This document shows positions 1-8,647 of a stretch of 8,647 bases of DNA, one piece after another (positions within the stretch are counted from its first letter, which is position 1; the number at the start of each line of letters is the position of its first letter). The translations under genes were made by a program, and so were the position numbers. This stretch comes from a virus (taxonomy: Duplodnaviria > Heunggongvirae > Uroviricota > Caudoviricetes): the IMG/VR virus record IMGVR_UViG_2660238215_000009. One strand, given 5' to 3'. The notes below the pieces were generated by a model. The model was not told where the DNA came from, searched no databases, and saw nothing but the letters and a program-made list of their open reading frames with translations.

Positions 1-1152
1 TTGCAGGAAGGCAGTGGACGCACCCAGACTATCCGCATGATTCTGGTTGTCACGAACACCGAAGCCATCACGCTGAAAATCGACCCGTCTGTGGTTCTGG
101 CAACCCGCAAATATGTGGATGATAAAATCTCAGAGCACGAACAGTCACGACGTCACCCGGACGCCTCGCTGACCGTAAAAGGTTTTACTCAGTTAAGCAG
201 TGCAATTAACAGTGAATCAGAAACACTGGCCGCAACACCGAAAGCGGTTAAGGCTGCATATGACCTGGCTAACGGGAAATATACTGCCCAGAACGCCACC
301 ACAACACAAAAAGGGATTGTTCAGCTCAGTAGCGCCACGAACAGCACGTCTGAAACGCTGGCAGCGACACCAAAAGCTGTTAAGGTGGTAATGGATGAAA
401 CGAACAAGAAAGCACCATTAAACAGCCCGGCACTGACCGGAACGCCAACAACACCAACAGCGCCACAGGGGACTAATAATACCCAGATCGCAAGCACAGC
501 TTTCGTTATGGCCGCGATTGCCGCACTTGTAGATTCGTCACCTGATGCACTGAACACGCTGAACGAACTGGCTGCGGCGCTGGGCAATGACCCGAATTTT
601 GCGACCACCATGACTAACGCGCTTGCGGGTAAGCAACCGAAGGATGCCACCCTGACGGCGCTGGCGGAGCTTGCTACATCAGCAGANNNNNNNNNNNNNN
701 NNNNNNNNNNNNNNNNNNNNNNNNNNNNNNNNNNNNNNNNNNNNNNNNNNNNNNNNNNNNNNNNNNNNNNNNNNNNNNNNNNNNNNNNNNNNNNNNNNNN
801 NNNNNNNNNNNNNNNNNNNNNNNNNNNNNNNNNNNNNNNNNNNNNNNNNNNNNNNNNNNNNNNNNNNNNNNNNNNNNNNNNNNNNNNNNNNNNNNNNNNN
901 NNNNNNNNNNNNNGCATACAGGGGTGGTTAACAGGAAGTCATTATCATAATATTCGGTCATGGGACGCGTGGGATAACACGGTACTGGTGCCAAATGACA
1001 AAGGAGGGGATAGTCTGTTGTCGACAGATAACGCCGTCCGGCAAGGTGCAATTAACGGTAGATTTACCAGTCAATACAGAACGGAATCCTCAGTGGGGAA
1101 TGAAACCCGCCCACGCAATATTGCCTTCAATTATATTGTGAGAACCGCATAA
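1..1152 (+). CDS. Tail fibre protein, 5'-partial. Conserved P2 gpH / Mu S / lambda Stf-type N-terminal region, then a masked segment, then a variable tip ending in the shared C-terminal motif
   Basis: Long ORF with tandem ATPKAVK / SSATNSTSETLAATPKAVK-type repeats and ...NTLNELAAALGNDPNFATTMTNALAGKQPKDATLTALA, characteristic of the conserved N-terminal part of myovirus side tail fibres. Ends ...ETRPRNIAFNYIVRTA, the same C-terminal motif as the three minus-strand cassettes. The TTG at position 1 is almost certainly not the real start; the gene begins upstream of the window. Stop TAA at 1150-1152. Confidence 0.85.
   Translation: MQEGSGRTQTIRMILVVTNTEAITLKIDPSVVLATRKYVDDKISEHEQSRRHPDASLTVKGFTQLSSAINSESETLAATPKAVKAAYDLANGKYTAQNATTTQKGIVQLSSATNSTSETLAATPKAVKVVMDETNKKAPLNSPALTGTPTTPTAPQGTNNTQIASTAFVMAAIAALVDSSPDALNTLNELAAALGNDPNFATTMTNALAGKQPKDATLTALAELATSAXXXXXXXXXXXXXXXXXXXXXXXXXXXXXXXXXXXXXXXXXXXXXXXXXXXXXXXXXXXXXXXXXXXXXXXXXXXXXIQGWLTGSHYHNIRSWDAWDNTVLVPNDKGGDSLLSTDNAVRQGAINGRFTSQYRTESSVGNETRPRNIAFNYIVRTA
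687..913. other. Run of 227 N (masked or unresolved sequence) inside the tail-fibre CDS
   Basis: Directly visible. Reading frame is preserved across it (bases 685..915 = 77 codons), and its position and length match the ~220-bp conserved site-plus-collar-domain block seen at the 5' end of each minus-strand cassette. Confidence 0.99.
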
Positions 1153-1763
1153 TGAATAACGCGATATTAAATGATGACCTTATTGCCGTACAGGCAGGAA
1201 ACATCGTCGTTTATAACTATGATGGTGAAACACGGGAATATATTTCCGAATCAACTGAATATCTTGCTGTGGGTGTCGGTATTCCGGCAAATTCCTGTTT
1301 AGATGCCCCGGGCGCACATAAAGCGGGCTATGCTATCCGCCGTTCGGAGAATTTAAGTTCATGGGAGTATGCGCCAGACCATCGTGGTGAAACCGTCTAT
1401 AACACTGACACGGGAAACACCGAAGAAATCACGACGCTGGGTGACTACCCGAAAAATACAACCACTATCGCCCCGTTAACACCATACGATAAATGGGATG
1501 GTGAAAAATGGGTGACAGATACTGAGGCACAACATGGTGCCGCAGTAGAAGCGGCAGAAACCAAGCGCCAGTCACTGGCTGATGCGGCAATGGCTTCCAT
1601 AAGTCTGATTCAGTTGAAGTTGCAGGCCGGGCGGAAGTTGACGCAGGCAGAAACCACCCGGCTTAACGCCGTGCTGGATTATATAGACGCACTGAACGCA
1701 ATGGATATAAACATGGCACCAGATATCAACTGGCCGGAAATACCACTGGCAGCAGCCAGTTGA
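1152..1763 (+). CDS. tfa: Tail fibre assembly chaperone (Tfa; P2 gpG / Mu U / TfaE family)
   Basis: 203-aa ORF with ATG overlapping the fibre stop (TAATG at 1150-1154), implying translational coupling. Motifs typical of Tfa proteins as recalled: ...DHRGETVYNTDTG...KWDGEKWVTDTEA...ETKRQSL...APDINWPEIP. Stop TGA at 1761-1763. Confidence 0.85.
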   Translation: MNNAILNDDLIAVQAGNIVVYNYDGETREYISESTEYLAVGVGIPANSCLDAPGAHKAGYAIRRSENLSSWEYAPDHRGETVYNTDTGNTEEITTLGDYPKNTTTIAPLTPYDKWDGEKWVTDTEAQHGAAVEAAETKRQSLADAAMASISLIQLKLQAGRKLTQAETTRLNAVLDYIDALNAMDINMAPDINWPEIPLAAAS

Positions 1764-1769
1764 ATATAA

Positions 1770-2246
1770 CTAAGCCGCCCTCACGATATAGTTAAATGCA
1801 ATATTGCGGGGGCGGGTTTCACTACCACCTGTGTTACCAATACTTCCTCGTGAATGAAGCGTTGGTGATGGAATCAAACTCCCTCCTGTATTTGTGGCAT
1901 CAAGCCCCCTGCCTTGTGTATATGTTTTTTTGAAAATCGTGGCCAACTCCCATTCATCCTTTGTGTCATATCCATCGTTAGCTACAACAATATGGCGGTG
2001 TTTTTCCAACATCCCGGTTTGAATGCTCAATAAAGCGCGTGCTGCATCAATTCCTCGCCCATCATCCCAGCCACGGATAAATTCACCGCGTAAATCTGGT
2101 AATTTATTGGTGGGGTAGGCCTTTGCCAGTTTGGGATACATTTCAGAAGAAAATGCTGCACCGTTACATTTCAGCCAGCCCGTTGGTGGTGTAGCTGAGG
2201 GCCACGGAACGGGTACACCAACGGGCAACGCAGAGCCTTCCCCCAA
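1770..2246 (-). CDS. Silent alternative tail-fibre tip cassette 1 (tail-collar domain + variable region + shared C-terminal motif); no own promoter or RBS
   Basis: Minus-strand frame encodes (HENVG)LGEGSALPVGVPVPWPSATPPTGWLKCNGAAFSSEMYPKLAKAYPTNKLPDLRGEFIRGWDDGRGIDA (phage tail-collar domain signature PxGWLxCxG...YPxL...LPDLRGxFxRG), then ~85 variable residues, then ...ETRPRNIAFNYIVRAA. The listed start is a TTG inside the crossover site with no Shine-Dalgarno; the frame stays open upstream to 2267. Stop TAG at 1770-1772, 6 nt from the tfa stop. Confidence 0.7.
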   Translation of the reverse strand: MGEGSALPVGVPVPWPSATPPTGWLKCNGAAFSSEMYPKLAKAYPTNKLPDLRGEFIRGWDDGRGIDAARALLSIQTGMLEKHRHIVVANDGYDTKDEWELATIFKKTYTQGRGLDATNTGGSLIPSPTLHSRGSIGNTGGSETRPRNIAFNYIVRAA

Positions 2247-2263
2247 ACCAACGTTTTCATGCG
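2044..2263. repeat. Conserved ~220-bp block, copy 1 of 3 direct repeats (collar-domain coding + crossover site)
   Basis: By-eye alignment with 2558..2777 and 2998..3216 shows long identical stretches (e.g. cccatcatcccagcc, acatttcagaagaaaatg, gcaccgttacatttcagcc, ggaacgggcacaccaacgggca, aaaccaacgttttc). Identity is estimated at roughly 85-90%, not computed. Confidence 0.85.
2238..2263 (-). other. Candidate 26-bp invertase crossover site S1 (TTCCCCCAAACC-AA-CGTTTTCATGCG)
   Basis: Matches the hix/gix/cix-type architecture as recalled (TTCnnnnAAACC - 2-bp core - GGTTTnnnnnAA): strong left half, AA core at 2250-2251, weaker right half. Sits at the cassette 1 / cassette 2 junction and contains the cassette 2 stop codon (TGA, 2257-2259). 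Confidence 0.55.
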
Positions 2264-2760
2264 GCTCTTACGATGTAATTAAATGCAACGTTGCGAGGGC
2301 GAGTTTCTGTACCTACATTTCCACTAATTTCACCAAACCGTTTTACATTACGAGAGCTAATGGCTCGTAGTGAGGAAGGCACCTTTAAACCGGGTTCGTC
2401 TGTTTTAACTATTCCCCCGTCCCCGTATGTAGCCAGTATTCCAGGGTTTACTCCTTCCCGTGCACTTCCCGCGGCAAGTCCATCCCCGGTCCATAATTCC
2501 ATATAGTGTGCATGATCCAAAATTGTGTGTGGCTGCCAATTAAGCAAAGCGCGGCCAGCATCCACCCCGCGCCCATCATCCCAGCCGCGAATAAATTCGC
2601 CCCGTAAATCCGGTAATTTATTGGCGGGGTAGGCCTTTGCCAGATTGGGGTACATTTCAGAAGAAAATGCTGCACCGTTACATTTCAGCCACCCCGCTGG
2701 CGGCGTGGCTGAAGGCCATGGAACGGGCACACCAACGGGCAGTGCAGAGCCTTCCCCCAA
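2257..2760 (-). CDS. Silent alternative tail-fibre tip cassette 2 (tail-collar domain + variable region + shared C-terminal motif)
   Basis: Encodes (HENVG)LGEGSALPVGVPVPWPSATPPAGWLKCNGAAFSSEMYPNLAKAYPANKLPDLRGEFIRGWDDGRGVDA, then a distinct ~100-aa variable region, then ...TETRPRNVAFNYIVRAA. Start position is a TTG within site S2; no RBS. Confidence 0.7.
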   Translation of the reverse strand: MGEGSALPVGVPVPWPSATPPAGWLKCNGAAFSSEMYPNLAKAYPANKLPDLRGEFIRGWDDGRGVDAGRALLNWQPHTILDHAHYMELWTGDGLAAGSAREGVNPGILATYGDGGIVKTDEPGLKVPSSLRAISSRNVKRFGEISGNVGTETRPRNVAFNYIVRAA

Positions 2761-2777
2761 ACCAACGTTTTCATGCT
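2558..2777. repeat. Conserved ~220-bp block, copy 2 of 3
   Basis: See copy 1; same internal order, ending in crossover site S2. Confidence 0.85.
2752..2777 (-). other. Candidate 26-bp invertase crossover site S2 (TTCCCCCAAACC-AA-CGTTTTCATGCT)
   Basis: Differs from S1 only at its last base; core AA at 2764-2765; contains the cassette 3 stop codon (TGA, 2771-2773). Confidence 0.55.
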
Positions 2778-3256
2778 GCCCTTACGATGTAATTAAACGC
2801 AATATTACGAGGACGAATGGTTACATAATTAACCCCATCACCTCGTGAAGGCCCTGCAAATGAAAAACGGGAAAAGCCTGGTTGGTTAGAAACAATTTGG
2901 TCATAGTTATTGATTGAATGACCAGACCCAATGTCGAAATTACCTCCGTAATGAGAAAAACTTGTACCATCCTGCCCAGAAAGCAGGGTACGTCCCGCAT
3001 CAATCCCGCGCCCATCATCCCAGCCACGGATAAATTCACCGCGTAAATCCGGTAATTTATTGGTGGGATAAGCCCTTGCCAGTCTGGGATACATTTCAGA
3101 AGAAAATGTTGCACCGTTACATTTCAGCCAGCCCGTTGGTGGTGTTGCTAAGGGCCACGGAACGGGCACACCAACGGGCAGTGCAGAACCTTCTCCTAAA
3201 CCAACGTTTTCGTTTTTATCCCTACCTATACCAACTATGTATTTTTCACGAAACAA
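2771..3256 (-). CDS. Silent alternative tail-fibre tip cassette 3 (tail-collar domain + Gly/Ser-rich variable region + shared C-terminal motif)
   Basis: Encodes ...NENVGLGEGSALPVGVPVPWPLATPPTGWLKCNGATFSSEMYPRLARAYPTNKLPDLRGEFIRGWDDGRGIDA, a variable region, then ...VTIRPRNIAFNYIVRAA. The listed 5' end (TTG at 3254-3256) has no Shine-Dalgarno; sequence upstream of site S3 is probably not translated. Confidence 0.65.
   Translation of the reverse strand: MFREKYIVGIGRDKNENVGLGEGSALPVGVPVPWPLATPPTGWLKCNGATFSSEMYPRLARAYPTNKLPDLRGEFIRGWDDGRGIDAGRTLLSGQDGTSFSHYGGNFDIGSGHSINNYDQIVSNQPGFSRFSFAGPSRGDGVNYVTIRPRNIAFNYIVRAA
2998..3216. repeat. Conserved ~220-bp block, copy 3 of 3
   Basis: See copy 1; the most diverged copy (e.g. 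ttctcctaaacc vs ttcccccaaacc in the site). Confidence 0.85.
3191..3216 (-). other. Candidate 26-bp invertase crossover site S3 (TTCTCCTAAACC-AA-CGTTTTCGTTTT), closest to the invertase gene
   Basis: Same architecture as S1 and S2, core AA at 3203-3204. Lies 55 bp upstream of the invertase ATG, analogous to gixR/cixR next to gin/cin. Confidence 0.5.
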
Positions 3257-3270
3257 AGAGGATGTTTTTT
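3217..3270 (+). promoter_or_regulatory. Invertase 5' region: Shine-Dalgarno AAAGAGGA (3255-3262) and presumed promoter next to site S3
   Basis: AAAGAGGA sits 8 nt before the ATG at 3271. The AT-rich stretch has -10-like hexamers (tatacc at 3227-3232, tatgta at 3236-3241), but no clear -35 was identified; the promoter is inferred. Confidence 0.35.
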
Positions 3271-3870
3271 ATGCAAATTGGCTATATTCGTGTGTCAACA
3301 AATGACCAGAACACGGATTTACAACGCAATGCACTGAACTGCGCAGGATGTGAACTGATTTTTGAAGATAAAATCAGCGGAACGAAATCAGCCAGACCGG
3401 GATTGAAAAAACTGCTCAGAACGCTATCAGAAGGAGATACGCTGGTTGTCTGGAAGCTGGACAGACTGGGCAGAAGTATGAAACACCTGATCACGCTTAT
3501 TGAGGAATTGCGGGAAAAAGGTGTTAATTTCCGTAGTCTGACGGACAGCATTGACACATCAACACCCATGGGGCGTTTCTTTTTTCACGTCATGGGGGCT
3601 TTAGCCGAAATGGAACGTGAATTAATTGTAGAGCGTACACTGGCCGGGCTGGCAGCAGCACGCGAACAAGGACGCATTGGCGGACGTCGCCCGAAGTTGA
3701 CAAAAGAACAACACGAGCAAATAGCGAGGCTGATTAAAAACGGTCATGACAGGAAACAACTGGCGATCATTTACGACATCGGCATATCGACGATTTATCG
3801 TTATCACCCTGTAGGCGATATACAGGCTGAAGAAACAACCAGGCAGACTCAGGAAAATGAAAACCGCTAA
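3271..3870 (+). CDS. pin: Serine-recombinase DNA invertase (Pin/Gin/Hin/Cin family)
   Basis: 199 aa: MQIGYIRVSTNDQNTDLQRNALNCAGCELIFEDKISG...LVVWKLDRLGRSMKHLITLIEELREKGVNFRSLTDSIDTSTPMGRFFFHVMGALAEMERELIVERT...GRIGGRRPKLT..., near-identical in motifs to enterobacterial Pin/Gin invertases as recalled. Catalytic Ser9 is codon 3295-3297; C-terminal HTH region present. True start is the ATG at 3271 (RBS, family N-terminus), not the longer listed ORF from 3076. Confidence 0.92.
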   Translation: MQIGYIRVSTNDQNTDLQRNALNCAGCELIFEDKISGTKSARPGLKKLLRTLSEGDTLVVWKLDRLGRSMKHLITLIEELREKGVNFRSLTDSIDTSTPMGRFFFHVMGALAEMERELIVERTLAGLAAAREQGRIGGRRPKLTKEQHEQIARLIKNGHDRKQLAIIYDIGISTIYRYHPVGDIQAEETTRQTQENENR

Positions 3871-3889
3871 TCTGACCATTAGCGGTTTT
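3860..3889. terminator. Candidate bidirectional stem-loop between the convergent invertase and gpU-like genes
   Basis: Perfect 11-bp inverted repeat aaaaccgctaa (3860-3870) / ttagcggtttt (3879-3889) with an 8-nt loop. Overlaps the invertase stop codon; T-rich on both flanks. No free-energy calculation was done. Confidence 0.4.
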
Positions 3890-3896
3890 GCGTTAA

Positions 3897-4391
3897 TCAA
3901 AACAACCCTTTAACGGAGCTGGCCGCGCTGTTAAGGGATGATGTGACCTTATCTTTGAAGCCGGACAGCATATCACTGAACGATGAGGATTGCAGGCGCT
4001 CCCGCAAATCCTCATCACAGCGTTCAAGGGTCAGTGAAAATTCTATCTTTTTCGCCTTACCGTAGCGATCAAACTCGGAACGGGTCGTATTCGTTCCGGT
4101 CAGGACATACATGCCGTAAATCTGCCCGACGCCATCAATCAGAGGCCAGGGTCGTCCTGTATACGCCTGCGTGGTCAGCAGCGACAGCGACACTTCGCCA
4201 CCTGTAATTTCAGGATAAAGCACACCAGAAAGAACGATGCGATCATCACCTGCACCGATATACTGCCAGCTTGCTGAACGGTTAACGCGTTCATTTTTCA
4301 CATGCCGCCAGCTTTTGTTTTGCTGTAACTGCTGATGCGGCAGCGTGCGCAGCTCAAAAACAAACATGCCGTAGATCATCATCATGGCCAT
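3897..4391 (-). CDS. U: P2 gpU-like tail protein
   Basis: 164-aa ORF MAMMMIYGMFVFELRTLPHQQLQQNKSWRH...GVLYPEITGG..., resembling the P2 gpU family as recalled (MMM...FVF...Q..SWRH). Directly follows the tape-measure gene. The true start may be the ATG at 4385 (SD GGAG, 8-nt spacer) rather than 4391. Confidence 0.75.
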   Translation of the reverse strand: MAMMMIYGMFVFELRTLPHQQLQQNKSWRHVKNERVNRSASWQYIGAGDDRIVLSGVLYPEITGGEVSLSLLTTQAYTGRPWPLIDGVGQIYGMYVLTGTNTTRSEFDRYGKAKKIEFSLTLERCDEDLRERLQSSSFSDMLSGFKDKVTSSLNSAASSVKGLF

Positions 4392-4397
4392 GACTCC

Positions 4398-7238
4398 TCA
4401 ATCTTTATCGTAAAAACTGCCACGCCCGGCACGGGCGCGCCGTTCCATTTCTGCCCTGACCATTTCACCGACCAGTTTCGCCAGTTCGCGGGGATTCTGC
4501 GTAACAACGTTATGCAGATGAACATGAATTTCACCGCCAAATCCGGAGGCAACAGGCTCCCGGTTACGGGAAGTTACAGGAACTGATGCCACTGGAGATC
4601 GTATGGCCTCCGCCACCGGGCGGGAGCTGGCCGCAACAACAGGGACCAGCGCCGGAGGCAGCGGAGCCGGGACCACGGGTGTGATATTAATTGCGGGGGG
4701 CTTACTGACCTGCGCAATCTTCCGCTCCTGCCACTCCCCACGAACGGCAAGTGCGCGGGGCAGGTTCTTAAAGACAATATCGCCGGGGCCAATGCGTTTT
4801 TTCGTCTCCTCAACCAGCTTACCTGTGTTATCAGCAATTTTGCTGAGTCTGCGCAGCGTACCGGTATTGCTGTCTGTGAGCGGTTTATTGTCTTTGGGGT
4901 TATCACCTCCGGTACCATTGCCATTTTCCACAGGCTTCGGCGGATTGATTTTCGCCAGGTCCCCCTGAAGCAAGGCAACCTTGTCCTGAAGAATGGCCGC
5001 ACGCTGTGCGTCTTCGATTTTCTTGCGCGCCCTTTCCGCTTCATCCGGAAGGACGCCAAGTTTTTCAAGTATCCACGCCAGCGTATCCAGCAGCATTTTT
5101 GCAGGTGTCAGAACAAGCTGTAACGCACCGCCAAGAACGTTACCGAATATCTCGCCAGCACTGGTACATTTATCCAGCGTTTCCTTGCTGGACTCCATCG
5201 GTGACAGCAGCGATTTAAACCAGTTAAACACCTGGCTGATCCCGCTCCCGATTGCGTCAAAAACAGGACCAAACCGTTCAAAGGTTTCGCGCAACGGGGT
5301 CAGCCTTTCCATAATCCCGCTGAACACCCCGGCAAAAAATGCCCTGATGGGATCCCAGTATTTCCAGATAAGAACGGCAGCTCCGGCAAGCGCAGCCACG
5401 ATAAGACCAACCGGACTGAACAACGCCCCGATAGCGCCTCCCAGTAAAGAAACGGAACCCGTCACCATTCCCCATAGTGCTGGCAGAACCCTGACAGCAT
5501 TCATTGATCCGGTCAGGAGGGAAAAACCAAGACGCAGTTTTGCCAGCGGGCCAGCAAGCACACCAATAGCCAGCGACAACGAGCCAACCGTTGCAGTCAT
5601 TGCCAGCAGTGCACCGCCTGCAATCAGTAGCTGGCGCGTCAGTGCGGGATGGGCCTGCGCCAGCGCCGTCACCTTTGATACCACACGCGTGAGCCACTGC
5701 GTGACAGAACGCAGCGGACCGTCAATCAGATCTGCAATGCGGATGCGCAACCCTTCCCATGCACTGCTGAGTGATTTCAAATCGCCGTCAAGGTTGTTGG
5801 CCATAACCTTTGCCGTGCGTTCAGCCTCACCGCGCGCGCCTTCAAGTTCTTTTCTCAGTTTGGGTAAGGAGCCGTCACCTGCCGCATCAACGAGGGCCAT
5901 AAATGATGTGAAAGCCTCTTCTCCGGCAATGTCCTTAAAGAACGATACCCGGTCAACTTCCCCGTATTTGCGGGTAGCTTTATAAAGGTCAGCCAGCACA
6001 TCCTCCATCGGGCGCATTTTGCCCCCGGCATCCGAGACAGACACGCCAAGCTCTTTCAGCGCCTCTGCTGCCGCCTTTGGCGGTGATGCCAGACGAGCCA
6101 GGCTGGCACGCATTGCCGTACCAGCATCACTCCCCCTGATACCCATATTCGCCAGCACGCCCGCCATCGCTGCGGCCTGCTCCAGCGATATTCCCAGCTT
6201 ACCCGCCACCGGACCTGCATATTTCATGGTTTCACCCAGTGCGCGAAGGTCAGTGTTGGTACGGGTAAACGCTGCGGTGAGTGTGTCGCCGACCCGGTCC
6301 ATCTGGTCAGCAGAAAGACCGAACTGCGTCAGAATATTTGAGCCAATATCCGCCGTCTCACCGAGGTCCATACCGCCAGCCGTTGCCATGCTCAGTACGC
6401 CAGGGAGCGCAGCCTGAATGGCCTGTGGTGTGAAGCCAGCCATTGCAAGAAATGCCTGCCCACTGGCGGCATCGCCTGCGGTGAACTGCGTTTCAGAGCC
6501 AAGTTTTAACGCCTGCTCACGCAGCGCCTTAAACTGCGGGCTGTTTTTGTCGATTCGCGTCAGTGCCTGAACGCGGGACATCTCTTTCCCGAACCCGATC
6601 GCAGGCTGCAAAAAACGCCCGGCAGCATAGCCGCCCGCCGCTGCCGCACCAATTGCCAGCGCACCACCTGTTTTCAGTTTTCCCGCTGTTTCCTGCGCGC
6701 GCGAATACCGCTCACGCGCCTGCGTTACACGCGCAAGCGCCTGCCGTTCGCGTTCAAGCTGGTTGTTGTACTGTTCGGTGCGTCTGATGGCCTGCTGGAT
6801 GGTGTTATCGCTGCCTGTCAGGGAAATGCCGTGGCGTTTCAGCTCTCCGCCAATCTCCCGCATTTTCTGAATTTCCCGTGTGCGCGATTCATTCAGGCGT
6901 TCAAGCCGGGTGCTTAACTGCTGCATCAGCTTTTGTTGTTTTTCGCTGAGCACTGTACCCGTGCGTTGTAACTGATTAAGGGCGTTAAGCTGGCGTCGTG
7001 CTTTCACGATACCCGCATCCGCTTTACTGACAGCGTCGCGGGCGCGCTCAAATGAACGCGCCTGACGCTCGAGATTTTTGATCGCCCCCTGCGTTCGCTG
7101 GATGGAGTCACCAAACTGCCCCATCAGGCGGCGGGCGTTTTCGGCAGGCCGGGTCAGCCTGTCAACGGCGCTGAAAGCGACCCGGATATCAAGAGTCTTC
7201 ATTGTCTGCATTCCCGCTGCGAAGTGCCGCCCGCTCAC
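4398..7238 (-). CDS. T: Tail tape measure protein (P2 gpT-like)
   Basis: 946-aa ORF, Ala/Gly/Leu-rich with long hydrophobic helical stretches and coiled-coil-like Q/R/E-rich N-terminal region; located downstream of the E/E' frameshift pair as in all long-tailed phages. Start uncertain: GTG at 7238, or ATG at 7211 or 7202; overlaps the end of E'. Confidence 0.85.
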   Translation of the reverse strand: MSGRHFAAGMQTMKTLDIRVAFSAVDRLTRPAENARRLMGQFGDSIQRTQGAIKNLERQARSFERARDAVSKADAGIVKARRQLNALNQLQRTGTVLSEKQQKLMQQLSTRLERLNESRTREIQKMREIGGELKRHGISLTGSDNTIQQAIRRTEQYNNQLERERQALARVTQARERYSRAQETAGKLKTGGALAIGAAAAGGYAAGRFLQPAIGFGKEMSRVQALTRIDKNSPQFKALREQALKLGSETQFTAGDAASGQAFLAMAGFTPQAIQAALPGVLSMATAGGMDLGETADIGSNILTQFGLSADQMDRVGDTLTAAFTRTNTDLRALGETMKYAGPVAGKLGISLEQAAAMAGVLANMGIRGSDAGTAMRASLARLASPPKAAAEALKELGVSVSDAGGKMRPMEDVLADLYKATRKYGEVDRVSFFKDIAGEEAFTSFMALVDAAGDGSLPKLRKELEGARGEAERTAKVMANNLDGDLKSLSSAWEGLRIRIADLIDGPLRSVTQWLTRVVSKVTALAQAHPALTRQLLIAGGALLAMTATVGSLSLAIGVLAGPLAKLRLGFSLLTGSMNAVRVLPALWGMVTGSVSLLGGAIGALFSPVGLIVAALAGAAVLIWKYWDPIRAFFAGVFSGIMERLTPLRETFERFGPVFDAIGSGISQVFNWFKSLLSPMESSKETLDKCTSAGEIFGNVLGGALQLVLTPAKMLLDTLAWILEKLGVLPDEAERARKKIEDAQRAAILQDKVALLQGDLAKINPPKPVENGNGTGGDNPKDNKPLTDSNTGTLRRLSKIADNTGKLVEETKKRIGPGDIVFKNLPRALAVRGEWQERKIAQVSKPPAINITPVVPAPLPPALVPVVAASSRPVAEAIRSPVASVPVTSRNREPVASGFGGEIHVHLHNVVTQNPRELAKLVGEMVRAEMERRARAGRGSFYDKD

Positions 7239-7425
7239 GCCAGCTAACCACTTCGCCGGGCGTCATCATGAAGATTTCGGCGGGCGACCAGTTAAAAATA
7301 ACGGCAATATCTGCCACAAAGTCTTCTATGTGCTCAAAGCACACAACCGTGATCAGGCTTCCGTCGCCTGTTCGTTCTTCCCGCCAGAGTCCGCACCGCT
7401 CAAAAAATTTACGGCAACCACACAT
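7189..7425 (-). CDS. E': E' extension frame of the tail assembly chaperone; expressed only as an E+E' fusion by -1 frameshifting
   Basis: ORF in the -1 frame relative to E, overlapping its 3' end and the tape-measure start. After the slip the sequence reads ...NFL-ERCGLWREERTGDGSLITVV..., which matches this ORF. Stop at 7189-7191. Confidence 0.7.
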   Translation of the reverse strand: MCGCRKFFERCGLWREERTGDGSLITVVCFEHIEDFVADIAVIFNWSPAEIFMMTPGEVVSWRERAALRSGNADNEDS

Positions 7426-7718
7426 AACTGAATAAAGTCACGGGATGCCATTTTTTTGATCGTCACTTCATCCAGTCGCGGTGATGTCACGCGTGACAGC
7501 AGCGTAAACATGGATTCCGCTTTCAGATTCAGCACATCAGACAGCGACAAATCTCGCAGAGATCCAGCCTGCTCAATAGCCCCGGTGATCTCCACATACG
7601 TGATTTTTTCGCCGCCTCGCTCAATTGGTTGGGTAAGTTTTACGCCACGCTCACTGGTTTCTTTCACAGTGTCAGCAACTACCGTGTTTTCGGTATCGAT
7701 GTTTTTCGTCTCTTTCAT
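7353..7718 (-). CDS. E: Tail assembly chaperone (P2 gpE-like)
   Basis: 121-aa acidic ORF immediately upstream of the tape-measure gene with a strong RBS (AAGGAG, 7-nt spacer) before the ATG at 7716-7718; contains the slippery site near its 3' end. Confidence 0.8.
   Translation of the reverse strand: MKETKNIDTENTVVADTVKETSERGVKLTQPIERGGEKITYVEITGAIEQAGSLRDLSLSDVLNLKAESMFTLLSRVTSPRLDEVTIKKMASRDFIQLCVVAVNFLSGADSGGKNEQATEA
7401..7407 (-). other. Programmed -1 ribosomal frameshift slippery heptamer T_TTT_TTG (minus strand)
   Basis: Minus-strand sequence AAT TTT TTG AGC (N-F-L-S in the E frame). An X_XXY_YYZ heptamer at the point where the E and E' frames overlap, the same type of site described for the P2 E/E+E' pair. 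Confidence 0.75.
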
Positions 7719-7772
7719 CAGGAAACTCCTTTCAGTCAGAGGCGACGCACTGCGCCGCCTGCATATTACTTA

Positions 7773-8285
7773 TCAGCCAAGCCCAAGCGCGGAACGGATG
7801 CGATCGGGCACAATGTCCTTGCCGTCCTTCCGGTAAATGAAGTTCAGCAGGTCAATCTCCCACAGCGGGCGATCGTTAACGCTCAGCTTGTAGTAGGTGT
7901 TTTTAATGGCGTAAGAGTGTGATGTGGCTTCGCCCTGTTTGGCTTCCCCCATATCAATTTCCGTCACACGTCCGCGCATTTCGACTTCATACAGGTCGCT
8001 TTCTGCATCGGTGTAGTATTCACCCGCAAAACGCAGCAGCGTGCCGTCAATCGTGCCGCCATACTTAAGGAACAGCTCACGAACTGCGCCCCCCATGACA
8101 AAGCTCGCATCAAGCGCGGAGTCGTCCAGACCGAGATCAATACTTACCGCACCCATCATGCCACCACCCCAGTAGCTGTCGGTTTTGCGCGTCAGCTTAG
8201 GCAGAGTGACGGACGTCACCTTACCCACTTCGTTTTCACCATCCACAAACAGCGTAAAAAAGCGAAGATGTTTTGGCACAGCCAT
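7773..8285 (-). CDS. FII: Major tail tube protein (P2 gpFII-like)
   Basis: 170-aa ORF MAVPKHLRFFTLFVDGENEVGKVTSVTLPKLTRKTDSYWGGGMMGAV..., resembling contractile-tail tube proteins. ATG at 8283-8285 overlaps the sheath stop (TGATG). Confidence 0.85.
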   Translation of the reverse strand: MAVPKHLRFFTLFVDGENEVGKVTSVTLPKLTRKTDSYWGGGMMGAVSIDLGLDDSALDASFVMGGAVRELFLKYGGTIDGTLLRFAGEYYTDAESDLYEVEMRGRVTEIDMGEAKQGEATSHSYAIKNTYYKLSVNDRPLWEIDLLNFIYRKDGKDIVPDRIRSALGLG

Positions 8286-8647
8286 CAGGCACCTCCCAGC
8301 ACCGCAAATGCGGGTTCAAAGTATTCATCAGTAAACGTCTGGTAAAGCTCCATATCTTCCAGCGGGGGAACAGGCGTATATTTGTAGCGAATACGCACAC
8401 GCCCCTGACGTAAATCCGTGGTGCTGTTATCCACCACGTCATACCAGCACTCCGCGCCAATCAGTTTCCCGGCAGTAACCAGTGAATCCAGTTTTGCCCT
8501 GATGGCACTGATAACATCCTTCACGTTCGCAGGCGTCAGTGGACTGTCGATGGTTTCAAACTGCGCTTCCGCAATTGAATCAGCCAACACCTGTGCGGTT
8601 CGGGTATACACCTCAAAGATGTAGGCGTTCGTTTCCGGTGTGCGGTT
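8285..8647 (-). CDS. FI: Tail sheath protein (P2 gpFI-like), C-terminal part; 5' end lies beyond the window
   Basis: Frame is open from the window edge (8647) to TGA at 8285-8287; C-terminal sequence ...RVRIRYKYTPVPPLEDMELYQTFTDEYFEPAFAVLGGA. Position immediately upstream of the tube gene fits sheath-tube order. Confidence 0.75.
   Translation of the reverse strand, partial: NRTPETNAYIFEVYTRTAQVLADSIAEAQFETIDSPLTPANVKDVISAIRAKLDSLVTAGKLIGAECWYDVVDNSTTDLRQGRVRIRYKYTPVPPLEDMELYQTFTDEYFEPAFAVLGGA

Follow-up and report, generated by a model that had tools for sequence, protein, structure and literature searches.

A tail-fibre locus of an Escherichia coli P2/P88-like prophage with the organization of a Min-type multiple-inversion module

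Background

Plasmid p15B is known for Min, a multiple-inversion system reportedly described by Sandmeier et al. in 1990-1992. Six sites and 240 isomers have been published for Min, in which a constant 5' gene part joins alternative 3' parts by means of more than two sites and overlapping invertible segments. It resides in a P1-type plasmid prophage whose shaft is of the S type. [quoted passage not shown] A two-site version with a Collar domain, consisting of a lone invertible segment of 2067 bp supported by PacBio reads, was reported for prophage Phi2 of strain EC958 by Forde et al. in 2014 (PMC4134206).

Two other kinds of switch are relevant for comparison. The Mu G, P1 C and e14 P segments, inverted by Gin, Cin and Pin, respectively, have two sites, two states and an own assembly gene for each tip. 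The R64 shufflon (Rci, pilV) builds one gene by multiple inversion from a constant 5' part and a set of alternative 3' parts, and depends on the tyrosine recombinase Rci and on sfx sites for the variation of a pilus adhesin.

The locus analyzed here lies in a stretch of 8,647 nucleotides, hereafter the window, from a virus of the Caudoviricetes (IMG/VR record IMGVR_UViG_2660238215_000009). It is very probably a genuine DNA-inversion switch of an E. coli P2/P88-like prophage, in which four or five receptor-binding tips of the tail fibre alternate, and there is little doubt in our view that the whole locus is to be read as a Min-type multiple-inversion module.

Results

Components of the locus

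The features of the locus are collected in Table 1. Base 1 of the window corresponds to about nt 340 of gene H, whose shaft part shared 98-100% identity with gene H of E. coli prophages L001-L012. Beyond the N-run, the sequence preceding tfa belongs to another cassette, b, of which it is the 3' part; b is separate from the three silent ones. The stop codon of b overlaps the start codon of tfa (TAATG), and b was located directly 5' of tfa in every locus examined. Likewise, cassette c was consistently found across tfa from b, and never on the same side, in the loci compared. The sole tail-fibre assembly gene, tfa, thus sits inside the unit [b> tfa> <c], which is the innermost and indivisible invertible unit of the array.

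Table 1. Features of the tail-fibre locus in the window. Coordinates of cassettes c, d and a comprise the coding sequence plus stop codon; half-sites are given in coding orientation.
Feature	Position	Strand	Remarks
Tail-fibre gene H, constant shaft, partial	1..686	+	Pfam Phage_fiber_2 (E 3e-42), Phage_tail_fib
Unresolved N-run, 227 N	687..913		Length not faithful
Tip cassette b, 3' part	914..1152	+	100% identical to cassette b of N31 and TUM1887
tfa, tail-fibre assembly (chaperone) gene	1152..1763	+	Pfam Caudo_TAP (E 6e-33), PHROG 105
Silent tip cassette c, 159 aa from site	1770..2249	-	Pfam Collar (E 4e-15); convergent with tfa
Crossover site of c	2238..2263	-	CGCATGAAAACG TT GGTTTGGGGGAA; core 2250..2251
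Silent tip cassette d, 168 aa from site	2257..2763	-	Pfam Collar (E 4e-14)
Crossover site of d	2752..2777	-	AGCATGAAAACG TT GGTTTGGGGGAA; core 2764..2765
Silent tip cassette a, 143 aa from site, outermost	2771..3202	-	Pfam Collar (E 4e-15)
Outermost crossover site (cassette a)	3191..3216	-	AAAACGAAAACG TT GGTTTAGGAGAA; core 3203..3204
Serine DNA invertase, Gin/Pin/Cin/Hin/Min ('Din') family, 199 aa	3271..3870	+	Pfam, PHROG, Gin alignment
Presumed recombinational enhancer	3292..3355	+	Two Fis-site-like blocks early in the invertase gene
Hairpin, 12-bp stem	3860..3889		Between convergent invertase and gpU genes

Cassettes c, d and a share a 5' block of 271 nt (80-88% identity) and a 3' block of 53 nt, between which their middles differ, and each of them matched the C-terminal ~160 aa of PHROG 523 ('tail collar fiber protein'). 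PDB matches of cassette c were to the T4 gp37 tip and to a short tail fibre. Two E. coli prophages, N31 and TUM1887, hold copies of these modules: cassette d was 100% identical in both but lay on different strands (plus in N31, minus in TUM1887), and cassette a, silent in the window, was fused to H in both (99.8-100% identity). A scan of the whole window yielded no Rfam match.

The invertase displayed the layout of small serine recombinases, namely an N-terminal catalytic domain with the active-site serine and a C-terminal HTH. Profile searches identified Pfam Resolvase (E 2e-51) and HTH_7 (E 1e-12), the alignment with residues 1-185 of Mu Gin was without gaps (E about 1e-91; PDB 4m6f/3uj3), and the catalytic Ser9 was present within RVSTNDQ. 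Inside the gene, the blocks GTGTCAACAAATGAC and GCGCAGGATGTGAAC (nt 22-36 and 71-85 of the gene, ~49 bp from centre to centre) showed synonymous-site conservation in excess. Among 37 distinct invertase genes, conservation at third codon positions was 0.87 and 0.78 in the two blocks, and 0.68 over codons 1-35 versus 0.54 in the remaining gene. The two blocks may correspond to the Hin/Gin enhancer, and on the strength of this conservation the segment is presumed to be a Fis-dependent enhancer acting in cis. The hairpin downstream is probably a bidirectional terminator that seals the module off.

Three 26-bp hix-like sites were found in the window, all on the minus strand and each starting one of the cassettes c, d and a. 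In coding orientation they consist of 12 nt followed by TT GGTTT(G/A)GG(G/A)GAA, and the 21-nt core pattern was found 3 times in the window against 0 in 200 shuffles. Their right halves, read as TTC(C/T)CC(C/T)AAACC, agree with the Din-family consensus and their TT cores are identical. The same site consensus was tabulated by Forde et al., the EC958 sites being ...ATTACCTT GGTTTAGGAGAA and ...AAACGTT GGTTTGGGGGAA (PMC4134206). The stop codon of a lies in the left half of the d site. At the outermost site, the left half AA(A/G)AC(G/A)AAAACG was fixed in place in all relatives, with a variable tip behind it.

Most of the parts list of the first-pass annotation was confirmed by these data. It had recognized a Pin/Gin-family serine invertase and, on the strand opposite to the fibre gene, three tandem Collar cassettes of the same orientation, each opening with a candidate 26-bp crossover site and carrying a different variable tip. 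It had also proposed profile searches of both components, and these matched Pfam Collar in all three cassettes and the two expected domains in the invertase, Ser9 being unmutated. Its description of the cassettes as promoterless is consistent with the single, weak promoter-like match found in 900..4000, versus a mean of 4.7 in shuffles.

Mapping of the exchange point

A further site, TTCTTGATTACC TT GGTTT(G/A)GG(G/A)GAA, was found in gene H at the junction of shaft and tip in 12/12 related loci, including 100%-identical ones. It has the same TT core, in an orientation opposite to that of the minus-strand cassettes. The right-half variant of tip a, GGTTTAGGAGAA, stood behind the H left half in N31 and TUM1887 and behind the outermost left half in the window. 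The exchange therefore falls within 'TT GGTTT', and the crossover maps to 7 nt at most around the TT core. In strain SCU-101, a chimera was formed at a short quasi-site that has a TT core and lacks flanking homology.

Content of the N-run

The length of the N-run in the window could not be taken at face value. In complete E. coli genomes, its flanks were either 332 nt apart (H::b) or separated by at least 771-810 nt (extra tip), and a spacing of 227 nt was found in none of these genomes, the minimum being 332. The N-run was consequently rejected as a true length, and for this reason the continuous ORF 1..1152, in frame across the Ns, was discounted as evidence for one gene. Judging from relatives, the N-run should contain the end of the shaft (~95 nt), the crossover site of H and the 5' portion of b with its collar; at least 332 nt, the H partner site included, would be hidden there. 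It may also hide a whole extra fused tip, g, of 154 aa, which was the sole module of the 100%-identical TUM1887 prophage missing from the readable window. In the window, b may be fused to H or silent, its junction being masked by the N-run.

Three sites are visible and two others, those of b and H, are predicted from relatives. Since the N-run would hide the H site and possibly a fifth tip, a total of 4-5 sites and 12-48 isomers can be expected. Because the H site is masked, it is from relatives that we infer that the window copy would be active in switching.

Natural isomers

All modules of the window were 100% identical in E. coli TUM1887 and 99.8-100% identical in N31, in permuted order and orientation. 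The inversion distances were 3 between the window and TUM1887, 2 between the window and N31, and 1 between N31 and TUM1887. With chimeric queries, the orientation of the inner unit relative to the invertase was direct in 51 complete E. coli genomes and inverted in 37, and both orientation classes included a 100%-identical match. Depending on the relative, H was fused to a, b, c, e or f.

Two assemblies of E2348/69 were found one inversion apart, the order being H::a, c(+), tfa(-), b(-) in NC_011601.1 and H::b, tfa(+), c(-), a(-) in CP059840.2, and the inversion endpoints of Goldberg et al. coincided exactly with the sites seen here. Isomer arithmetic on the same architecture gave 4 isomers for 3 sites, 12 for 4, 48 for 5 and 240 for 6; the computed values of 4 and 240 equal the numbers published for E2348/69 and p15B Min.

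Discussion

Proposed mechanism and alternative explanations

An intact invertase, the presence of sites, the existence of natural isomers and a crossover at the core are established at this locus. In the mechanism that we propose, the invertase would bind the 26-bp sites, each made of two 12-bp half-sites flanking the TT core, one site being placed in H where shaft and tip meet and one at the 5' end of each cassette. A plus-strand site would pair with a minus-strand site, probably with the help of Fis on the enhancer in the invertase gene, and cutting at the core followed by strand rotation would invert everything between the paired sites. Every inversion would set another Collar tip in frame behind H (...D-Y-L/G-L-G-E-G-S-A-L-P), so that the receptor-binding end of the fibre changes. 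Single cassettes would shift across the fixed inner unit, which would itself flip too. The outcome would be 12 or 48 isomers (4 or 5 sites) and four or five alternative fibres, whose tips would differ in receptor specificity.

Din-family invertases are able to cross-complement, and the inversion could be catalyzed in trans by the invertase of another prophage (Mu-like, e14-like or P1-like) instead of the adjacent gene. E. coli genomes often have several such systems (matching places per genome: median 2, maximum 23), and Forde et al. inferred an action in trans on a prophage with a truncated invertase (PMC4134206). However, the adjacent gene is undamaged (Ser9 and HTH domain present) and was 98-100% conserved beside the array in every locus, P1-like plasmids included; moreover, an activity in trans would supplement the enzyme acting in cis, not substitute for it. 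This explanation is therefore improbable.

It is very unlikely that the window copy is frozen, the gap concealing a broken or absent H site and the cassettes being silent relics. Although the H site is masked and the run of 227 N fits no known configuration, a gap is the expected assembly failure at such a tip array, many draft contigs stopping just upstream of the invertase. Cassette number differs between lineages, so deletions do occur, but neither the invertase nor any visible site is damaged, and all are 100% identical to their counterparts in prophages found in other isomeric states, the window itself being a distinct isomer of those prophages. Even without an H site, b(+) could invert with respect to c, d and a(-).

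Rearrangement by RecA-dependent homologous recombination across the ~250-bp inverted collar repeats (80-95% identical), without involvement of the invertase, has a negligible chance of being correct and was rejected by crossover mapping: the repeats have sufficient length and similarity, but the exchange is confined to the few nucleotides around the TT core and not spread along the repeat, left half-sites were unmoved in 12 loci, the SCU-101 chimera arose at its quasi-site without flanking homology, and the 37:51 orientations and the variants coexisting in one colony suit fast site-specific switching.

Comparison with known systems

Sequence likeness to the min region of p15B was judged indirectly, through IncY P1-like plasmids, IncY being the replicon type of p15B, and through pJIE250-3, a P1-like plasmid with an invertase 98.5% identical to Min. 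The IncY plasmids carry the same array as the window, with a serine invertase of 98% protein identity and with Collar cassettes, b-tfa-c core and site sequence at 88-91% nt identity. The window differs from p15B by its location in a chromosomal P2/P88-like prophage, by its gpH-type shaft and by its number of sites (4-5, versus 6 for p15B and 10 for p886Rt). A close chromosomal counterpart, E2348/69, has the same prophage family, locus and sites, and its modules a, b, c, tfa and invertase showed 96-99.6% nt identity to those of the window. In contrast, E2348/69 is limited to 3 sites and 3 tips (4 variants), to which the window adds cassette d and possibly g. EC958 Phi2 has a Phage_fibre_2 shaft and an invertible 3' end with a Collar domain as well, but with two sites.

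The Mu G, P1 C and e14 P segments resemble the locus in invertase family, 26-bp site design and the logic of fusing fibre 5' and 3' parts. A segment of this two-state kind normally occupies the position of the array in the P88-like backbone. A Mu G/P1 C two-state switch was ruled out for the window, in which all tips share one tfa, with 4-5 sites and many states. An R64-type shufflon was also ruled out: the recombinase is a serine invertase, and the locus has hix-like sites and acts on a phage fibre. The term 'shufflon' fits it in a loose sense only.

These comparisons support two proposals made at first pass, that of an invertase-driven multi-site switch of tail-fibre tips, in line with the permuted identical modules, the crossover at the predicted core and the E2348/69 experiments, and that of a greater proximity to p15B Min than to a two-state G segment, given the several sites and the single tfa. 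The Collar-domain tips had also been thought to set the locus apart from Min, which does not seem to hold, as the IncY P1-like plasmids have the same cassettes. Of the proposed count of three silent cassettes plus one, with up to four tips, the three cassettes stood, and the number of tips and sites was revised to four or five, depending on the content hidden in the N-run.

Orientation of tfa

The location of tfa in the flipping unit raises a further question. About half of the isomers place it antisense to the fibre operon, and those with tip c fused to H always do. On the invertase side, no sigma-70-like site was found from which tfa or the silent cassettes could be transcribed; with tfa antisense, some isomers may therefore lack a working fibre. 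Among sequenced phages, no relative of tip c in a fixed context with tfa behind it was found closer than 76%. More distant Collar tips of P2-like phages do have a downstream tfa, which suggests no more than a general use of this chaperone family by Collar tips.

It is doubtful, but conceivable, that tfa in the flipping unit constitutes a second, hidden switch and that, separately, inversion at quasi-sites within tips, as in SCU-101, regularly makes new double-collar tips. With tfa antisense in half of the isomers, either some Collar tips would fold without it, or the array would toggle fibre-competent and fibre-less particles besides receptors. The orientation of tfa is a small testable question.

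Conclusion

With Min of plasmid p15B already on record and switching demonstrated by experiment in E. coli E2348/69, the system is an ordinary one. It offers biology little that is new: the exchange of tips in this manner goes back to p15B Min (1990) and was rediscovered in E2348/69 and EC958. Such arrays break short-read assemblies, the N-run of the window being an example, and in automatic annotation each silent cassette is entered as a gene of its own for a 'phage tail protein'. The natural Collar tips, about eight in number and sharing one scaffold, represent a ready library for retargeting phages or tailocins.

Organization of the tail region

The window comes from a P2-like E. coli prophage, of which it covers the tail region. 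A three-cassette tail-fibre tip switch driven by an invertase had been proposed there by the first-pass annotation, and profile searches recovered its main parts: a serine invertase with Resolvase and HTH_7 domains beside three minus-strand tip cassettes of the same orientation. These cassettes (c, d and a) lay head-to-tail, each with a Pfam Collar domain (E ~1e-14 to 1e-15) and each aligning to the C-terminal ~160 residues of PHROG 523 ('tail collar fiber protein'); blocks of 271 nt on the 5' side and 53 nt on the 3' side were common to all three, and the middles differed. The invertase aligned without gaps to Mu Gin and its Ser9 was intact, which speaks against inactivation at this residue.

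Features of the window
Feature	Position	Strand	Domain or remark
Shaft of fibre gene H	1..686	+	Pfam Phage_fiber_2
N-run, 227 N	687..913
3' end of Collar-type tip (cassette b)	914..1152	+
tfa, tail-fibre assembly gene	1152..1763	+	Pfam Caudo_TAP
Cassette c	1770..2249	-	Pfam Collar; PHROG 523
Cassette d	2257..2763	-	Pfam Collar; PHROG 523
Cassette a	2771..3202	-	Pfam Collar; PHROG 523
Serine invertase, 199 aa	3271..3870	+	Resolvase + HTH_7
Hairpin between invertase and gpU	3860..3889
gpU, tape-measure gene, E/E', FII, FI	3897..8647	-

The gpU-to-FI block was on the strand opposite to V-W-J-I-H, an arrangement that is the layout of P88-like phages (Xuanwuvirus) and not that of P2. These phages have the same backbone and carry a two-state segment at the place of the array. 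A P2-type E/E' slippery sequence, TTTTTTG, was found at 7407..7401 on the minus strand. The frame of the outermost cassette stayed open upstream of the site as far as a TTG at 3256 (3203..3256); the corresponding RefSeq entry is a 486-nt 'phage tail protein'. Labels of silent cassettes varied among relatives between genes and pseudogenes, and all of these are probably annotation artefacts.

Crossover sites and natural isomers

A 26-bp crossover site, already suspected from the sequence, was present at the start of each cassette, reading [12 nt] TT GGTTT(G/A)GG(G/A)GAA in coding orientation; its 21-nt core pattern had three matches in the window and none in 200 shuffles. On the other strand the right half, TTC(C/T)CC(C/T)AAACC, agreed with the Gin/Cin/Pin/Min consensus tabulated by Forde et al. 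2014 (PMC4134206). At each inner site the left half coincided with the 3' end of the adjacent cassette, stop codon included (..GCA TGA AAACG). At the shaft/tip junction of H, which in the window falls within the N-run, TTCTTGATTACC TT GGTTT... was found in all 12 related E. coli loci, with an identical TT core and an orientation opposite to that of the minus-strand cassettes.

Two chimeric queries, with the inner unit (914..2232) attached either directly or inverted to the region of the invertase, were run against 5,426 complete E. coli genomes. Of these genomes, 51 had the direct form and 37 the inverted one, with 100%-identical matches in N31 and TUM1887, respectively. The window modules (shaft, b, tfa, c, d, a and invertase) were 100% identical to those of TUM1887 and 99.8-100% to those of N31, and were permuted: ...b+ tfa+ c- d- a- in the window, H::a (H fused to tip a) d+ b+ tfa+ c- g- in N31, and H::a g+ c+ tfa- b- d- in TUM1887. 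A breadth-first search over allowed inversions separated the window from N31 by two steps, the window from TUM1887 by three, and N31 from TUM1887 by one. For strain E2348/69, two assemblies were separated by one inversion, which had the H site and the outermost site as its endpoints.

Tip a carried a right-half variant, GGTTTAGGAGAA, which moved together with the tip: in both N31 and TUM1887 it came after the left half of the H site, and in the window after that of the outermost site. This places the point of exchange inside 'TT GGTTT' and excludes general homologous recombination over the length of the 250-bp collar repeat. Together with the permuted modules, this supports the postulated tip switching by inversion.

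The gpU and tape-measure segment (3901..7238) shared only 98.8% identity with TUM1887 and N31 (36 mismatches, one gap), as against 99.8-100% for the switch modules, and the prophage is thus a mosaic. In E. coli SCU-101 (NZ_CP048920.1, L004:2282-3860), the H gene contained a chimeric 284-aa tip in which the initial 393 nt of cassette c were joined to the whole of cassette b, with a 94-nt 3' remnant of cassette c left inverted beyond tfa. The chimera is consistent with inversion at a quasi-site within tip c, CATCACCAACGC TT.

Content of the N-run

In complete E. coli genomes, the flanks of the N-run were 332 nt apart where H was fused directly to b, and 771-810 nt or more apart where another tip lay between; the 227-nt spacing was seen in none of them. 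The length of the run is therefore unreliable, and the apparent ORF 1..1152 across it is an artefact whose open frame is uninformative. Two contents are about equally likely: H::b (four tips, four sites, 12 isomers), towards which the shortness of the run leans, or H::g with a silent b (five tips, 48 isomers), suggested by the 100%-identical TUM1887 prophage, of whose modules g alone does not appear in the window. The earlier count of up to four tips is exact for H::b and becomes five for H::g. Contig ends lay within ~100-1100 nt upstream of the invertase homologue in many drafts from other Enterobacterales (loci L016, L021-L023, L026-L028, L036, L037, L040, L042, L045, L046 and L050). Assemblies are evidently prone to break at such invertible, repeated regions, so the gap here is an expected assembly failure.

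Isomer number and orientation of tfa

Since sites occur solely at tip 5' ends, b, tfa and c cannot be parted by inversion and make up a single inner unit, [b> tfa> <c], which was present in every locus examined; this and the unreliable length of the N-run amend the initial parts list, and the proposed mechanism is supported. Single cassettes were in plus orientation to the left of the unit and in minus orientation to its right, and inversions shift them across the unit while flipping it. The isomer number is 2(n+1)! for n single cassettes; breadth-first search over inversions gave 4 isomers for three sites, 48 for five and 240 for six.

The only copy of tfa lies inside this innermost invertible unit and is flipped by every inversion. 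Relative to the H operon it was antisense in 37 of 88 genomes and in half of the isomers predicted by the inversion search, and it was always convergent with H when tip c was fused to H. No promoter driving antisense tfa from the invertase side was found in the window. In fixed-fibre P2-like phages, a tfa of the same family follows Collar tips, and a C-terminal motif, ETRPRNIAFNYIVRAA, was common to all tips; the chaperone is therefore probably shared by all of them.

Candidate enhancer in the invertase gene

Synonymous sites were compared among 37 distinct invertase genes (identity at least 70%). Conservation at third codon positions was 0.68 in codons 1-35 versus 0.54 elsewhere, with peaks at GTGTCAACAAATGAC (nt 22-36; 0.87) and GCGCAGGATGTGAAC (nt 71-85; 0.78), ~49 bp apart from centre to centre. 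Their positions would correspond to those of the two Fis sites in Hin/Gin enhancers, and the pattern is suggestive of a Fis-site enhancer.

Relation to known systems

A system of this type is already known. In the E2348/69 locus, 96-99.6% identical to the window modules, two overlapping inversions (NC_011601.1 1891695-1893703 and 1892127-1893703) and four coexisting variants confirmed by PCR were reported under the name shufflon by Goldberg et al. 2014 (PMC4272514). The inversion endpoints are exactly the three sites of this locus (L011), and the four variants equal the number computed for three sites. The R64 shufflon is an analogy only, because it uses a tyrosine recombinase. A two-site version, sharing shaft, Collar composition and site sequence with the window, was described in EC958 Phi2 (Forde et al. 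2014, PMC4134206).

IncY and other P1-like plasmids carried the same array (88-91% nucleotide identity) with a shared b-tfa-c core, an invertase 98% identical to that of the window, and up to ten tips (one fused and nine silent cassettes). The largest array seen, with ten sites, was that of the IncY P1-like plasmid p886Rt_IncY (NZ_CP080083.1, L015:1051-7861): it had a fused tip and, flanking the same b-tfa-c core, three Collar cassettes on the plus strand and five on the minus strand. A very short contig assigned to Moraxella osloensis (CAXORL010000041.1, L017, 1268 nt) bore an invertase ~86% identical and an enterobacterial-type Collar cassette; its assignment may reflect contamination.

The invertase of the P1-like plasmid pJIE250-3 has been reported to be 98.5% identical to Min of p15B, and the published isomer number of p15B Min, 240, is the value computed for six sites. 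The suggested closeness to Min rather than to a simple G-segment is borne out. Given the match to the arrays of E2348/69, EC958 Phi2 and P1-like plasmids, the window holds a Min-type module on a P2/P88-like backbone.

Follow-up and report, generated by a model that had tools for sequence, protein, structure and literature searches.

A scaffold gap in the multiple-site tail-fibre inversion array of a P2-like Escherichia coli prophage, and its content as read from related loci

Tail-fibre inversion switches have been known since Mu, P1 and p15B. In the C segment of P1 (Cin), the G segment of Mu (Gin) and the P segment of e14 (Pin), the fibre gene keeps its constant 5' part outside the switch and has its alternative 3' parts within it, and recombination sites of the 12-2-12 bp type with an AA/TT core flank a switch that has two sites, two cassettes and two tfa genes. 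The Min multiple-inversion system belongs to plasmid p15B and to P1-like plasmid prophages (Sandmeier, Iida and Arber, 1990, as cited in PMC5903667 and PMC6906374). In a P2-like prophage of the EPEC strain E2348/69, Goldberg et al. (2014, PMC4272514) observed inversion in culture of a shufflon-like locus whose three inverted repeats go with four variants and three alternative C-termini. The R64 shufflon also picks one of several C-terminal segments by overlapping inversions, but the likeness is an analogy only; its recombinase, Rci, is a tyrosine recombinase, its sites are the sfx sites, and its target is a pilus adhesin.

The window, by which we mean the whole stretch of 8,647 nt analysed here, carries, in a P2-like prophage, a multiple-site inversion system of the Din family, of the same type as Min of p15B. 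As in Min, a Din-family invertase lies beside more than two crossover sites, and overlapping inversions exchange the alternative 3' cassettes of the tail-fibre gene; the P1 and p15B systems are plasmid-borne, whereas the host element here is a chromosomal P2-like prophage of E. coli. The window's lineage has five collar-type cassettes around a single tfa gene, from which our inversion model yields 48 isomers, and p15B is reported to have 240. The cassette region is about 88-90% identical in DNA to plasmids of about 90-100 kb, presumably P1-like, on which tail-fibre and recombinase genes are found. The E2348/69 locus is the same kind of element in the same host species, and an E2348/69 genome matches the H/tfa region of the window at 98.5%, although the copy so matched, which has a simple 332-nt junction between H and domain A, may or may not lie in the prophage described in PMC4272514. 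The window's lineage differs from it in having more sites and more cassettes (four visible in the window, five in its clone-mates). The invertases of P1, Mu and e14 are homologous to that of the window, and the sites are alike in their 12-2-12 layout and AA/TT core, as is the division of the fibre gene into an outer constant and inner alternative parts; unlike those two-site switches, the locus has at least four sites, one tfa gene and promoterless single cassettes. Membership in the R64 type of shufflon was considered and rejected, since the only recombinase of the locus is a serine recombinase. Nothing here departs from a kind already known, and the same prophage has been fully sequenced in many genomes. 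What sets the window apart is a run of Ns between the constant part of H and domain A; this is an assembly artefact, and its content can be read from relatives. For that comparison about 90 related loci were gathered from complete E. coli genomes, IMG/VR, metagenomes and NCBI drafts.

Table 1. Positions of the tail-fibre inversion locus and the gap in the window
Feature	Position	Strand	Basis or remarks
H, constant part (about codons 113-340)	1..686	+	ORF; 100% identity to H of related loci L001, L003 and L072
Scaffold gap, 227 N	687..913	.	identity with LKDC01000029.1; content in relatives
Variable C-terminal (receptor-binding) domain A	914..1152	+	ORF; preceded by a collar block in 37/37 relatives
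tfa, tail-fibre assembly gene	1152..1763	+	Pfam Caudo_TAP; orientation to H varies among relatives
Silent cassette c1	1770..2263	-	variable part, collar about 2036..2237, site 2238..2263
Silent cassette c2	2257..2777	-	own collar block, site 2752..2777
Silent cassette c3	2771..3216	-	own collar block, site 3191..3216; adjoins the invertase
Serine DNA invertase, Din family (Cin/Min/Gin/Pin/Hin-like), 199 aa	3271..3870	+	Pfam Resolvase and HTH_7

The visible part of H (Table 1) is about 90% identical in DNA to P2 gpH and constitutes the first contig of the scaffold, which ends about 104 nt before a crossover site; a full-length relative of H matches the Pfam families Phage_tail_fib, Phage_fiber_2 and Collar. 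The locus has the make-up of a P2-type tail region, with an H that combines the P2 N-terminal domain with fibre repeats, baseplate genes upstream and tfa (G) after it. Relatives carry GpR, S, V, W, J and I upstream of H, in the order R-S-V-W-J-I-H, and the remainder of the window encodes on the minus strand P2-type gpU, tape measure, gpE, tube and sheath proteins. Four cassettes are visible (A, c1, c2 and c3), of which c1 to c3 are promoterless, with minus-strand reading frames at 1770..2246, 2257..2760 and 2771..~3207, respectively; a block of about 220-270 nt is present in three direct copies at 2032..3255. The tfa gene sits inside the invertible DNA, at the centre of a fixed A-tfa-c1 module. 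The peptide that follows the N-run begins IQGWLTGSHYHN..., and the preliminary description was right to place the start of a variable region there (IQGWLTGS...): the sequence aligns across the collar/variable boundary (marked by a slash) as ...GRGILS/IQGW... against ...ARALLS/IQTGM... of the silent cassettes.

The invertase is a small serine recombinase with an N-terminal resolvase domain that includes the catalytic serine and with a C-terminal helix-turn-helix, which is the composition of the Din family. It matches Pfam Resolvase with E = 2e-51, in addition to HTH_7, and the structures of Mu Gin (4M6F/3UJ3) match it over residues 1-185 with E = 1e-91. Its identity to P1 Cin is 73%; invertases encoded by plasmids of about 90 kb come closer, at about 97-98% over residues 1-181. 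From the alignment with Gin we take Ser9, within the N-terminus MQIGYIRVST, to be the putative catalytic serine. NCBIfam offered no specific family for either H or tfa, and the invertase matched its models only below the cutoff.

The three visible 26-bp crossover sites, TTCYCCYAAACC AA CGTTTTC..., start at 2238, 2752 and 3191 and all lie on the + strand, where 0.13 matches would be expected by chance. The c1 site reads TTCCCCCAAACC AA CGTTTTCATGCG on the + strand, and the c3 site reads TTCTCCTAAACC AA CGTTTTCGTTTT. No site in the inverted orientation was found anywhere in the visible window, even when three mismatches were allowed. Because inversion needs an inverted partner and none is visible, the partner site presumably lies under the Ns. 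In relatives, the site next to H reads CTTGATTACC TT GGTTTGGGGGAA in the + orientation. Downstream of GGTTT in this site the relatives diverge into different cassettes, which places the exchange point within the site. At the H junction and again at the invertase junction, a fixed flank is joined to a half-site that is specific to the cassette; the fixed flank next to the invertase, AACGTTTTCGTTTTTATCC, joins the half-site of c3 type or that of another cassette, depending on which cassette is last. P1 and P1-like phage records contained no annotated cix features.

Among near-identical prophages (99.5-100% identity in all parts) the same five cassettes occur in at least ten different orders. In all observed isomers the cassettes without exception point toward tfa, and A and c1 stay beside it. 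When exchange was allowed between any + site and any - site, the 48 isomers reached by the model included all of those observed, and each of the five tips could be fused to H. Because isomers exist that are reachable by site-to-site inversions and that carry swapped half-sites, we conclude that the segment inverts. The number of sites (three visible and at least one hidden) and of cassettes (four visible, and five in the clone-mates) is that of a Min-type system. By analogy with its family, the invertase would pair the H site, or any + site, with any - site; strands would be exchanged at the central AA/TT, with cleavage positions as in the family, and religated after a 180-degree rotation. The flipped DNA would always include tfa, and any of the five C-terminal tips could thereby be fused to H. 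Fis and an enhancer presumably assist inversion, as they do elsewhere in the family, where the enhancer acts in cis from within or close to the 5' end of the invertase gene. A scan of 3200..3600 with a degenerate Fis motif, which is a weak one, gave three strict matches and no pair with 48-bp spacing.

The N-run is the only one in the window. The reverse complement of LKDC01000029.1 (GCA_001440615.1), a WGS scaffold of a public E. coli draft whose whole record is 8647 nt, is the window itself, including the Ns at 687..913. Because the public record carries the same Ns, the run is a scaffold gap, joining a contig of 686 nt to a second contig of 7734 nt that is unbroken from domain A to the sheath gene. 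We rejected the possibility of a mask that the data provider had put in at true length, since LKDC01000029.1 already has the Ns. Gaps of unknown size are conventionally written as 100 N; because the length of this run differs from that convention, we take 227 to be a scaffolder's estimate rather than a measurement. The preliminary description had drawn attention to the preserved reading frame, and its coordinates and arithmetic hold (685..915 make up 77 codons, in frame with the ORF 1..1152). The length cannot serve as evidence, because it is a gap estimate, and with it the frame argument is void: the chance of a preserved frame is one in three, and the argument has no weight. The idea that a repeat caused an assembly problem fared better, the run being a scaffold gap in a public draft.

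Both edges of the gap can be followed in relatives, the left through the last 24 nt before the gap (ending at 686), which occur 66 times, and the right through 37 copies. After the left flank ...CATCAGCAGA, all 66 continue with TAAACTCCCATATTTTACAGG..., and the continuation TAAACTCCC... stands next to the left flank in each of them (66/66). The sequence before the run, which had been taken as the end of the constant shaft, is therefore not its end in any left-flank copy; about 104 nt more, or 35 codons (DKLPYFTGADRAALTALTSVGRAILGKTSTQGVLDY), are hidden. The site motif ACCTTGGTTT always begins at offset 105 after the left flank (66/66), in agreement with the expectation that a crossover site in the + orientation lies under the Ns. 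A collar block ending in ...GGG[GT]CATCTTAA directly precedes the right flank in 37/37 copies, again as had been foreseen, and between the predicted hidden collar blocks and the reverse complement of 2044..2263 the identity is 88.4-89.0%, where 85-90% had been forecast.

The spacing of the two flanks, when both lie on the same strand, is 332, 771, 804, 846, 1243 or 1285 nt in relatives. The shortest interval is a direct fusion of H to A and occurs in L002, L012, L069, L075, L077 and several complete genomes, including that of E2348/69; in the larger ones (771, 804, 846, 1243 and 1285 nt) one or two other cassettes lie between H and A. Judged from these relatives, the hidden DNA would be at least 332 nt long and would contain the constant tail of H, the H-proximal site and one collar block, and, set against them, the run falls short by at least 105 nt. 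The expected length of 227 nt thus found no counterpart, as none of the 13 same-strand flank pairs among relatives is separated by that interval. For the gap to be truly 227 nt long, with one site and one collar block, H would have to lack the 35 codons through an in-frame deletion of 105 nt that brought the crossover site directly against ...ELATSA. It is true that 332 - 227 = 105 is a multiple of 3 and that 227 nt is nearly the length of a stretch that starts 2 nt ahead of the crossover core and closes with the collar block, a correspondence that may be a coincidence; but the constant tail is absent in 0/66 left-flank relatives, the Ns are an assembly gap of a draft record, and inspection of the sequence revealed no repeat or secondary site at 686 able to cause a deletion. 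Together with the distribution of intervals, these observations lead us to regard a true 227-nt gap as most improbable.

Which of the arrangements seen in relatives fills the gap was approached through the closest of them. One locus, L072 (GCA_031302955.2), is collinear with the window in one piece, matching 686/686 nt on the left and 7733/7734 nt on the right, that is, with one mismatch in 8420 nt; this sole difference over the visible bases is a private non-synonymous SNP in the window at 8171 (R39W in the tube protein). Its order is that of the window (A+ tfa+ c1- c2- c3- inv+), and the interval between its flanks is 804 nt. L072 was the only fully collinear relative found, and none of the complete E. 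coli genomes has the exact visible order of the window in one piece. Approximately the first 120 nt of the L072 interval consist of the constant tail of H and the H-proximal site; then follow the collar (X) and variable domain of a fifth cassette, cX, its stop codon and a spacer, and the interval ends with a second site in direct orientation (TTCCCCCAAACC AA CGTTTCTATGCC, in the opposite-strand reading) followed by the collar of A. It thus holds two collar copies, two sites and the whole of cassette cX, which ends H; sequences specific to cX include TTTCAGGAAGGCACTATCGTCTCCGG and the 30-mer TTTCAGGAAGGCACTATCGTCTCCGGTTTT.

On balance we lean, with some reserve, towards an interval of this 804-nt kind in the window, with the H tail, site, collar X, cX, stop codon, second site and collar A in that order and with domain A silent. 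The clone-mates that share SNP 8171 speak for it, as does the 804-nt interval of the collinear L072: the three clone-mates examined (L084, L085 and L087) all have cX, and two further contigs are reported to be similar to L084, which gives cX in 5/5 informative clone-mates. Because the second contig runs unbroken from A to the sheath gene, cX in the window could only lie in the gap. The hidden block is then probably not a fourth copy, as had been proposed, since the informative clone-mates have five cassettes. Domain A is expressed only if H is fused to it directly and is silent if cX lies in the gap; if the window has the same 804 nt as L072, the domain after the gap would be a silent cassette and not the expressed tip.

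Several observations count against the 804-nt interval, and some of them favor a gap of 332 nt, in which H is fused directly to A through its 35-codon tail, the site and collar A, and the locus has the four cassettes A, c1, c2 and c3 only. The estimate of 227 is much nearer to 332 than to 804, and ordinary paired-end links could hardly span 804 nt. With a 332-nt gap, the scaffolder would have set 227 too low; gap lengths estimated from paired ends are biased downward when a gap approaches the insert size. Exact 332-nt fusions exist in the relatives named above; 332 and 227 leave the same remainder on division by 3, so that the frame would be kept and H would have 531 aa. Moreover, four-cassette sets without cX, the same four as those visible here, occur in the same lineage (L073 and L058), and in the model the order of the window can be reached from them. 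Against a direct fusion stand the cX cassette in all five informative clone-mates with the private SNP and its presence in the interval of the only relatives with the exact visible order, namely L072 and five further contigs grouped with it by the same neighbouring genes. We therefore hold the 332-nt fusion to be quite possible but rather doubtful.

In the prophage, exact repeats of at least 21 nt are confined to positions 108-273 and 543-712 of the 804-nt interval, so that local repeats leave the contig ends at 686 and 914 unaccounted for, which is a further point against the 804-nt arrangement. It is also a point in favor of some other content, such as a different or new cassette before A, two cassettes, an insertion, or a chimeric scaffold join arising from a culture of mixed isomers or from a second related tail-fibre locus in the genome. 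Intervals of 771, 846, 1243 and 1285 nt, with c3, c2 or two cassettes before A, do exist in relatives, the array is often broken or odd in drafts (L012, L008, L080 and L019), and the sequence from about 673 onward is common to other elements. Yet c1, c2 and c3 are all present in the second contig, which leaves only cX of the known set, and the clone-mates give no sign of a sixth cassette; we consider other content quite unlikely. There is, likewise, only a slim chance that the gap conceals either a true 227 nt with a 35-codon deletion in H or a cassette absent from every sequenced clone-mate. The 804-nt interval with cX accordingly remains the reading that we prefer.

The SNP at 8171, which we used as the clone marker, is common to only 17 public contigs. 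It was through the exact tube protein with this SNP that LKDC01000029.1 was reached; an exact-pattern scan of genome contigs with the left flank had given 0 hits, and scans of viral and metagenome sequences had yielded relatives but no source record. The tube protein is of P2 type, its gene occupies 7773..8285 on the minus strand, and the substitution R39W falls in its YRGGG stretch.

A mosaic boundary lies near the left edge of the gap, at about 628..709 together with the hidden constant tail. The 90-100 kb plasmids match from about window position 628-673 onward, through the site and the collar, and many P2-like prophages cease to match about 23 nt past 686. From these alignments, the constant tail and the switch look like a module that has been exchanged between P2-like and P1-like elements. 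A plausible cause of the contig break at 686 is that the genome holds another, related fibre gene.

As a gap in a draft assembly, the N-run itself has little biological weight. The lessons concern the use of such records: the lengths of N-runs in drafts should not be used to argue for a reading frame, short-read assemblies regularly come out broken or scrambled at multi-cassette inversion arrays, and a domain that seems to be fused to H across a gap may be a silent cassette. In the drafts, L012 has a gap of 3018 N inside the cassette array (7615..10632), in L008 a collar cassette is fused to a P2 capsid ORF (4309..5532), L080 shows the constant part of H inverted between cassettes as well as a single N, and in L019 the A-tfa-c1 module is duplicated.

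The promoterless cassettes have been called as 'phage tail protein' coding sequences of 152-167 aa with TTG starts (1770..2246, 2257..2760 and 2771..3256, all on the minus strand); that these are independent genes is unlikely. The stop codon of A and the start codon of tfa overlap in TAATG at 1150-1154. On its two sides the tfa gene always has A and the convergent c1, and it is antisense to H in about half of the public isomers. Given this arrangement of A, tfa and the convergent c1, c1 and tfa could never be expressed together in cis, a geometry that poses the question whether the c1 tip needs the tfa chaperone.

The sheath-tube-E-T-U block (3897..8647 in the window, 6467..13306 in L072) is convergent with H and divergent from gpD. 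The canonical P2 gene order differs from this placement, which was identical across all relatives inspected.

Follow-up and report, generated by a model that had tools for sequence, protein, structure and literature searches.

Related inversion systems

The Min multiple-inversion system of plasmid p15B, reportedly described by Sandmeier, Iida and Arber in 1990-1992, is said to combine one constant 5' fibre part with several 3' cassettes that each lie behind a crossover site, and to have a serine invertase next to them. The G segment of Mu (Gin) and the C segment of P1 (Cin) switch host range by swapping the 3' end of a fibre gene. Both are two-state switches with one tfa per tip (U/U' in Mu). 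In the P2-like prophage of enteropathogenic Escherichia coli E2348/69, shufflon inversions have been shown experimentally and four coexisting variants of the locus were confirmed by PCR; tfa and the C-terminal motif are not discussed (Goldberg et al. 2014, PMC4272514).

The window analysed here is a stretch of 8,647 nucleotides from a virus (IMGVR_UViG_2660238215_000009). Its locus lies in the tail-fibre gene of a P2-like prophage and is probably a serine-recombinase shufflon, a multiple-inversion system of the Min/Gin type, in which a 16-residue motif shared by the tips is the collar-closing segment. It is a further member of an already known, widespread shufflon family and is largely ordinary. 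The preliminary description had set the locus apart from Mu and P1. It does differ from both: a Gin-like invertase, the kind of crossover site and the swap of fibre 3' ends are common to all three, but the window, with four or more tips and one invertible tfa, does not fit the two-tip, two-tfa arrangement. This layout is not unusual, being standard in P2-like prophages and P1-like plasmids of E. coli. In the plasmids, this module is 88-90% identical in DNA and has one tfa and as many as 10 sites. The general layout is that ascribed to p15B Min, from which the window differs in its P2-like prophage setting and its four tips. In the near-identical E2348/69 prophage, the Hc, tfa, invertase and gpU proteins are 96-100% identical to those of the window and the same unit of type-B tip, tfa and type-A tip is present, but there are three tips and three sites. 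There are also classic relatives with two tfa genes.

Organization of the locus

The open reading frames, repeats, Pfam matches and crossover sites of the window are mutually consistent (Table 1). The constant part of H continues beyond the left edge of the window. Its identity to H genes of E. coli prophages is 98-100%, and in those prophages H follows the V, W, J and I genes. Cassette A is convergent with tfa and separated from the tfa stop by 6 nt. The outer half of its crossover site overlaps the stop codon of cassette E. In cassette G, the collar begins near 3199, although the reading frame reaches upstream to the TTG at 3256. The invertase matches the Mu Gin structure 4M6F over residues 1-185 (E 1.8e-91), and the tfa product scores 114.3 bits with the Caudo_TAP profile (PF02413, cut-off 22.1).

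Table 1. Features of the tail-fibre locus in the window.
Feature	Position	Strand	Evidence and remarks
P2 gpH-like tail-fibre gene, constant 5' part	1..686	+	Phage_fiber_2 3.1e-42, Phage_tail_fib (Pfam)
N run, 227 N	687..913	.	conceals end of constant part, H crossover site s0 and collar N-half of first tip
Type-B tip, 3' part	914..1152	+	variable insert with SHYH; closing motif 1102-1149, ETRPRNIAFNYIVRTA; stop TAA 1150-1152
tfa, tail-fibre assembly chaperone gene, 203 aa	1152..1763	+	Pfam Caudo_TAP 5.8e-33, residues 78-198
Silent cassette type A, 158 aa	1770..2246	-	Collar 4.4e-15; N-half, insert with HRH; closing motif 1773-1820, ETRPRNIAFNYIVRAA
Crossover site, cassette A 5' end	2238..2263	-	TTCCCCCAAACC AA CGTTTTCATGCG
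Silent cassette type E, 167 aa	2257..2760	-	Collar 4e-14; closing motif 2260-2307, ETRPRNVAFNYIVRAA
Crossover site, cassette E 5' end	2752..2777	-	repeat and site search
Silent cassette type G	2771..3256	-	Collar 4.2e-15; closing motif 2774-2821, TIRPRNIAFNYIVRAA
Crossover site, cassette G 5' end	3191..3216	-	adjoins invertase gene
Serine DNA invertase, Gin/Hin/Cin/Pin/Min family	3271..3870	+	Resolvase 2.2e-51, HTH_7 1.4e-12 (Pfam)
Hairpin, 12-bp stem	3860..3889	.	between invertase stop and gpU stop; A-run and T-run on flanks

The type-B tip had been called the resident tip. It does lie directly 5' of tfa and may be fused to H, but the N run covers the junction. The 227 N are 105 nt fewer than the 332 nt found in every relative in which the type-B tip is fused. 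In other relatives, 725-810 nt occupy the position of the N run, a different tip is fused and the type-B tip is silent. Type B lies directly upstream of tfa in 28 of 29 copies. In the window its stop overlaps the tfa start codon (TAATG, 1150-1154), and a stop/start overlap of 1 or 4 nt is found in 108 of 111 pairs of tip and tfa.

Inversion of the tfa unit

The three 26-bp crossover sites of the window (2238, 2752 and 3191) share one orientation, and the position of their partner in H lies under the N run. In relatives, a crossover site is found at each cassette start and, in the opposite orientation, inside H. Recombination by the invertase between the H site and the inverted site at the 5' end of any one cassette would fuse that cassette to the constant part. 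Because the unit of type-B tip, tfa and type-A tip holds no internal crossover site, tfa is inverted along with it. The preliminary description had anticipated this, and the two isomers are indeed about equally frequent: 34 complete E. coli genomes carry H with a reverse-complemented tfa and 38 carry H with a forward tfa. At an identity of at least 97%, there are 16 records in each tfa orientation. The two assemblies of E2348/69 are opposite isomers, with tfa antisense in one (L005) and sense in the other (L006). Isomers also differ among near-identical prophages. The number of tips is four in the window, and relatives contain 3-11 cassettes and 3-10 sites.

Conservation of the tip 3' ends

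All four tips had been reported to end in ETRPRN(I/V)AFNYIVR(A/T)A. Three of them do; the fourth, type G, ends in TIRPRNIAFNYIVRAA. Between pairs of tip 3' ends, the DNA is 67-81% identical and 13-15 of the 16 residues are identical, with 6-9 synonymous codon differences per pair and just 1-3 non-synonymous ones. The B and A ends match at 39 of 48 positions (81%), close to the roughly 80% first estimated by eye. Among 223 cassettes of 44 insert types, the core RPRNxAFNYIVR is invariant and the first two positions of the motif vary. For the 12-codon core, pS is 0.73 and pN is 0.09 between the 44 insert types. These values, and the location of the crossover sites at the cassette 5' ends, bear out the earlier proposal that selection acts on the peptide and not on a recombination site. 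The 3' ends could in principle be conserved as DNA, either as a secondary recombination site or through gene conversion between cassettes, and the B and A ends do form a 61-nt inverted repeat (79%) that flanks tfa. This is very improbable. The DNA identity is low, and the differences fall mostly at synonymous positions, which are almost saturated between insert types. The 3' ends are also unlike the AAACC-NN-GGTTT crossover core, and among the compared loci no isomer had only tfa inverted between B and A.

Purifying selection extends to the cassettes themselves. In type A, dN/dS is 0.07 across 17 distinct tfa-less copies. Silent cassettes have dN/dS values of 0.07-0.26, and because of these values they are taken to be functional.

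The motif as a probable collar-closing strand

Each of the four tips would make up one whole collar module, roughly 150-165 residues long. In such a module, a conserved N-half of ~70 residues (Pfam Collar) would be followed by a non-homologous receptor-binding insert of ~55-80 residues, mostly with an HxH motif, and then by a conserved closing segment. The 16-mer would be this closing segment, equivalent to residues 1011-1026 of T4 gp37, where, after the inserted domain, the chain comes back to complete the collar. The collar assignment of these tips is based on sequence homology to solved structures. The three complete cassettes score 52.7-55.9 bits against the Collar profile (PF07484, cut-off 24). 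Cassette A aligns with the T4 gp37 structure 2XGF at both chain ends (E 6.7e-18): its residues 5-87 correspond to gp37 811-887 and its residues 135-158 to gp37 1003-1026, the C-terminal 24 residues of 2XGF. Collar domain D10 of gp37 is itself discontinuous (811-881 and 1010-1026), with D11 inserted between its two parts (PMC6957217). The type-B tip weakly matches the C-terminal end of PF14928, the T4 gp12 receptor-binding domain (positions 65-92/93, E 0.001), which is under the family cut-off. An AlphaFold2 tip model from a shallow alignment of 11 sequences had a mean pLDDT of 41.4 and was unusable.

The T4 gp37 D10 and gp12 collars share with the window tips an N-half of ~70 residues, a C-terminal closing segment, a receptor-binding domain between the two and HxH metal-site motifs. 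The closing segment reads NIAFNYIVRLA in gp37 and NISLNYIIK in gp12, where it aligns as GNETRPWNISLNYIIK (structure 1OCY). The needle insert of gp37 is far longer than the inserts of the window tips. The chaperones differ as well: Tfa accompanies the window tips, gp37 uses gp38 and gp57A, and gp12 requires gp57A only and neither gp38 nor Tfa (PMC3004832). The motif also occurs away from the C-terminus. It is internal in 9cuy_c, and the internal tandem collar modules of long fibre proteins are each closed by ETRPRNxAxxxxI[KR]A. A cassette is matched by 13,728 cluster representatives, and among the best 150 of these the motif is C-terminal in 112.

The fold and trimer packing of the fibre would explain the conservation of the 16-mer without any chaperone docking, because the motif corresponds to the returning segment of gp37 D10, is also present in the Tfa-independent gp12 and closes internal modules. 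The preliminary description had proposed that the 16-mer is conserved as a docking peptide for Tfa. As stated, this is unsupported: to the occurrence of the motif in gp12 and inside multi-module proteins is added that its core is unchanged while the adjacent Tfa falls to 27-55% identity. A specific dock for the Tfa N-domain, formed by the 16-mer or its last few residues and kept in every tip for that reason, is possible but unlikely. The classes of Tfa N-domain follow the last six residues of the tip (YIVRAA or YIVRTA, YIVRI[AVI], [FL]LVRAK, YIVKAE), even when the C-domains belong to one class. Two different collar frameworks carry insert type L, and the Tfa class matches the framework in each case, so that tail and Tfa class switch together. 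The NYIVRxx tail is kept in 90 of 91 tfa-less cassettes of single-tfa loci (89 NYIVRAx and one NYIVRTA), and the Tfa N-domain of Mu binds the C-terminal region of its fibre (PMC9608196). The correlation between Tfa class and tail is nonetheless ambiguous, because the last six residues and the Tfa N-domain adjoin on the DNA. The tip passes directly into tfa, with stop and start overlapping, and co-inheritance or a constraint from the tfa ribosome-binding site could mimic it. In Photorhabdus loci, moreover, the tfa-less cassette H ends in YIVRAA and the tfa-adjoining cassette ends in YIVRI[AV].

Tips served by Tfa

The window contains one Caudo_TAP gene, which agrees with the single tfa noted earlier. 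A second tfa was found neither in the window nor in the whole 40-kb relative prophage of E2348/69. This Tfa resembles other members of its family (Mu gp50/U, lambda Tfa and P2 gpG) in its domain match, its position directly 3' of the fibre gene and its two domains. The published picture of Tfa has a non-conserved N-domain. In Mu, the N-domain is variable and binds the distal, C-terminal region of the fibre (PMC9608196), a model that leads to the expectation of tip-specific chaperones and speaks against a generic Tfa. In the subfamily of the window, however, the N-domain does not vary more than the C-domain from one unrelated insert to another: next to 19 unrelated insert types, the mean identity among Tfa proteins is 82% (N-domain) and 84% (C-domain).

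It is plausible that one Tfa serves all tips. Besides the conservation across insert types, the pairing of insert type L with a framework-matched Tfa class fits this reading, as do the similar tfa genes that follow several tip types in two-tfa loci. The single Tfa would be a generic chaperone of collar-type tips that works on the conserved framework and not on the variable insert, and cassettes that lack a tfa of their own would then be viable. As judged from these comparisons, Tfa may recognise the conserved collar framework, tail included. Conserved flanks together with a conserved chaperone have been described for this fibre family, and lambda Tfa can substitute for T4 gp38 (PMC9659904).

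Tfa might instead serve only the translationally coupled type B, with the other tips folding alone or with chaperones from the host or another prophage, and the orientation of tfa would then be irrelevant to those tips. This is rather improbable, although the invariance of the B-then-tfa unit is consistent with it, as is type G, which has no tfa next to it in any of its 10 copies. Type A is under purifying selection though it can be expressed solely when tfa is antisense to H, and T4 gp12, which has the same collar, needs no Tfa or gp38. Against this, types A, C, D, E, F and J each have their own tfa in the classic two-tfa loci of other phages, 78-83% identical to that of the window, which suggests that these tips depend on Tfa. 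In addition, P2 gpG is essential for P2 fibres.

Expression of antisense tfa

Under a generic Tfa, the type-A tip would have to be served from an antisense tfa. A promoter search found no sigma-70-like promoter for tfa in this orientation. A terminator-like hairpin separates the antisense tfa from the convergent tail operon. As a candidate bidirectional terminator, called from a pattern match alone, the hairpin would restrict read-through from that operon.

A conserved TGT-N12-ACA element is present in the spacer at 3238-3255. It is one candidate for the promoter element invoked in the speculative proposal below.

Implications for host-range switching

A more speculative proposal, which is doubtful at present, is that the extreme C-terminal tail of the collar is an address read by the Tfa N-domain, and that the shufflon secures the supply of Tfa in either orientation, by an internal promoter or by one that faces inward from the invertase end. 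If the tail is such an address, one chaperone could fold any insert carried on the collar framework. If the two-way supply of Tfa also holds, the arrangement would amount to a general rule of design for host-range switching by cassettes and would give fibre engineering a handle.

Organization of the locus

The window is the tail region of a P2-like prophage (see table). Its four fibre tips are named by their inserts; type B lies upstream of tfa, the gene for the tail-fibre assembly chaperone, and types A, E and G are silent cassettes. A Pfam Collar match falls within the first 60-75 residues of each - strand cassette ORF. The three silent cassettes have in common a 5' repeat of 271 nt (80-88% identical) and a 3' repeat of 53 nt (66-79% identical). 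The stop and last codons of cassettes E and G (2257-2263 and 2771-2777) lie inside the outer half-site of the next cassette, so that a few terminal bases serve two functions. The ORF of cassette G runs upstream past its crossover site (- strand, 3200-3256) to a TTG at 3256 (MFREKYIVGIGRDKNENVGL...), which is probably not the real start because no Shine-Dalgarno sequence is apparent before it. The invertase is related to Mu Gin (E 1.8e-91). The tail operon (sheath, tube, E/E', tape measure and gpU) is inverted with respect to the P2 gene order and convergent with the gpH-like fibre gene (H). In the relative from E2348/69 (L129, 26390-34503), a short gpD-like gene and ogr are found past the sheath gene on the other strand.

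Features of the tail-fibre region, with positions in the window
Feature	Position	Strand	Remarks
gpH-like fibre gene (H), 3' two-thirds	1-686	+	
Run of 227 N	687-913		
End of fibre tip (type B)	914-1152	+	
tfa, 203 aa	1152-1763	+	Pfam Caudo_TAP, E 5.8e-33
Three cassette ORFs, 158-167 aa	1770-2246, 2257-2760, 2771-3256	-	
Serine invertase	3271-3870	+	
gpU, tape measure, E/E', tail tube, sheath	3897-8647	-	beyond the invertase
Gin/Hin-type crossover sites, TTC(C/T)CC(C/T)AAACC AA CGTTTTC	2238, 2752, 3191		cassette starts; one orientation for all three
HxH motifs in inserts: SHYH (tip B), HRH (A), HAH (E)	about 940-955, 1990-2005, 2505-2520		
TGT-N12-ACA dyad, TGTATTTTTCACGAAACA	3238-3255		fixed spacer, last crossover site to invertase ATG

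The locus adds another member to the known Min/Gin-type fibre shufflons. In the p15B Min system, as summarized in PMC6109161, a serine invertase and multiple inversions produce variable tail fibres, and the architecture in that summary is the same as in the window. Many P2-like prophages of E. coli have the same module, as do, at 88-90% DNA identity, P1-like plasmids of ~95 kb; one of these plasmids has 10 crossover sites yet a single tfa. In the prophage of E. coli E2348/69, the constant 5' part of H (Hc), tfa, the invertase and gpU are 96-100% identical to those of the window. Two inversions of about 2.2 and 1.8 kb are reported for E2348/69, with four coexisting variants confirmed by PCR (PMC4272514), and the spacing of the three sites in the prophage is consistent with these inversions. 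The two E2348/69 assemblies are in opposite states, Hc>G>A><tfa<B and Hc>B>tfa><A<G. Many viral contigs (IMG/VR, L049-L128) end within the invertible region, and L050 (Hc>G>A><tfa B>tfa><A) has the appearance of an assembly chimera of two isomers.

In Photorhabdus loci L015, L016, L022, L024 and L027, two consecutive + strand collar cassettes are followed by a single tfa. These loci have no crossover sites, and no invertase is present within the stretch examined. They are a non-invertible version of the arrangement of several tips with one tfa.

The run of N covers the crossover site of H and the N-terminal half of the collar of the first tip. In E. coli relatives where the type-B tip is fused to H, the same flanks are separated by 332 nt. 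Where another tip is fused, they are separated by 725-810 nt, and type B is then a silent + strand cassette. A spacing of 227 nt is seen in no E. coli genome searched, and no copy closer to the window for this stretch is present among the genome contigs searched. The 227 N preserve the reading frame, but an intact collar would need 35 codons more, so the mask is probably not length-preserving. We infer that the cassette order A, E, G is the outcome of two inversions of a four-tip set with type B fused.

The conserved C-terminal segment

The 3' ends of the four tips translate to ETRPRNIAFNYIVRTA, ETRPRNIAFNYIVRAA, ETRPRNVAFNYIVRAA and TIRPRNIAFNYIVRAA. The preliminary description, which gave all four a common 16-residue ending, ETRPRN(I/V)AFNYIVR(A/T)A, is essentially right; the consensus fits three of the tips and the fourth departs from it. 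In pairwise comparisons of the 48-nt 3' ends, the DNA is 67-81% identical, the proteins match at 13-15 of 16 residues, and 6-9 codon differences are synonymous versus only 1-3 non-synonymous. The pair estimated by eye at roughly 80% identity measures 81%, and also forms a 61-nt inverted repeat (79%) around tfa.

Selection on the peptide rather than on a DNA site, as first proposed, is borne out in a sample of 129 related loci with 223 intact cassettes and 44 unrelated insert types. Between insert types, the 12-codon core RPRNxAFNYIVR has a pS of 0.73, near saturation, and a pN of 0.09. The recombination sites lie at the opposite end of each cassette from this motif.

Two parts of cassette A align with the T4 gp37 tip (crystal-structure chain 2XGF, E 6.7e-18): residues 5-87 with gp37 811-887, and residues 135-158 with gp37 1003-1026, which ends NIAFNYIVRLA. 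In gp37, the collar domain D10 is made of two stretches, 811-881 and 1010-1026, with the needle domain D11 inserted into it, and the D10 fold is common to the gp12 collar (PMC6957217). Given this alignment and the published D10 boundaries, the 16-mer is identified by homology as the segment in which the chain returns to close a discontinuous collar domain. The conserved N-terminal half of each cassette would supply the rest of that domain, with the non-homologous middle as an inserted receptor-binding domain. An HxH motif resembling the metal sites of gp37 and gp12 is present in three of the four inserts; the tip G insert contains a single His only (SHY). The collar assignment rests on homology to solved structures because our own structure prediction of cassette A had a mean pLDDT of 41 (shallow 11-sequence alignment, the homologue search having returned near-identical type-A proteins only).

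The closing motif is also present in T4 gp12 (GNETRPWNISLNYIIK), which requires gp57A and does not require gp38 or Tfa (PMC3004832). It is internal in 9cuy_c, a short tail fibre of 554 residues. Among 1.84 billion cluster representatives searched, 13,728 are relatives of the cassette, and the motif ends 112 of the best 150 of these. Several long fibre proteins (P0124, P0127, P0135, P0170 and P0258) have two to five collar modules in tandem, and an internal ETRPRNxAxxxxI[KR]A closes each of them, with more protein after it. Because the motif closes internal modules and occurs in a Tfa-independent fibre, the 16-mer is a fold element and not a C-terminal tag.

Relationship between Tfa and the collar tail

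The 16-mer was first hypothesized to be a common docking or trimerization element that lets one Tfa serve every tip. As the 16-mer is the already-known closing segment of the collar fold, its conservation needs no explanation by chaperone docking. Evidence on docking itself is mixed. The N-domain classes of Tfa follow the six C-terminal residues of the neighbouring tip (YIVRAA, YIVRI[AV], [FL]LVRAK or YIVKAE), and they do so even among Tfa proteins of one C-domain class. Two collar frameworks carry insert type L, with a matching Tfa class in each case (L013 65-514 versus L067, L068, L069 and L073). These frameworks have the tail NYIVRAA or the tail NFLVRAK with a longer N-terminal half; after the latter, the N-domain of Tfa is only about 31% identical to that of the window Tfa. 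Contact of the N-domain with the collar tail would fit this pattern. Linkage alone can also explain it, because the tail and the N-domain are encoded by adjoining DNA that overlaps the translation start of tfa. Against tight coupling, the core motif is unchanged while Tfa diverges to 27-55% identity, and in Photorhabdus the tail of the tfa-less cassette differs from that of the cassette adjoining tfa.

Orientation and expression of tfa

As first described, tfa is single. There is one copy in the window and one in the whole 40-kb E2348/69 relative prophage, where no additional tfa lies just outside the corresponding region. The unit of type-B tip, tfa and convergent tip (usually A) is intact in every single-tfa locus and has no internal site. 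The expectation that inversion would also invert tfa holds. In a search of complete E. coli genomes with H joined to tfa in each orientation, tfa is sense in 38 genomes and antisense in 34; at 97% identity or higher, each orientation is represented by 16 records.

The geometry of the locus allows fusion of type A to H only in isomers with antisense tfa. Even so, among single-tfa loci 17 distinct tfa-less type-A copies have a dN/dS of 0.07; other silent types have values of 0.12-0.26. Either the supply of Tfa is independent of orientation or these tips need no Tfa.

A consensus scan of the window finds no convincing promoter for tfa. In the P2-like context, transcription of the convergent tail operon could read through into tfa, but it would have to pass a strong hairpin at 3860-3889. 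The hairpin has a 12-bp stem with a flanking A-run and T-run, sits where the invertase and gpU genes converge, between their stops, and is a candidate bidirectional terminator. The P1-like plasmids that carry the same module have no convergent operon, which also counts against this source. A promoter within the type-B cassette is not favoured; third-position diversity along type B and tfa has no dip that stands out from the variation within tfa, and the consensus scan finds no sigma-70-like site in the cassette.

The dyad at 3238-3255, the sole TGT-N12-ACA of the window, is conserved throughout the single-tfa loci, with the diverged P1-like ones among them, and classic two-tfa loci lack it. 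We considered an Ogr-type late promoter that would drive tfa from the invertase side and set it aside, since the regions of the E2348/69 prophage where late promoters are expected lack the strict motif; for the same reason, the dyad is left uninterpreted. The spacer with the dyad is also present in the P1-like plasmids, whose late activator differs. Expression of tfa in the antisense half of the isomers decides which shufflon states give infectious particles.

A single Tfa as a possible chaperone for all tips

Comparison across loci speaks for a generic chaperone. In single-tfa loci, types A, C, D, E, F and J are silent cassettes without a tfa, and each has its own tfa in classic two-tfa loci, where the Tfa proteins are 78-83% identical to the window Tfa. 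Across 19 unrelated insert types, the N-domain of Tfa averages 82% identity and the C-domain 84%. Because the N-domains are this similar, they are not tailored to the insert in this subfamily. This differs from the Mu-based picture, in which the N-domain of Tfa is non-conserved and binds the distal fibre (PMC9608196). No PDB relative of the window Tfa is detectable by sequence.

In the gp37/Stf family, conserved flanks surround a variable receptor domain of about 30-70 residues, the adjacent assembly protein is conserved, and lambda Tfa can replace T4 gp38 (PMC9659904). A single Tfa acting on all tips by way of the conserved framework is a plausible but unproven idea, partly anticipated in this literature (PMC9659904). 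If one chaperone does fold every collar-type tip by reading the framework, phage and tailocin fibres could take up new receptor-binding inserts without a matching chaperone, which would help host-range engineering.

Follow-up and report, generated by a model that had tools for sequence, protein, structure and literature searches.

Probable invertase crossover sites among the tail-fibre cassettes of a P2-like prophage, a further case of long-known tip swapping by DNA inversion

The inversion mechanism by which tail-fibre tips are exchanged has been known since the work on Mu, P1, e14 and p15B. P1 and Mu each recombine two sites and carry Sv-U and Sv'-U' pairs; the 12-2-12 site is located in the S tail-fibre gene, at the junction of its constant and variable parts, and its strong half codes for G-L-x-E. 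The P1 sites are cixL (CAATCCTAAACC TT GGTTTAAGAGAA) and cixR (TTATCCAATACC TT GGTTTAAGAGAA), and the boundary of the Mu G segment reads TTATCCAAAACC TC GGTTTACAGGAA. In P1, an enhancer is annotated at the 5' end of the invertase gene, and the TAA that ends cin falls in the weak half of cixL, so that a weak half containing a stop codon has a precedent. In the cryptic prophage e14 of E. coli K-12, the Pin invertase serves the P segment; there are two sites (CTCTCGAAAACC TT GGTTTGGGAGAA and TTTTCATAAACG TT GGTTTGGGAGAA), a single segment that can invert, and a pair of assembly genes, tfaP and tfaE. The Min system of p15B reportedly combines one invertase and more than two 26-bp sites with a constant 5' fibre part and several 3' cassettes (Sandmeier et al. 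1990-1994, cited in PMC4134206). In the R64 shufflon, multiple inversions determine which of several C-terminal segments is attached to one gene; it employs the tyrosine recombinase Rci and 19-bp sfx sites and acts on a pilus adhesin (Komano 1999, cited in PMC4272514).

The mechanism was re-described for E. coli prophages in 2014 (PMC4272514, PMC4134206). In prophage Phi2 of EC958, two 26-bp sites, TCCTCAATTACCTT followed by GGTTTAGGAGAA and GAGAGATAAACGTT followed by GGTTTGGGGGAA (Forde et al. 2014, PMC4134206 Table 3), lie within a 227-bp imperfect inverted repeat. In the P2-like prophage of strain E2348/69 (E. coli O127:H6), two overlapping inversions with three alternative C-termini were shown experimentally, and clonal cultures contained four coexisting variants, confirmed by PCR (Goldberg et al. 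2014, PMC4272514); the 215-bp inverted repeats are described there, while the 26-bp sites and the stop codons embedded in them are left undiscussed.

The window analyzed here, a stretch of 8,647 nucleotides from the IMG/VR record IMGVR_UViG_2660238215_000009 (Caudoviricetes), carries essentially the same element as E2348/69, with 96-99% identity at the DNA level; its relatives among viral contigs, in alignments of at least 400 bp, are 91-99% identical. Cassettes A, B and D are common to the window and E2348/69, as are the Sc-side, internal and terminal sites. The window has one extra cassette, of type C, which raises the number of alternative tips to four and, presumably, that of inversions from two to three.

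The left edge of the window cuts an H-like tail-fibre gene, whose constant 5' part (Sc, 1..686, plus strand; Pfam Phage_fiber_2 and Phage_tail_fib) is 98-99% identical to fibre genes of E. coli P2-like prophages. Beyond a run of N's at 687..913 lies the 3' part of cassette A (914..1152, plus strand, within ORF 1..1152; type A of the relatives), which is the currently fused C-terminus of the fibre and ends in ...NYIVRTA. Its stop codon is overlapped by the start of the only tail-fibre assembly (chaperone) gene (tfa, 1152..1763, plus strand; Pfam Caudo_TAP, 5.8e-33). Three silent cassettes follow on the minus strand, each an ORF with a Collar domain that is open from the strong half of a site to the stop: cassette B (1770..2249; 159 codons from the strong-half GGT to TAG, with neither a promoter nor a start codon of its own), cassette C (2257..2763; 168 codons) and cassette D (2771..3202; 143 codons). 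A promoter scan of the coding strand found none upstream of any cassette start, which, as weak negative evidence, fits silent modules; the single match of the scan, at 2539-2512 on the minus strand, is inside cassette C, and one match is fewer than expected by chance. The array is followed by a gene for a serine DNA invertase of 199 amino acids with catalytic Ser9 (3271..3870, plus strand; Pfam Resolvase, 2.2e-51, and HTH_7, 1.4e-12), and a terminator-like hairpin with a 12-bp stem (3860..3889) is found between the convergent invertase and gpU genes.

The invertase matches the Gin structures 4m6f and 3uj3 over residues 1-185 (E 1.8e-91) and conserves the motif YIRVSTNDQ. Gin and Cin share 73% of their residues with it, PinE 81.5%, and the enzyme of a 96.7-kb P1-like plasmid contig (L040) 95%. 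The window encodes no recombinase other than this serine invertase, and its sites are 26 bp long and gix/cix-like; membership in the R64/Rci type was therefore rejected, the likeness to that shufflon being in outcome only.

Three 26-mers had been proposed as crossover sites by a first-pass annotation, with coordinates and sequences that turn out to be exact. They are internal site 1 (2238..2263, minus strand; TTCCCCCAAACCAACGTTTTCATGCG, on the coding strand CGCATGAAAACG TT GGTTTGGGGGAA, core 2250..2251), internal site 2 (2752..2777, minus strand; TTCCCCCAAACCAACGTTTTCATGCT, coding strand AGCATGAAAACG TT GGTTTGGGGGAA, core 2764..2765) and the terminal site (3191..3216, minus strand; TTCTCCTAAACCAACGTTTTCGTTTT, coding strand AAAACGAAAACG TT GGTTTAGGAGAA, core 3203..3204). 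All three point the same way, and in each a TT core (AA on the plus strand) separates a weak half of 12 bp from a strong half of 12 bp, GGTTTnnnnGAA. The half-site pattern of the gix/cix type, also proposed at first pass, is borne out by the 12-2-12 register and the strong half, which match P1 cix, Mu gix and e14. The register and the TT core are those of P1, and e14 has the same core; the core of Mu is TC, unlike that of the window. The strong half of e14 is one position away from sites 1 and 2, and one away from the terminal site.

As in P1 and Mu, the sites lie in a tail-fibre gene at the junction of constant and variable parts, with a strong half coding for G-L-x-E. Those systems differ from this locus in their two sites and paired fibre and assembly genes, and e14 likewise differs, because the window has at least four sites (counting the partner expected under the N's), stacked cassettes and a single assembly gene. 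The EC958 prophage resembles the window in that Phage_fibre_2 repeats are fused to a Collar-domain cassette, and its weak halves belong to the same classes that were recovered here, but it is a two-site system with mirror-image pairs of cassette and assembly gene. A parallel in architecture is Min of p15B and the P1-like phage-plasmids, where multiple sites are likewise served by one invertase. The window has one invertase and more than two sites, namely the three visible ones and the masked partner. P1-like contigs such as L040 contain up to nine sites, with the stop codon placed in the weak half in the same way. The replicon differs, as Min belongs to a P1-like plasmid and the window to a P2-like chromosomal prophage.

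We consider it highly probable (roughly 0.93) that a multiple-inversion system of the Gin/Cin/Pin/Min family, located in the tail module of a P2-like prophage, uses the 26-mers as its crossover sites. The pattern TTCYCCYAAACCAACGTTTTC occurs three times in the window and not once in 200 shuffles, but this statistic is not specific to the sites, because the 26-mers sit in duplicated coding sequence. They are contained in a 271-nt direct repeat present in three copies (2032-2302, 2546-2816 and 2985-3255; 80-88% identical), in which the conserved collar-coding 5' part of one cassette is joined to the conserved 3' end of the next. Therefore, similarity among the sites proves nothing by itself. The 26-mers could be just the best-conserved stretch of the duplication, the start of the collar plus the C-terminus of a cassette, with rearrangement due to RecA-dependent recombination across repeats of about 210-270 bp; the repeats of E2348/69 have been described simply as 215-bp inverted repeats with 92% homology (PMC4272514). 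Homologous exchange does take place at such loci, as chimeric collars show: in one relative (L001), cassette A carries the 5' 135-190 nt of cassette F. Collars are mosaic between cassette types, and therefore the locus must be reshaped through homologous recombination or gene conversion as well. The same mosaicism makes a polymorphism of the strong half (TTCTCCT/TTCCCCC) move between cassettes; as a marker of cassette D it was rejected, since elsewhere it travels with cassettes A or B.

Related loci indicate where strands are exchanged, and junctions of natural isomers had been named beforehand as the observation that could refute the proposal. In E2348/69 and in SCU-101 they are found at the sites and their cores. 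Two sequences of E2348/69, NC_011601.1 and CP059840.2, are inversion isomers with the whole segment flipped, and their junction intervals (4160-4196 and 6125-6161 of locus L089) each start or end exactly at the core dinucleotide. Taken alone, this pair leaves the crossover anywhere within 37 bp of perfect identity, which could be used by homologous recombination too; yet both intervals abut the core at the outermost edge of the repeat, even though identical stretches of greater length (41 and 63 bp) are available deeper inside it. The published inversion ends, obtained from read pairs and PCR, are 1891695, 1892127 and 1893703 (PMC4272514 Table S1), compared to core positions of 1891695/6, 1892134/5 and 1893695/6 determined here, so that the end at 1891695 coincides with a core. 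Site 1 of the window is identical in 25 of 26 positions to the internal site of E2348/69, a mapped inversion end, and site 2 is identical to it throughout (26/26; NC_011601.1 1892122..1892147).

The sharpest localization comes from SCU-101, where an inversion has recombined a true site, AGCATGAAAACG TT GGTTTGGGGGAA, with a quasi-site, CATCACCAACGC TT CATTCACGAGGA, located inside cassette B, and the two reciprocal joints are both preserved. There is no flanking homology at these joints. Since the parents differ on both sides of TT, the exchange is confined to the dinucleotide and cannot be attributed to homology. Strand exchange at the central dinucleotide is in this way documented in relatives, rather than in the genome of the window itself.

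In all other loci that were compared, the transition between flank sequence and cassette sequence likewise falls at the core. Across about 100 related loci, the core is TT in 203 of 205 sites; there are 2-9 sites per locus, and cassettes are permuted between strands. Cassettes of each type from A to F have been found joined to Sc-side, internal and terminal weak halves, which themselves keep their positions, and cassettes of each type have also been found fused in frame to the constant part (...LDYL/GLGEG...), so that relatives do join one constant 5' part to alternative 3' fibre parts. Recombination between homologous repeats would be expected to collapse tandem direct repeats, yet arrays of up to nine sites persist. 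A Gin-family invertase is always adjacent to the array, and deletion of gin locks an analogous three-isoform tail-fibre 'shufflon' in an Enterobacter phage (PMC13418256). Homology-driven exchange is therefore a very improbable account of the sites.

The other claims made at first pass concern the coding content of the sites. Each site was said to overlap the stop codon of the upstream cassette, so that recombination site, frame junction and terminator are compressed into 26 bp. This stands for the two internal sites, where the TGA codons of cassettes C and D are found, on the minus strand, at 2257..2259 and 2771..2773, and fails for the terminal one. In the related loci, an upstream stop occupies positions 5-7 of the weak half in 70 of 71 internal sites (TGA in 44, TAG in 16, TAA in 10). 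The terminal weak half, AAAACGAAAACG, next to the invertase, forms the fixed end of the system and has neither a stop nor an upstream cassette; together with its flank, CGTTTTCGTYTTTATCCCTACC, it adjoins the invertase in every relative, whatever cassette is attached to it.

From core to core, a module begins with the strong half and the collar, continues through the variable region to the conserved C-terminus, and closes with the stop codon and the weak half. With modules packed in this manner, internal weak halves contain the last alanine codon or codons and the stop of the upstream cassette. This stop is offset by one base from the frame of the downstream cassette, which is also closed by an in-frame TAA six codons upstream.

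The conserved half had been thought to encode N-V-G-L-G-E at the start of the collar domain. In fact, this half (GGTTTGGGGGAA or GGTTTAGGAGAA) codes for no more than G-L-G-E; the codon for N and the opening base of the V codon belong to the weak half, and the TT core supplies the other two bases of that V codon. The expressed fusion reads ...L-D-Y-L/G-L-G-E, and therefore E-N-V is never translated. The Pfam Collar match begins about eight codons past the site.

For any inversion, the sites visible in the window would need a partner in the opposite orientation. Such a site, inverted with respect to the other three, is present at the Sc/cassette junction in every relative that is readable there, where the sequence is TTCTTGATTACC TT GGTTTGGGGGAA followed by the collar. 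In the window, the equivalent stretch is masked, and the obligatory partner (site0) would have to lie within the N-run, 687..913, together with the collar-coding start of cassette A. Accordingly, one may ask if the locus is a frozen relic that has lost the partner site, or a part of the fibre gene, under the N's, with the three cassettes surviving as silent, non-switching pseudogene fragments. The masked stretch is 105 nt shorter than its counterpart (227 N versus 332 nt in relatives), which makes a deletion affecting site0 possible, and decayed arrangements with chimeric or truncated cassettes are seen in some relatives (L001 and SCU-101). Against this, the reading frame is kept across the N-run (ORF 1..1152); the invertase ORF is intact and identical in 197 of 199 residues to the enzyme of E2348/69, where the locus has been shown to invert; the three visible sites all retain the TT core and the strong half and are identical to active sites in 24-26 of 26 positions; and none of the silent cassettes is interrupted. 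We regard decay as very improbable.

If the 26-mers are indeed crossover sites, the mechanism is likely to be that of the Gin/Cin/Pin/Min family, from which its binding and cutting steps are inferred. Dimers of the invertase would bind two inverted sites, the masked one at the end of the constant part and any of the three on the opposite strand, cut both at the 2-bp core, rotate and religate. The stop-free site beside the invertase is the fixed end of the system. Each inversion would join the constant part (...VLDYL) in frame to another promoterless C-terminal cassette (GLGEGSALPVG...), and the receptor-binding tip would change with the cassette.

By homology, inversion may also be expected to need Fis and a recombinational enhancer lying within the invertase gene itself, at its 5' end. 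A putative Fis-dependent enhancer at 3289..3360 (plus strand), proposed on homology to the P1 cin enhancer only, aligns without gaps to the annotated P1 element, with 57 of 72 positions identical (79%, versus 67% gene-wide). The synonymous-site test for an embedded enhancer gives a weak and non-significant signal (0.32 in codons 7-30 versus 0.39, p = 0.056 overall), with lower synonymous divergence in codons 1-12 and 25-36.

In this lineage, many stacked cassettes share one assembly-chaperone gene, tfa, which inverts along with cassettes A and B. The orientation of tfa is opposed to the fibre operon in roughly 90% of E2348/69 cells and in around half of the assembled genomes. Compared with canonical P2, the tail operon FI-FII-E-T-U is inverted, and so converges on the invertible region. 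Truncation of gpD by a large inversion in the lineage was considered and rejected, as E2348/69 has an intact D frame and the shorter annotation reflects the choice of start codon. A speculative and rather doubtful proposal is that transcription of tfa starts from the late operon that happens to face it. A related and equally speculative one is that the fixed position of the weak-half stop, together with the conserved ...NIAFNYIVRAA C-terminus, has been selected as an 'adapter'. If true, the adapter would allow new cassettes to be stacked free of spacers while remaining compatible with one chaperone.

The evidence supports genuine crossover sites that belong to an already known process, the swapping of fibre tips by DNA flipping, found in 2014 in a near-identical element as well (PMC4272514). 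The additions are modest: the placement of a stop codon at positions 5-7 of the weak half of internal sites, a rule quantified over about 100 loci, and a naturally occurring recombinant at a quasi-site, by which strand exchange is narrowed down to the TT core. Annotators should be cautious with cassettes labelled as separate 'phage tail proteins', which are silent 3' modules. Tail-fibre switching sets the host range of the phage, and is thereby relevant both to prophage annotation and to phage engineering.

The crossover-site system of the window is already known. The 26-bp tail-fibre sites, their consensus and the multi-site Min-type systems go back to work of 1985-1994 (cited in PMC4134206, which also tabulates the same site type in the EC958 prophage Phi2); a near-identical locus of E. 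coli E2348/69 has been experimentally shown to be a four-state switch (PMC4272514), and a recent study dissected a fibre 'shufflon' with three isoforms that depends on gin (PMC13418256).

The window is a P2-like prophage tail module, and the region is present in E. coli chromosomes at 96-98% identity. The + strand carries the 3' two-thirds of the tail-fibre gene (1..1152, broken by an N-run at 687..913) and a single-copy tail-fibre assembly gene, tfa (1152..1763); these are followed on the - strand by three ORFs, each starting with a phage tail Collar domain (1770..2246, 2257..2760 and 2771..3256), by a resolvase/invertase gene of 199 aa (3271..3870, + strand), and by the tail genes U, T, E, FII and FI (3897..8647, - strand). 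A hairpin with a 12-bp stem and flanking A and T runs (3860..3889), probably a bidirectional terminator, separates the convergent invertase and gpU genes. The order FI-FII-E-T-U is reversed relative to canonical P2 and converges on the invertible region, whereas in KC618326.1, a canonical P2-like phage with an invertase, the invertase is followed co-directionally by FI and there are two assembly genes; gpD of E2348/69 is intact and divergent from FI. The sole tfa lies 6 nt from convergent cassette B (1770..2246), and in loci L010-L033 the block A-tfa-B' inverts as one unit. Among invertase-anchored loci, tfa and the fibre gene are co-oriented in 8 and opposed in 12; the opposed state prevails in about 90% of cells in E2348/69 cultures (PMC4272514).

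The three 26-mers proposed as crossover sites by the first-pass annotation (2238..2263, 2752..2777 and 3191..3216) were recovered with exactly the same positions and sequences. A 21-mer common to them occurs three times, versus none in shuffles, but this statistic is not specific to the sites, because the 26-mers are embedded in a 271-nt three-copy direct repeat composed of conserved sequence from two adjacent cassettes, the collar-coding start of one and the 3' end of the other. Each site was thought to overlap the stop codon of the upstream cassette. This holds for 2238..2263 and 2752..2777, the weak halves of which contain ...GCA TGA, the last alanine and the stop of that cassette (TGA at + strand coordinates 2257..2259 and 2771..2773); translation of the - strand shows that 3191..3216 has neither a stop nor an upstream cassette. 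The stop register is one base off from the frame of the downstream cassette, and that frame is also closed by an in-frame TAA six codons upstream. At the terminal position the frame is open for 22 codons further upstream (MFREKYIVGIGRDKNENV..., - strand, 3256 down to 3217), starting at a TTG (3254..3256, - strand) without obvious ribosome-binding site, and annotation pipelines call the cassette so extended a separate 'phage tail protein'. The conserved half had been read as encoding N-V-G-L-G-E; the strong half, GGTTTGGGGGAA or GGTTTAGGAGAA, in fact encodes G-L-G-E, while N and V fall on the weak half and TT core.

Reference sites, drawn from annotated records, were compared as weak half, core and strong half: P1 cixL (CAATCCTAAACC, TT, GGTTTAAGAGAA), P1 cixR (TTATCCAATACC, TT, GGTTTAAGAGAA), the ends of the Mu G segment (TTATCCAAAACC, TC, GGTTTACAGGAA), and e14 on the fibre-gene side (CTCTCGAAAACC, TT, GGTTTGGGAGAA) and invertase side (TTTTCATAAACG, TT, GGTTTGGGAGAA). 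The proposed gix/cix-type pattern is borne out, as all align in the same register with invariant GGTTT....GAA; the TT core is common to the window, P1 cix and e14, and only the Mu core differs. The invertase matches Gin crystal-structure sequences with E about 1e-91; its identity is 73% with Gin and Cin, 81.5% with PinE, and 95% with the enzyme of a P1-like plasmid contig. Its C-terminus has an acidic/polar extension of 6-15 residues (…QAEETTRQTQENENR), for a length of 199 aa versus 193 in Gin, 186 in Cin and 184 in PinE. Cleavage chemistry would be that established for Gin and Hin. By sequence homology, the system would also require Fis and an enhancer: identity to the enhancer annotated in P1 is 79% over the corresponding stretch, compared to 67% gene-wide, and a synonymous-site test for an enhancer in the invertase gene gave p = 0.056.

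The three visible sites all have the same orientation, and the invertase requires a further site facing the opposite way. Relatives have it where the constant part of the fibre gene meets the cassette being expressed, as TTCTTGATTACC TT GGTTTGGGGGAA, encoding ...L-D-Y-L|G-L-G-E; this position coincides in the window with the N-run 687..913, which should conceal this inverted partner together with the expressed cassette's collar. The run is 227 nt long, versus 332 nt (35 codons more) in the close relatives L003 and L090, and the reading frame is kept at either length.

Relatives at 97-99% identity have the same cassette types A-F, named after their variable regions, in varying order and strand. 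The Sc-side weak half, next to the constant fibre part, never moves, the weak half of the terminal site, together with its flank, always stays beside the invertase, and every cassette type is seen joined to all three weak-half classes. Two assemblies of strain E2348/69, NC_011601.1 (Sc.D B> <tfa <A) and CP059840.2 (Sc.A tfa> <B <D), are inversion isomers with colinear flanks; the segment aligns inverted with one mismatch, at the base adjoining the right-hand core. Natural-isomer junctions had been set beforehand as a test of the sites, and the outer bound of both junction intervals (4160-4196 and 6125-6161 in compared locus L089) is exactly the core dinucleotide. In clonal E2348/69 cultures, two inversions that overlap one another and four variants existing side by side were detected and confirmed by PCR (Goldberg et al., PMC4272514); the inversion ends reported in NC_011601.1 are 1891695, 1892127 and 1893703 (PMC4272514 Table S1), and we locate the cores at 1891695/6, 1892134/5 and 1893695/6. 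Window site 2752..2777 matches the E2348/69 internal site at 26/26 positions, and the two invertases differ at 2/199 residues; we infer that recombination is active in the window's own genome as well.

The repeats do also undergo homologous recombination. In strain C325 (L001, 3774..4235), cassette A bears 135-190 nt from the beginning of cassette F, which is itself absent (compare L002), indicating that such recombination within the collar repeat caused a deletion or gene conversion, and collar polymorphisms are generally mosaic across cassette types. Such recombination, however, explains neither why junctions consistently fall at the core nor how as many as nine direct repeats in tandem have survived, and it cannot account for the joints in strain SCU-101 (L005). 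There, an in-frame hybrid fibre with two collar domains has cassette B cut at ...PSPTL and continued by GLGEG... of cassette A. At the hybrid joint the sequence is CATCACCAACGC TT GGTTTGGGGGAA. Its reciprocal, AGCATGAAAACG TT CATTCACGAGGA, is located on the opposite strand at a distance of about 1.2 kb, and the 3' end that cassette B lacks comes after it. Both joints (2675..2700 and 3843..3868) are at the TT core. This inversion took place between a quasi-site within cassette B and a true site, and since their flanking bases differ on both sides of TT, the exchange fell within the dinucleotide.

We surveyed about 100 loci (80 IMG/VR loci retrieved via the invertase, and E. coli genomes). The TT core is present in 203/205 sites, and in 159/167 by a search anchored on the collar, which made no assumption about the site. 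The stop of the upstream cassette is at weak-half positions 5-7 in 70 of 71 internal sites, as TGA (44), TAG (16) or TAA (10); thus, its position is fixed and its identity free, which is consistent with tolerance at these half-site positions. In phage P1 (L094), cixL (8213..8238) has a weak half containing the TAA stop of cin, an annotated precedent for a stop codon in this part of a site. Embedding of the stop is genuine and regular in these loci, and amounts to a detail of how a known design is packed.

Follow-up and report, generated by a model that had tools for sequence, protein, structure and literature searches.

The window, that is, the whole 8,647-nt stretch of viral DNA that was analysed, carries a tail fibre module and a serine invertase on one strand and a P2-type tail-shaft operon, cut by the window edge, on the other. 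The features are as follows (+ and - denote the strand).

1-1152, +, tail fibre protein H (ORFs; broken by the N-run at 687-913)
1152-1763, +, tail fibre assembly protein (ORFs)
1-1763, +, end of a V-W-J-I-H-G late operon, by synteny with P88, TUM1881 and JNE082640; it converges on FI to U
1770-2246, 2257-2760 and 2771-3256, -, three silent tail-fibre tip cassettes (ORFs; repeat families D1 and D2)
2238-2259, 2752-2773 and 3191-3212, 22-bp crossover sites, one heading each cassette (site search: three matches versus 0.00 expected)
3271-3870, +, serine DNA invertase of the Gin/Hin/Cin/Pin type (Pfam Resolvase, 2.2e-51; HTH_7, 1.4e-12)
3860-3889, no strand assigned, hairpin AAAACCGCTAAT-N6-ATTAGCGGTTTT between the convergent invertase and gpU (terminator scan)
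3897-4391, -, gpU-like tail protein (Pfam Phage_P2_GpU, 1.5e-38; 46% identity to P2 gpU)
4398-7238, -, tape measure protein gpT (Pfam PhageMin_Tail, 3.7e-58)
7189-7425, -, E' reading frame (Pfam Phage_P2_GpE, 1.7e-12)
7353-7718, -, tail assembly chaperone gpE (placed by synteny and position; called 'phage tail protein E' in relatives)
7773-8285, -, tail tube protein FII (Pfam Phage_tube, 9.4e-46; 42% identity to P2 FII)
8285-8647, -, C-terminal third of the tail sheath protein FI (Pfam Phage_sheath_1C, 7e-11; the window edge cuts the gene)

Between positions 3271 and 8647, ORFs and Pfam matches place the invertase (+) face to face with gpU, T, E/E', FII and a partial FI, all on the - strand. 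Read along that strand the order is FI, FII, E, E', T, U, with Pfam support for the FI C-terminal domain, FII, the E' frame, the tape measure and U. This is the composition of a P2-type tail-shaft operon: sheath, tube, E/E' chaperone pair, tape measure and gpU, in order and on a single strand. What differs from the canonical P2 F operon is the position right after gpU, where gpD would be and where the hairpin and the convergent invertase, spaced 26 nt from gpU, are found instead. No Phage_GPD-type ORF was detected anywhere in the window by ORF and Pfam searches. On a larger scale, the H-G module (+) and the U-to-FI block (-) are convergent.

Some gene boundaries deserve comment. The gpU start annotated in RefSeq relatives corresponds to window position 4385, gpU being the final gene of the inverted tail-shaft operon; that of gpT (in P88 and TUM1881) corresponds to 7202, while the ORF extends to 7238. 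The gpE zero frame alone gave no match in a Pfam search, and its product is 31% identical to gpE of the P2-like Peduovirus magyaro. A slippery heptamer, TTTTTTG, lies at 7401-7407 (-) in the E-frame register T TTT TTG, and E' is read in the -1 frame relative to E. In the P2 record, E+E' is annotated as arising from a -1 frameshift, and the heptamer and the frame arithmetic of the window agree with this; an E+E' product is predicted to be made by -1 frameshifting at this heptamer. The N-run in H measures 227 nt. The three-cassette layout also occurs in the complete genome JNE082640.

A preliminary description of this DNA had reported FI to U as inverted relative to P2 and converging on the invertase. 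Gene identities and strands, as judged by ORFs and Pfam, bear this out, and the P2 order on which it relied (H G ... FI FII E E' T U D) agrees with the annotated P2 record. It also had the geometry of the silent cassettes right: these (1770-3256) and the FI-to-U operon are co-directional, both being on the - strand. Its statement that no gpD-like gene follows gpU is correct as well; in complete relatives, gpD is found past the FI start, on the other side of the block.

Position of gpD and gene order in relatives

The gene order in relatives is H, G (cassettes, invertase), followed on the opposite strand by the convergent U, T, E', E, FII and FI, and then by D and ogr, which point away from FI. 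The divergent gpD and ogr (+) lie just beyond the FI start in P88, TUM1881, JNE082640 and SEN5, with Pfam matches to Phage_GPD and Ogr_Delta (5e-14 for the ogr homologue after D). Indeed, they are present in every complete relative examined, across a gap of about 150 bp from FI. In E. coli TUM1881, FI occupies 25015-26199 (-) and D 26357-27457 (+). The block at 3271-8647 aligns with TUM1881 free of gaps at 99.4%, and in window numbering this alignment puts the FI start at about 9469 and, after a gap of about 157 bp, the gpD start at about 9627. Since the window ends within FI, we infer the place of gpD in the source genome from its relatives and would expect it about 980 bp beyond the right edge. 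The genes flanking the inverted block keep their orientation, which indicates that gpD has not been lost.

The arrangement is common. Phage P88 (Xuanwuvirus) shares 95.7% nucleotide identity over 100% of positions 3271-8647, and 13 phage records cover at least 80% of the block. The invertase-U junction is spanned in 1359 of 5426 complete E. coli genomes. A query for the FI-D junction matched in 1379 E. coli genomes. In an even sample of 30 rows, 29 run across the junction and one is a D fragment. The inverted layout is identical in P88, TUM1881, JNE082640 and the 51 inverted loci described below. The convergent H-G / U-to-FI order is the normal, inherited layout of a common family of P88-type P2-like prophages and is not novel. 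The preliminary description had named a convergent order shared by well-assembled close relatives as what would make the layout ordinary, and this is what is seen: relatives with high-quality sequences have it as a stable feature.

It follows that neither a convergent H-G / U-to-FI order nor a gpU without gpD after it is a sign of a defective prophage or of mis-assembly. This should be of interest to annotators and to the makers of synteny-based prophage tools, as roughly one complete E. coli genome in four carries a prophage of this clade, which also occurs in many Enterobacterales. Both P88 and PhiSM are temperate phages that can be induced, form plaques and are viable (PMC5285337, PMC6456863). 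The FI-to-U inversion is not explicitly discussed in the papers on P88, PhiSM and SEN4/5 or in the Xuanwuvirus and Peduoviridae gene-order literature covered; the likeliest places, Casjens & Grose 2016 and Grose & Casjens 2014, lay outside that coverage.

Age and origin of the inverted block

In the phage collection, U and D are adjacent on one strand in 387 of 521 records, among them phages of Burkholderia, Ralstonia, Pseudomonas, Mannheimia and Xanthomonas, and are split in about 50. The canonical order, also that of P2, is therefore ancestral. Among 85 classifiable loci, FI to U is inverted in 51 and canonical in 34, the latter having been sampled through two peptide patterns only (best 80 hits). 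The two groups are also distinct in sequence, gpD identity to the P88 type being at least 61% in all the inverted loci and at most 54% in the canonical ones. Neighbour-joining trees of D, FI and FII, which were midpoint-rooted and constitute a coarse test of monophyly, each contain the inverted/canonical split. The inverted loci are spread over some 20 genera of Enterobacterales. Both inverted and canonical loci were found in Xenorhabdus genomes; the xenorhabdicin literature gave no information about the orientation of FI to U.

It is very probable that, in the P88-type (Xuanwuvirus) lineage, FI to U and their promoter PF were inverted once, long ago, while V-W-J-I-H-G and gpD-ogr stayed in position, gpD now lying beyond the window edge. 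Judging from these comparisons, the event appears to have been a single old inversion, in place, of exactly FI to U with its promoter. Carriage of its own promoter would explain how an essential operon of six genes could be turned round and become fixed. Among the explanations put forward in the preliminary description, that of a different modular arrangement proved to be apt, in the form of a fixed lineage layout derived from this one inversion of FI to U and promoter.

The alternative that comes closest is that nothing was inverted in place and that a foreign tail-shaft module was gained in the opposite orientation by modular exchange. Phage genomes are mosaic, and the fibre/invertase region bears the marks of recent exchange, gpI and the invertase being 74% and 90% identical, respectively, to those of Peduovirus magyaro. 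However, an imported block is at odds with the divergence from P2-type orthologues, which is much the same within the block (FI 47%, FII 44%, U 46%, T 34%, E 31%) and outside it (V 47%, W 43%, J 55%, D 49%, X 48%, R 40%). Similar values inside (31-47%) and outside (38-55%) fit an inversion in place better than an import. Moreover, the trees of FI and FII contain the same split as that of D, and the P2 spacing of PF to FI is retained. Import is therefore rejected as the main explanation by the matching divergence in and out of the block, and we regard it as improbable.

A further alternative involves the resident invertase, which the preliminary description considered as a conceivable agent of the inversion by way of a secondary site. 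If FI to U were flipped, now or recently, by this Gin/Hin-type enzyme at secondary crossover sites, it would amount to a large programmable inversion. In favour of this, the block has an invertase gene right beside it and three genuine crossover sites no more than 700 bp away, and serine invertases are able to act on quasi-sites. However, at each block border the sequence closest to the 22-bp crossover site still differs from it at 9-10 of the 22 positions, which is the mode of the random background; likewise, a pattern search in TUM1881 and the mismatch scan against background yielded no crossover-site remnants above chance at the borders. A repeat search detected no inverted repeats around the block. 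An invertase adjoins U in only 7 of the 51 inverted loci and is absent in the other 44, while invertases are also present in canonical loci. One and the same orientation is shared by more than 1300 E. coli genomes and by about 20 genera, and no flipped variants were seen among the E. coli genomes (1359 collinear at the invertase-U junction, plus the sampled FI-D rows). Finally, the invertase shares 90% identity with its counterpart in magyaro, a phage of canonical order, against about 45% for the structural backbone; the invertase module must therefore be much younger than the inversion and have arrived long after it. A role of the invertase in flipping the block is thus highly unlikely. The enzyme is an unrelated accessory at the end of the fibre module, placed by chance at the convergent junction.

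A chimeric junction, that is, a mis-join at the repeat-rich inversion region, can practically be dismissed. The window does hold an N-run (687-913), as the preliminary description said, along with repeated cassettes, but the invertase-U junction is about 3 kb away from that run and is collinear in the 1359 complete genomes and in isolated phage genomes. The surrounding stretch (914-4400; tfa, three cassettes, invertase and U) also keeps its collinearity, with about 97% identity, in JNE082640 and other complete genomes, and complete genomes are collinear over both junctions and the cassette region.

Predicted transcription of the block

Alignment of 49 distinct FI-D gaps from the relatives reveals one conserved dyad, GTTGT-N12-ACAAC, with conserved flanks. 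The site is alignable across the clade and scores at least 8 out of 10 in 42 of the 51 inverted loci; its TGT-N12-ACA core, which is all that a few Xenorhabdus loci retain, matches sites annotated as activator-binding in the P2 record. The dyad centre is at a median of 82.5 nt from the FI ATG in inverted loci, compared with 82.5 nt for P2 PF and a median of 80.5 nt in canonical loci, and at a median of 69.5 nt from the D ATG; in P88 it lies at about position 33263. On both sides of the dyad, -10-like hexamers (nAnnAT) occur at +44 to +49, with the A (+45) and the T (+49) conserved. These hexamers would put transcription starts at about +56, as in P2. In the E. coli P88 type, the left half of the dyad is GTTCT instead of GTTGT and the D-side hexamer, GACCAT, is weak. 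The same GTTCT-N12-ACAAC is found in the P/O gap of P88 and TUM1881.

P2 itself has such a layout at pP/pO, where, according to its record, two divergent late operons about 150 bp apart share one central activator-binding dyad, with starts 56 and 55 nt away from the middle of the dyad. In the P88 clade, the FI-D gap resembles pP/pO, with the FI and D starts and the dependence on Ogr being deduced in its case and with a shorter D leader. If the start is 55-56 nt from the dyad centre, this leader would have a length of no more than about 13-14 nt in the E. coli type. The central dyad with its flanking hexamers most likely represents one Ogr-type site for both promoters. The short D leader, the GTTCT half-site and the weak D-side hexamer of the E. 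coli type count against this, as do the Xenorhabdus loci that have the core alone. FI to U would then be transcribed leftward from PF within the gap of about 150 bp, and gpD-ogr rightward out of the same gap. By analogy with P2, we think it on balance likely that the inversion gave rise to another bidirectional late promoter of the pP/pO kind, with one Ogr dyad serving FI to U and D-ogr. Since the P2 late activator dyad appears to be bidirectional, it would have supplied the stranded gpD-ogr with a promoter at once.

At the other end of the block, the hairpin at 3860-3889 has a 12-bp stem set between an A-tract and a T-tract, and overlaps the invertase stop codon. Its predicted RNA fold has an energy of -15.8 kcal/mol (z -2.7) on the - strand and -16.9 kcal/mol (z -3.7) on the + strand. 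Comparable A-stem-T hairpins occur after gpU in many inverted loci. The element resembles a bidirectional intrinsic terminator, and both the FI-to-U transcript and that of the invertase are predicted to end there. A sequence resembling the late promoter dyad (score 9; GTTTTGCGTTAATCAAAACAAC, 3885-3906) was considered as a relic of PF or as a promoter directed at the cassettes. It was rejected, as its core has TTT and not TGT, no -10-like hexamer is present at +44 to +49 or -44 to -49, and it is composed of the terminator T-tract and the final gpU codons and is missing from P88.

Any FI-to-U transcript reading through 3860-3889 would be antisense to the invertase and sense to the cassettes, a combination that no late transcript of the canonical P2-like phages has. 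One might speculate that late transcription damps the invertase, thereby freezing the fibre switch in lytic growth, or yields low-level RNA for alternative tips, but we consider such effects very unlikely.

Comparison with known P2-like phages

The closest parallel is Escherichia phage P88 (Xuanwuvirus P88, NC_026014 / KP063541), whose order is identical to that of the window. The related isolates 503458, 520873, P884B11, Citrobacter Shae_phiSM and 500465-2 have the same order and, with P88, show 92-96% nucleotide identity over 3271-8647. The fibre and cassette region of P88 differs, with a single silent fibre and tfa pair in place of the three tip cassettes of the window. In two P88-related isolates, IS100 is present in this region.

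The inverted FI to U with a divergent D extends to a different genus, as seen in Salmonella phage SEN5 (Senquatrovirus). SEN5 has no invertase, and U converges there on the tail fibre assembly gene. U and D are likewise split in the Klebsiella phages Kp4860-2 and Kp4846-1. The gpD proteins of SEN5 and of these two phages show 62-71% identity.

Peduovirus magyaro (NC_041848), Fels-2 (NC_010463) and SEN8 (NC_047753) bear an invertase and have the canonical order. They share with the window H, G, silent fibre cassettes on the opposite strand and an invertase closing the fibre module. Unlike in the window, however, the invertase is followed in the same direction by FI, FII, E, E', T, U and D, so that their silent cassettes are antisense to all late transcription.

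P2 (Peduovirus P2, NC_001895) has in common with the P88 type the genes FI, FII, E/E' (with the -1 frameshift), T, U, D and ogr, and a late promoter dyad of the same kind upstream of FI; its proteins are 42-49% identical to those of the window type for FII, U and D. In its annotated record, H G ... FI FII E E' T U D ogr are on one strand, FI to U being co-oriented with both H-G and D, and Z/fun, not an invertase, lies between G and FI. U overlaps D by 1 nt, and therefore the D gene of P2 has no promoter of its own.

Gene layout and order in close relatives

The gene layout of the window was taken from the ORF list and Pfam matches.

1-1152, +, tail fibre H (ORF; broken by a run of N at 687-913)
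1152-1763, +, tail fibre assembly protein, tfa (ORF)
1770-2246, 2257-2760 and 2771-3256, -, three silent fibre-tip cassettes (ORFs), each with a 22-bp crossover site at its head
2238-2259, 2752-2773 and 3191-3212, the 22-bp crossover sites
3271-3870, +, serine invertase (Pfam Resolvase, 2e-51)
3897-4391, -, gpU (Phage_P2_GpU, 1.5e-38)
4398-7238, -, tape measure (ORF list/Pfam)
7189-7425, -, E' (Phage_P2_GpE)
7353-7718, -, E (ORF)
7773-8285, -, tube FII (Phage_tube, 9e-46)
8285-8647, -, C-terminal part of sheath FI, truncated by the window edge

The preliminary description, whose P2 gene order agrees with the annotated P2 record, had the FI..U tail-shaft block running opposite to that order with no gpD behind gpU. 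The ORFs and Pfam matches bear this out, and no gpD-like ORF was found within the window. The invertase and gpU genes converge, 26 nt apart, and a hairpin with a 12-bp stem (3860-3889; -15.8 and -16.9 kcal/mol, one value per strand) occupies the gap. A TTTTTTG heptamer (7401-7407) lies in the E/E' overlap in a register that would fit a P2-type -1 frameshift.

Region 3271-8647 matches phage P88 (Peduoviridae, Xuanwuvirus) over its full length at 95.7% identity and five other phage isolates at 92-95%. Among 5426 complete E. coli genomes, 1359 give a single collinear match to at least 80% of the query, invertase-U junction included, the best being 99.4% identical without net indels. P88 and the prophages of E. 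coli TUM1881 and JNE082640 (loci L002 and L089) share the order V W J I H G (+), cassettes (-), invertase (+), U T E' E FII FI (-), gpD (+), ogr (+). In these relatives gpD (Pfam Phage_GPD) and ogr (Ogr_Delta) lie on the + strand beyond FI. A gap-free alignment to TUM1881 puts the FI start at about window position 9469 and the gpD start at about 9627, roughly 980 bp past the edge; gpD thus appears to lie just outside the window. An FI-D junction query matched 1379 genomes; 29 of 30 rows sampled evenly along the ranking cross the junction, the other being a D fragment, and the flipped form was seen in none of the 30. Since complete genomes are collinear over the junctions and over 914-4400 (tfa, three cassettes, invertase, U), the suggested mis-join is excluded everywhere but in the N-run itself.

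Several copies show local peculiarities. In many E. coli O157:H7 genomes the gpD match breaks off some 270 bp into the gene (query position 925), and in JNE082640 (L089 16477-17330) the annotated gpD has a shortened start and adjoins a pseudogene fragment, which suggests that prophage copies are decaying in some lineages. In the P88-type isolates 503458 (CP025874/NC_049341) and 520873 (CP025923/NC_049344) the block matches in two pieces, and the features under the match include an IS21-family IS100 (transposase and IstB) and tape-measure annotations. Behind ogr, TUM1881 (27951-29661) carries genes for a hok/gef toxin, for a protein with a TM2 domain, and for a Com-family regulator with a DNA methyltransferase behind it, the last pair reminiscent of Mu com/mom, just ahead of host raiA. 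A 226-kb contig (NZ_JBQPOM010000071.1) labelled as the Firmicute 'Vagococcus sp. WN89Y' harbours a P88-type prophage whose gpD shares 99% identity with that of E. coli; the assembly is probably contaminated or mislabelled.

Spread and origin of the inverted block

P2, Peduovirus magyaro, Fels-2 and SEN8 have the canonical order H G [Z/fun, or cassettes plus invertase] FI FII E E' T U D ogr on one strand, and in the last three the invertase occupies the same place as in the window. The sole difference in the P88 type is the reversal of FI..U; D and ogr keep their direction. A gpD-alignment scan was made with one genome per species; the best 80 loci, with phage loci added, were classed for orientation by tblastn with window and P2 proteins, giving 51 inverted and 34 canonical among those classifiable. 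In these, the block is inverted wherever gpD has 61% or more identity to the P88 type, and canonical wherever that identity is at most 54%. The inverted loci come from Salmonella, Serratia, Edwardsiella, Erwinia, Pantoea, Kosakonia, Enterobacter, Citrobacter, Klebsiella, Pectobacterium, Brenneria, Providencia, Morganella, Xenorhabdus, Photorhabdus, Hafnia, Yersinia and others. All three neighbour-joining trees contain the inverted/canonical split: one for D, which lies outside the block, and two for genes within it, FI and FII.

A fused U+D query matched 521 records of the phage collection; U and D are neighbours on the same strand in 387 of these, among them phages of Burkholderia, Ralstonia, Pseudomonas, Mannheimia and Xanthomonas. 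On this distribution, the canonical order is ancestral. About 50 records have U and D split (the P88 group, Klebsiella Kp4860-2 and Kp4846-1, Salmonella SEN5); SEN5 (Senquatrovirus) has the inverted block of the P88 type but no invertase. The inverted order is derived and marks a single Enterobacterales clade of several genera; it is a stable and ancient lineage trait and not an anomaly. The proposed different modular arrangement is therefore supported, the order being fixed in P88, the E. coli genomes and the 51 inverted loci.

Proteins inside the block are as diverged from their P. magyaro orthologues (FI 47%, FII 44%, U 46%, T 34%, E 31% identity) as those outside it (V 47%, W 43%, J 55%, D 49%, X 48%, R 40%, ogr 38%). 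At the level of sequence, this argues that the backbone, block included, co-diverged and that the block was inverted in place, not imported as a module. In the comparison of TUM1881 with P. magyaro, the invertase (90%) and gpI (74%) are far more alike than the remaining virion genes (31-55%), which indicates that the fibre-proximal and invertase module has recently passed horizontally between genera. That the resident invertase made the inversion, as had been proposed, is unsupported: an invertase adjoins U in only 7 of the 51 inverted loci, no inverted repeats flank the block, and nothing similar to the 22-bp crossover site was found at either border, where the best matches have 9-10 mismatches, the mode for random 200-nt windows.

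The inverted arrangement is compatible with virion assembly, since both P88 and PhiSM are functional temperate phages (PMC5285337, PMC6456863). It is already known and could be read from public annotation from the time of the P88 deposit; no comment on it was found in the literature covered, the P88, PhiSM and SEN4/5 papers included. The PhiSM tail is described as long and non-contractile, of siphovirus type (PMC6456863), yet the phiSM genome (OR565851, Citrobacter phage Shae_phiSM) carries a sheath/tube/tape-measure block 93.6% identical to the window; the PhiSM and PhiNP micrographs may have been interchanged.

Fibre switch and possible read-through

The three tip cassettes (1770-3256) are in tandem on the - strand. 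Each terminates in ...NIAFNYIVRAA*, and the TGA stops supply the first bases of the following crossover site (TGAAAACGTTGGTTTGGGGGAA). JNE082640 (L089 7181-7360) has an additional cassette on the + strand behind H, after the same site. The fibre switch is multi-cassette and looks more like Min/shufflon-style multiple inversion than a two-state Gin/Cin switch. The N-run (227 nt) falls at the expected constant/variable junction of H and its oppositely oriented partner crossover site; the legible stretch of H shows no such partner, its best match having 9 mismatches, and the H of TUM1881 carries one with 4 mismatches. The N-run may stem from assembly trouble with mixed orientations of the invertible segment.

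The silent cassettes had been described as co-directional with the tail operon, and the geometry is correct, both lying on the - strand. An FI..U transcript passing the hairpin would cover the invertase gene in antisense and the cassettes in sense orientation, which is impossible in the canonical invertase-bearing relatives (magyaro, Fels-2, SEN8). The cassette 5' ends fall inside the crossover site, which encodes ...ENVGLGEG... in frame; their 'TTG' starts are ORF-finder starts only, with no obvious ribosome-binding site. The cassettes are hence unlikely to be translated; the more plausible outcome of read-through would, speculatively, be an antisense effect on the invertase.

A putative shared late promoter

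Alignment of the gap between the divergent FI and gpD genes from 49 distinct inverted loci reveals one conserved dyad, GTTGT-N12-ACAAC, which matches the activator-binding site annotated upstream of PF, the late promoter of the FI operon, in the P2 record. The Ogr/Delta site has the form TGT-N12-ACA. The distance from dyad centre to FI ATG in inverted loci (median 82.5 nt) equals that of P2 PF (82.5 nt) and is close to that in canonical loci (median 80.5 nt), which argues that PF moved along with the block; the D ATG lies at a median of 69.5 nt in the inverted loci. When sequences are anchored at the dyad centre and compared ungapped, a -10-like hexamer is found at +44 to +49 on both sides, with a conserved A at position 2 and T at position 6.

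Most likely, a single activator site would drive FI..U leftward and D-ogr rightward. In P2, gpD has no promoter of its own; a shared site would explain its continued expression after the inversion. An A-stem-T hairpin stands closely behind gpU in many inverted loci, the window included, and its position between convergent operons fits a putative bidirectional terminator. At the invertase/gpU junction, GTTTTGCGTTAATCAAAACAAC (3885-3906) agrees with the dyad pattern at 9 of 10 positions. It was judged a chance match made up of the terminator T-tract and the last gpU codons; it has no -10-like element at the proper spacing and is missing in P88.

The gain is modest, a testable model of a shared bidirectional late promoter in the FI-D gap. 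The hexamers imply that transcription would start about 56 nt either side of the dyad centre. For the divergent late promoters pP and pO, the P2 record has a single 'activator binding site; pO, pP promoters' and places the starts 56 and 55 nt away from the centre of that site. GTTCT-N12-ACAAC, the form that the dyad takes in E. coli P88-type phages, is also present in the P/O gap of both P88 and TUM1881. The geometry so predicted for the FI-D gap is that annotated for pP/pO of P2.
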